DNA of 64,000 bases from Botryllus schlosseri (Eukaryota): NCBI GenBank assembly GCA_051294905.1, contig CM119372.1, forward strand, positions 32,552,001-32,616,000, written 5' to 3'. Every line of letters begins with the position of its first letter. Positions within the stretch are counted from its first letter, which is position 1. The notes under the pieces were generated by a model, which saw nothing but the letters and a program-made list of their open reading frames with translations, was not told where the DNA came from and did no database searches. The position numbers and the translations under genes were made by a program. Positions 1 through 64,000 of this stretch are shown one piece after another.

Positions 1-428
1 ATGTTTATCGAAGTGTTCATTATGCCTCGCATGCTGACATAAATTACCAAACATCGTCATTATTTCAGGCAACTCATTTGCAAATTAGTCACTAATCTCA
101 CGAAGTTTGGTGCGAACAGCACAACTGGCCTTTAAATTAGGCACGCGAGCGAGAAAAATCGACATGAAAGTGAGAGATCTTTCAGTCTTGGGTGAAAATG
201 TCATGTTGAAGACCCAAGGAATTGATATCATCACCGCCAATGCGTGATGAAAGCTGCGTATTTGTGTCATGCGTTGCCCTTCAAAACCGACTGTCCACTC
301 TTCATTCGTCGTATCAAAACAAATGACAGGGTATCCATTTCCGTGTTTGGGTGTCTGTTATTATATCAAAAAAGAATTAGGACAAATCTACACAGCACAT
401 CACACAGACACATACTTCTAGCTATCAG

Positions 429-729
429 CAGTGTTGGGATCAAGCCACTACCTTCGAGTGACGAGTCATTTTGACTCGAGTCAAGTCAGAATTCAAGTCA
501 AGTTGCCTTTTCGAAGCAAGATGTATGAATATGTCTCAAGTGACTCGAGTCAAGTCAGAATTCAAGTCAAGTTGCCTTTTCGAAGTAAGATGTATCATTA
601 CGTCTCAAGTGACTCGAGTCAAGTCACGAGTCAAGTTGCCTTTTCGAAGTAAGATGTATCATTACGTCTCAAGTGACTCGAGTCAAGTCACGAGTCAAGT
701 TGCCTTTTCGAAGTAAGATGTATCATTAC
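429..729. repeat. Truncated GACTCGAGTC-type MITE end expanded into a ~69-bp tandem array
   Basis: Starts CAGTGTTGGGATC, the same terminus as element 58332-59259 (opposite orientation). Units begin at 472, 541, 610 and 674 (periods 69, 69, 64). Confidence 0.85.
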
Positions 730-968
730 CAACCGGGGGTCCGCAAAGCATTTTCAGGGGGTTCGCGAAGCCTCAAAATAGTTGATAACCTAATTTGTAT
801 TTTTTTAAATTCGGAAAATCACTTGGCAGTTTTGTTTTATTACTAGTAAAACTCTCAGAGCTTATATCAACAGAATAACATGAATAAAGGGATGGTAAGA
901 ACCCTGAAAGGTTCAGGTTTGTGTGAACATTTTGCATAAGTATACTGTGGGACTCGGATCGCAGAACA

Positions 969-1365
969 GGAACATTCGGCGCCAGCCATTTAGGCGCCTA
1001 TGGACATGGACAATTAAACATATATGTATATATATCGGAGTTTTCGGTCAGCATAAGGGCAGTCCTTTTCGACCAAGGTTTTCTCGCTGCTGATCGTTCT
1101 GGCGCACTTTTCAGAGTCGCATGTTACATAGCCTATAACTTCATATGTTATGGCACGTCATGGTGCGGTAATGGCAGACGCACAAGTGCCAATTTATATA
1201 AAGCATGCGTATTTTTTTTTGTTGGGGAAGGGTAACCAATATTCCATATATCTGACAGTATCAAATCGCGCATAGTGCGACAAAAATTCATGAAATATTC
1301 CAACATATACACTATGATTTATGTTAATTCACGAAATAAATTTGGGCCCCCTTCGAGCTCGGCCC
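969..1365 (+). repeat. Fragment similar to the internal part of hAT element 61317-62511
   Basis: GGAACATT..GGCGCCAGCCATTTAGGCGCCTATGGACA through GGGCCCCCTTCGAGCTCG recurs at ~62092-62470. Confidence 0.7.
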
Positions 1366-1679
1366 CTCCTTACGCAATGTTCATGCCACGCGGAGAAGAC
1401 TATTCGTTAGTTTCTCGCAGATTAACTTCGAGCCACTTGTTGTCCCATTGTTATTTATAACTTTGTTAAACCATGTTATTTCGCCATTCCCAGAAAATAC
1501 TGCGCTATCGAAATTATATCAGTATCGCTCACGCGTACGAGAGCATACTTTAAAAAATCTCTTCCGTGAGGCGCACGTGATTGTAAATGCTCATTTCTTC
1601 ACGGAGCGCAATATTTACCTTTGCGGGCTTCACTTGTACCTCGGTTTCAGACTTCAGTGATAACACTATTTGCCCGTGG

Positions 1680-1858
1680 CAATGTTCCATCTAATTTGTC
1701 ACGAGACTGCGCGCCAGCGTGGTCCATTGGACAACAGTGCGCAACGATTAAAAAAAAACATCACTTCGAATTTTCTGTGCGCAGCTTAGATTTTCTGTGC
1801 GCAGAGACCGTTTCAGCACTGCGCATTTGCGCACGTGCGCAGCTTAGAGGGAACATTG
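1680..1858. mobile_element. Short non-autonomous hAT-like MITE
   Basis: Inverted termini CAATGTTCCATCTAA / TTAGAGGGAACATTG with internal TGCGCA repeats. No TSD seen. Confidence 0.55.
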
Positions 1859-2436
1859 CATACAGTAGGCCTATATTGTCAGTTTGTAAATCTGACTCAT
1901 CTATACAGGACGTTGGAAGAAACGGCATTGTCCAGGCAGATGGGGTAAGTGGATTGTCGCTTTTGATCGAATAGTCTATATTTGAAGTGAACAAACCGTG
2001 GCCGCGGAAAGGTTACAAGTGGCCCAAGCGGTATTTCTCGCAATGACTTATTTTATCATCTTAATCACCTACATAATTTATGGCGAACTTACATTTCGAT
2101 AAATTGGCTTTTCTTTTCATTCTATATCTTTTACTATATAGAAGTGGTTTTAAATATGTTCAAGATAATTTTATTACATCACAATGCTCAATTTTACGCA
2201 TCGTACTCTCACATTGCTATGTCCACATCAATTCCAATCAATCTTACTCGTGCTGGAAGAGTCAGTCATAGTCATCTAGCAATTTTCTTACTTAATATAT
2301 TGATGTCGGGCAAAACGCAGTTAGCAGTGCAATATCTGTACAACAACTGCTGCAGAGATATTTAAGGATAAAGCACACCCGACCCCCGAGGCCGCGAGAA
2401 ATACAAAAGTAACTTACAGCACGATCCATCGCAACC

Positions 2437-2970
2437 AGGGTTGTAAATAAGTCACAAGGTTGCGAGTCACAAGTCAATCTCACTTTTCTAGTTTTGACTC
2501 GATTCGAGCCAAATCTACTCATTTTCAATTCACCGCTGAGTCAAGTCCAAATCCAAGGCAGTGAGTAGTAGAGGGTCGAGTATGAGTCTTAGCGTTGTGA
2601 CTCGAGTCCTAGTCCAAGTCATTGTGTTAACTGTACAGTTTTGAGTTCAATCCGGTTCATTCCGCTCGAGTGATATAGAATGTCTCGCATTCATAACGTC
2701 GTAATTTTCCTCAGTCCTAACAGTTTCTGGCTCTATTTGCCAAGTATCAAGACAGATACACGAAATACCAATCATTCCGTAACTTTACTATTCTTCGAAG
2801 TTGCAATGAAATGTCTGTTTTGGCCACCGTAGTCTCGATTCATATGGCTTGGTTCGACTCATGCACAAAGGCTCGAATAAAAGTCAAGTCAATACACAAA
2901 TTGACTCGAGTCGAGTCATTTTACGCCTTTAAAAATTTGACTCGAGTAAAGTTGAGTCACCCAAAATCGT
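2437..2970 (+). mobile_element. MITE family CAGGGTTGT/GAGTC-rich, copy 1
   Basis: Starts CAGGGTTGTA..AAGTCACAAGGTT and is dense in GACTCGAGTC/CAAGTC motifs. Similar copies at ~30484, 32768 and 39248. Confidence 0.75.
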
Positions 2971-3103
2971 AATAGGAAAAAATGGAAACTGCAAAACATT
3001 GTCGATTATGCAGTAGAAGTTTGGTACATGCCAACATTTTCAACCCGCGAATAAACTTTATTATGATCATTGTTTTCATTCCATTATTATTGTCTCCATT
3101 ACA

Positions 3104-3255
3104 GACCTACCAGCATGATCCCAGTGGAGCTTACGACGCCAACGTCGGATATCGGCCTGTAGGTATTGCGAGTTGATTGATATGGCGAATGCTATTGATA
3201 CTTGTGATGTTTGTTTCCAGAACATACCAGGAGGTCACGTATACGCGCAGGAGCG
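3104..3255 (+). CDS. Two putative small exons (3104-3161, 3221-3255) of an unidentified plus-strand gene
   Basis: ttacag|ACC...GTAG|gtattg and tttccag|AAC...GCG|gtgagt with a 59-bp intron. Spliced frame is open (TYQHDPSGAYDANVGYRPVEHTRRSRIRAGA). No family recognised. Confidence 0.35.
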
Positions 3256-3875
3256 GTGAGTATTCGCTGAAATCTAGATTCATAGTTCAGGCGGTTCATA
3301 GTGTATTTTGAGATGAGAGCTGTCATAGCAATATCAATCTTAAAATGTTTCTTGAGTCGTTTGCTTTATCGTTAGTTATATAATTTCAAGTCATTGTACA
3401 TGCACTCGCATGATCGATATCTATAATTGAACAGCGATCCTTTCCGATTTTGATGATATCGATGTGTTATATATTTCATCTGAACAAGTCACACACAATG
3501 TACAATGCGATAAGACACAGCTAGCCTAATAATGAGGCGATTTGATTACTCTAGTTCTAGTATACAACCATTATTTTAGTTGATTTTGGATAATTGATGA
3601 TTTGAATTGCCGACCATACTTGCGAAAGCTATCGACGATCGTGTTTGGTGTTTAGTCTCATGAAGTGGAAGTAGCCTGCGTCGGGCCATCGATAAATTAA
3701 GCAGACTGCCACGGTCGGTCAGTCCGAGTGGAAATAATTTTATGGCTCAAGTAAATTTAGTGCTTAACGCTAAACCGACTAATTATTTCCTATCATTATG
3801 TTGTGATGAAGGATGTGGTTTGCATGCAGTACTCGTCTTTATCCGGCCTAAGGGATGGTGGTAATTTATAGGTTA

Positions 3876-5159
3876 TAGGGGTTCTCAACCCGCGGCCCGC
3901 GACATCTTTCATTATAAACGCATTTACTATTGGCACGTTATTGTTGCATATTAATTTAGCTGCTTGGCTCTCTTATCGTACCGTCTCTGTGTCGTTGAAA
4001 TATTCATTATTTGATGAGTTCTGATTTCTCGATATCTGCTCGAGTTAAGATTTCTTTTTAATCGGCCTTCCTCTGAACTCTGGTTTAAGATAATCCCGCA
4101 GCGTAGTACATTTTTAGAGAGTGGCTCACTCACCGCGAATGGTTTGAACAGAAACAAGAAAAAGGAACGGGAAATTAAACGGCGAAAACGGTGTTTGTAA
4201 CACTGCGCGTAGAACAAGAAATTTGCTTTATCAGATATAAATGGAAAACCGATTTGTCATATTTGTCGAAGAACAATTGTCGCAACGAAGCGTAGACGAA
4301 GCTTAAAATGATACAACGAAAGTTTATTCTGGAGTTATGCATATCACCTGATCTTGAAAATCGTTGATAGCTAGGTCTAGGTGTCAAGCCCAAGAATCCA
4401 TATTTCAAGGCATTGTTAAAATTGCCGACGACGTTACAGGAACATTGGAATAGCGCTAAACCCAGGAATCTGCTTGAGAAGGTGTAATTTCAATAAACTT
4501 GAGCATACTGTGCGAATTTTCGCTGTTTCATGAACTTTATAGCAGCAGGGACACCATCACATGACAGATTTCGAAGCTACAGTTGTTTGATGCAGCCGCG
4601 ACCAGAAGAGTAGCAGTAATGTCAGTCAATCGTCTATTGCACGTTGTCGCGTAGACCACATTAGCCTAGCATCGGACGACTCCACCAACTCCACAGATGC
4701 TGCATATCGATATTATCTGGGTGAATTTTATCAGAGTGGACATATTTGCAGAGGAAATGCTGGCAAGGCGAACGCGGGAAGGGGACCAGCGAAAAGCATC
4801 AGCATTACAACAAAGCTGACTTCTGTAACTATTGCTGACCTCGAAACACCAGACTTTTTCTCTTATTACGGAGAGCTCAAAGTGATAATCGCCTCTGTAA
4901 CGAAAATGTTACCGTAATGCGCCGATGGGAGATACATTATTCTAAAAAAAACAGCAACTTCAAACTTAAGAACTCCGTCCATTATTGCTTTAGAATGCAT
5001 AAAAGGGTACTAAACGCCCGTATACGACTGGTAAATAGGCTATACAGTAGCCTAAATTGATTAGTAGGCCGCAAATACATATTAATAATGTTCTGCGGTC
5101 CGCGGCGTATTTTGCTGATAAAATGCGGCCCGTTATACACGGGAAGTTGAGAACCCCTG
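3876..5159 (+). mobile_element. Degenerate hAT (Charlie/Buster-like) element with N-terminal transposase remnant
   Basis: Termini AGGGGTTCTCAACCCGCGGCCCGCG / GTTGAGAACCCCTG. Around 4240-4310 the plus strand reads NGKPICHIC..., resembling the N-terminal zinc finger of Charlie-type transposases, with stops/frameshifts. Confidence 0.65.
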
Positions 5160-8100
5160 CGTTATATAGTTTTTATCTATTTTTTTCATTCATTGTTTCA
5201 CTGTTTTTCTTCGAACTTAGGAATACAACAGATTTCTCTGTGATATTGAAAGAATATCAGGAACATTTCATCAACGTCTTTATTGGGGTCGGTGCATTTC
5301 ACTAAATTCGGTTACTGGTCGTCTCAATTAGGTTCAAATTTTGACGAACATATGGAATTGCAGTGTGATATTTTCTGAAAAGTACAGCAGAATGGTCAGA
5401 ATTGGCTTACGAAATAAAGCAAGTTCTATCACACTGACTGTTCCTTGATTATACCCGGTGCTGCCAATGCGTATCATTCCTATTATTTGCCATCCGATAT
5501 CCACCATCTGGTGGATATGACTATTTCCATCACAAGAATGATGCATATTTATCAAATCAATAGGCCTACCTATGCTTAGCTGACATTAATGCGAGAGGAC
5601 TAGATATCTGTCTTGGAAAAATTTAGCAGCACTGTAGGAGGATGTAATGCGGAGGCAACTCCTGTAATAAGCGCCGATGAAACTAACAAAAATACTGGAT
5701 AATTGGTGTGCAATTTATTACTTACCAGATCTTCCTGGTGGCTGTGTTTCCTTGTGGTTTGTGTCGGCTGATCAGGACCTCCTTTTTGCAGGGAGTTTCC
5801 CGTGATCGATGGGGTCAAAGAGACCAGCGTATCAGCATCGGTATCTCCTGACGTTGGGGACGGAAATAGCTTCTGATTCCGATAATTCATTAATGATATA
5901 TACTGACGGTCTCTAACTAATTTTGCGACAATAAATTCAGATAATGCATCTTACGATTGCTCGTTAATACGACGATTGGAGCAAGGTATATAGCCTATAT
6001 AGGACGTCTTGCAGTTGAGCTGGCGCTCCTACAAATACGCCATGTCGAGTCAAGCATATTACCTTCCTATTGCGAACACTTGAAGATGACTGCGTGTAAT
6101 TGATGCTAAATACTCCTAGGCACTGATGGCATTACCAGCGGTTGAATTTCCCAGCCCAACGGTGTCATGACCTAACGTATACGCATAAATTCGCACACCG
6201 TCCTATGTCAGTCACTACGAAGTCAAATTGAGGTAGACATGCGGGTGACTACCTCCACGACTTGTTTCACGACTTACGAGAAAGTATTACACGATCTGTA
6301 CTTCTCTTATATACGCGACAGAACGCTGAATATTTCAACATCGTATTATAGAAACTGAATGGAGTCACATCAGGTGTATTTGTAGAAATCATGATAAAAA
6401 AACATATTTTTTTTAGTCTTTCTGGGGCACGGTAACAAAGATGACGAATATGCAAAAACGTTTGTTTACACATGAAATATTATGCTATCGAAACCAAGAG
6501 AATATTCTAATGTAGACTCTAAATGTCTGCAAGAACGTTACCCTTAGCAATCAAACTATAATGTAAACTGGTGGCGCTGTTTTCAAGACTTGTGTCAGAC
6601 AGCCTCCGTTAGCAATGACAAGAATTTCCATAGCAAACATGGCTGACATCGGGGACAAGCATTTTGTCCTTGAATCGAACTTGTTCACATCGTGAACAGC
6701 AATGCATGTACGGACGTCTAAAGCAGGTGTAGAGTTTGGCAGACACAAGCAAGGATTAGGGGACTTTCTCTTCGTCCATAACACTGATCCATACCACCAA
6801 GGTGCATGGACATCGAATATCAGGTCACAAGGATATCTAGTAAGTAGCACCATTTTTACCATCAGGTTAAGCGGGAGTGTCGAGCGCCTATGGCTGAGAA
6901 GCGGTTGATGCTAGTTCCACGTGCAGGTCTTTGCTCTGACCCGGTCGGTGATCGAAACCACAACCAGAGATGTTCAAAGCAATCAGTTTCGATATTTAAG
7001 TAGCAATAGAAGCAACGCCATATACAAGGGTGTAGCCAGAATAAATGAAGTTGAAAATTCTTTATGAATGCACGGGAAATTATGCGTATTTTTTTTTTGG
7101 GGGGGGGGGAACAAATTGATTCAGAAGGGGTTCCCATAATAAAACCAGGAAATAAAGTTACACTAAATTGCACGAAGTGTGAAGGTTTTTAGGTGGAATT
7201 CGTCTGCCCCGAAATACTCTATTTCATATTGATTCATGTAATTCACAAACAAAATTGGCGCGTCAAGGCCTCTTTCTGATTGGAACTGTCTGTCATTACG
7301 AAATAGTTTGGCCTAAAAAAACGTTTTTGACTTGAAAACTGACAAATTTGTACATAAAAAAAAACTTGTATTTTAACGAAATCTGGCCCTTTGACGAATT
7401 CTGGTCGTTACATCACGTATTATGGAAGAGATAATTAAAATTTGTTTTAATACAACGAGAGATACTTTCCTACATTTTCTGGTAGAAAGTGTCTGTCCTT
7501 ACTAAGTAGCTTGCCAAAAATGGAGAAAGAACGTTTAACAGCAGCAGTTGTTGGCTAACAATACTGAAGTTGTGCGTACACTGCTGGTGACACACCATGT
7601 TGCTACATTCTGACAAAGTTGGCTACATCACAATTTTTCATCATGCGCTTCTTGATATAGGAACCATGCAATGCCCAAGCAGTCTTGCTTCAGTTAGGAT
7701 ATTGCGGTACGTTGACCATAACACAATGTCAACCTATTTGTTTCCTTTGATCGTTTATGATTCACAATGAGCAGACAATGGACCGTCTACAACGGTAGGC
7801 CTATAAAGTAGGCTAAAAACTGTAAAATATCAAATGATAAGTTCACCGACAGTGCATAAACTACGATACAAACGGAGTGCAGGGGTCAGAAATTTTTTAC
7901 TTTGTAAACAATTTTAACAATTTTTTGACCTAACGCTACAATTTTGACAAAATTTTGACTTATTTTCAAATGACAAAAATATAGGCGGAACTTTCGAACT
8001 TACTTTAGTTACGAGGGCTATTTCGCCGATTTGGTATCACAATTTCACTACGAAAATCAATGTGAACATATCCAACATAATACAAATTGCAATGAGTAAG

Positions 8101-9035
8101 TAGTTTTGCCTAAAAAAACTGTTAGGTCGAAGTGAAAAGGGTCTAACAACATAACCACTTCAGTAAGTGCTGCCAGTGCAACACTACTTCGAAAGTACTT
8201 GACAGGACTCCGAAAATACTTGAAGAGCTTCTTGGTGGTACAGAACTTCAATATAAAATTGAACAATGAACAGTATATTGCAGGTCCCCCTAGGACCCAT
8301 CGCGTTTCATACACCCTATATTATATAACACGCCATTATAGCATATTGTACGACGCTGTGAATCACGTGACCACGCGCTTCTTCGTGTATCGCGCCATAT
8401 ATAAACGCGCACATTCAGATATCCCACATGGGACTCATATACGCTATACTACTGTTCATATTCGTTCGGCCAATACATCTATATGAGGCAATTGTCTTCG
8501 CATGCGTCGTTGAGCTGTCACATCAAGAACAAACACAGGATCAGGCGTCCGCCACTGCTAGTTCAGTATTTACTTAAGTCACAACTTACGGTGGACTCAG
8601 GCTTACGACTTTTGCAGGTTATCCGACAACACTACGTTCTCTACAATATTCATATTGAAAAACAACGAATATTTTCAGTTGACATTAGTCCGGGGTAATC
8701 GTCAGCAACTAGCAGAGAATTGGAAAGAATATTGTACGATTGTCGATACACAATGTTCTTCACAATTTTCTACTATAGTTGATGACGATTACCTCTGACG
8801 AGTTTCAACCGAAATATTTGAGCTCATTTCAATATGAATATACTATTCAACTGTAGTCCGAGAATGTAAAGGTACTTTCTTACTTACCACCTGTGCCCAC
8901 AACCTACCGTTGGCGAACGCTCCATCACTAAGCGTACTCGTCGGATAAGAACGAATAAAACATCAGTACGTTGAAACATTTGATCGTGTGGTACTTATGC
9001 GGCGTGAAGATGCTCTCAATAGGAGACGTTTTCCA

Positions 9036-9257
9036 TCAGCGTCCCGCGCCCCATGACACAATATCATAGATAACGGCGAATGAAAAGTATATCAATGTTA
9101 CATAGTGGCTGTACTTTAAGTAATTGGCAGATTTTAAACCTATGTTGACGTGACTGAACTTTTCGGATTTCAAGGCACGCATCCACAAGAATACAAAAGG
9201 TCCCGTAGTGAAGGCTTGGCCCACCGAAACTAATCTTCCAAGAATCACGGCAAATCC
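9036..9257 (-). CDS. Terminal exon of paralogous amino-acid permease (copy A)
   Basis: ttttag|GGA acceptor; GFAVILGRLVS...KSEKFSHVNIGLKSANYLKYSHY...YDIVSWGAGR*. Same length (222 nt) and clear similarity to exon 27770-27991. Confidence 0.8.
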   Translation of the reverse strand, partial: GFAVILGRLVSVGQAFTTGPFVFLWMRALKSEKFSHVNIGLKSANYLKYSHYVTLIYFSFAVIYDIVSWGAGR

Positions 9258-10144
9258 CTAAAAATGAATTGTAATGATCGTACGAAAGAAATCAAATACA
9301 AATACACATAAGCATGAGCCTAAAATAGATTGTTGCCTACCATGAAGTAACATTTTCGAGAGTGAAATACTTTACATTTTCCATAACGCGCCAAACATTC
9401 TGTGGTTGACGTGGTGACTGGGAGATATAAGTTTGCTTTGGTTCAACAATTTAATTACCATAAATCAGTAACTATAGACAGCGTGATGACATAAACCGAC
9501 GGTTTACTCATGCCGAACTATTCTGGTTCTCACAATACAGAGATGGTCGGTTGTGATACTTTTAAATCCAAATCATGTTCCAGATTCCAGCATAAAATCA
9601 AAGTTCAAATCTTAATTATATCATCAATTGGTGTCGTGGCCCAATTCAGGTCCGTGTTCGGTAATTGCTCGAATTCTTCGAATAATCGCATGAGAATTGA
9701 ACATTACTGCGAATTTGATGTGCCATTCCAAATTTATCGCAAACCCGAATAAATCGCAAATGCAAATCCGCCCTAAATATTCGAGTCACATATTCACGAT
9801 TTAAATCCAGACTCACACACATTGCTCATATCTTGTGCAAAGCCATAAATATTGTGGGTATACACCGTATATTGTTTTATTTTGAACTGTGGGATTGTGG
9901 AATATGTGGAACTGTCAGATTGCGGCTCAAATACATACTGCAAAATCGATATCGGTTCCAGGGTGCGGTATAAGCAATGCGCTATCCACTACAAATCAAA
10001 TCTAAATAAAATATCATCATGTAGGTTGAGCCTATCGGTTTTGGTGTTCTGAAGAATTGAGTTATTACTTCCGCATTCAACTATACACAATCCCAGCAGG
10101 CTATCCTTCAATTCATATTTATATATAATCATTTATCAACTCAC

Positions 10145-10299
10145 CCCAGGATTTATGGCTGCAATCAGATAAACGACAGCATAACAAGCCATGCCGATCA
10201 GTACATGCCACGCGAAATTTTTTCTCAATGATGGAAGGAAATCTTTGAAGATGATCCATTGCCCATGTTTAGAAATGACATCGTCTACCCAGCCACGAA
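10145..10299 (-). CDS. Penultimate exon of paralogous amino-acid permease (copy A)
   Basis: ttcag| ... |gtgagt; RGWVDDVISKHGQWIIFKDFLPSLRKNFAW...INPG. Same 155-nt length and phases as exon 28393-28547. Confidence 0.8.
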
Positions 10300-10495
10300 C
10301 TGAATATAAGTGGAAAATATCCTATGTAAAGGCTGATGTTAACTGTCCCGATAATGCTTTCGCTGTAAAGGCGTGTGAATTCCTAACATGTTTAGAGGTT
10401 TTTAGAAGTCATGAAGACTTATCCGACTCTCAGCGCCGCACCAGTGTCTCTGTCCATATGACTATAGTCAAGACATGAATGAACGTGGTATAGGG

Positions 10496-10955
10496 TAGGC
10501 TTACCATACGTCCTCTTTTAAGAGGATTTGTCCTCTTTTTTGACTTTTTTGAAAGTGTCCTTGGAGGACGCCCTTTTTTCCTCTTTTTTGAGATTTTGTC
10601 CTCTTTTTTGAAAATTTAGGTCAGATTTAGAGCAAATTGCGAGTGATATGCCGCAAATTAGCACAGAAGTGACGCTCCGGCGGGTATTTCGGAGTGAAAA
10701 ACGGTGATTTTAGCTCTGAGCGAAAAGATGACCTTTTTTTTTTTTTTTTTTTCTTTAGTCATCCACCTGGCAATGTGGAGAGAAAAACGGTATTTTGAGC
10801 TCTGAGCGGAAAAGATGACCTTTTTTTTTTTTTTAGTCAACCGATCGCAAAGTGGGAAAAATTCACCGGTTTTTGAGAATTCTACTCCGGTTTTGCAAGT
10901 TGCAAATTTCTGAAAAAGTGTCCTCTTTTTAGATTTCCAAAATATGGTAAACCTA
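10496..10955. mobile_element. hAT-type MITE (GTCCTCTTTTT subterminal repeats)
   Basis: TIRs TAGGCTTACCATA / TATGGTAAACCTA; perfect 8-bp TSD GTATAGGG. Related short copy at ~27519-27635. Confidence 0.85.
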
Positions 10956-11158
10956 GTATAGGGTCAAAGGATTCACAGTTAATGGACACCGTCAATTCCA
11001 GTATCCTGTCTGGCAATAATATCAGTGATACCAGTAAGCCTAGGTCGATGTTAGATTGATAAAACACACATGATGGTCACATCGACATCGACATCGATCT
11101 TTCCATCGCATTGCTTCCTGCATCGCATTCTATGTCGTGATTAATAATCATATAAAAC

Positions 11159-12435
11159 CAGAGGGGGTCAGTAACGAAGTACTTCTATTATATGGAAGTA
11201 CTCAAGTAGTTTTCCTCTACTTCTGGTACTTACTCAAGTAGATCTGATTTTCTCTACTTCTACTTCTACTTCTACTTCATAATATTTTGTGATCTACTTA
11301 CTTACTTTTCGCTATTTTCAGTTTGTCAAGTAGAAGTAGTTTAATCCCCCAATACGAAAGATAGCCTTTGGAATTTCGGGGATGTTTTCACGGAGTACCA
11401 ACATTTAATATTCATAAAAGTCAAGTGAAGCCCAGAAATTTTGCTGCGCTTCGCGCACAGTAGTTATGGAGGGACAAATATGTTTTCAGGAGAGTATCAA
11501 TGAATATAATTTAGTTACGGGATTGCTTGGTTCCGCTCACACCGCATTGTCGCCCATATCAAATATTTCATCACGGTAGATATGGCCCACCATAACGTCT
11601 GAAACTACCATTTCCCATCTACCAATTACCAATCATATCGTAATATAGCAGCCCATTACGTGTCTTTCTAATCTGGAAAATCCAGCTGTTTTGAAGATCA
11701 CACCTGTTTTAGCAGATCACCTTTGAAGCTTTATGGACAAAAAACATGAAATATAGTTTCCGCTTTTTAGAAGTGGTATTTGTATTTCACTTTCAATTGC
11801 GAGTATCATACTTTGAGTTCCAATTACTTGCAGTTCTTTTGTCTGCAGAACATACATGTTGAAGCATAAAAGCAAGTGTAGTAATGCCTCTATTTTCCGA
11901 AAATAAGGCTACATTATATATAACTTTTACGGTCCACAATATTTGTTTTTAACGTATACTAATCGCGCAAAGTGATGAAACCGTATTCGATAAAACTTCT
12001 ACGTATTGCTCTGCGCCTAAACCTGGGGCGTTATAATATGGGGTAGGGCGCCATGCCATGATATTCTTCCAGTAAACAAAGAGTTAGTATTGAATTTTCA
12101 TATCAATACTATAATTTGCATCCCGTGATGCGAAAAAAATGCTCCTCCGTCGGAAATTGATACCTCTTCCTGGGATGCATCAATACGAATCAAGCTCTCT
12201 GCACCTTCCGCATAGCTCAATTTGCAGCTTTTGACAGTTCATGCGAACGAATTAGGACTGTTTTCAAAACTACTTACTTACTTGAGTAGATTTAAAGTCA
12301 GTCAAATCTACTTCTACTTCAAGTAGTTTTAGGTGGCTTATTGATGAAGTACTTCTACTCGTACTTGAGTAGATTATTTCGTGGCTACTTCTACTTCTAT
12401 TTGAGTAGCTTTCTTGACTACTTTGACCACCTCTG
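11159..12435. mobile_element. hAT-type MITE, AGTAGAAGTA family, copy 1
   Basis: TIRs CAGAGGGGGTCA / TGACCACCTCTG; perfect TSD TATAAAAC. Opposite orientation to copies 47577-49091 and 52508-55299. Confidence 0.9.
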
Positions 12436-13169
12436 TATAAAACTACTGATATCGTTGGTTAATGGTTCTAAATTTTTGCGGACAATATAACGATTACCAT
12501 TGCTATTACGTACGTTTACCCGCGTAAAGCTTTAGCAAATAATCTACATTCAATGTCAATATCAATCAAATACATATTTATAAGTCTGCTTCTATGAACT
12601 TAACAGAGTCATTTTACTGTTACCCAATAGGACATCAAAATTTTATTGTAGCTTATATCTGTGATTTGGTATATACTTAGCTAGCTTATAAGCAATTCCG
12701 TTCTTGAAGGAATATGGAGTAGGAGCCTTACTCCTATTTCAAAGTGATCAAGTCATAGGTAATAGATCATAAATTTAGAATCGGCGACAGGCGGCAGGGT
12801 GGTGGTTTAGAATTTTGGCCGACTCCCCAGCACTGCAAGTATGTATGCTGCTGTTATCCGTCTATAAACGAGATTAAGCATTGTCGCATTCATCCAAAAC
12901 GGAATTTTAGCTTGAAGCACTTTACTTCTGCTTATATGGGGAATATACGACCTATTAGACAACCACCTTCGAAATATATGAATTTTGCTGTTATCTCAAT
13001 ATAATCCCCAACGACAAATCTGGTACATATTGCCCGAACATGGAGAGAGTGTGATGTTCCGTAGTTTGTGTCAAATCGATATAGCCTGTGACTGGTAACT
13101 ACAAGATACACCCTCTCCTATCGTGTACGTTGCTGTCGCGTCACGTGCTTGGTAACGTTGAAGAGATGT

Positions 13170-16100
13170 TAGGAAGTAAAGGAGCGCAAAAGCTACTGAA
13201 GATTTAGAGGGCCCTTCCCCCAAGGAAAGCTCTAATAGGGAGACTGGAGTTAATGACAATATGTCAGTTGTGATAACAGGTGTAAAAAAGCCAATTCGGG
13301 AATATAATCCTATCTGCGTCAACAAAAACTTGCTACGTGTTATCGAAGGTCGATATCGCGATATTCGTGTCCTGCCATCTGGGGACTTGTAGGTTGAATG
13401 TGCTAACAATAGTCAACTATCCAAATTATTGGCATGTGATAATCTGGGAGAGCTAGACAAACCGATAGAAATACGCGCAGAGATTTTAAAAGCCAGAACT
13501 CCAGAAGTGCGTGGAGTGATTATAGCAATGTCCCACTCGACATGTCCGATGCCGAGATAAAAGATACCCTATGTAGTCAGCAGGTTACCTTCGTGAAACC
13601 TCTGAGCTATCGCGCTAAGGAAGGAATAGTACCTAGTTGTTCGGTTTTGCTGTGTTTCTCCTCGACCATCTTATACCTGCAGTTGTTAACATCGGGTTTT
13701 TGCGTTTTCGAACGATGGTTTACAATCCACCTCCGACCCGTTGTTTTAATTGCAACCGCTACGGACACAGGTCTAAGCACTGTCGAAGTCGTCAGCGATG
13801 CTCGAAATGCGGCATCAATCACAGTAACAAAGAGTGCAAAAACCTTCCATATTGCGTGAACTGTGGCGCTGCGCATTCAGCCGCCTATGCAGGTTGTACT
13901 CGATTCCGACAAAAGGCAAAGATAAATTCTATAATGGTGAATGAGAACGTTAACTATTGGGAAGCAAGACAGCTTTATCTTCAAAGACAAGCTCCACCTA
14001 ATTGGCAGTCGGAAACCGATTTTCCTTCACTAACATCGAGTCATGGAAACGTCACGAGATATTCACTAAAACCTCTAACAGTGCCTCACAACCAGAGTTC
14101 GACAACGGCAGCAAGCATTCCTTCTAATTCCTCATTCCAAGATCGGCCTAATACAGTGGATCCGCAAGAATTTGTTACAATCCCAACCACGACATTATTC
14201 ATCTTCATAGCTGAAGTCATGAAAAATACACTTTTAGCTTTCTCGGAGGGAAAGCAGCCACAAATTGAGGAAATCATGGCGAAGTCAGCCGGCGACCAAC
14301 TGGGAATCCAGATACCGGTCATTGAAAATATCACAAACTTTAGTAAGCCATGTGGGGACGAAGGAACCCCCTCACGCATGAACGAGAAGACTCCAACCGT
14401 TGCTACAAGCGCCACGCCAAGTGCGAGTTCCGATACACCAGAATACCAACCGTTCGTTCCAACGCCCATGGGAGGTGTCGATCTAACAACTCCTCATACT
14501 ACTTTGAAGCAGCATAGTACGCCATATCCATCGAATCCTTCACCCTAATGCAATGGAATTGTCGAGGAATCTACCGTAAAATTCATGAGTTGAAATATTT
14601 CCTGCAGAGTACCTACCCAAACCCTGATGTCATTGCCCTCCAAGAGACCCACCTTGTCGCCAAATATACACCTAAGATACCGAATTATGTACTAGTTAGG
14701 AATGATCGTGACATACACGGCGGCGGTGTGTGCCTATTCATTAAAGCGGGGATATCTTTCACAGAGACAATAATTGCGGATATCGAACCGATCGAACTCC
14801 AAATAGTCCACCTTGAAGGTATTACAATCGTCAACGCATATGTCCCTCCGAACAAGTCCATACCCGGATCGGTTTTTCGCAAGTCGTTGGCGAAATTCGA
14901 CTCTCATGTGCTTATCGTTGGCGACCTCAACGCGCATCATCCGATGTCGGGAAGCAATCACCCGAACGCTTATGGTAGGCACATTTTATCTGTGATGGAG
15001 GACCTTGAACTAGTGATGATCAACACTGCCATCCCCACTCGTATCAGCTTATCTTCAACCAGTCTCGGCGCAACATCGTTACTTGATCTTACAATTGCGT
15101 CAAAGGATATTGCGCACAGAGTGCAAACAACAATCACGGACGAACTGTTTGGCAGTGATCACTATGTCATATTGAACAGCCTCGACATGGAAGTCAATAT
15201 CCAAGATCAACATCACCCATCGTGGTCACTCCGTCGGGCCAAGTGGCCAGATTTCAAAAACATTTGCCATCAGCAACTCTCTAACCTCAGTAACGACGCC
15301 GGTCAATTGACGATGGAAGATATAACTAGCGTCATATTCCAAGCCGCTAAGCATACCATTCCGCTTACAAAGGAAGTTAGAAAAAGTAGTGTGCCTAGGT
15401 GGAATTATAGCTGTACGCGAGCTGTCCGGTTGAAGCGGGCCTCTTATCAAAAATTGAAGCGATCCTTTAGCGTTGATAATGTTATCAAGTTCAAGCAACA
15501 GCGAGCGCGTACGAGAAAAACGCTACTCGATGCAAAACGATCTTACTGGGAGTCTTTTTGTAACCCTCGGCATTTCGCGTCAACCAGCAGTGATGAAAAT
15601 ATAGACGCAATACACCGCCAACGCCGCTCCGATTTCTGCAGCGACACCATTCCCGCAGTCCTGACCGAAATTCCGAGCGATGACATTATGAACCTACCTT
15701 TCACCCGCTCAGAATTGTCTGATGTTTTGCGACTTGAGAAGAATACTGCGCCGGGTATTGATGAAATTTGCTCCGCAATGCTTCGAAACCTCAGTGAATA
15801 TAGCCTCCAAAAACTTTTGGATTCTATCAATAATTTGTGGGTTTCGGGCCAGTGCCCAGCATCTTGGCGGCATTCAATTATTGTGCCTATTCTAAAAGGT
15901 AGCAAACCCGCGAATAATACCTCTTCTTATAGACCAATTTCTCTGACGAGCAACATCTGTAAGACAATGGAAAGGTTAATTAATAACAGACTAACTTGGT
16001 GGCTTGAGGGGAATAGAATATTGCACCCACGTCAATGCGGCTTTCGACGCAAACGGTCTACTCGAGATTGCATAATGTCACTACACGACGATATCTATAA

Positions 16101-16690
16101 ATCATTATTCAATAAAAGATTCGTTTTAGCGGTGTTCCTGGACTTTGAAAAGGCCTACGACATGATTTGGAGAGACGGCCTCGTACTTAAACTGCGGAAA
16201 ATTGGCCTCACAGGAAACATACTGCGGTGGGTGCATTCATTCATTAACAACAGAACTTTTCAGGTTCGTCTCAGTAACACCTTATCAGACACGTTTGCGC
16301 TCGATAATGGTATTCCACAAGGAAGTGTATTGTCTCCGACTTTGTTTGCAATCATGATCAATGACCTCCCTCATGACCTTTCGACTAACATCAATGTATT
16401 TGCAGATGACGTACGCATTTGGGATATCGGACTAAATGCTTGTGATATAGCCTCAAACGTGCAAGCCTCGCTCAACTCCATTCAGGAGTGGTGCCCCCAT
16501 TGGGGATTCAAAATTAACGCTAAAAAGTCGGCCGGTGTGATGTTCACGAGAACGCGCAAGTACCCTAATATCAATTTACTTATTGGACAGGTCGAATTAG
16601 GGATGACATTTGATGCAAAACTCAACTATGGTCCGCATTCGCGTACGGTAGTCGCAAAGTGCTCCAGACGGCTCAATGTATTAAGGGCAG
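13170..16690 (+). mobile_element. Non-LTR retrotransposon (I-group LINE), 3'-truncated; 5' boundary approximate
   Basis: Gag-like ORF1 with zinc knuckles followed by APE-endonuclease/RT ORF2. Ends abruptly after RLNVLRA at an unrelated repeat. Confidence 0.9.
13260..14548 (+). pseudogene. LINE ORF1 (gag-like nucleic-acid-binding protein), disrupted
   Basis: LPSGDL*VEC (stop at 13389-13391), RGVI, frameshifts near 13525 and 13670. Knuckles RCFNCNRYGHRSKHC, RCSKCGINHSNKEC, CVNCGAAHSAAYAGC in ORF 13637-14548. Confidence 0.85.
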
Positions 16691-16698
16691 GGCCGTAA
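14548..16698 (+). CDS. LINE ORF2: APE endonuclease + reverse transcriptase (C-terminally truncated)
   Basis: QWNCRG, LQETHL, GDLNAHH, LDL, GSDH (APE). APGID, YRPISLTS, QCGFR, LDFEKAYD, GIPQGSVLSP, FADD (RT). The last codons come from the flanking repeat. Confidence 0.92.
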   Translation: MQWNCRGIYRKIHELKYFLQSTYPNPDVIALQETHLVAKYTPKIPNYVLVRNDRDIHGGGVCLFIKAGISFTETIIADIEPIELQIVHLEGITIVNAYVPPNKSIPGSVFRKSLAKFDSHVLIVGDLNAHHPMSGSNHPNAYGRHILSVMEDLELVMINTAIPTRISLSSTSLGATSLLDLTIASKDIAHRVQTTITDELFGSDHYVILNSLDMEVNIQDQHHPSWSLRRAKWPDFKNICHQQLSNLSNDAGQLTMEDITSVIFQAAKHTIPLTKEVRKSSVPRWNYSCTRAVRLKRASYQKLKRSFSVDNVIKFKQQRARTRKTLLDAKRSYWESFCNPRHFASTSSDENIDAIHRQRRSDFCSDTIPAVLTEIPSDDIMNLPFTRSELSDVLRLEKNTAPGIDEICSAMLRNLSEYSLQKLLDSINNLWVSGQCPASWRHSIIVPILKGSKPANNTSSYRPISLTSNICKTMERLINNRLTWWLEGNRILHPRQCGFRRKRSTRDCIMSLHDDIYKSLFNKRFVLAVFLDFEKAYDMIWRDGLVLKLRKIGLTGNILRWVHSFINNRTFQVRLSNTLSDTFALDNGIPQGSVLSPTLFAIMINDLPHDLSTNINVFADDVRIWDIGLNACDIASNVQASLNSIQEWCPHWGFKINAKKSAGVMFTRTRKYPNINLLIGQVELGMTFDAKLNYGPHSRTVVAKCSRRLNVLRAGP

Positions 16699-17640
16699 CA
16701 GCACTTCGCCAGCCCCCCCCCCCCAAAACGTTGGTCCTGGGCCACCCATAGGGTGATAAACCGAACTTCTGGGGGGCTTCGCCCCCCACACCCCCCTTAG
16801 GCTGTACGCTATTTACCGCTGCTTATCTTCTATCTTGAGTGTCCGTTTAGTAAGTCAGCTTTTATCCTCTAAACGCGCGAAGCGCGAAAAATTTCTATAA
16901 TTCATCACTTTATCGGGCAATATGATCGGGAATTGCATATATATTGCTATCAATTTTTATCCTTTCTCTGCTCACGTAATCAGATTTACCGGTAGAGCTG
17001 AGTGAGGTGTGTTTAAAAGGGTAGGGCCCCTCAATAATAAATAAACATCTCCGGGTGTATTGTATACCCGTTGGCAGGAACGAAACAGCACTTCGTCAGG
17101 CCCCAAAAAACTGGAGTCTTGGGCTCTCATAGGGTGACAAACCGACCCGCCATCACGTCGTTTACTTTTGCCACAAAATTATAGATGTACTGCTAATAGT
17201 AAGCCAGCGCGAAGCGCGAAAATTTTCGATAATTCATAATAAAATCAGTCAATAAGATCGGGACTTGCATATATATTGCTATCAATTTCTTGTCCTCTAT
17301 GCTCACTGCTCAGTTGCTCACGTAATCAGATTAACCGGTAAAGCTGAGTCAGGTGTTGTCTTGGAAAATGTAGAGCCCGTAAATAATAATTGAACATCTT
17401 CGGACGGGTGGACCCGTTGGTATGACTTCGTTACATGATGTTATTTCGTGATCTCCTGTCTGCTGTATCAAAAACATACAATCGCCCAAACGTAGGCTAC
17501 TAAACTAAAAGATCACCCGATTTCAAATTGGTATTTCTTCACTGGTATATAATTTTTCCCTGTGGGGTGGTATTTGTCTTGTGAGGTTCAGATTGCCAAG
17601 ACAGGAACATTTAGACGCCAGTCATTTAGGCGCCTATATA
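16688..17640 (+). mobile_element. DNA-transposon-derived segment with an internal ~350-390-bp tandem duplication
   Basis: AACAGCACTTCG(C/T)CAG module at 16697 and 17084. Same sequence recurs at ~61550-62125 inside element 61317-62511. Confidence 0.65.
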
Positions 17641-17650
17641 GACTAATAAA

Positions 17651-18643
17651 TAGGGATGGTGTGAACGTGAGGTTCACGTTCGCGTTCTGTGTGTGAACCT
17701 CAGAAATTTAGAGGTTCACGTTCACAAATGAACCTTGGTAAGTTCTGCTTTGTGAACCTTTTTCATATATTAGAATTTTCACTTCATTATAACATCTTTG
17801 GTTGAAATTTATTGCATTTCAACTGCGAGCCACTCTATGCATGGCGCTGGCAGCCTAAAAAATATCAACGCTAAACGAGCACGCACCTTGACAATCTCAA
17901 AAATGTTACTTGCTTCGTTACAAAAGTTTGCTCGGAATATCCACCTTTCCGTTAGTGAATATTTGGTGACTCTCTGCTGCGAGCTTGACCCGCAATCACA
18001 CAACCTCAAGAACGAAATACACTACATGCTGGTAGTCAGCAAATAATGGTCATTCAATCAATCAATGAAATTGATATCGTTGTCAGATGTAAAAAATCTA
18101 GCAGGCGTACAGGTCAATCTTGATTCCATATGTTTATTGTATAATTAAAACCAAATCCGTGCGATTGGAGTGTTGGCTCGGCTACGGTTGCATAACTTGT
18201 TAATGGGGTAATTCGCAATATCGGTAGCAAGTATAGAAAACTGTTCTACACTCTGCTGAATATCAACGTACCAATACCCAGACGCCGAATACATTGTCCG
18301 GTCTCGCTTAGACCGTTAAGGCGTAAGCTAATATCCCTTGCAAGTTCTCGTCGAAATTGTTGGCAGAGCAACGAAAGACATTGACTTTACGGGATTATTA
18401 TATCAGTTGATTACCCCAGTGGATGCATTTGACGACGTTTAAACCGTCAATATGTACTTCAGCATTGTGGCATCATGTGGCGCGAGTAGTCGCTAGGTCT
18501 CGTGTACAATAATATGGGCTATCACTTCACTGTAATGTAGGGTTGGAATTAGCAATGACGTTCACGTTCGCGTTCACACAGAACCTTTCAAAAAGTTTCG
18601 CGTTCACACGAACCTTAACCTTTCAGAGGTTCACACCATCCCT
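17651..18643. mobile_element. hAT-type MITE, GTGAAC/GTTCAC family, copy 1
   Basis: TIRs TAGGGATGGTGTGAAC / GTTCACACCATCCCTA; imperfect 8-bp flanks CTAATAAA / CTAATTAT. Confidence 0.85.
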
Positions 18644-19475
18644 ACTAATTATCATTGAGACGAATATATAAGCGGCGTGATAGGATATAACCATGACATT
18701 GCTGCACATATTGATTTGGAGGCGCGCATGCCGCCCGCCGAAAAACATTGTCTCATTTCTGAATTGAACGAGGAAATAGCCTACACGTTCTTCGTTGATA
18801 GATTTTTAATCGTTGCGCTAAATTAGATGGTGTGTTATCGTTTTTGCCTAGGATTTGAAATTCATTCAAGCGCACGAGCGTTTACTCCAGTAAACGATTT
18901 GCGTACGTAAATAGGGAAATACGTCGAAGCAGCCCAGATCGCTATTCTAGTCCGCATAGCCTACGATTGCCGCGATGCGAGCTAGACAATGCGGTGTCCG
19001 AACTCTGCCCTGGTGTTGAATATCATAGCTAATAGTGATTGGATGCGCGCTTTCCAATTTCTGATCATCACTTTTGTGTATGCACTCTTGTCTGCTTGAT
19101 ACACTAGTATTGTATTGTAAGGTTGACTTTAGAATTCTTACTCATGTGTCGAATGTTTATCTAGACTCCTCCTCACCATCACATCCGTGTAAGCGGTGTC
19201 TTATAAAAGCCTAGAAGTGGGCCGTGCTACAAGTTGGCAGCTACGGAATAAAAATGAAGAAAATTGGTGTAATGACCATAGTAGTCGACGAACACCATGA
19301 ATAACTCAAAAACAAACAAACACTAGTATTATTGAATTGCCGCGCAATGTCACTTGCGAGTTTGTGGTATAATTGGCTGACCTGTACAGTGCAAGACGTT
19401 GAATTAGGTTCTCAAGTATTGATGCACTACCAGATAGTCAGTGGCACTAATTTCGAGTTTATTCGATTCGCTCGA

Positions 19476-19979
19476 TAAAATCGAGTACCTGGGTGATTCG
19501 ATTCTGAATCACTCAATTTGCTTCGAGTCGAGTCGAGTAATCGAGTATCACTCATTATGACGTCATAACATAATGTAATATTCAAAGTTCAAATTGTACC
19601 GTTTATGCGACCACAAATAATACAATGCCTGTTATCCATCTCATAAAAGATACTTCGGTATTTTTCCGACCATACCAATTTCAGAGCACTTGGTGACAAT
19701 GTTGTGGGATAATCATGATTCCGGAAATGTGCTACGTCCAGTAACTTTCCTAACCTTCCTAGCTTTGTACTATATGTTTCGTATGCTACGATGCCGCCAA
19801 TCAAGGTTTCAGGTCTTCAACAGTATCGAAACTATAATTCTCGTTGATAAATTAACTTTCGGTGGCGAGAAGCGTATAATTTCAGTACTCGAAAAAATCG
19901 TCTTTTACTACTCGACTCGAATCATTAAAATTAATACTCGATTCAGATTCGAGTACTCGAATCATTGTGCCCAGCCCTA
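19476..19979. mobile_element. hAT-type MITE, TCGAGTA family (left end degenerate)
   Basis: Closely matches 45702-46221 and 60125-60652; right end GTGCCCAGCCCTA. Confidence 0.8.
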
Positions 19980-20064
19980 CTCGCGACATGCGCTCATTTC
20001 TACAGTTACATCTGAACAAAACGCACCATTTCAAAATTAAATTGAACTGTAAGGCTTGATATTA

Positions 20065-20412
20065 ACGAGCGCAGTCTCGGTATTAGAACATAACATCACT
20101 GTTTTAATGCTGTATCATGTGTACGTACAATGTACATGCAATGGCATGGAGTAAATTGCGTTCTCGTGTGGATATGACATCATCGACAGACGACACGAAG
20201 TAATTATTACGTCACAGGACTTTGCATACGCCCACAAAATTATGATTCCTTGCGACATCGACAGCCGAACCATAGTTGCCGGAGCCGGAGCTGGAGCCGG
20301 TGCAGTGGTATCAATGAGCTCCGGAGCTTGGAGCCGGAGCTAATTCATCATAGAACAGAGCTTCGAAGCCGGAGCTGGAGCAGTTTAAAACTATCGACTG
20401 CTCCAAAGCCCT
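20065..20412. mobile_element. GGAGCC-repeat MITE fragment
   Basis: GGAGCCGGAGCTGGAGCC arrays ending CTCCAAAGCCCTG. Similar to 36152-36305 and 62750-63165. Confidence 0.7.
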
Positions 20413-21399
20413 GGTCACGATCTATGTCCTCTTTAAATTTTTAATCGCAATTTAATATTGGCCGCTCCCGATGAGAGTCAGTTGAAAATCTCAGTCATGG
20501 TTTCTTAGTCAAGTTTCTGCATCCTGCAGGGAACGAATCGCCAAATAATGGGGTACGAGATGCACTTCGAAATTATACGTCATTTAGAGCCCAAGCTATT
20601 TCACAAACAAACACAAAGTAGGATATTTTCTGGACAGATCTATTCCATTTAAAAATTTACTTCCCGCTACACGTGATTTAGTGTCAAAATTATTCTTTAT
20701 CCCTAATATGCGGAGCATTGCCCAAATAATAGTAAAAATAAAAATGAAACATAAACATCAACGTAAATATACCTTAATACGTCTTCGGGACTGTGAGAAA
20801 ACAGCAGATAACTAGTGTGGCTTAAGGCCGTCGGGATGCATTGGTCTGGGCTAGTGGTGTGTCGGGCAATTTTATGGCACGTGACTATCTGATCCCGTGG
20901 TGCAAATGTGAACCTCAGAGCAAAAGAATGTCCCTTGTGTTTCGTGCAGTTTGGTCAGGTGCGTGTGAACGATACCAATATCACTTGAAAAGCGACAATA
21001 CTTCTTTAAGTTCACAAAATATCTAGATGTTTCAACAAAGTAATTGATTATAATGTCCCCGACCGAAGCGAACCCACCAGAGACTCATGAATTGTCTTGA
21101 CCGTGCGGCATGAACAATGTCATGCCCTAACTTTTTTAAGTCTTCGCCTTCATCAGCTCTACCAGTAAATCTGAACACTTGGAGATAGAGAAGATGACTT
21201 AATATTATCAATATATTCAAGTAACAATAGTAATGTCAGTAATGACATAATTCATTCACTAACTTTCAAAAATTTGCACCCTTTGAAATAAACCGATACG
21301 TCTTTCGTTCTTGAATTGTTCAATCTCGGAATTGATTTGGTATGGGAAGGGCGTGTTTGTTCGTGTATAATGGCTGGTGCTGACATGGCCCGTATTATC

Positions 21400-22271
21400 C
21401 AGGGATGGTGGGGGACGTGAGGTTCACGTTCGCGTTCTGTGTGTGAACGTCAGGAATTTAGAGGTTCACGTTCACAAACGAAGCTTGGTAGGTTATGCAC
21501 TGTAAACCTTTTTCGCATATTACGATTTCCCTTCATTATAACATCTTTGGTTGAAATTTTATTGAATTTTAACTGCGCGCCACTCTACGCATGGCGCTAG
21601 CAACATAAAAAAAAATCAACACCTAAACGATCATGCACTTTGATATTCTCAAAACTTTTACTTGCTTTGTTACAAAAGCTTGCTCGAAATATCCAGGTTT
21701 CCGGTTATGAATATTTAGTAACTCTTTGCTGTGAGCTTTACCCGCAATCACGCTACATGTAGTCAGCGAATTATGCTGACTCGACCAATCAATGAAATTG
21801 ATATCGTTGTCTGATGTGAAAATCCAGCAGGCGTACGTGGTCAATCTTGACTTCATATGTTTAGCTGTATCACAAAACCAAATCCGCGCGATTGGGGTGT
21901 TTCTATATCTGCTGTATAACTTGTTATTGGGGTACTATCGGTCGCAATTATGGAAAGACGTTTTACACTCTGCTCAATATCAACAGCAATACTCAGAAGA
22001 TATTGATTCCATGGGGTTATTATATCATTTAATTGCCCCAGTCGATACACTTGGCGACGTGTAAAACGTCAATATGTAGGGTACTTCCGCATTGTGGCAT
22101 TATTTGTCGCTAGGTATTGTGTACATTAATATGGGCTATCACTTCACTGAAATATAGGTTCGGAACTAGCAATATGACGTCTCGAGGTTCACGTTCGCGT
22201 TCACACAGAACCTTTCAAAAAGGTTCGCGTTCACACGAACCTGAACCTTTCAGAGGTTCACACCGTCCCTA
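21400..22271. mobile_element. GTGAAC/GTTCAC family MITE, copy 2
   Basis: AGGGATGGTG..ACGTGAGGTTCACG start, GTTCACACCGTCCCTA end; body colinear with 17651-18643. Confidence 0.85.
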
Positions 22272-23330
22272 TATTATACGTTGTTTTGAAATCTCCATAT
22301 TGGCTCAAGACCAGCGTTTGGCAGTGGCCTGACGATGAACTACGAGTAATATTAATAAAAGCCCAAGAGGTGTTAGCGCTAAAAGGGTGAATAGAAACCG
22401 GCTACGGATATATGTGCGAATGTGTATGTATTGTTCGTTGTAAACGTTTACCAAATATGACAACTTGGCGCATTTCTGCAGCATAATGGCTTACTTTCTA
22501 TTGCTTTCCCGTGTGAACTGGTCGAAACGATCGATTAATTAGAGTCGATTAATTAGATCGATAGAGTCAATTCATGTACATTATATATATTCATGACATT
22601 TAGTTGTGAATATACTATTATGGGAATATTGGATATTCAGTGACTTCTGAAATGGGTGAAATAGTCATACCCCGTTCTTCATCTATTCATTTCAAACATT
22701 GTGGTCTTTCGAGTACTACGGTCATATTACACCAAGCTGATACTCCTTAGTATCATTTTCGGTGTATCTATTTGTAGCACGGCTCACTTACGTTCCCGGC
22801 TTTTGTGAGACACCGCTCACAGGAATCGCATGGCTAGGAGGAGCCTAGAAAATAGCGACACATAATATGTAAACTCTAATACTGCAATACCACCACTGGA
22901 GGAAAGAGTCATTACAAACAACTATTAAATCAATATTTATACTGGTTTAGAATGCCATAAATACATTGTAGTATTGAAAGAGTCCTCGAAGGACCCTAAA
23001 TGTCCTCTTTTTGTGAATTTACGTAATAAAATGCGATCACAAACTAAGACTCCGACGCAGCGAAAGCCAGAGTAGGCAAGACAAACAACGAGAAATACGG
23101 CGCGACGGGTATTTCGGGAGTAGAGGTGGAATATACGGCCTTTCCATTACCACAGAAGTTTCGTAATAATCGGGCAATTCAGGAGTCAAGTGAGTGAAAG
23201 TGATGACCTATTTTTTTATTCAACGCAGTACTTTTGGTCGAAAAGTTTCCAAAATCACCAGTTTTCTTTTCCGGTACTACAGCTTTCAGGATTTTTTTGA
23301 AATATGGTAACCCTGTCCAGTAGGCTACAC

Positions 23331-25471
23331 CAGTGGTTCTCAACCTTTTTCACCTCGCGGACCGGTAAAATTTCCGAAAATGTCTGGCGGACCGGTGGAG
23401 TTTCAAAAATTGAAAGGAAGCCAATATGTGAAATATGCAACCGTTTTATGCAATCATATGGTGCTGGAGAGTGACATTTATAGGGTTTTTATCGTAATTA
23501 ATTATCTTTGTGATGGCATCCATGTGATTTTATGGTATTGAGTCTACTGTGTCGAGGTAAAATTGTCCAGATAAACGTGCTACCGCCGAGAGAGAGAGAT
23601 GATATTCTTTTTCGCCTGCACCATCGAGATGCTTTGACGACGGAGTTGCGATACGGCGCCATGAGGTCATCTAGTCTGCGCCCCCGTTTTTTTCTCCTCC
23701 ATGCTATCCGTGATTGCTGAGCGCCTAGCAGGATAGCTGCGGATACCAATTTTCGAGTCTTTGGTATGACCTGGCCGGGAATCGAACCCACGACCTACCG
23801 CTCGAGAAGCCGGACGCATAACCATTACATAACCATTACATTAACCATGTCACAAATACATCTACGAATGGTAGCCTATCAATTGACATGGAAATCGTTT
23901 TCCATTCTTCCCAAAAATGTTTTTACAATTTTATTGCATGCCGGAAGAAGAATTATGAGCTATTACCTCTGTTACCACGTAACTGGCCTGCTGAGATCTC
24001 GTTTAAACTTCAGGCTGAGCTTCATTTCTTAAGATTGGCTCGGCAACGTAGTCTACTCACTACCGCATAGTCGATGTAATGAACCGTCGCATCGAAGAGT
24101 CCAATAACGATCGCCACTAACATATACAGAGGCGTAGAAGTGTATTATACATGGATGCCAAACGCATTTCCACGTAGATCGTGTAATAGCGCCTGTGAGG
24201 ATAGCAATACCTCAATAGTGTTACTGGCAGCCACCTGCAGTTCAAATGTAGTTCCAACAAACCGAGATAATAAACTTCAGCGGCGGGGAAATTTGTTACC
24301 TGATATAATTTGATCATCTTTACTTCTCAATTCTCAAATTTGTCGCCTGCAACAAAACATTGCGCCTTGAGCCTACTTTTTACCTGCAGTGCTGGCACGC
24401 TACCCAACAATCGCAATGTGAATGTCTGTGTCGGTAATTCTAAATCGCAAACGTGAACATCTCTTCCAACTTAGTTCATTTGTCGATGGTGGAAATGTCT
24501 TCCTAGGTGTTGGAGGTTTATATAGGCTCCTACTCGCCTTGCGATCTGCAAAAGCAGTGTCTTACAAAAGGTGGGCCGTGCTATTAGTTGGCATCTCAGG
24601 AATCAAAATAAAGTAATGTCTGTATGATGTAATATTCAATTGATTCAATTTAATAATCAATTGACCATCGATGACGAAGACATGGCATGAATACTACTAC
24701 AAATGTAGAAACAGAATAAGGTCATCAACCTGCGTCATGTCCCTGTTCTGTCTCTGGTTTTGATGGGGGTGACACGTAAAAGCTGAACAGTGAACACCTT
24801 CGGCTACACCTCAATAGCACGGTCCAATTGCCCGAGTTTAGTTATCACCGTCCTAAATGCTACTATATGGTGGGCAAACTAGCGTATATCACACCCATTG
24901 ACAGTGGAGGCCCAGTTTGATTCATGGCAATGGAGTAGCAAGTTACGAAGCGTTGCAGATTTATGAGATTCTCCGCCTCTAAACTTCGCTGTGCTCAGAG
25001 CGCCTTTACTATAAAAAGCCCAGAGAAATACTCAATCCATGACCTAATGGGGGCGCCAGATTGAGATACTGGATTGAGATACCGTAACTATGGTCGTCTC
25101 TGCATATATCTGTTCACTTTATCGGCTTGAACATCGAGTGTCTTGATCGGGTAAATTCAATAGAAAAACCAACAATGAAATACTCAAAATTTGGATTTTT
25201 GTTATACTTCGACATAGTTTACCACATTTGCTCGCGCCACACCTGAGCAGTCCAATTGGCACACTAGTGTGCCGCGGCACACCGGTTGGGAACCACTGCC
25301 CTACCCTAATGTTACCTCACAAAGTTCTGAATCGGTTTAAAATTTGATGTTTTATTTAGTTTATCAATGGACAAGCCTTCAGCATTTCATCTTGAAATTA
25401 GGGTATAAAATTGTAATATACCTGGCGGACCGGCAGGAATGTCGTAGCGGACCGGAGGTTGAGAACCACTG
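23331..25471. mobile_element. Non-autonomous hAT (Buster/Charlie-type) element containing a SINE and other inserts
   Basis: TIRs CAGTGGTTCTCAACC / GGTTGAGAACCACTG; perfect TSD GGCTACAC. Confidence 0.85.
23590..23835 (-). mobile_element. tRNA-derived SINE, copy 1
   Basis: Minus strand has A-box-like TGTAATGG and B box GGTTCGATTCC, followed by a non-tRNA body shared with 51190-51432. Confidence 0.8.
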
Positions 25472-26411
25472 GGCTACACTACATCACAGGTACAGTGTAC
25501 ACACCCTTGAGATCAGTACTCAAGTGACCATTGCCTGTCTCAAATAGCTTTCACGCCGATATCAATACTTCATCAACGAAAGTCCCAATGCTTTCTTCGC
25601 AGCGTTAGTCGTAGCCTACCTCAGCATAGAAAAGCATGTTTCAGAAGAATCTTCATGCATGGACATTTCTGTCAATTACTGATTGTACCCTCAGCCGTTA
25701 CTAAGCGCTACGACACAGTCTTGCCAGTCAGCCAAAAGTCAGTTGTAGACCCTTGATAATTTTCAGCTACAATTGGTAACTTTGCCGAGATTTGAAAATG
25801 ATTTGCTTCTTGAAAGCAATGCAAGGAGGTTATAAAGAACATTCTTGTTTTTTTTTTGTTCAAGGTACCCCCAAGCTGGCACTGAACACTATTATCGAAG
25901 ACATTTATAACAACAAAGATAAAAATATCAATGGACGAATAGAGTGAGACATGTCCTTATAAACGTATTACCTGCACTCTCACATTGTTTTTAGTCGAAA
26001 TATTGGTGATGTAAGCGTGGAAAATATTAATGTTTTTCATCATGATATTTCTGATTTGGAAAGAAGATACAAGTGGAGGTGGAGTTGCATCATGATGAGG
26101 GGTTATTTGCGGTCTGTGTTAGGAGACAATTTCTCAGTTCATAGACGCAAATCACGCAAACAAAACCATTATGGAAGTCTTTGAAGTGTTTGCATCCTTA
26201 TACAAACTATGTTAACCGATATTTGTGCATATTAGGCCTAGGCTACTTCTTTTTGTTAGTGTGTTTGTTCGTCTAATAAGGAATTATGCGTTAATGGTCG
26301 GGTATAATTTTGAGTGAAACGAGAAATCAGAAAACTGACATTACTCGAAGACTAAGGACACTTTAGATTTTGTTTTGTATTCTGGTGAGTAGTTTAGAAT
26401 AGCAAAACACT

Positions 26412-27718
26412 AGGGATGGTGTGAACATGAGGTTCCCGTTCGCGTTCTGAGTGTTAACCTCATAAATTTAGAGGTTCCCGTTCACAAACGAACCTTGGCA
26501 GGTTGTGCACTGTGAACCTTCTTCATATATTACAATTATCACTTCATTATAACATTTTTGGTAGAAATTTACTGCATTTCAACGCTGTGCATGACACTGG
26601 CAGCATAAAAAAAAACTAAACGAGTATCCACCTTGACAATCTCAAAAATTTTACTTTCTTTGTTACAGAAGTTTGCTCGAAATGTCCAGCTTTCCGTTTG
26701 GGAATATTTAGTGACTCTCAGCTGTGAGCTTGACCAGAAATCACACAACACCAATAGCAAAATACACTACATGTAGTCAGCGAATAATGCTTATTCTACG
26801 AAGCAATGAAATTGATATCATTGTCTGCTATGAAAAAAATCTAGCAGGCGTACGTGGTCAATGTTGACTTCATATGTTTTTTGTACCATAAAAATCAAAT
26901 CCGTGCGATTGGGGTGTTGGCTACTGATGTATAACTTGTTAATGGGGTAATATCGGTAGCAAGTATGGAAACCCGTTTTACACTCTGCTCAATATCAACG
27001 TAGCAATGCTCAGACGTCGAATACATTGTCCGGTTCGGTCTAGCCCAGACCGGTAATGCGTATAAGCTTATATTCCCTAGCAAGTCTCCGTCGAAATTGT
27101 TGGCAAAGCGACGGAAGACATTGATTATTGTATCATTTGATACAATAAAACAAAAACCAATACAATCAACCTCCCCGTATTGCAAGTCGCTGAGGTGAAT
27201 TCGGGGTGTATACATCGGACTCGGACTAGATGGAATGAGTCGGTAAGCCTACCCGATGGTTGGTATAAATAACAACCTCGATTTGATCCCGATAATAGCA
27301 CATATACAATTATTATATGCTTATTACTCGAGTAGTCCTCGGTCGCGAATTCAAGCGCGAGATATGTCCAATAGTAAAGTCCCGACTCGAAAAGACCTAC
27401 CGGACTTCGACCACTTACTCAATGCTTTTACCAGGAATCTTAAAATAGGGGGGGGCAGACCCAGGCATTTTTTTTTTGAAAAGGGGCGCTGGAGAAAAAA
27501 GGTTAAGAATCACTGCTGTAGGGTTACCATATTTTAGGAATCAGAAAAGAGGACACTTTTTTAAAATTTTCAGACTTAGAATACTGGAGAAAAATTCTGA
27601 AAAATGGTAATTTTTCCCGGCGTATGGTAACCCTATAATATAGGCTATCACACAGAACCTTTCAAAAAGGTTCACGTTCACACGAACCTCAACCTTTCAG
27701 AGGTTCACACCATACCTA
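26412..27718. mobile_element. GTGAAC/GTTCAC family MITE, copy 3, with internal inserts
   Basis: TAGGGATGGTGTGAAC start, GTTCACACCATACCTA end. ~27130-27645 is replaced by other repeat fragments. Ends 52 bp from the permease stop codon. Confidence 0.8.
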
Positions 27719-27769
27719 AAAAAATTTACTCGACTGAAAGTTTTGCAAAATTTTGTTACATGGTGTAGT

Positions 27770-27991
27770 TCATCGACCGATAATCCAGGAAACAATATCG
27801 TACACAACAACGACGGAAAAGAATATTAAAGTTAAATAATGACTGTGTCGGAGGTAACTGGCGGATTTCAACCCAACGTTGATGTGATTGTACTTTTCGG
27901 ACTTCACCGCGTGCAACCAGAAAAAAGGAAATATTCCTGTTATCAAAGCTCCAGTCAGCGATACTAATCTTTCAAGAATGACGATAAAACC
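27770..27991 (-). CDS. Permease terminal exon
   Basis: ttacag|GFIVILERLVSLTG...YDIVSWIIGR*. Confidence 0.85.
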   Translation of the reverse strand, partial: GFIVILERLVSLTGALITGIFPFFWLHAVKSEKYNHINVGLKSASYLRHSHYLTLIFFSVVVVYDIVSWIIGR

Positions 27992-30900
27992 CTGTAAAGA
28001 TATACATCTTGTCAGAATATTAAACCGATCTATATAACGGATAAAATATGCTATGTAGGCCGTCTGCAGTACGGTGGTCAAAATCAGCGTGTTCGGGAGT
28101 AAATAATATATATATGAAGTTGGGCGACGAGGGAGATTCAGTCAGCTTATTGATTTAATTGGTAACGAGTCGGGAGTAAAATCTCAGTGTTAGCCCAAAA
28201 CAAAAAATTCTTGCAGTCACAAAGAACTACACCAGTTAACTTGACCTATATACTTCACGAAGCGGAGCTATCCCCACACGAAGCGGTGTAATTGGCTTAT
28301 TTCCATGACCTGGAATGGGTGTTAACGCATTATTGTGTTGCAACAAGTGTCATTGACCTGGTCTACCTAAACACGCAAACTATTTCACCTACCTTTGGAT
28401 TGAAGACAGCCACTGTGTAAACAATCGCGTAAGACAGCATCCCCACGGCTGCACGCCAGGCGAAATTTTTTTGCAGCGATGGAAAACAATCTTTGAACAT
28501 CATCCTTTCCGGGTGTCGAGAAATGACATCGTCCACCCAGCCGCACACTAAATCCGAAGCACGGGTCAGCACTGATGACGTGTAGGGTAGCGAATAGGGG
28601 CGATAATACAATTATAATTAGCCGTATGCACCAACATGTGCAAACTTTCATTTTGCACAGTCCAACTTGTTAGTTTGTAAAGAGCTGTTCGAAGTACGCA
28701 GCGCTGGTACTGAGATAAAAGAAGAAGTGACGCTGTACATTATACTCCAATACAACTCGAAGCAGTGGGTAAACAAGGCATGTGAAAACTACTCCAAGTG
28801 GAATTAGAAGAAGAAGGACTGCAAATTACTGAGTTCGTAGTTTTAAGAGTAGATTCGGTCGGCGGTGGGTATTTTCGGAAGTACAGGGGGGGATCTCCGC
28901 GACTGATTTAACACGACCACAAATAGGTGCGATTTTCGAAAATGCCTTTAGTTACTGTGATAGAGTTCAGTAGGAGAGTGGTCAGGTTGCTGTGGAAATT
29001 CACTGAAAACGTGACGTAAAATTATCCGGCAATCACCGTCTCCTTTATGAAAGTGAAAGTTTAAAAAGTAAGTTATTTGTCTGTACAATGTGAAGTAGCA
29101 GTGGAATTAGTCAAAAAACAGTAGGCCTACTTGAGTAAGTAGTGCATGTAGGCAAACTCTACTTGAGTCCTCCGGAAAAGTAGAAGAACTTCGTTACTGA
29201 TCACCTCGGATTATAACCGGGTCATCGGGTTCTTGGCGTGTTCTTGCAAGACTCGTGATCACACGAACTCCGTGATGGATTTTATACTCAAGTTCAAAGT
29301 CGTATCAGATACTCTACTATAGTATCGTTCTCACTGCCCAATGTCACGCCCATAACTATAGTTCGTTTCAAAGTCATCTATTTGGTGTGCATATAAATAT
29401 CCAGTTTAGCAAAAGTCGGAAACCCTCAACTGGGATATCTCTCAAAATCATTTTTTGGGGAAACTATAATCTATGCTTATGCTCATCTATGCTCTCTACC
29501 CGCGAAGTAATGGGATTTCAGTTGAACACGGCCTATATAACAGCTACGGCGAGCGGTAGACAAAGCTGCGAGAATATGTGATGTATTTTATGACGTTTCC
29601 AATACAATTCAAGGGAACCCAACATACTTGCGTGATGCATAGACGTCGCAGCAATGATAAAGGAAACCGTAGTGCTGATTGCAATGAACAACTGGATGGC
29701 CAATGCGATCCACTTCAAGCTGTCGTGGTTCTTCAGCAAAATCTAGATAAGAACATGGGCCATATCATATCTGGTATTGTACAATAGTCGTGTTTTCCAA
29801 AGAAGTGTAGAGAAAGCAAGATAAAGCATCAATCGACTCGAACACTGTAGATATCTTTTTTAATCGTACACTCATTCTTATTTGCCTCCTATACCTATTA
29901 ACGTCTTGGATGACGTTTGTATTGTGAGAATTAGAATGTAATTTGGGGATGAGTTTGTATCGCCTTTATGGATTTGACTCTTCGCATGAGAATCGCGTGG
30001 AATAGACACTATAACACGATATCTGACTATTTTGCAATATACTACCTATTTGTCGTGGCATTAATCATTTGCGGTAATTGCAAAGATACATCCTGCATTT
30101 CGATATTAGCCACATCGGATCGACTGATAAAAGCATGTAACCCGCGACCAATTCAACTTTTTGAAGCAACTAATTCTATTACTTAAATAACTTTTATTTT
30201 CTATACTTCCATACCTGAGGTAATTTTGACATGGCTTAGAAATCGCTACTAATACTTGTAATTAGGTATAATTTTACGTCGTAACGTTTTTGTCTACTCG
30301 AATAGCTATGTTGACTGATGCCCCTGATCAGAGAAGAAGAACTCCAACTACAGTGCAACGTATCTATTTCAAGAAGTCGGCGGTCTGTATGCGCAATTAA
30401 ATTTTGTCACACAGATGAGGCCGTTTGAATGATATTTTCACTTACAAATCGTGATGCACTCCAACCGAACGCTACTTGACATAAGGGTTGTAACCAAGTT
30501 ACAAGGTTCTGAGTCACAAGTCAATCTCACTTTTATAGTTTTGACTCGAGACAAGTCGAGTCATTTTCAATTCACCACCGAGTCAAGTCCGAGTCCTGGT
30601 CACGGAGTAGAGTGTCGAGTCCGAGTCAAAATCATTGTGTTCGCTGTTCAGTTCCGAGATAATGTCATGTGAAACCCACTGTTTACAGCTCTGCTCGGTG
30701 ATGTCGAATGCTTCGCATTCATAATATACTAATTTTCCTCACTTTTAACAGTTTCAGGAAGCATTTTCAAGTACCCGTACTAATGGACGAAATAATAAAA
30801 TAGTGTGATAACTTTATTATTCTTCGAAATTACAATGAAGTACCTGTCTTTGTACTCCCAATCTCGAGTCATGTGACTTGTCCAAGTCATGAGCAATGAC

Positions 30901-33900
30901 TCGAGTACAAGTCGATTCAATACACAAATTGACTCTCTAGTCGAGTCTTTTTTCATTTTTAAGAAAAGGACTCGAGTTAAGTCGGGTCACCAAAATAAAT
31001 CGACGATTAGCCAATTAAGAGCCATGGTTTCATGATTACTAGTCTTCTCGCCGTTTTATGGTCAGTGGCACGCCCATTCTTCGGCAGCTACTTTCAAACG
31101 GTTTGCCCGAAATCTTAGCGGCTTTCCAGTGAGCTTATTTCAAGCCAATTGTTGTTTTTGTCAATTTAATATAGGAGGAAACATTACAAGGGAGTATTTT
31201 CGAGATTTTCCGAATTTTGGACAACCCTGAAGGTCATCTTTCTCAGGTTGGCAGACTTGGATTCATTCATGCAGTGACTCATAAAAATTTTCAATACTTT
31301 CAGTCATGGATAACTAAAACATGTTTCAGATTAGAAATTTTCTTTAAGGGTAGATAGAGACTATCTGCGGGGTGCTCAAATCCCCGTCGCGGACTGGATC
31401 CGGCCTTGTCTAAGATATAGTGGCTTATCTTTTGCATATCTGAACAAAATATTGTTAAGTATCGTCACCTTCTTTTGGTAGAACAATTTTTGGTTGGATC
31501 GTGCGACTGAAATTTATTCTGCATGAAAGTGCTGATGGTGCTCAAAAAGGTTAAAAAGCACTGCTCTAAATTATACCGATCAAGAGCCGTTTACAGAGAA
31601 TTGAATTTCGCACCGTAAAATTTCAGGTCTTATGGTTCCAATTATTCAAATATTTGGCTCGTCTGAAAGTTTTATACCGTATGAGTCATTGCATATCTTA
31701 CAGCTCAAGCAACTTTTCGGTTCGGACCCGGACCTATTTGATCAGCCTGCTTTATCAACATCCGATTCGGCTAATCAGACGATTCCTTAAATGAGAGATC
31801 TGACAGATTCTCGACTGAAGACCTCATGAATTCGGATAGATATATAAAATGCAGGGTGTCGACTATCAAGTATTAGAGCTGACGAAGGGCAAAGGCAAAC
31901 GCCAATTGACCACCAGCTACCGAAACTTCTCCACTTTATACCTTGATGGCGTTCACCTTAGCATTTTTTCATAAAACTTTACCTTTGTTAGCGGAGCTGT
32001 CGCTATTTGTCCCCTTTCTTTTGCCCTAAAAGGAGAATTTCAGGTTCCAACCATGGTTTCAACAAATTATTCAGATAGACCAGGGGTCACCAACACGCGG
32101 CTCGCGAGGTCACATTCTGCGGCCCGCGACCTGATTTGAAATCTCGGAAGAACGCTTAGTAAAGAATTTCAAAATGCTGAAATTGATTTCAGTTTAAACA
32201 TGTTGTTGCTGTTGTCGTTCACAGCAAGCTATTCTCCTGTGCCCAATATCACTATTTCTCAGTAGCAGATACGGCTTCGGCGCTGGTAATATCATTCTTT
32301 AGTCCAGATGTGACCAATCTGCGGCAGTAGAAGGAATATTATGTGGCCGTCGACACTTGATTCGATTAGGATGTGTTAGCGGCCGTCAATTTGCAAATTG
32401 AATTCACGAATATACTCCCGAATTAATGAGAGGTTTGAATGATTTTTGAAATTTTCTTCGCGCTACGCGGAGTTCATTGTGAGTTAATTTTGGATTTTTA
32501 TACTGTAGTTTCCTTTGTAACCTGAGCCCCACAGATCAGATGCGAACAGCAGAGGAAAATGATGCGTCATAAACAAATACCAATTTATATTCGTGGTCTC
32601 TTCATCGCGAAGGAAATTTGTTTCTGGTAGTCATACGTTTGGACGAATCCAATATTTTTCAACTACACCGACAATCCTGATTGGAGGTCAAGAAATAACA
32701 GCATGCAACAAAGAGGTCTTATAACAATTAGGCCCACCCAAAGATGCAGAACAGCAATAATAACTTGCAGGGTTGTAACCAAGTCACAAGGTTCCGAGTC
32801 GCAAGTCAATCTCACTTTTACAGTTTTGACTCGAGTCAAGTCGAGTCATTTTCAATTATCACAGAGTCAAGTCCGAGTCCAAGTCAGCTAGTAGAGGGTC
32901 GAGTCCGAGTCATAGAGTTTTGACTCGAGTCCGAGTCCAAGTCATTGTGCTGACTGTTCGGTTCCGAGTTAATGCCACGTGAAACCCACTTTTTACAACT
33001 TCTTGGTGATATCGAATGCTACGCATTCATAATATTCTAATTTTCCTCATTTTAACAGTTTCTGGTAGCATTTTCATGCACCAGTACTGATAGAAGAGTC
33101 CGAGTCCGGTCCGAGTCACGCGCAATGACTCGAGTACAAGTGAGGTATCGTGAGCATCTCATAGTTCAAAATACAATGAAAGTGATGATCATGATATTTT
33201 TTGTTGGGTTTGTATTTCTTCAATGATATTTTTGTGGTAACCATGTCCGTCGCTCATGCTAAAGAGCACAGCCTTGTACTGAAGTATAGTTATCAAAACG
33301 TGATTGTTAATCTGCATTGCCTATTTTTACCTCGATATTGAAATCATGCGGCCCGTGACCTCTACAAATTTTGAAAAGTGGCCCGCGACTCGTTTTGAGT
33401 TGGCGACCCCTGGCCCTGAAATAGACCTTACCCTGCAATCGTTAAGGTGGGATCACAGGTATTGAAACCGCTGGGCGTCGTCCACATATCGATGGTCATA
33501 GAATCTACGCTGTTACAAGTATCAGTTGTTTGCGGTACGATTTTCAGAACGCTCCAACACCTACAATAAAGGGAAAGGTAAAGGGTTATTCAAGTAGGAT
33601 TTATTCTTGCGAAATATTTGACACAATTCAATCTCAGCATCACAATTTTGCCTATGGGAGTATCTGAACGAGGCATCATTCAGTAAAGTGATAGTTCGTG
33701 GTTTGAAACACCGTTTCCACCTTCCACTCAATGATTAGCGAGGCGGAAATCGATATTATTGAGGCAGTGGCATAGAGGATATCGCGGGTATTTAAAGTTA
33801 CTTCGAGGGTGACAAGGAAAATGTCCCGTCGCACACTGTATAGTAAGAGAAGGTATCTGCCCCGTACTGCATGGTGGCCGACACAACTTCACGATACTAC

Positions 33901-36900
33901 ACCGTCGGTTAGGGAGGTAGATAGCTGATACCGCAATGTTCCACTGCGCTGCGATTGTCGGATTGTTAGCCAACAGTCGTTGACGCAGCCTAATTATATT
34001 TGCTTATTCCGACGACAGGTCATGAACTGCCTCACTTGCCTCTCCTGCATGACCGCATGTCACTTATCGAGCCTGGATATCTGTTTCGATATGCTATCAT
34101 ATCTTGTAGGCTATGATATTTTGCGTAACTCAGTATGATCTAGCCGTTGGTTGAAGTTGAAAATGCGTCGCCGGTCGCCATGTCGTACGTTGAAACTAAA
34201 TTAAAAGGAAACAGTACTTATTGAGACATAATACCATAATATATCCAGTACGAAGCACGTAGTTAAGGCAGCAATTATCGAGTTTCTGAACACCGCCATG
34301 TGCTTCTTATCCGCCTGGAAATTCTCAAACAACACTGGCATCAGCTAAAAACAAAACAAAATTGATAATAAAGCTATTACGATTTCATAAAGGGACCAAG
34401 CTATTTGGGTCATGTGTAGGGTCACCATATTTTGAGATCCGAAAAAGCACAGTTTTCACAGCTCATATAAGATGAAGTATATCATTCATTAATGCAGGAA
34501 ATTTGGCTGCTAATATTGATGGGTTGACTACAAATGGTCGTTTTACGATTCGACTCCCAAAAGACCAGTCCCTGCGTATTATAATCGGTTTGGGTTGACG
34601 TTTTTTTAACCTTGCCGTTGAAATCCAGACTTCACGTATATTATAGCATTGTTTAGTTTTAACTGTACGATCGCCTGACTCTCAAAGCTATAATGGAGGA
34701 CGAATCGCGAAGTAGGATGACATTTGAAATTTATTGAAAAAAGAGAACAAATCCTCCTACAGGAGGGCGTATGTTATAACTTATAACCCTACTCTTTGTT
34801 TCATGTTTGCACTACGCTCTTCCCATTTGCACAGTTCGGTGAAGGCACGCAATTCAAATAGGTCTGTATAGACCTACAATCAATATATTCCACAAATATT
34901 GTATTGTCCCTGATCTATCACTTTTCGTATTATACGGTAAAGTATACAAAGAATATTTGTAAAATTATTGGTATAGATTTTCGTTGAAGCATAGCATACA
35001 TTATACAATGTTTAGTTGTTGCAAATAAAAGGCTTTATTATTGTAGATTCAGGAAGTAGTGCTGGGTGGATCGACGAATTATCTGGTCATACTCCGATCT
35101 TGTTTTTAAAGCTTAGGTCCGAATCCGGTCCGAATCCTATAGCATGGATTTTAGAAATGACCGTGATCCGGTCCGAAAAACTCCGATTATAATTATCTAC
35201 TCACAGAATAGTATTGAATATTGATTGAAACAATGCAAACAGGAAAAAAGCTCACAGATCAATCTCAACCCCTATCTGAAGTTATTATGCCAACTTGGAC
35301 TTAACATGTGGCTTATTTCCATGAACGTTTCACTTTGAATATTGATTCGAGGGTGGAAGAGGGTAACGCTGTCCTCTTCTTAGTTAAAAGTACTGATCCG
35401 GCTCCGAACCGGCGAAAAATGAAAAAGTCCGGCCGGATATCTGATCTGGTTTCGGTCTATGCCCAGCTTTATCGGGAAGTAGTAGTTTTATTACACTTCG
35501 CACGGCGTGAATATAATAAATATTGACCAAAAACGTACTGAAAATGTAATATGCGATGTTTTCTCACCGTGTTGACACCAACTAAAGTCACAACGCCCAA
35601 CAAAAATGGCTGATCGATGTATGTCCAATCGTCAACAATGGTTCGACTATTGCTGCCACCGACGTAAACTGTCACAACAATCTAGGAATAGTGTAATGTT
35701 ATAGAAAATTCTACGAACCCAATAAAATAACTAGAACAGACCGTCACAAAAATCAAAGTTCCTTTTACCAGTGTCAGAAGAGCGACAGTTGTTTTTACGA
35801 TTCGATACCCGAAAACAACAAGGAAAGCCAAAATCCAAGTAAAATAGGGCGTCACTGATCCAGCACTAAAAATTTTCAAACGGAAATTTAGATTCGGCTG
35901 TTAAGACAAAGTATTGCTAAAACTTTTTTCAAAACACAACTGTTTATAACATGTATAAACATGTTTGAACATGTTTAAACATGTTAAAACTAAAAGGTCA
36001 ATGTTTTTCAAAACCGGTACAACTTTGCACCTCACTAGGCCAACTATCGCCGTGTATGATTGAATAGAATACTCAAAACGCCGAGTTATTGTTGCTATAT
36101 AAGTAGATAAGCCTTCTGTGCATGCCTCTTATTGATTTTGACAAGTGAAAATCAGGGCTTTGGATTTGGAGCTGGAGCAAGGAGCTGGAGCCCCGGAGCC
36201 GTGCATTTTCATCGGAGCCCGAGCTGGAGCCGGAGCTCTACATAAAATTCAAGAGGAGCCGGAGCCCGAGCTGGAGCCAATCTATGAACAGTAACTCCGG
36301 CTCCGTTGTATTGCTTAAGATGCTATGCTTTTACTGATGGCTGCGTAAATTGTAAATATAGCTATTCTGTAGGACCTTGACGTCGCCATTATTTATAACT
36401 GAAACGCTTTATCCCTCCATCTTACTTCCGGTTACATCCATTAGTACAGGGAATCTCAACCTCTTTTTGGCTGTGGCCCATTTTCCAGTTTAAAAATGTT
36501 CTTTGGCTCACCTTTTATACTAGAGTCATGGTCCTGTTCAATGCGTGATAATCACTGGCTCCGATATGCCTTTTTCTCTCAATTGTGCGCATACTAATTC
36601 TATTTAAAGCTAGACCATTGCAGTCATGAAATCGCGCCAAGCGCGACAAAACTTTTAGGCTGAATAAATCTCGAACAAACGACCATCGAAAAATATACGC
36701 GCACCTTAGAGCTCCCCCAAATTGGCGGTTTATGGTGCACAACGGCCCAGCTAGATCGTAAAGTCTTGTGTACGTTATGGCCGTCCGCTGTTCCTCTCAC
36801 GTCGCGAAACCCAATGATAACCATTCTGGGCCAGCTTCAAACAATTCTTTGGTGAATAGGATACTACAGGGAAGAGGAGAAAGAATATTTCGATGTGCAA

Positions 36901-39900
36901 GCTGTACAATGCACATATAGTATGTCTTGTACGTATACTGAAGTTGCGATGTCAGAACATTCAATCTAATGATACAACCAATTCATGTGACTCTTACAAT
37001 ACGTACAACGATTTCAAGGCCCGACATTTTCAACCGAAACCAAAGTTTATTTTGCTGCGCTAAATCCAAAATCCCATACGCTTCGTTGCGATGGTGCCGT
37101 ATAATTGCACATGATATTGATAATTGGTAATAAATTGCAATAATACAACCTGCCAAAGTACTGTAATTCTACATCAAATACACTCCAGTCCGAGTTTAAT
37201 GCACAATGCACACCCTTTCCAACGGCATGCGACATGTGACTCTGCTGGAATACTTGGTTACTTCTGCATTACCTTCCAGTTATATATTACAAAATCTAAA
37301 TTGTTTTCGTTGCTGTTAGCCGTTGGTTGTCATAGCCTGGTAATAAGAGCCGCCGTTTTCCCCCTCCTATTTTCGAGAGACTCGATACGTGTCACTACTC
37401 ATATCATGGTCGGATAAAAAGCTTTATCTAGCGTACGTATACTTCGATAATATGAATATATTTCTGTGCAAATAACTTAACAAATATAACTAAACTTTCA
37501 CTAATTCTACAATCCTCCTAGCACAGTGGTTCTCAACGGGGGGGGGGGCGTGAAACATCTGAAGGGGGGCGCGCAGAAGCGGTCAACTGAAAATAATTTT
37601 TGCGCTCTGCGCGATTTACCTCCAATTCACGCGTGTTTCTCTATATATAGACCGATTTTCATATTTTTGAATTCTCTCGTCAACAGTCATAACCTTCCAT
37701 GCCATCAAACAATCTGTTGGGGTTGCTAGCATCCCCGTTGGATTTTGTGATATGATGATAAGGGGGCGCGAAATTTTTCGCTATCATAAATGGGGAGTGT
37801 CTAAAAAAGGTTGAGAACCACTGTCCTAGCAGCTCTGTGGCCCAACTCAAAATGCACCTCTGGCCCACCAGTGGTTCATGGCCACAGGTTGAAAACCCCT
37901 GCATTAGTAAAAAGGTGCATAGTAGGCTAGCCAATACCCATAAGTAGCCTACGACTTATTCGGAGTAATCAAGTGGATTCGGTCTGCAACATACTCCAGT
38001 GGTTGTGGTTATACCGCTTACACTTCACTTCGGAGTTTTTGTATAGGGAAGTTTATGTTTTACAATTGATCAATTTGTCGAGTAGAAAGTGGTATTTGCA
38101 CATGTTGCCGTCACTTTCATGAGGCAAATTACCATGAAAACCTGTCACTGCAGACGATCAGATTATAATTTCGAACACTAAACCTATTCCAGACTCTTGA
38201 ATTGTGATAGTCAAAACTGTCATCGGCGATTGCCTAACAAAAGCCCTGGACGCCTTGTCCTATAATCTACTTCATCAAATTACTTACTCGAGGGCGTCTA
38301 GACGATTCGGTTCCTACTAATACATGAAATAGATTGGTGTCCTTATAATCGCAAATTTTACATGCAATTGAGTTTAATTTAAAGCATCAGTTTTACAAAT
38401 GATTCATTTGACTGCATTGCCAATTCCATAGCAGTGGATCGTCGACGACCATGGAATACCTGCAATCCATCGGTGTTGACTTGTAGTAGGCCTATTCATC
38501 ACATCTGATTTTGTCGAGTCTGAAATTAGTAATCCTTTAGGTTGCTTAAATATTTTTATAGCACACTAAGTAGGTCTATTTCGTAAGCAACACTTTGATG
38601 ATTACGTCCATTTCATTTAAAGTTTCAAGAAAACCCAGTAAATACACGCCTGTATATCCCCAATACGTCGGGGAAGACAGATACAAAATAGTTACCTACC
38701 TTATTTGAAGGATATTGGCGTAGGCTTGCGATCCAGCCAGCGAGTATGATGTAAGAATACTAATACTGGTAACAAAATAGTAGGCCTATTATTGAATTAT
38801 CTCAAACAATACATAAAGGTTCTACTTACAAAACGAATAAGATCGAGAACAGAAAGGCTGCTTGCATATATCGGTTAAGAAATAGCTTCCCGATGCTATA
38901 AACATTCGGTCCCGACAGCTCCGAGTTTTGGTACTTTGAATCTGGTGAATTATATTTTAAATCTTGTTAAGTTATTAACTTCGTATGAAGACCATATAGA
39001 AGCTATCATGTGATTTGTATTCTTATTACACGAGGCAAACAAATGCAGTGGTACAACTTTGATCGTCCATAAGGCTATATGCCATTGATTTGTTTTGATT
39101 TTACCAGTTAATATTATCATGGCGACATATGAGATTTCAGTAACTCAGTAAGTAGGATCGGATGGGGCTTTGGAATTTTACTGTTGGATCAGGTGACTGA
39201 TGCAACAATAGACACCGGAGGGCGGACATTACCATAGAAGTCATTTACCAGGGTTGTGACCAAGTCACAAGTTTCCGAGTCATAAGTCAATCTCACTTTT
39301 ATAGTTTTGACTCGAGTCAAGTCGAGTCATTTTCAATGTAATCACCGAGTCAAGTCTGAGTCCAAGTCAGAGAGTATAGGGCCGAGTCCGAGTCATAGTG
39401 TTGTGACTCAAATACGAGTCCAAGTCATAGTGTTGTGACTCAAATACGAGTCCAAGTCATTATGTTCACTGTTCAGTTTTCAGTTCAATCCGGTTCAACC
39501 CACTTTTTTCATCTCTGCTTGAGTGATATAGAATGGCTCGCATTCATGATATCGTAATTTTCCTCAGTCCTAACAGTTGCTGTCCCTATTTTCCAAGTAT
39601 CAGGATTGACAGACAGAATACTCATAATGTAGTGACTCTACTATTCTTCGAAGTTACAATGAAATGTCTGTCTTGGCCGTCCTAGACCCGAGTCGTGACT
39701 TGGTTCGAGTCGTGCACAATGACTCGACTACAAGTCGAGTCAATACACAAATTGACTCGAGTCGAGTGATTTCACGCATTTGAAAAAATGCAAAATGGCT
39801 AAATAAAATATGATTATAGATGGACAATTTCGAAAGTATATTCAGTTATACCGTTATATTGGGCTGTATCGCCTAGTTCAGGGGTTCTCAGCCCTTTCTT

Positions 39901-42900
39901 GGCCGTGACCCATTTTCCGGTTTGAAAATGTGCTATGGCCCACCTCTTACCTTAGAGTCATAATCCTGGTAAATGCGTGGTAATCGACAGCGCTGATATG
40001 CCTAATTCTCTAAAATACGCGCATTTTTCTCTTACTGATGATATTTAAATCTAGACCTCCGGGGACATGAAATCGCGCGAAGCGCGACAAAAAATATTAA
40101 GTTGTGTAAATATCCTCTAACAAACGACCAACGAAATAATTTTGGGCCCTTCGAGCTCCCCCAATTGCGGGTTTGGGTGCGGCAGTTACGGCCCTCGTAG
40201 ATCATAGGCTAAAACTCTTGAGTATATTATGATCGTACGCTGCACCATTCGCGTCACGAAACATAATGATCAGATCCCCGCATCCGCTGTGTAATTGGTA
40301 CTTTAGTTCCACTATTGTGTGGAATATTATAATCATTCTGGGCCAGCTACGAACAATTCTTTGGTGAATGGGGTACTACAGAGAAGTCTTGCACCAAAAC
40401 AACTGAAGATGCGATCTCAGAATATTCAATCCAATGATAGAATCAATTCATGTGACTCTTACATCATGTACAATGATTTCCGAGCCGGACATTATAAACC
40501 GACTCCAAAGATTAATGAGCCCCGTGAAATCCTCAATTCATTATGATTCGTTGCGCTGGTGCAGTATACCTCCACCAGAAGTTGATAATAATTTGCAATT
40601 ATGGCTATTTTTATCTTACAATAATACGACCTGCCGAAGTACAGTAAATTTATACATCAATTACACTTCATTGCGAGTTCATGCATACCCCTTTCAACGG
40701 CACACGACATATGACCCTGCCGGAATACTTGGCATTACCTTCCAGTTATTATATACTCAAAATTATTTCAGTTGCTGTTAGCCATAGGTTGTCAGAGCAA
40801 GTGGGAAAAGCCGCCGTATCTCCCCAACGTTTTCGACTTGTACATACTGACTCCATACGTGCCACTACGTCTCATCAGAGTCTGATGAAAAGCTTTATGT
40901 ACAGCCTACGTATAATTAGATAATACGAATATATTTTTAGCGATTACCAATTCTAAAACTTTCTAAATAGCTTTGTGGCCCACCTCAAATGCTGCTGTGG
41001 CCCACCAGTGGGCCATGGCCCACCCTTTGAGAGCCCATGGCCTAGTTGTTATGGCCATTCAACTCTTAAATGGTACTCAAACATATCCGAAGAGCTTCTT
41101 GGAGGTACAGAACTTCAATATACAATTGAGCAGTATATTGGGTTTATTTCAATATGAATATACTTGTTCCGACGCGGCACTGAAATCAATGAGTGGCGCT
41201 TTATCAGGTGTCGGGATCCTGTCTGCTGCACACTAAATCTGGCAATCTTGGTACTAAGCAAGCGTTGCGTATCTCAAATCTCTTCTGTTTCAAATACAAG
41301 CAGTCCAAAACATACAATACGGAATAGCTTGTTCAGAATATAGATACGTTAAATGGCGAGATTCGCAAGATTGCTTGCTCGTCCGATAGCAGTCGAAATA
41401 GAGAGAGAAATAACAGCAACAGAGCAATATAAAGGTAAACGAGAACGGACGGCGCAACAATTAAATTAACCAATCATCAACCAAAACAGAACAATTAAGA
41501 CTTGTCGAAGAAAATAACGGAATGCAGTTGAATTAAACTGACTCACTAAAACATCCAAACTGATTAACTAAAAACATGACTCGTCAAAACACTCCCCCAC
41601 TTGACCGACTATGATCGGTCAACAGATTCTTCCATCAGCAAATCTCTCCAGCCTGTCGTTCAACGAAATCCATGGATCAGGTTTCAACGAAACGTCCATT
41701 GACGCGGCTGTTTTAACTTCACCTTTGTGGTGGATTCGTCCCAACGCAGTAGGCAATAATGTGTCTGTATCGAAATCCCGAAACGCGGGAGTGGAAACGT
41801 CAACAGTTGATACCATACACTTAGCGTCAATCAATGGTCCCGCAGAAACGTGTAACAATTTGTGGTGGGGTTTCCCACAGCCAGTAACGGAACAACGCTC
41901 CTTACATTGATGAAAATGCTTCGGGTGGTCTTTGTGTCCTTTCGGGGATAAGCATCTAAAACACACTTTACCAGGCTTCATAACCAAGACAGCCAATCGC
42001 TGGGCGGGATTTAATTTCAGAAATTTAAAACAATCTTTCAATAAATGAGGTTTTGAGCAGTAGGTGCATGATAGCCGGACGGATTGAATCACGAGAGACT
42101 GGGCAGAAAATGCATTGTCAGGTTTATCGGTACCAACACTAACCAGCTCATCTTTATGTGGGGGCTTTTCACGTACGTCAACAGGGCAACGCCCATTCTG
42201 CGACTTACGCAACGATTCCATCGTCGCCAACTCGGTTCTTAGAAACTCAAACAGGAGATCAGAATCAGGAATCTTATCGGCTTCGATCAAGGGGCTAGTT
42301 TTTCTGATCCAACGCTCATGCAACGTACCAGGCAACTGGGACTCTAGTACCTGTGTAAAGAGTTGGTCCCAAGAGACGTCATACTGCGATAAAATGGCCC
42401 TTTTAGCATTAGCGGCATCGAGAAGTTGTCTGACTTTGTCGATCTTAAATTCTACTTTCTCACCCTGTAGTAAGCCTTCGATGTGATTTCTCACGATCGC
42501 TTGCTTCTTTCCGTACCTTTTAAGAACGGCATCTACTGCAGGCTCATAATTCACTGCCGCCGAGGGGAAACCATTGAGAAGGCCGGATGACGAACCTTTA
42601 AGAGCTGCCTTTAAATACGAGATTTTGTGAAACGGACTGACCTTTGGATTTTTGTGAACCAATGGCTCGAACGACTCCCAAAATGCCGGAAAAGTCAAAA
42701 TATCGCCATTGAATGTAGGCGGCACTATTCCACTCGGGAGGGATCCAGCAGCTTTTTCCGCTTCTTCGGCAGCTTTCAGCGATGAAGACTTGGATTTGGC
42801 TAGAGTAATGTGTACAAAATAAATTTCTTTTGATCTTCTCATGCCATCAATGATTTCGGTCTTGAAATCACCATCGTCAAGCTGGTCGACTTTTGAATCC

Positions 42901-45900
42901 ACGAATGCCTTGAGATCGGTCATTGATATTTCTACCGACCGTATGAAGACCTCAATTTCTTCGACGAAGGTGGAATGTGCATGTTTCTTCTCCAGAGCTT
43001 GCAAAGACTCTAAGAGGTCAGCATTCATGCGCCTGAACTTCTTTATAACAACCTCGTGTAGACATGAATGTTCACTTCTTGCCGATGAATGGTTATCGGA
43101 CTGCTGGCGAATTTCTTCTAATTTATCGGACTGCTGGCGAATTTTTTCTAATTGCAGTCTGAATCGTCTTTCGGATTCTTCACGGTCTTGGGCGTGTTTC
43201 TGCTTGATCTCCTCGAGCTGCAGCTGAAACTTACGGTCAGAAGCTTCCCGATCTAATTGCTGCTGCTGCCGATGGAGATCTAGCTGATGCTTCATCATCT
43301 GAAAAAGCATAACCAGTTCAGATGATGTACTCTCGGTGGTGCTCAATGGAGAGGGCTTCGGTTCTTTCTTTTGTGAAGGTTTGTCGGAATCTCGGATTTT
43401 CCCTAATCGGTCCGTCAATACAGCTTCGCTCCCACTTGTAGCTTCGCCAAGTTCTTGTAATTCGGGTCGTAAATCGTCGACCGTCATCTTAGCTAATGGC
43501 TTCCAAGTCGGTGCCAAGGTTGGAGACTTGGGGGATTCCGATGGAGACTTCACAAACGACATCGTTCAATTGAATATAAAAACTATGTAAATGTAGCAGA
43601 TTTAGTGCCAAGCAGAGTCGATCGAACTTCGTAGCGCAGCAGAGTCTTGAATGTAGACTAATACCATGCGGCGCCTGAATTGAAGAACGTATCGACAATA
43701 TCGGCTTTAATGGGCGTTCTTGCGAATTGTTCCGACGCGGCACTGAAATCAATGAGTGGCGCTTTATCAGGTGTCGGGATCCTGTCTGCTGCACACTAAA
43801 TCTGGCAATCTTGGTACTAAGCAAGCGTTGCGTATCTCAAATCTCTTCTGTTTCAAATACAAGCAGTCCAAAACATACAATACGGAATAGCTTGTTCAGA
43901 ATATAGATACGTTAAATGGCGAGATTCGCAAGATTGCTTGCTCGTCCGATAGCAGTCGAAATAGAGAGAGAAATAACAGCAACAGAGCAATATAAAGGTA
44001 AACGAGAACGGACGGCGCAACAATTAAATTAACCAATCATCAACCAAAACAGAACAATTAAGACTTGTCGAAGAAAATAACGGAATGCAGTTGAATTAAA
44101 CTGACTCACTAAAACATCCAAACTGATTAACTAAAAACATGACTCGTCAAAACAATACTATTCAATTCAAACATATCCCACAACAACTTCCTACTTCAAA
44201 AAACGCAAATGTTCAAAAAGTAAGTAGTGTCATATCTAAAGCAAAGTATCGCAAAGTAGTATATAAACCACCACCATCTGAGTAAAGTGAAAGTAGGCAA
44301 AACCTACTCGAGTACTCCGTCAAAGTGGACGTACCTCGTTATTGACGACCGCTGCACACTGAAAATGAACCAAGCGTGCTTTTTTCTCATTTATAAAGTC
44401 ACTTGTTGATACATTAGCTTCTTAGTTTTATCATATCGTAAGGTAAGCATCTAATCTCGGCACATTTTATTAACAGACAAAATATCAACATCCAGTCAGA
44501 TGAAGTTTTGAGGTTTAAAGTACCTGTTCTATTCACACCTTCGACTGCGTTACGTGAACGTTCTCCCATCGTTCCGTAGTCCGTATTTTGCTGCAATTCG
44601 GACGTATCTTGTACGGCATCCAGATGTCTGAGTCAGTAATGAGTGGAATTCACATGAAGTATTGATTTTATGGGAAGGACATAGTCACTATGATGACCAT
44701 GCACTAACGAATCGCGAGTTACATGCGATGGGCCATACATTTCATTCCTAAGCAATCGGTTCGTCCGCTCTACACGAAGTCTTTAGTGGGCAAGAGCAAA
44801 ATAAAGTGAAGACTGGTGAAGGTAGATATATTAGGTAGGGATGGTGCATGCGAACCCCTGAAAGGCTCAGGTTCGTGTGGACGCGAACCTTTCTGAAAGG
44901 TTCTGTGTGAATTGCTAATTCCAACCCCGCATATGTCACTGAAGTGATATATTAATGTACGTAGACTGGGGCTGTTCAAAAATAACTACTTTTCCCGGAT
45001 TCCAACCATTCACTGATTAAATTGTCAGGTTACCTTAAAAAACGCTGCACACCAAATTTGGTTCAATTCTAACAAGTATAGGACTCCGCAGATCCAATTA
45101 AAAATTTCAATTTATTATAGAAAATTATTAAAATAAATTCAAATTGTTGAGCTGTCTTCAAAGACGATGCAAAACAAATTTGACTCGATTCCAACCAGTA
45201 GAAGCGGAGTTATTTCAGTTTTTCGTTGATAATCCTCGGATGCCACTATACTGAAATATATGCTGACTTTTTAAACATCACAAAATGTATTAACTGGAGC
45301 AATCAAATGCTATAATAATCCCATAAAATCAATATTTTCCGTCGCTTTGCCAACAATTTCGACGATGAATGGCAAGGGAATGTAAGCTTGCGCCTTAACA
45401 TTCGAGGCCAGACCGGACAATTTATTCGGAGTACGACTATCGAGCAGTTGGATCCCGAAAGTCTGCTTTATTTTTTACAGTAGACAACGACCAATTTTTT
45501 TATATCAATTTCAATGATTGGTGGAATAAGCCTCATTCGCTGACTACTTACATGTACTGCGTATTTCGTTCTTGATGTTATGTGATTGCGGTGATTGCGA
45601 GTCAAGCTCACAGCAGAATCATTAAATATTCACAACCGGAAAGCTGAAAATTTCGAGCAAACCTTTGTAACATAGTTAGTAAAATTTTTGGGATTGGTTA
45701 GTAGGGCCGGGCAAAATCGAGTACCTGAGTGATTCGATTCTGAATCACGTAATATGCTTCTAGTCGAGTCGAGTAATCGAGTATCACTCATTATGACGTC
45801 ATAACAAAATCTGATATGTCAATATGTACCTTTTATGCGACCACAAAGAATGTAATGTCTGTTATCCGTCACATTAAAGATACTTTGGTATTTTTTCGAC

Positions 45901-48900
45901 CCTACCGATTTCATTGCACTTGGTGACAATGTTGTAGGATGATCATGATTTCGGAAATGTGCTGTTCCCAGTAACGTTCGTAGCTTTGTACTATATGTTT
46001 CGTACGCTACGATACGGCCAGTCGGCCAAACTAGGTTTCAAGGGTTCAACAGTGAAAATTATACCATCAAAACTATAATTCTCGATGATAAAATAACTTT
46101 CAGTGGCGATGAGCGTATAATTTCAGTACTCGAAAAAAATCGTCTTTCACTACTCGACTCGTATCATTAAAATTAACACTCGATTCAGATTCGAGTACTC
46201 GAATCATTGTGCCCATCCCTATTGGTTAGGTGTATGCTCGTTTAGTGATAATTTGTTATGCTGCCAGCGCCTCGCAGAGAGTGGCCTGAAGTTGAAATGC
46301 AAAGAATTTAGACCATAGATGTGATGGAGACGCGATAAATTGTAATACATGAAAAAGGTTTACAGTGCAGAACCTACCAAGGTTAGTTTGTGAACGTGAA
46401 CCTCTCAATTTCTGAGTTTCACATACAGAATGCGAACGGGAACCTCACGTTCACACCATCCCTAAAATTAGGTTCAAAATAAAATTATCAATATAGCTTC
46501 TCGACTTTTGTAATGACAAGGAAACATGCCATTATGTCACATGTATATCCTGTAAATGATCGCAATCCATAGCCAAATAATCCAAAATCTAATACCGCCT
46601 TCACATGCATGATATCATGATGATGACGACTTAATTGTGACAACCATTATTTGAATATTCATGGGGCTTTTCATCATCGATCCCATTTTAAATGCAGCGT
46701 CATGAAAAGCATTAGACATGTAGTGAGCCCAGTAACGAAGTACTCTACTTTGAATTTGGTAAAGTATAAAGTAGGTTTGGGATGTGCTTGCATCACTTGT
46801 TTGAATGAAATCGTCATGACAACCGGGCGAACCGCCCATCCACCACGGTTACTGGATATAGTTTTGAAAATTACACCCATTTGTAGTTTCGTTGATCATT
46901 TTCTAGTAGCGAAGATGTACCCTACAATTTCGAAAGTACTCGCCTCCGATTAAATGCTTAAAGTATGAGAGCAAATACTAGATTAGCGACAGTAACTACG
47001 TTGAACACCTCCGCGTATGTGATTCGGAAGACGATAAAGTGAACAATAGGGCTTCAGGATGATCAATTCATTGAATCGATTTCCCGCGCACAAATCATGG
47101 ATTAGCGGTACTACTTTGTTCTTTCATGTGCATTATTGAAAACAATTTTATTTAATATGCGATTCAAGAAGTTAATACTAACTGGCGTATTCCGATAGCT
47201 TCTGAAAACCCATCGGGCGATTTGGATAGGATAACTCGGGCATACTGAAGCACCTCCGTCATCTGGTGAATCACGACCACCTGCAATTCATAATGTCTCT
47301 TTTTAAAGCAGTAATCATTTCTATTTGCGTAGCAGTAACGCCGTACTACTCGTATACATGCAAAAGTAGAAATTCTCAATATGTGTAAAAACTGGAATTA
47401 ATACAAGTGGAAAAGGTTCTGGGAATTACTTGACTAAGTAATTTCAAAATGTACATTTGTTCGAAATGTCGCACAGTTCTATCGTAAGCAGTGGGCGGGG
47501 ATACTTTCAAAAGTACAGGATGCATCGTAGCGACTGAAATAAAATTACTAATGACTCAAAGATGATGTGTAGTTTCCAGAGGTGGTCAAAGTAGTCAAGA
47601 AATCTACTCAAGTAGAAGTAGAAGTAGCGACGAAAAAATCTACTCAAGTACGAGTAGAAGTACTTCTTCCATGAGTAACCTAAAACTACTTGAAGTAGAA
47701 GTAGAATTGACCGACTTTAAAAGTACTCAAGTAAGTAAGTAGTTGTGGAAACGATCCTAATTCGTTCACATGGATTGTAAAGAGGTGCAAATTGAGCTAT
47801 GCGATAGGTGACGAGCTTGATTCATATTGATGCATACCAGCAGGTATCCAATTTTCGATAGCATAAGCATTTGTCCACATCATGGGAGGAAAATGATAGT
47901 ATTGATATGGAAATGCGATGCTAATCCTCTGTCTTCTCGAACAGCACGTTTTTGAAAATAGCATGGTATGGCGCCATTCCCCATGGCCCGTAGTTTAGTC
48001 GAAGAGCAATACGGGAAGTTGTATAGGATACGTTGTAAACACTTTGCGCGATTAGTAAACGTTAATAAAAAATATGGTGGACCGTAAAAATGCCATATTG
48101 TGTAGCTTTATTTCCAGAAATTAAAGGCATTACTACACGTGCTTTTATACTTCAACTTTATGTTATCCAGACAAAAGAACTGATATTAATTATAACTCAA
48201 AGTATATGATACTGGGAATTGAAAGTGAATTATAAAAAATACTTCTAAAAGCAGAACATGTATTTCATGTTTTTTGACTGTATGTTATTACATTCGTGTG
48301 TGACTGTGTGCGCACTGCGCAGCGTGCGGGAGTAGAGCTTACACGTAAGTTCGTCGTAGCGAGAAGACTTGCATTATCGGCATTTACCATGTACCCAACC
48401 CTAATGAATTGATATATTGGTAAATTTGGGGTACCTGGCTAATCGAACGCCTGAAAATCTTAATTATGGATTGCACCGTGTGTTAATTGATCAGAGAGAA
48501 GCAGTCATGGCGACGGCTGCATGACAACGCTGTTCTCAAATCAACATTGTTTTCGTCATTATCGGCGAGAAATGGCTTTGAAATGACATAGCTGTCGTTA
48601 AAATACATCCATTAAAAACAATTCATTCCTTGCATATGTGGACAAATGGGCGAATAATGTATCGATTCAGCAATCCGGCCCGCCAAGTACTTAATTTTCC
48701 TATATCCGGCCCGCCGACTGGAGAAGTTGCCCGCCCCTGACCTAAACTATATTCTCCGATACTTTCGTGAAATCATACTGGTCACCCCGCATCCACTGAG
48801 TGCGAAGCGCGACGAAAATTCTGGGCTTTACTAAACTTTGATGAAAATTAAATGTTGATACTGCGGGAAAACAGCCCCGAAATTCCTCAGGCTATCTTCC

Positions 48901-49707
48901 TGATTGCAAGATTGAACTACTTCTACTTGACAAACTGTCAATAGCGAAAAGTAAGTAAGTAGATCACAAAATATTACGAAGTAGAAGTAGAAGTAGCGAA
49001 AATCAGATCTACTTGAGTAAGTACCAGAAGTAGAGGAAAACTACTTGGGTAATTCGAAAAAGTAAAAGTACTTCGTTACTGACCACCTCTGGTAGTTTCC
49101 GAAAAACTAATCCGTTACAATGATACAGGCCGTTTTCACCCGAACTATATTACAATCAACCATACGAATGATGCAAGCCAATTCAAAAACGACTGCCAAA
49201 TTACAAAATTCCAATTACAGAAATATTTTGTTGAGCCGATAGCAGACGATAGAGACAAAAGTAAGACCTTGCTATCATTAGCAACTTATTTAACGTCCAC
49301 TCGCAAATAAAGTTGTATCCAATTGCAAGTGGACGTCAGATAAGGTGGGAAAGCCACAAAGGTCGTATGTTTATCAATTATAAAAAGTTGGTAGTTTTGT
49401 TTAAACAAGCGTCAAGTAGAATTAGAAGTAGTTTTAAAACCGTTTAAGTAAGTAGTGCATGCAAGCAATAATACCTACTTGAGTACTTTAAAAATTTCGA
49501 AGTAGCCTACTTCTTCACGGACCACATCGGACTAAAAGTAACAGACCCAATGGACCTTGAATTAGCATAAATGCAATAGGGTTTCACCAACCTGTATGCC
49601 GTAATTAAGTGAAAATGTGACGAGAAAAGGGTAAAAGCCAGACTTATCGAGCGTGTCCGGTAACCCGAGAATTCCCCCGCCGAGTAACATGGACAAGCTG
49701 ACGAGAT
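27770..49707 (-). CDS. Multi-exon amino-acid permease (APC superfamily, AAAP/HAAAP tryptophan-tyrosine-permease-like), ~500 aa; first exon not found
   Basis: 13 GT-AG exons with mutually consistent phases: 49592-49707, 47183-47280, 44539-44627 (least certain), 38830-38941, 38700-38765, 35742-35865, 35568-35681, 34235-34344, 33432-33560, 31983-32025, 29628-29742, 28393-28547, 27770-27991 (1493 nt, no internal stop). TM1 motif LLGGGILGLP, YSLAGSQAYA and many hydrophobic helices. Confidence 0.8.
28393..28547 (-). CDS. Permease exon
   Basis: tttag|..CGWVDDVISRH...AVFNPK|gtaggt. Confidence 0.85.
29628..29742 (-). CDS. Permease exon
   Basis: tctag|ILLKNHDSLKWIALAIQLFIAISTTVSFIIAATSMHHA|gtatgt. 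Confidence 0.85.
30484..30995 (+). mobile_element. CAGGGTTGT/GAGTC-rich MITE, copy 2 (intronic)
   Basis: Colinear with 2437-2970 and 39248-39785. Confidence 0.75.
31983..32025 (-). CDS. Permease exon (43 nt)
   Basis: ttttag|.AKERGQIATAPLTK|gtaaag; phases fit both neighbours. Confidence 0.8.
32081..33412. mobile_element. Buster/Charlie-type non-autonomous hAT with a nested GAGTC-rich MITE (32768-33140)
   Basis: TIRs CAGGGGTCACCAAC / GTTGGCGACCCCTG with GCGGCCCGCG subterminal motifs. Flanks AGATAGAC / (GCCCTG)AAATAGAC. Confidence 0.8.
33432..33560 (-). CDS. Permease exon
   Basis: ttgtag|.CWSVLKIVPQTTDTCNSVDSMTIDMWTTPSGFNTCDPTLTIA..|gtaagg. Confidence 0.8.
34235..34344 (-). CDS. Permease exon
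   Basis: ttttag|LMPVLFENFQADKKHMAVFRNSIIAALTTCFVLDIL(W)|gtatta. Confidence 0.8.
35057..35471. mobile_element. hAT-type MITE with ATCCG/TCCGA repeats
   Basis: Imperfect TIRs TAGTGCTGGG / CCCAGCTTTA; 7/8 TSD TCAGGAAG / TCGGGAAG. Confidence 0.6.
35568..35681 (-). CDS. Permease exon
   Basis: tcctag|IVVTVYVGGSNSRTIVDDWTYIDQPFLLGVVTLVGVNT|gtgaga. Confidence 0.8.
35742..35865 (-). CDS. Permease exon
   Basis: ttttag|.AGSVTPYFTWILAFLVVFGYRIVKTTVALLTLVKGTLIFVT|gtctgt, followed by a 60-bp intron. Confidence 0.75.
36152..36305. mobile_element. GGAGCC-repeat MITE end
   Basis: CAGGGCTTTGGA followed by GGAGCTGGAGCC arrays. Confidence 0.7.
36447..37901. mobile_element. Buster/Charlie-type non-autonomous hAT (TGGCCCA family), copy 1
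   Basis: TIRs CAGGGAATCTCAACC / GGTTGAAAACCCCTG; perfect TSD CATTAGTA; colinear with 39879-41039. Confidence 0.85.
37524..37823. mobile_element. 300-bp hAT MITE nested in 36447-37901
   Basis: TIRs CAGTGGTTCTCAAC / GTTGAGAACCACTG; perfect TSD TCCTAGCA. Confidence 0.9.
38700..38765 (-). CDS. Permease exon
   Basis: taccag|.ISILTSYSLAGSQAYANILQI..|gtaggt. Confidence 0.8.
38830..38941 (-). CDS. Permease exon
   Basis: caccag|..SKYQNSELSGPNVYSIGKLFLNRYMQAAFLFSILFV..|gtaagt, followed by a 64-bp intron. Confidence 0.8.
39248..39785 (+). mobile_element. CAGGGTTGT/GAGTC-rich MITE, copy 4
   Basis: Colinear with 2437-2970; contains a ~36-bp tandem duplication near 39390-39460. Confidence 0.75.
39879..41039. 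mobile_element. Buster/Charlie-type non-autonomous hAT (TGGCCCA family), copy 2
   Basis: Imperfect TIRs CAGGGGTTCTCA / TGAGAGCCCATG; perfect TSD GCCTAGTT. Confidence 0.85.
41165..41591 (-). repeat. 3' LTR
   Basis: No differences from 43728-44154 seen by eye. Confidence 0.95.
41592..41601 (-). other. Polypurine tract
   Basis: AGTGGGGGAG on the minus strand, immediately before the 3' LTR TG. Confidence 0.85.
41619..43562 (-). CDS. gag: BEL/Pao Gag protein (SAP-like N-terminus, coiled coil, DUF1759-like core, zinc knuckles), 647 aa
   Basis: LAKMTVDDLRPELQELGEATSGSEAVLTDRL (SAP-like); PPTFNGDILTFPAFWESFEPLVH...KISYLKAALKG; CTYCSKPHLLKDC, CFRCLSPKGH..., CSVTGCGKPHHKLLH. Ends shortly after TLLPTA with no protease DSG motif. 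Confidence 0.9.
   Translation of the reverse strand: MSFVKSPSESPKSPTLAPTWKPLAKMTVDDLRPELQELGEATSGSEAVLTDRLGKIRDSDKPSQKKEPKPSPLSTTESTSSELVMLFQMMKHQLDLHRQQQQLDREASDRKFQLQLEEIKQKHAQDREESERRFRLQLEKIRQQSDKLEEIRQQSDNHSSARSEHSCLHEVVIKKFRRMNADLLESLQALEKKHAHSTFVEEIEVFIRSVEISMTDLKAFVDSKVDQLDDGDFKTEIIDGMRRSKEIYFVHITLAKSKSSSLKAAEEAEKAAGSLPSGIVPPTFNGDILTFPAFWESFEPLVHKNPKVSPFHKISYLKAALKGSSSGLLNGFPSAAVNYEPAVDAVLKRYGKKQAIVRNHIEGLLQGEKVEFKIDKVRQLLDAANAKRAILSQYDVSWDQLFTQVLESQLPGTLHERWIRKTSPLIEADKIPDSDLLFEFLRTELATMESLRKSQNGRCPVDVREKPPHKDELVSVGTDKPDNAFSAQSLVIQSVRLSCTYCSKPHLLKDCFKFLKLNPAQRLAVLVMKPGKVCFRCLSPKGHKDHPKHFHQCKERCSVTGCGKPHHKLLHVSAGPLIDAKCMVSTVDVSTPAFRDFDTDTLLPTALGRIHHKGEVKTAASMDVSLKPDPWISLNDRLERFADGRIC
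43728..44154 (-). repeat. 5' LTR
   Basis: Direct repeat of 41165-41591. Confidence 0.95.
44539..44627 (-). CDS. Probable permease exon (hydrophilic loop)
   Basis: actcag|.HLDAVQDTSELQQNTDYGTMGERSRNAVE.|gtgtga. Phases 2/1 bridge exons 47183-47280 and 38830-38941. Alternative donor at 44524. Confidence 0.55.
44837..46464. mobile_element. GTGAAC/GTTCAC family MITE, copy 4 (inverted), hosting a nested MITE
   Basis: TAGGGATGGTG / CACCATCCCTA termini; 7/8 TSD ATATTAGG / AAATTAGG. Confidence 0.85.
45702..46221. mobile_element. TCGAGTA family MITE nested in 44837-46464
   Basis: Termini TAGGGCCGGGCA / TGCCCATCCCTA; perfect TSD TTGGTTAG. Confidence 0.9.
47183..47280 (-). CDS. Permease exon
   Basis: ttgcag|VVVIHQMTEVLQYARVILSKSPDGFSEAIGIR..|gttagt. 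Confidence 0.7.
47577..49091. mobile_element. AGTAGAAGTA family MITE, copy 2
   Basis: TIRs CAGAGGTGGTCA / TGACCACCTCTG; perfect TSD GTAGTTTC. Middle (~48280-48740) replaced by foreign sequence. Confidence 0.9.
49592..49707 (-). CDS. Permease exon encoding TM1-TM2
   Basis: tttcag|..LVSLSMLLGGGILGLPDTLDKSGFYPFLVTFSLNYGIQ|gttggt. GxGILxLP is the TM1 signature of AAAP/HAAAP permeases. Confidence 0.85.
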
Positions 49708-51189
49708 CTGAAAAGCTATACAAATTATTTATACAGTCATTGGCTGGAGAAAGACAGTAGACATCCGAGTTCGGTACTTCGAATGATTAGCCCAGCCGAA
49801 AGATATATGGGTTTGCCAAAAGATTTCTGATAAATGTATAAGAACACTACATTACTGCTGTACATGATGCTGTTAGTTCATGCAGTATACTTCTACGATT
49901 TCGGATTACTCGAGTAGGATTTATCTACTTACAATATCTATGCTCATAAGTAGTAATGTTTCAGATTACTCCATTTTACTTGCATTCTGCAAGTAGTTGA
50001 AACACGAACACGTTTTGAAATTCGTTACTTCCTCTCGAGATTGAGTGTTCAATTAAGTCATTACGGTCAACTCTACAGTGGGAATCGGTACACGAGTAAA
50101 TATAGAATGACGCTAACCTTCAGCATAAATATATAATATCAGAAACATGTATAGCACGGATTATGAATGGTTCGAACGTTGGTGTTCGGTATGCAAACCT
50201 TAATCATTCAGAGACTGGTTTTCAACAAAAATTAACATAGTTTCTATCATGTGAAACTTTTTTTAAAATATCACTATTTATGATCAATATTCTTGAATTT
50301 TAAATTCCTAGCACGCACTGCTTCAAGGTGACGATATGGCAGGAAATTGACCGTGAAATTATAGTAATTCTGGCGTTATTTCGACCTGAATCGACCTCGC
50401 TTCCGTCGTTATTATGTGCTTGGCCCGGGAATGAGCTATTGCGAGATCATGAGTCTGTCTTTGCGCGCAGTGCAGGACTAGATTTGCAAGATGCAACAGA
50501 ATCGGAAATCAGAAATCATGATACGAATATCGGCCATCAGGCCTAACATGACCACTGATGTCGAAACAAAATGATCACAACGTACGCGTTCATGTGTACG
50601 ACGAACCGTTCACAACCACGCTACCTCACACATCCAAACCTGACTCGTGTTTGCCTTATTTCTATGCGCGCATATCACTGCAATATATGCCAAGCACAGA
50701 ATGATGCGCTTACATGCCTGTGAACCCTGCAGATAAAGCTTTCCATTACTCTTCCAATCAAAACGTTCCATCACCATGATAACTTTTGACGGCCAGGATA
50801 CACAACTCAATATTATCGCACATTCGTAGCGCGGCTGCTGAACAGCAATTCGGTTTGCAATGGATGAGCGTTGCAAAATAATAAAGTATCGACACAACAT
50901 TCAATTAGGTGACTCAAGCCGTAGGCAAAACACTTGTGCATCAAGCAAGCGGAAATAGCTGTTTGGTCGTATTGCATTGCTTTATCCCATCGACGGAGTT
51001 ACGGAACACTTAAATTGTATTCATCTCGGGACGTGACAAATGTAACTGAATACAGTCTCACAAAACCCAGTTTTCATACGTAGATTTGGTTGCGATGTCA
51101 GATGCGTTTATAGTTGTTAATAGGAGATGGGTTTCGTTCGAAATGACAAGAGGAATCGGCGTGACGACACGGAATGAGAGAAGGCGATA

Positions 51190-51432
51190 GAAAGAGATGA
51201 TATTCATTTCCGCCTGCACTATCAAGATGCTTTGACGACGGAGATGCGATACGACCTTTCAGTAAAGTCTTCCTGTCTGCCCCTCGTTTTTATCTCCTCT
51301 ATGCTATCCGTGTATGCTGAGCACCTAGCAGGATAGCCGCGGATGCCAGTTTTCGAGTCTTTGGTCTGACCCGGCCGGGGATCGAACCCACGACCTACCA
51401 AGAAGCCGGACACATCACCATTACACTATCCC
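51190..51432 (-). mobile_element. tRNA-derived SINE, copy 2
   Basis: TAGTGTAATGG A box and GGTTCGATCCC B box; body similar to 23590-23835. Confidence 0.8.
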
Positions 51433-52507
51433 GCTTGACTGATGGCACTACAAATAATGCAATTTTCGAAAACTCATACTGATACAGGGTCTATTTTACC
51501 CTCGCCAAAATGATGCAAACCAATCCAAAAACTACTTTGTCTTCGGAAAACCCAAAATGCGTCATTTTGCGCCAATACGTAGGCTATAAATGGAGGTATA
51601 GTCTGACAATATGACTGCTTGATTAAGTGATGAAAGTAGACACAACCTACTTAGTACTTCTAGTACTAGTACATGTACTTTATTGCTGTCCGCCTCTCTG
51701 TTACCGTATACTGCATAGTCTTGGGATGGTGTGAACGTGAGGTTCACGTTCGCGTTCTGTGTGCGAACCTCGGAAAGTTAGAGGTTCACGTTCATAAACG
51801 AACCTTTGTAGGTTCTGCAATGTGAACCTTTTTCATGTAATACAATTTTTCAAGTCATTGGAACATCTTTGGTTTAAATTATTTGCATTCCAATATCGAA
51901 CCACTCTATGCAAGCGTTGGCAGCCTACAAAATCAAAACTAAACGAGCATGCACCTTGCCAATTTCGAAACTTTTACTTGCTTTGTTACAAAGGTTTAAT
52001 CGAAATATTCAGTTTTCCGATTGTGAATATTTAGTGACTCTCTGCTGTGAGCTTGACCCGCATTCACACAACATCAATACCAAAATACGTCACTGTCTAA
52101 TGTAAAGAAATCCAGCAGGCGTACGGGATTCACATTGATTTGATGTAATTATTGTATCATACAAACAAATCTGTGCGATTGGGGTGTCGGCTACTGTATA
52201 ACTTGTTTGTTGGGTAATATCGGTAGCAAGTATAGAAACCCGTTTTACACACCGATGAATATCGATGCAGCAATAGTCAGACGAATAATACATTGTCCGG
52301 TCTGGCCTCGACCGTTAAGGCGTACGCTGATATTCCCTTGCCTTCCTCGTCGAAATTGCAGGCGACGGAAGATATTGACTTTATGGGGACCATTTTAGCA
52401 CTTGATTGCTTCAGTTGATCATTGAATGACCTTTAAAAAGTCAGCATGTACTTCAGCACAGTGGCATACTGTGGCCTGAGTTGTCGCTACGTTTCGTGTA
52501 CATTAAC

Positions 52508-55299
52508 CAGAGGTGGTCAAAGTAGTCAAGAAAGCTACTCAAGTACCAGTAGAAGTAGCGACGAAAAAAACGACTCGAGTACGAGTAGAAGTACTTCTTC
52601 CATAAGCAACCTAAACCTACTTCAAGTAGAAGTAGAATTCACTGACTTTAAAAGTACTCAAGTAAGTAAGTAGTTGTGAAAACGATCCTAATTCGGTCAT
52701 TATGGATTGTGAAAATGTGCAAATTGAGCTATGCCAAAGGTGACGAGCTTGATTCATATTGATGCATGCCAACAGGTATCCAATTTTCGATAGCATAAGC
52801 ATTCATTCCCATTATGATAGTATTGATATGAAAATGCGATACGGTATGGAAGCATACTTCTTCGCTCCGAAGACATATCTGAAGAAAGTCGAGACTATTC
52901 GCAATCAATCTCTTCGTATATGTTGCGGAGCGATGGTCAGTACACCAATTTCTATAATTGAAATTGAATGCAATGATATGCCTCTATCCCTCCGGCACTT
53001 GTATCTGTGTTTAAAATATAGATATTGTCTCAGCACCCAACAAAATCACCCAACTAATTCGATATTGCAAGAATCATGGGAAGATATATACAGCTTAATA
53101 AATGAGAGATTTTCAACCTTTCGATCCTTAACCAGTGGTGCTGACCTTCGCGATTTGCACGCAACTGGGCAAGTCATATTAGAAAACCCTCCGTGGATTG
53201 CTCAAGAACCTGATGTAGACTCATCATTGACAAAATCATTTGGCAGAAATTCCCCTGCAGAAATTGTTAAGGTGGTATTCCGGGACCATATTTTCTCGAA
53301 CTACAGTGATCATACACTTGTATATACGGATGGTTCGAAGACATTGTCAGGATGTGGATATGGCGTATAAATTCCTCGGTTGAATGTAAAATTGTCTGCG
53401 ACGCTTCCAAAATGTTTTTTCAATATTTTATGTAGAGTTGCATGCCATCAAAGATGCATTATCATGGGTTGAAAGGAACACACAAAGTAAAATTGCTGTG
53501 ACAGTTTGAGTGCCCTAACCGCCATCGCCAATCGTGGATCGGTCAATGACTACGTTTATTAGAATATATTGCGGAACTTCGAAATAACAATAAATCAATC
53601 ACGTTCATCTGGATACCTGGGCATGCCGGTATTCGTGGCAACGAAATCGCCGATCAATTAGCCAAAGACGCTGCGTCAAGAAGGGATGAAGGGAACAATC
53701 ACTTATTACCTCTGCGTGATGCACTGTCCGTATTAAGACACCATTGTAGATGCGAATGGGATCAGATATACCAAAGCAGTGAGACCGGAAGAGCGTATAA
53801 GAATCTGCGTCCATTAATTACCGACGATATAGCTCAAATTGGAACACGGCGAAGAGATGTAATTCTACTGAGATTAAGAAGCGGCCATTGCAGACTGAAT
53901 CAACATCTGCATAAGATCCGTTGTTCTGAGACTCCACTATGTCAGCAATGCAATGCAGAAGAATCTGTAGAGCACTTTTTATTACATTGTGAGAGATATC
54001 AACATCAAATGAGACAACTACATCATGCTGTGCGAGTGAGCCGAATAAATTGGGAGTTGAAAGACGTTTTAACAGATCCAACGATATTGGATAATGTTGT
54101 ACAGTTCGTGATATCTTCGGGGCGACTTATATAGTATAGCAAATACATGTTGTATATTCATTTGTATAACCAAATGTCGTGTTTGTATATTGTCTGCTAG
54201 CTCCATATATTGAATGTGCATGTTGGTATACCAATAGAACTGAGCGATGCTGTATATATTTCGATAATGTAAATTTACTGTAAAAACAAGTATAGAAGTG
54301 GCGCGCAAAACCTGTGTCGTGATAAGCGCCACTATCACGATTTTTACTTATAATAATAATAATAATCCTCTGTTTTCTTGAACAACACGTTTTAGAAAAT
54401 AGCATGGTACGGCGCCATCCCCCATATTATAAGCCCCGTAGTTTAGTCGAATAGCAATACGTAGAAGTTATATAGGATACGGTGTAAACACTTTGCGCCA
54501 TTAGTAAACGTTGATAAAAAATATGGTGGACCGTAAAAATGCCATATTGTGTAGCTTTATTTACAGAAATTAAAGGCATTACCACACTTGCTTTTATACT
54601 TCAACATGTATGTTATCCAGACAAAAGAACTGATAACAATTATAACTCAAAGTATATGATACTGGGAATTAAAAGTGAAATATAAATACTACTTCTAAAA
54701 GTGGAACATGTATTTCATGCATTTAGTCCAGAAGGTTTCAAAGGTGGTACGTTAAAACAGCTCTAAAAGTAAAAAAAGTCAAGAGTCCACTTTTCCAGAT
54801 GGACATGCTAGATTACGATATGACAAGTACATGCTAGATTGCGAAACATCAGTTTCAAACGTTATGATGAGCCATATATGCTGTGATGAATTATTTCATA
54901 TGGGCGAAGGGCGACAATATGGTGTAAACGGAAGCACGCCAACCCGCTACCTAAATTATATTCACCGATACTTTCGTGAAATCACACTAGCCCCTCCGTA
55001 TCCACTGCGCGCGAAGCGCGACGAAAATTGTTGGCTTTACTCAACTTTTATGAAAATTAAATATTGATACTCCGTGAAAACAGCCCCAAAATTCTCAGGC
55101 TATATTCCTGATTGGGAGATTGAACTACTTCTACTTGACAAACTGAAAATAGCGAAAAGTAAGTAAGTAGATCACAAAATATTGCGAAGTAGAAGTAGAA
55201 GTAGCCAAAATCGGATCTACTTGAGTACGTACCAGAAGTAGAGAAAAACTACTTGAGTACTTTGAAAAAGTAGAAGTACTTCGTTACTGACCACCTCTG
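52508..55299. mobile_element. AGTAGAAGTA family MITE, copy 3, interrupted by a LINE 3' fragment
   Basis: TIRs CAGAGGTGGTCA / TGACCACCTCTG; perfect TSD ACATTAAC. Confidence 0.9.
52843..54362 (+). mobile_element. 5'-truncated I-group LINE: post-RT region, RNase H, 3' UTR and (TAA)n tail (decayed)
   Basis: YGMEAY...RICCGAMVSTPI..., RNase H motif VYTDGSK, later ELHAI and WIPGHAG, with stops/frameshifts. TAATAATAATAATAAT tail at 54350-54365. Confidence 0.88.
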
Positions 55300-55908
55300 A
55301 CATTAACATATCACTTCACTGAAATGTAGGGTCGGAATTTGCAATATGACGCCACGTGATGTCGTAAGGTTCACGTTCGCGTTCACACAGAACCTTTCAC
55401 AAAGTGTCGCGTTCACACGAACCTGAACCTTTCAGGGGTTCGCACCATCCCTACTGCACACCGTACCAGGGCATAACGAGAACGGATACATTCTGATTTG
55501 TATATTGAGTTTCTAGATGGAAACCGTATCCAAACTGGGTTAGCGATCGCATTTCATCGTGCCGGATTTCGGTCCGGATCGCCAAAAATATGCTCCGTAC
55601 ATCTGCGCCATATATATATATTAAAAATAGGAGTACTTAATCCAGGATTAACTTGTCAGGTTTGTAAATATGCTTGCTACGCCTTCCGCAATTGAGTGTT
55701 TTCCTTGAATAGCTAACTGTATTCAAAGAACTTGCCGCATCGCTCAAGAATAAAACATTCTTTTCTAATAAGGTCGTGATAATGACCGCCATAAATTAAA
55801 ACACTTGACATTGGATTGACATCTCACACTGTGGTGCACGTAACCTTGGAAGTTATGTGCACCACGGCACGGATTCGTATTGATCTCGTGACATTAACTA
55901 GCTAAAAT

Positions 55909-56290
55909 GGGGAAGCGAGTGGCACAGTTGGTCAAGCCGCCATCGTCACGACACCAATAGTAGTGAATTTTGCCTATCTTATATCTGTCGGAGGTTTATC
56001 TGGGCTCCTCATTGCTAACCTCACTGCCATTGGCAGTGTGCCAAAAGCCCATAGTGACCGCGGACCGAGACAAGCAGTCGGCCGCAGGGACGATGATACG
56101 GGCGCATGAAAGACGAAAGTGACCGGATGGTGGAAGAGTGCGAGCGTGAAAAGACGCCCCAAAGATTACGAAAAGCGAAGAAAATGATCGACAATGACCA
56201 TTACACATGTTACAGTCATGGCACACATGACCTTAATAGGCGACAAGCGCCACTGCTGTGTCAATAAAATAAACCAACTAACTAACTAAA
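55909..56290 (+). mobile_element. Possible second SINE-like retroposon
   Basis: GGGG start with A-box-like TGGCACAGTTGG; ends AATAAA + (AACT)n. No clear B box and only one copy in the window. Confidence 0.4.
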
Positions 56291-56731
56291 AATTAAGCTC
56301 GGAATGCTGATCGATCTCTGTGCTTTCTCACTTTCTCTCTCCCTCTCTTTATATATATATTATCTCCATCCGATCTTTGCCGGTTCGCTGATAGCTGTTA
56401 TATTGACGCGGCCATTCAGGCATTCGCCATATATTATGTGCAATTGAGCACCTCCACGGTTGTGAGATCTATACTTATTTTTATTCATTGCACGGAGAAA
56501 TCATCCGTTTAGAGTAGGCTATAGTGACTGGTAGCAAGCAAAGAAGGTTATTCATATTCGAATGGAGTTTGATCAGTCTCATCTAACGAAATCAGCGCAC
56601 CACATATGCAACTGGCGGAAACGTAGAAAAAATTGAAAATGGTAATGCACAAATCTATGACCAAACATATGTGATCTACACGATCTATAGATCGTGGTAT
56701 AGAATGCCCTCGGCAATATTTCCTTTGCGTG

Positions 56732-56949
56732 TTAACGGCCGATAATCCAAGATATAATATCGTCAAGTGCGACGAATGAATAGAATATCAAAGTCATAAT
56801 GACTGTAGCGGAGGTAACTCGCGGATTTCAAATCAATGTCGATGCGTCGAACTTTTCAGACATCACAGCAGGCATCCAGAAAAATGGAATCACTCCTGAG
56901 ATCAAAGCCCCACTTCACGACACTAGTCTTCCAAAAATTTCTAGGAATT
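56732..56949 (-). pseudogene. Pseudogenic copy of the permease terminal exon (copy C)
   Basis: FLEIFGRLVS*SGALISGVIPFFW...SEK, LKSASYLRYSHY, DIISWIIGR*. One in-frame TGA and at least two frameshifts relative to 27770-27991. Confidence 0.85.
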
Positions 56950-57015
56950 CTGTAACGAACAGTCCAAATTAAATGAAGCGTGCTTCAATTGAGATCGGGC
57001 TGGGTATGATTTAGA

Positions 57016-57432
57016 AAAGTGGTTCCCAAGTTGGGCGACCCCCCCCCCTCATAGAGTGGGAGATTTTGAAAAACAATGGTGGAAAAGATCGAAGGTGGCG
57101 ACTGGGGGCGAAATGTTACAGGGACCAGTGAGATATATTGAATTTACACAGCCAAAAAATGCCCGTGTAGACGGCTTATTCTGCATATGGCGGGAATGTT
57201 GACTAAATAAAAGGTCCACTCAACGGAAAGTAGAACCGAAAACCGGTTTTTCGAGCACCTACTTGGAAATTGACCTCCTAAATTTTTCCAGTCGATTCAC
57301 CAGCGATCAGAGTTAGGTGAATAAATTTCCCGTTTATATGTCCTCTTTTTCGGATCCGTAAATATGGGGGGTGAGAAAATTGGCGTCTTGCGTGATAAGG
57401 GGCGATGAGTCGGAAAGGTTTGGGATCCACTG
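57016..57432. mobile_element. Degenerate Buster/Charlie-type MITE
   Basis: AGTGGTTCCCAA / TTGGGATCCACTG; flanks ATTTAGAA / TGTTAGAA. Confidence 0.55.
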
Positions 57433-58331
57433 TGTTAGAAGTACTCAATTAATTAGTTTGAAGGAGTAGAATTGATTTGTAGACGGCGATGCATTCTCGT
57501 TCATCCTATAGCTCATCGATGCTTGTTCTATTTTGCTATATAGCGCTATATATCGTTTTTATCCCGTTACTGTCACGGCAATTTCACTCATGAAATGTCA
57601 CTCATGTATCGAGCAAGTAATCAGAGTTCCAAATCAAGGTACATAGTAGTGAAAGATTGTTTAAAAATGTCGGTACTTCGAAAAAGCATAAATACCTAAC
57701 TACGATTTCCAAGATTGACATCGTAATTCACGTTTCGATCAGGTCTCAAGTATAAGAACCGATTTCGGATCGGATTCACAAACGCGCCGGAACCGTTGGA
57801 AGGTAGAAGGAGTCAACAGTTTCATCGCATCAATATCGAATTTCAACCCATCGGATATTTGGTAGGAAGCGAATTTCTGGTCGCGACATGCGCTCATGTT
57901 GCGCTTGCTGCAATTACTCCTGAACAATCCCCCATTTTCAAGATTGTAGTCAACTGAGTGGCTTGATATCAGTGGCGGTTCGTGACAATATCGGGTGGTG
58001 GGGCAAGGGCTGCAAGAGACTTTTTATCAAAATGACGTCACAATGGCGTTTTCCCACGTAAAAAGTAACTTTATGATGTTCAAATGAATTTCCCGACAAC
58101 AGTTATTTTTAACGTAGGTGCCGCGAGAGGTTTGCCGGTGATCCGTGACTTGAAGTGCGGTAACAAATGTTTTATTCATTTTTTTTTATTCAGATGATTA
58201 TTTTACAAAATGTACGCGAACTAAGAATCGTCCCTATGCCACGAATCAATCATCAGTGCATCCTTAGTAGCATGCGTTATGATTTCCTGGTAGAGATTAC
58301 GCGAGCGCCGAGTAAGACTATACCTACACAT

Positions 58332-59259
58332 CAGTGTTGGGATGACTCGAGTCATGACTTGACTCGAGTCAGACTCGAGTTACCTTTTCCGAATGACTTG
58401 ACTTGACTCGAGTCACTTTGCTAAAATGACTTGACTTGACTTGACTCGGCGTATCAGAAGTATGGATTGACTCGTGACTCGGAGCAAAATTCACAAGTCA
58501 ATTTCAAGTCATCAAGTATTCGGTGTCGATAAAAATCACTGAATCTTGCATACGTTCGGATTGCTCGCGAAACGCTGGTGTAACCGTGAGAGCAACCAAT
58601 CGTTTAATTATCGTGCGTTTTACTGAGCCTCCATTGTTCCCTCACAAATAAATTTACCGCAAACGAAGTGATCGAAGCTTACAGCTTACGTTGTCGTAAA
58701 CTAGTATAGTAAAGTAATTAATCTCTGTTTTACCTTAACCAAACCTCTTGTTTATTGAAATTGAATTCGAATATAGTTTTTATAGTCCCCAACCATTGGC
58801 GCAGGCTCGAATTGCAGCATATCGATTTGTAAATGGGTAATGTATCGCATCCTATCAATTCGTATCTATTCTCTAGTTTGGCTGGTAACTATAAACTGTG
58901 GTTTAGTAGTTCTACGTATATGTGGGCGATACAGCGCCTTCTTACGTGTATATTTAACTCTATATTCGTTCATCGGTTCAAAATCAATGACCATTCAGTC
59001 TGTATTTCAGACAGCTAGCAAAATGCAATGACGTCATCATGCCCCATACTTCGAAAAGGCAACTTGACTTGAATTGTGACTTGACTCGTGACTTGACTTG
59101 ACTTGACTGAACTTGACTCGAGTCACCTCCAAAAATCGAGTGACTTGACTTGACTCGAGTCAACTTTGAAAATCGATTGACTTGACTTGACTCGAGTCAA
59201 AATGGGCAATGACTCGCAATGACTCGTGACTCGAAGGTAGTGACTTGATCCCAACACTG
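58332..59259. mobile_element. GACTCGAGTC/GACTT family hAT MITE, full length
   Basis: TIRs CAGTGTTGGGAT / ATCCCAACACTG; perfect TSD CTACACAT; subterminal (GACTT)n arrays. Confidence 0.92.
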
Positions 59260-59883
59260 CTACACATACACATACACAGACTAACTACCTACAAAGAGCA
59301 TTCGCATGACACTTTGTGGCCTTTTAATTGTACCATGCCTAGCAATTCTGTAAAGTGTTGCAGCGCCTCCGACCCGATTTGTATGGTAGGATTCGCGTCC
59401 CGAAAGCGAGGCAAATCGATCGGCCCTAGTTTTTCTAAGCCCGTCCGAAACTGTTTCGTACACGATCCTGGTGTGTTACGACCAGGTGATAGGCAACCAA
59501 AACGGTGGCACCCATGAACGTAAGACATTAAAAAGCCAGCTGTTATCCATTGAAGATGAATTGCCAGTCTGCCCACCATCATTTCAAGCATGAATACAAG
59601 CATTGTGTTTATTGAAATGCGAGCACATATCGCATTAAACAATTTCATGAATAAATTATTTTATGTTGATGAATTTTTAACTTTTTTGTTCCATAGTCAG
59701 ATAACAAAATATACCGGTAAATTAGCTATCAGTGTGCCTCGAACCACTCACTTTTCTATAGCCATAGACGTGGTTGAGTTACTTGATGGGCTCACTTAAT
59801 TGAAATTATTCGGAAAGAACGTAATGTATTAGTAGCAAAATGTTCAATAACGAGTTTATTGAAATCTGGAATACCCAGAATTA

Positions 59884-59972
59884 CATATAGTGGTGAATCG
59901 AGAGCGCAGCCAACACATTGAGCCTATCTTGACCCATCCTGTTTCTGAGAAGGGTCTTGATGCGTTTCAATT
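59884..59972 (-). pseudogene. hAT transposase C-terminal dimerisation-domain remnant
   Basis: LKRIKTLLRNRMGQDRLNVLAALSIH matches the hATC LKRIKTxLRxxMxQxRLxxLAxLSI pattern. Confidence 0.8.
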
Positions 59973-60124
59973 GCACCATGCTCGGCAATTCTGTAAAGTG
60001 TTGCAGCGCCTCCGACCCGATTTGTATGGTAGGATTCGTGTCCCGAAAGCGAGGCAAATCGATTGGCCCTAGTTTTTCAAAGCCCTTTGAAAGTGTTTCG
60101 AGCACGATCCTGGTGTGTTATGAC

Positions 60125-60652
60125 TAGGGCCGGGCAAAATCGAGTACCTGAGTGATTCGATTCTGAATCACGTAATATACTTCGAGTCGAGTCGAGTAAT
60201 CGAGTATCACTCATTATGACGTCATAACAAAATCTGATATGTCGAAGTTCAAATATGTACCTTTTATGCGACCACAAAGAATGTAATGTCTGTTATCCGT
60301 CACATTAAAGATACTTTGGTATTTTTTCGACCCTACCGATTTCATTGCACTTGGTGACAATGTTGTAGGATGATCATGATTTCGGAAATGTGCTATTCCC
60401 AGTAACGTTCGTAGCTTTGTACTATATGTTTCGTACGCTACGATACGGCCAGTCGGCCAAACTAGGTTTCAAGGGTTCAACAGTGAAAATTATACCATCA
60501 AAACTATAATTCTCGATGATAAAATAACTTTCAGTGGCGATGAGCGTATAATTTCAGTACTCGAAAAAAATCGTCTTTCACTACTCGACTCGTATCATAA
60601 AAATTAACACTCGATTCAGATTCGAGTACTCGAATCATTGTGCCCATCCCTA
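60125..60652. mobile_element. TCGAGTA family MITE
   Basis: Near-identical to 45702-46221; flanks GTTATGAC / CTCATGAC (6/8). Confidence 0.9.
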
Positions 60653-61316
60653 CTCATGACACATCTTGGTATGGAGCATCATTAAAATCAATAGAGACCA
60701 ATAGCTACTTTTGGTAAAATCTGATAGCGATAAATGACGAAACAGCTCTCACTCGACTTAGGAGACGAAATTATCACCCACATAGTTCAGTGACAGACTC
60801 AAAACGTGTTACAGCGTTCGATACTAACATTAAGATTTACCGTGCCAAATAACATGACCTATCTTTGTATAGAACATCGTCAAAATCAATGGAGACCAAT
60901 ACCGGCTTTTAAGTTAAATCTGTTTGCTGTACATGACGGATCAGCACACACTGAACTTCGGAAACGATATTACTACCCTAATATTTAAACAGCAACCCTG
61001 AAACTTGGAGCAGTGTTAAATACCACCATCACGACCTAACAGAGCAAGTTTCAATAATTATGCTGGTGCGAAACGCCGTCAAAATTGACCTATACCAGCA
61101 AAGGTCGACTCAACGCATATGACGGTAACCTATAGTTCAGATATAGATACGATTGTTACATCACACCTTAGGGGCAACTGGGCAAAGTTGCACCACTTGC
61201 TCGGTAATTTTATGAAAAGGAGAGATTAAATCACCGTTTCTTTATTTTGAGCGGCTTTGAGAGAACAGACAGTGGAAGCATGTTATGAGCGCTACCGGGG
61301 CATGCTTCGGCTAGGC

Positions 61317-62511
61317 CAATGGTTCCCAACCTTTTTCGACTCATCGCCCCCTTTTCAAACTCCACACCGATCATCGCCCCCCAAATATTGGGAACCGAAA
61401 AAGGGGCATACAGACTGAAATCACTGGCGAGTTGACTAATAAAAAAGGTCAACTTTTTGGCTCGACCTCGAAATTACACTTTTCCAGCTAAATTTTGGTG
61501 AGTTGACTAACAAAAAAGGTGATTTCTCCGACTTGGTCCCCAAAGAACCGTAACAGCACTTCGTCAGCCCCCCTCCCGCCCCAATACGTTGGTCTTGACC
61601 CCCTCCATAGGGCGATAAAGCAAACTTCTGCACTCCTCAGACCAAACTCCCCCGATACCTCTTTACCGCTACTTCTCAGCACGAATTGTTGGACTCTTTA
61701 GTTAGTGGGTTTAATTCGCGTGCAGCGCGAAAAATTGCTATCATTCGTGATTGAATCGCTCAATATGATCGGGAATTGCATATATATTGCTGTCAATTTT
61801 TTATCCTCTCTCTGCTCATGCATTCAGATTTACCAGTAAAGCTGAGTCAGGTGTCTTGGAAAATGTAGGGCTCGCAAATAATGATTGAACATATTCGGGC
61901 GGACCCGTGGGTATGATGACTTCGTTACGTAATGACATTTCGTGGCCTGTCTGCTATGTCAAAAGATATTCAAATCGCCCAGCATACGTACTAAACTAAA
62001 AGACGCACACGATTTCAAATTGGTATTTCTGCACTGGCAATTAATTTTTCTCTGCGAGATGGCATTTTTGTGGGGTTCTGATTGCCAGGACAGGAACATT
62101 TGGCGCCAGCCATTTAGGCGCCTATGGACAATTAAATATATATGTATATCGTACATATATCAAAGTCGGTCAGCATAAAGGCAGTCCTTTTCCGCCAAGG
62201 TGTTTTCGTTCTGGCACACTTCTCGGAGTCGCATGTTACATGGCCTGAAACTTCGTATGCCTTGGTGCGTCATTGTGTGACAATGGCTGACGCCGAGATG
62301 CCCATTTCTATAACTCATGCGTATTATTTCTTGGAGGAAGAGTATCCAATAAGCAAGAAATACGTGACCACGAAATGGACCGCAGCGTGAAAATTTTTGG
62401 AAAAAGTGGCCTAAATTTCCAAAATAATACTCTATTCACGAAAAAATTGTGGGCCCCCTTCGAGCTCGCCCCCCCCCCTCCCATCGATATCGCCCACGTT
62501 GGGAACCACTG
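61317..62511. mobile_element. Buster/Charlie-type non-autonomous hAT
   Basis: TIRs CAATGGTTCCCAAC / GTTGGGAACCACTG; perfect TSD GGCTAGGC. Confidence 0.88.
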
Positions 62512-62749
62512 GGCTAGGCATTCACAAAGCGAAAACACAGAAGAGAATTTGATTTTCGCAGAGACTCCGCTATATATGGGAATTTACAAGCGAAAGCACG
62601 AGAAGAATGCGATTTTCGCTGTGATTTCGGTACAGCCTATATTGATTGCTGTGCGTCTATAAATTGTAAATAATTGGTATTGAAGAGAATTTTAGGTGGG
62701 GCAATGCCCCAGTTGCCCTATAGGATGAGCAGCCACTGCTTGATATGAT

Positions 62750-63165
62750 CAAGTGCAGAGCCGGTAATAAAACGTCGCATTAATGTTTTGATGCAGTATG
62801 CAGCAATACCGTGGAGTGAGTTCTCATGCGACTATGACGTTTTCGATAGTCGACCCACACAAATAACGGTTCGGCGAGACGACCCCGGCGCAACGGTAGT
62901 TATTGACTGCATGACTGAACCATTCGATAGATCACGAAGCTGGAGCCGGAGCCTGAGCAGCGGTATCAATGAACTCCGGTGCTTGGAGCCGGAGCTGGAG
63001 CAGGTTGAAATTTTGCTAGTTCCAAACAGGGCTTTGGAGCAGCCGTAAATTTGCATTGCTCCAGCTCCGGCTCCGGAGCTTTTTTCTATCATACATTAGC
63101 TCCGGCTCCAGCTCCGGAGCCGCATTATTACCACTGCTTCGGCTCCAGCTCCGGCTCCGGCCTTG
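62750..63165. mobile_element. GGAGCC-repeat MITE fragments (two adjacent ends)
   Basis: 62750-63025 matches 20065-20410. A new end CAGGGCTTTGGAGC starts at 63027 with GCTCCG arrays. Confidence 0.65.
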
Positions 63166-63192
63166 AAAACTATCGAAGGTGTCTGTCTATAT

Positions 63193-63874
63193 CAGGGGTG
63201 GGTAACCCGCTGCCTGCGGGCCATATGTGACCTACGAGAAGGTTTTTGGTCGCCCGCGAGCCAATTTCCCATTATATTATCGAAATTGAATTGCTCAGAT
63301 TGTGAACTTGCAAGGCCAACCAAAAATATGATTAGTCTGGCCGCGACACTTGGGATGTTGATCACTAAAATATCAGTTCCGACGCATTGGCAGATCCAGG
63401 GTCCAGTCACATTTTAGTAAATCGTCGTACATTTCAATAAACTAAAAAAGTAGTAAAATTTTTCTTCACGCTTCGCGTGTTTAATTGTCCCACGATTTCA
63501 TTCTTTGTAGCCTACCCCCACCTGAAAATGAAAAAACGCCTGATTTAGCCGATTGAGTCTAACTATAGATTATTCGCAATTAGGGGAGAAAGTATTTTCG
63601 CGTTTGCGCTCGCAGAAAGATCGTCGACGATGAAATGTAGGCACAAAATGATTGTCGTATATTAGCGGAAATCTTCGATACCGATATGTCCAGATGCCGA
63701 ATAGCCCTGTCCTTGCAAACTGAGCCCAGCGGGCGGTATACAGTCGACCAGCAATATACCCAAGTAATAATAATGTTAACTTTGAAAATTATACGCGCCT
63801 GGCGCGGCTAGTGGGCAACGCACTCGTTCGTCTACTTCATGCGGCCCTTTAGCCGAAAAGGTTGGCCACCTCTG
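63193..63874. mobile_element. Buster/Charlie-type non-autonomous hAT
   Basis: TIRs CAGGGGTGGGTAACC / GGTTGGCCACCTCTG; 7/8 TSD GTCTATAT / GTCTACAT. Confidence 0.8.
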
Positions 63875-64000
63875 GTCTACATAGATTGCTAATTTACCCG
63901 TAGGATAGTCATCTATAGTAATCTAGAGTCTGTAAGCCGTCAGTAACATCGGATGCAGTAACGAAGACATAGGTGCCGCCGTGCCAGCTTGTGACGACAT

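Follow-up and report, generated by a model that had tools for sequence, protein, structure and literature searches.

BEL/Pao element and surrounding features of the window

The window, a 64,000-nt stretch of the Botryllus schlosseri genome, contains on its minus strand a compact retroelement (Table 1). The LTRs had been described as identical in the initial annotation, which was confirmed over 427 nt for each copy, together with a target site duplication (TSD). The element is a young gag-only derivative, non-autonomous because its single ORF has no pol domain: Pfam identified DUF1759 (E 1.6e-22) in this ORF, and no RT, RNase H or integrase domain. The 495-Mb genome has 67 DNA matches to the window element, and its pol-bearing relatives show ~80% DNA identity to it. 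One relative (L013) encodes a full BEL/Pao polyprotein of 1934 aa, with DUF1759 Gag, protease, Peptidase_A17, integrase and DUF5641; the RT motif YVDD is visible, and RVT_1 is absent from the Pfam hits. Protease, RT, RNase H and integrase thus follow one another in L013 in the BEL/Pao order, while the window copy is without pol. Both the domain set and order of L013 and the LTRs, polypurine tract and 5-bp TSD of these elements are as in canonical Belpaoviridae (PMC8742986). However, canonical members have an 18-nt primer binding site (PBS) complementary to tRNA-Arg or tRNA-Gly and are primed by host tRNA (PMC8742986), whereas the elements described here lack the TGG expected of such a site and have a self-complementary PBS. 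The element is therefore assigned to BEL/Pao by its proteins, and departs from the family in its PBS. No RNA family or ribozyme was identified by Rfam in 41000-44300 at E<=1.

Table 1. Coordinates of the retroelement and its parts within the window
Feature	Position	Strand	Remarks
Retroelement, whole	44154-41165	-	2,990 nt, gag-only BEL/Pao
5' TSD	44155..44159	-	AGTAT
5' LTR	43728..44154	-	427 nt, TG...CA, same sequence as 3' LTR
Possible second helix, first strand	43946..43951	-	6 nt complementary to 43704-43699; weak (12/200 shuffles as stable)
LTR 10-mer	43924..43933	-	LTR nt 222-231; putative 3' end of self-primer
Putative RNA cut	43923..43924	-	LTR nt 231/232; in aberrant copies elsewhere (L150, L151, L152) inverted U5 is inserted exactly there
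PBS	43718..43727	-	adjoins LTR, without TGG; exact complement of 43933-43924
Possible second helix, partner strand	43699..43704	-	13 nt 3' of PBS
Gag-only ORF	41619..43562	-	647 codons from ATG; DUF1759 and Cys/His knuckles
Polypurine tract	41592..41603	-	adjoins 3' LTR
3' LTR	41165..41591	-	427 nt; own copy of 10-mer at 41370-41361
3' TSD	41160..41164	-	AGTAT

The gag-only family of ~3 kb elements appears to be a successful one (L001-L008, L016-L028), with many copies that have identical LTRs and ORFs of ~640-710 codons. A SAP domain is present at the N-terminus of a related full polyprotein. One element copy (L003, G000:C26:267542-273501) lies inside a tandem array with a period of ~177 bp. 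Two others (L008 and L020, both on G000:C11 and ~130 kb apart) have an upstream flank in common, which suggests segmental duplication; L020 also has a large insertion in its 5' LTR. Elsewhere in the window, a LINE-type ORF2 piece with endonuclease and RVT_1 domains (14518-16698, plus strand) is preceded by an ORF of 303 aa without Pfam hits (13637-14548, plus strand). Further dispersed repeats, some of them near-identical, are found at 45702-46230, at 60125-60661, and at 17651-18644 with copies near 21401, 26411 and 51721.

Complementarity between PBS and LTR

The sequence immediately 3' of the 5' LTR, ATTCGCAAGA (43727-43718, minus strand), is the exact complement of TCTTGCGAAT (43933-43924), with a match length of exactly 10 nt; this is the observation from which the initial annotation proposed priming from the element's own transcript, and it was reproduced here. 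For comparison across the host genome, 150 matches to PF05380 were scored and 20 elements with long ORFs and differing scores were picked by hand (that is, not at random); with the window element and L013 these make up 22 elements, which fall into 12 families by LTR similarity. For the 20 picked elements, LTR-sized windows around both LTRs were compared, rather than whole elements. A perfect complement of 10-13 nt in the element's own LTR, starting 0-5 nt after the LTR, was identified in 19/22 elements, and the remaining three (L033, L037, L043) have a pairing of 9-10 nt that includes one G-U. The paired sequence differs from family to family. TGG within 8 nt after the LTR was found in 0/22, so that neither the ICTV-type 18-nt site for tRNA-Arg or tRNA-Gly nor relatives with a normal TGG PBS, which the initial annotation had listed as evidence against its proposal, occur among these elements.

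The single 10-mer in the window had a chance probability of ~4e-4 and was spotted after the fact; as an explanation for the match, however, coincidence is refuted by comparison of the 19/22 elements with controls that reach >=10 nt in only 3/434 cross-family pairs, 0/22 opposite-strand tests and 4/622 downstream windows, and we regard it as negligible. The match is thus beyond chance, as had been calculated for the window copy by itself.

Covariation of the two sites in relatives, suggested earlier as a check, was detected as five paired base changes that preserve the match, in families A (1), B (1), D (2) and H (1). Family A is that of the window element. Across 28 of its loci, 19 have PBS G with LTR C, five pol-bearing copies have PBS A with LTR T, in two the PBS lacks a partner within 480 nt, and two are without the PBS motif; since the five A/T copies form one sublineage, they count as one paired change. 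A genome pattern search for the same family returned 27 places (21 G/C, 5 A/T and 1 discordant), against 0 for the control pattern. One family member, L021, has a longer PBS whose perfect complement covers 17 nt, the extra pairing lying further upstream in the LTR.

Two sequence features recur at the LTR site. The paired stretch ends in A-C/T followed by C/G in 21/22 elements, and CA is present <=3 nt upstream of the paired stretch in 8/12 families (background 0.106, binomial p 5e-6); these are possibly determinants of the cut site or of folding. The CA was also considered as a Tf1-like transcript initiator, a reading that was dropped because family K has this CA, yet its fossil junctions (see below) reach further upstream. 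A general second helix between the leader and the PBS flank was unsupported: depending on which of the 22 rows was folded, between 7 and 162 out of 200 shuffles reached the same stability.

Comparison with host tRNAs

The initial annotation had called the PBS tRNA-independent, subject to a search against host tRNAs. The PBSs of the other families match at most 6 nt of 17 tRNA genes of four isotypes (63 of 36,083 candidates scored); the window 10-mer, on the other hand, matches a host tRNA-Ala(TGC) gene (L174, G000:C1:7956750-7956860) at 9/10 positions in the anticodon arm, ending at tRNA position 40. This raises the alternative of copia-like half-tRNA priming, in which a tRNA-Ala(UGC) cleaved behind position 40 would pair through its anticodon arm with the PBS, the match to the LTR being secondary. 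The sole mismatch is at A37, a position that in eukaryotic tRNA-Ala is edited to (methyl)inosine, and as inosine could pair with C. Nevertheless, the tRNA-Ala match does not extend beyond 10 nt, and the A/T variant of the five pol-bearing copies would add a mismatch to the tRNA while the LTR site changes in step. The low scores of the other families also argue against a half-tRNA, as does a genome search in which the 10-mer had to precede a T-loop motif: it yielded two matches (control 1), neither of them a tRNA according to ARAGORN. With four isotypes covered, we consider half-tRNA priming very unlikely for these elements. The sites of families F and L may resemble the anticodon arm of tRNA-Asn, and we speculate that self-primers descend from captured half-tRNA primers.

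Relatives in metagenomes and RT-RNase H phylogeny

A metagenome scan gave 80 loci; an LTR-pair check was applied to 50 of them and a PBS scan to 37, and 19 had a usable LTR/PBS junction. TGG-type PBSs, with best self-matches of 4-7 nt, are present in 16/19 of these loci. The three others (L070, L087 and L071), which belong to the clade of the window element, are without TGG and match their own LTR over 9, 11 and 11 nt, respectively, with LTR ends set by eye. No relatives were identified among viral contigs. The L070 locus (L070:1300-2100) has an LTR end nearly identical to that of the window element, followed by a repeated PBS-like motif, and this copy sits behind the apparent 3' end of another copy.

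An RT-RNase H tree was constructed from 29 rows, with L114 and L130 left out, and with elements whose pairing includes a G-U standing for families C and G. The 15 self-complementary rows are divided between two clades, each with 100/100 support: one of families A, D and J with the three metagenome loci L070, L087 and L071, and the other of families B, C, E-I, K and L. The free tree requires two changes, but a single clade of the self-complementary rows is not rejected (p-AU 0.098). A larger quick tree placed a Patella protein in the first clade.

Fossil junctions in the window family

Candidate remnants of priming were sought in the genome as PBS sequences that run on into the complement of the LTR. 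For the window family this search returned five loci: L021, and L149, L150, L151 and L152. L149, L151 and L152 consist, in element sense, of LTR nt 1-231 and, behind these, U5 in reverse complement, starting with its last base; L150 has LTR nt 128-231 with the same continuation. Such a junction is what would be predicted if the first minus-strand DNA had been joined to a primer whose last base is nt 231. The inserts in L150, L151 and L152 are 99, 74 and 87 nt long, and each returns to the LTR exactly at nt 232, with a 3-nt microhomology at the return in L151 and none seen in L150 or L152. This exact ending at nt 232 would mark a cut in the RNA at 43924/43923. A single element has L149 and L150 as its two LTRs, as would fit a passage through reverse transcription. 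The window-family fossils carry the whole U3.

These insertions could have arisen if minus-strand DNA reached the end of its template at nt 232, the RNA having been cut there, and then jumped onto its own strand and copied back through the primer before being transferred. They could also arise from a plus-strand end with the PBS sequence annealing to leader RNA; given this alternative origin, the fossils are more direct proof of pairing and strand joining than of priming. A related possibility is that the pairing is real but serves a structural role (packaging, dimerisation or strand transfer), with priming by some cellular RNA. The junctions could in principle be produced under this scheme by plus-strand fold-back, and the support for priming comes from genome sequence. 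However, a cellular primer would need a different 3' sequence for each of 12 families, changing together with the LTR five times, and neither the exact end at nt 232 nor the family K fossils that begin with the leader would be explained; on these grounds we rate a purely structural role as very improbable.

Pattern searches for families B, E, D and H found no fossil junctions, so that two of the six families searched (2/6) gave fossils. tRNA sequence is present in 0/9 fossil junctions from families A and K, which is further evidence against half-tRNA priming.

Family K fossils and a putative spliced leader

Five loci of family K have a junction of the primer-cDNA type. In four of these (L188, L190, L191 and L192; 4/5) the LTR-derived portion starts at 35 nt upstream of the cut, immediately behind a CAG of the LTR that follows a T-rich tract, and is preceded by a common block of non-LTR sequence, upstream of which the flanks differ. 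The joint between block and LTR is exact in L188, L191 and L192 (in L192 the block is truncated) and decayed in L190. L192 has its own inverted LTR copy, which is without the block. Returns to the LTR are seen at about primer end +1 in L191 and at about +8 in L190 (about nt 249, not 242); the other three K fossils have no such return.

The block has 444 pattern matches in the genome, some of them counted two to three times, and among the 100 matches listed the sequence downstream of it is highly diverse. At three loci (L193-L195) the block measures 24 nt, and a GT splice donor follows. Its end is also much like that of a Ciona spliced leader, as given in the available part of PMC7986045. Because of the Ciona-like end, the diverse downstream sequence and the GT donor, the block is putatively identified as a host spliced leader. 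No sequence of this leader was found in the literature searched, and PMC13746493 contained no match to leader terms. The block heads hundreds of genomic sequences, many of which are repeat families, and some copies run into a GT donor and a hairpin.

Since RNA is the only level at which such a leader can be attached, the K fossils would link the primer with the 5' end of a processed element RNA. The primer of family K may thus be ~59 nt long, composed of the 24-nt putative spliced leader and 35 LTR nt, the last 11 of which pair with the PBS. A plus-strand end with the PBS sequence could likewise anneal to such a leader and copy it. The K fossils also indicate that the paired stretch does not consist of the first nucleotides of the transcript.

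These fossils also bear on the question of which end of the RNA supplies the primer. If the LTR site were a cleavage and poly(A) site, the 3' end of the genomic RNA could itself fold onto the PBS; such 3'-end self-priming accounts equally well for the complementarity and covariation, and explains the family A fossils that extend through all of U3 without strand transfer. A poly(A)-like hexamer is present 12 nt upstream of the site in metagenome locus L071. However, the putative spliced leader at the head of the K fossils, joined 35 nt upstream of the site, indicates a 5' end; in three LTRs the insert gives way to the LTR exactly at nt 232; and AATAAA/ATTAAA is present 10-40 nt upstream of the site in 0/22 elements, and within 140 nt it is found only downstream. 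A few sense reads in RNA run X14 that pass the site point, weakly, in the same direction. Priming from the 3' end thus appears very unlikely.

Primer 5' end in the window family

Four RNA runs gave 87, 16, 23 and 0 reads on 43000-44200, with no joints and no pile-ups of read starts or ends, and because these reads are too few no start site could be mapped. The sense reads of run X14 that run past the site may derive from any copy of the element. The initial annotation had predicted a transcript start at ~43933, in the manner of Tf1, which is probably too narrow. Folding gave a predicted pairing probability of 0.84-1.0 for an RNA starting at nt 222 and ~0.38 for starts at nt 181 or 194 (28-41 nt further upstream), and so favours nt 222; the lengthened PBS of L021, in turn, suggests that the primer of the window family is at least 17 nt long. 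In the window family, YAG is absent from the 160 nt upstream of the site, and the leader finding may therefore not apply there.

Proposed priming mechanism

We infer the following scheme. Minus-strand DNA synthesis would be primed by the 5' leader of the element's own RNA, in which a stretch of 10-13 nt in R folds onto the PBS beside U5, consistent with the complementarity and covariation. The RNA would then be cut at the 3' end of this stretch (43924/43923 in the window, as marked by the fossils), the enzyme probably being, as the analogy with Tf1 suggests, an RT RNase H that pol-bearing relatives provide. Extension of the released 3' end across U5 could give the primer-cDNA junction that is seen as fossil DNA, after which the cDNA would stop at the cut and transfer to the 3' R. 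Plus-strand synthesis would copy the primer back into the PBS, as a result of which the PBS would follow changes in the LTR. Unlike in Tf1, the paired stretch need not comprise the first nucleotides of the RNA.

Family-wide complementarity, the five paired changes and the fossil primer-cDNA junctions together support self-priming, as had been proposed for this locus, and make it very likely that these BEL/Pao elements prime themselves in some way. That the primer is a cut 5' leader of the element's own RNA is also likely, with slightly less confidence.

Comparison with known and predicted self-priming elements

Cer7, a BEL element of Caenorhabditis elegans, reportedly encodes its own tRNA-like primer, outside the LTR. 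Both Cer7 and the elements described here would be BEL/Pao elements that supply their own primer, but here the candidate primer is the LTR leader, and Rfam finds nothing in the element.

Self-priming is listed for Tf1/Sushi, Tcn1 and TAR/Houba/Osr-1 in the available text of PMC6317226. As described in the accessible parts of PMC7175516 and PMC5341516, the primer of Tf1/Tf2 consists of the transcript's first 11 bases, released by an RNase H cut between bases 11 and 12. Tf1/Tf2 of Schizosaccharomyces pombe, Tf1/sushi elements and Tcn1 resemble the present elements, as far as the available sources go, in having no tRNA PBS and a PBS that complements 10-13 nt of their own LTR; in Tf1, too, the primer is released by cutting where the paired stretch has its 3' end, as is proposed here from the fossils. 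However, Tf1/sushi elements are Ty3/gypsy chromoviruses, and the elements described here, which are BEL/Pao by Pfam, are not members of that group. Moreover, according to the same sources the Tf1 primer is an 11-mer, whereas the paired 11-mer of family K would be the end of a ~59-nt leader that includes the putative spliced leader; and the Tf1 mechanism was shown experimentally, whereas the BEL/Pao case is drawn from genomic evidence.

For the plant Ty1/copia elements TAR/Houba/Osr-1, self-priming was predicted from an own-LTR complement of >=10 nt located 0-5 nt after the LTR, in a different superfamily and kingdom, and the available text mentions no fossil junctions (PMC6317226). This criterion was also the one applied here, and, as in Tf1-type self-priming, the PBS complements the element's own LTR and not a tRNA 3' end. 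In fungal GalEa copia elements, which have a Conserved Hairpin Site, the tRNA PBS has likewise been lost in one lineage while relatives keep it; however, according to the part of the paper available, the GalEa hairpin lies downstream of the LTR and its authors found no LTR complement, unlike in the elements described here (PMC5445492).

The replication of BEL/Pao elements is described by the ICTV as poorly understood (PMC8742986). No report of a self-priming BEL/Pao element was found in the literature, although subscription papers, Repbase/GyDB entries or supplements could hold one: self-priming BEL/Pao elements are absent from the accessible portions of PMC3601003, PMC5443660, PMC4558846, PMC13524379 and PMC5445492, PMC3118150 does not mention primer, PBS or tRNA, and PMC554778 does not mention PBS, tRNA or priming.

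Implications for BEL/Pao replication

Experiments have shown self-priming for Ty3/gypsy elements of fission yeast, and it has been predicted in some chromoviruses and in copia lineages of plants. If the scheme proposed here is true, BEL/Pao would be a third LTR superfamily with self-priming, and its architecture would differ, a long leader's 3' end serving as primer instead of the first 11 bases. We hold it to be somewhat more probable than the contrary that in several marine animals BEL/Pao elements have swapped tRNA priming, once or twice, for a long capped self-primer cut within the leader; that in at least one family a host spliced leader is trans-spliced onto 35 LTR nt, so that host trans-splicing builds the 5' end of the primer; and that faulty insertions record both the primer and its cut site.

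The analysis provides exact, testable coordinates for the proposed cut, and aberrant insertions of this kind could be mined so as to read the primer of a retroelement directly from genome sequence. These findings bear on how often LTR elements abandon tRNA priming, and would mean that LTR finders that demand a tRNA PBS will miss whole active clades.
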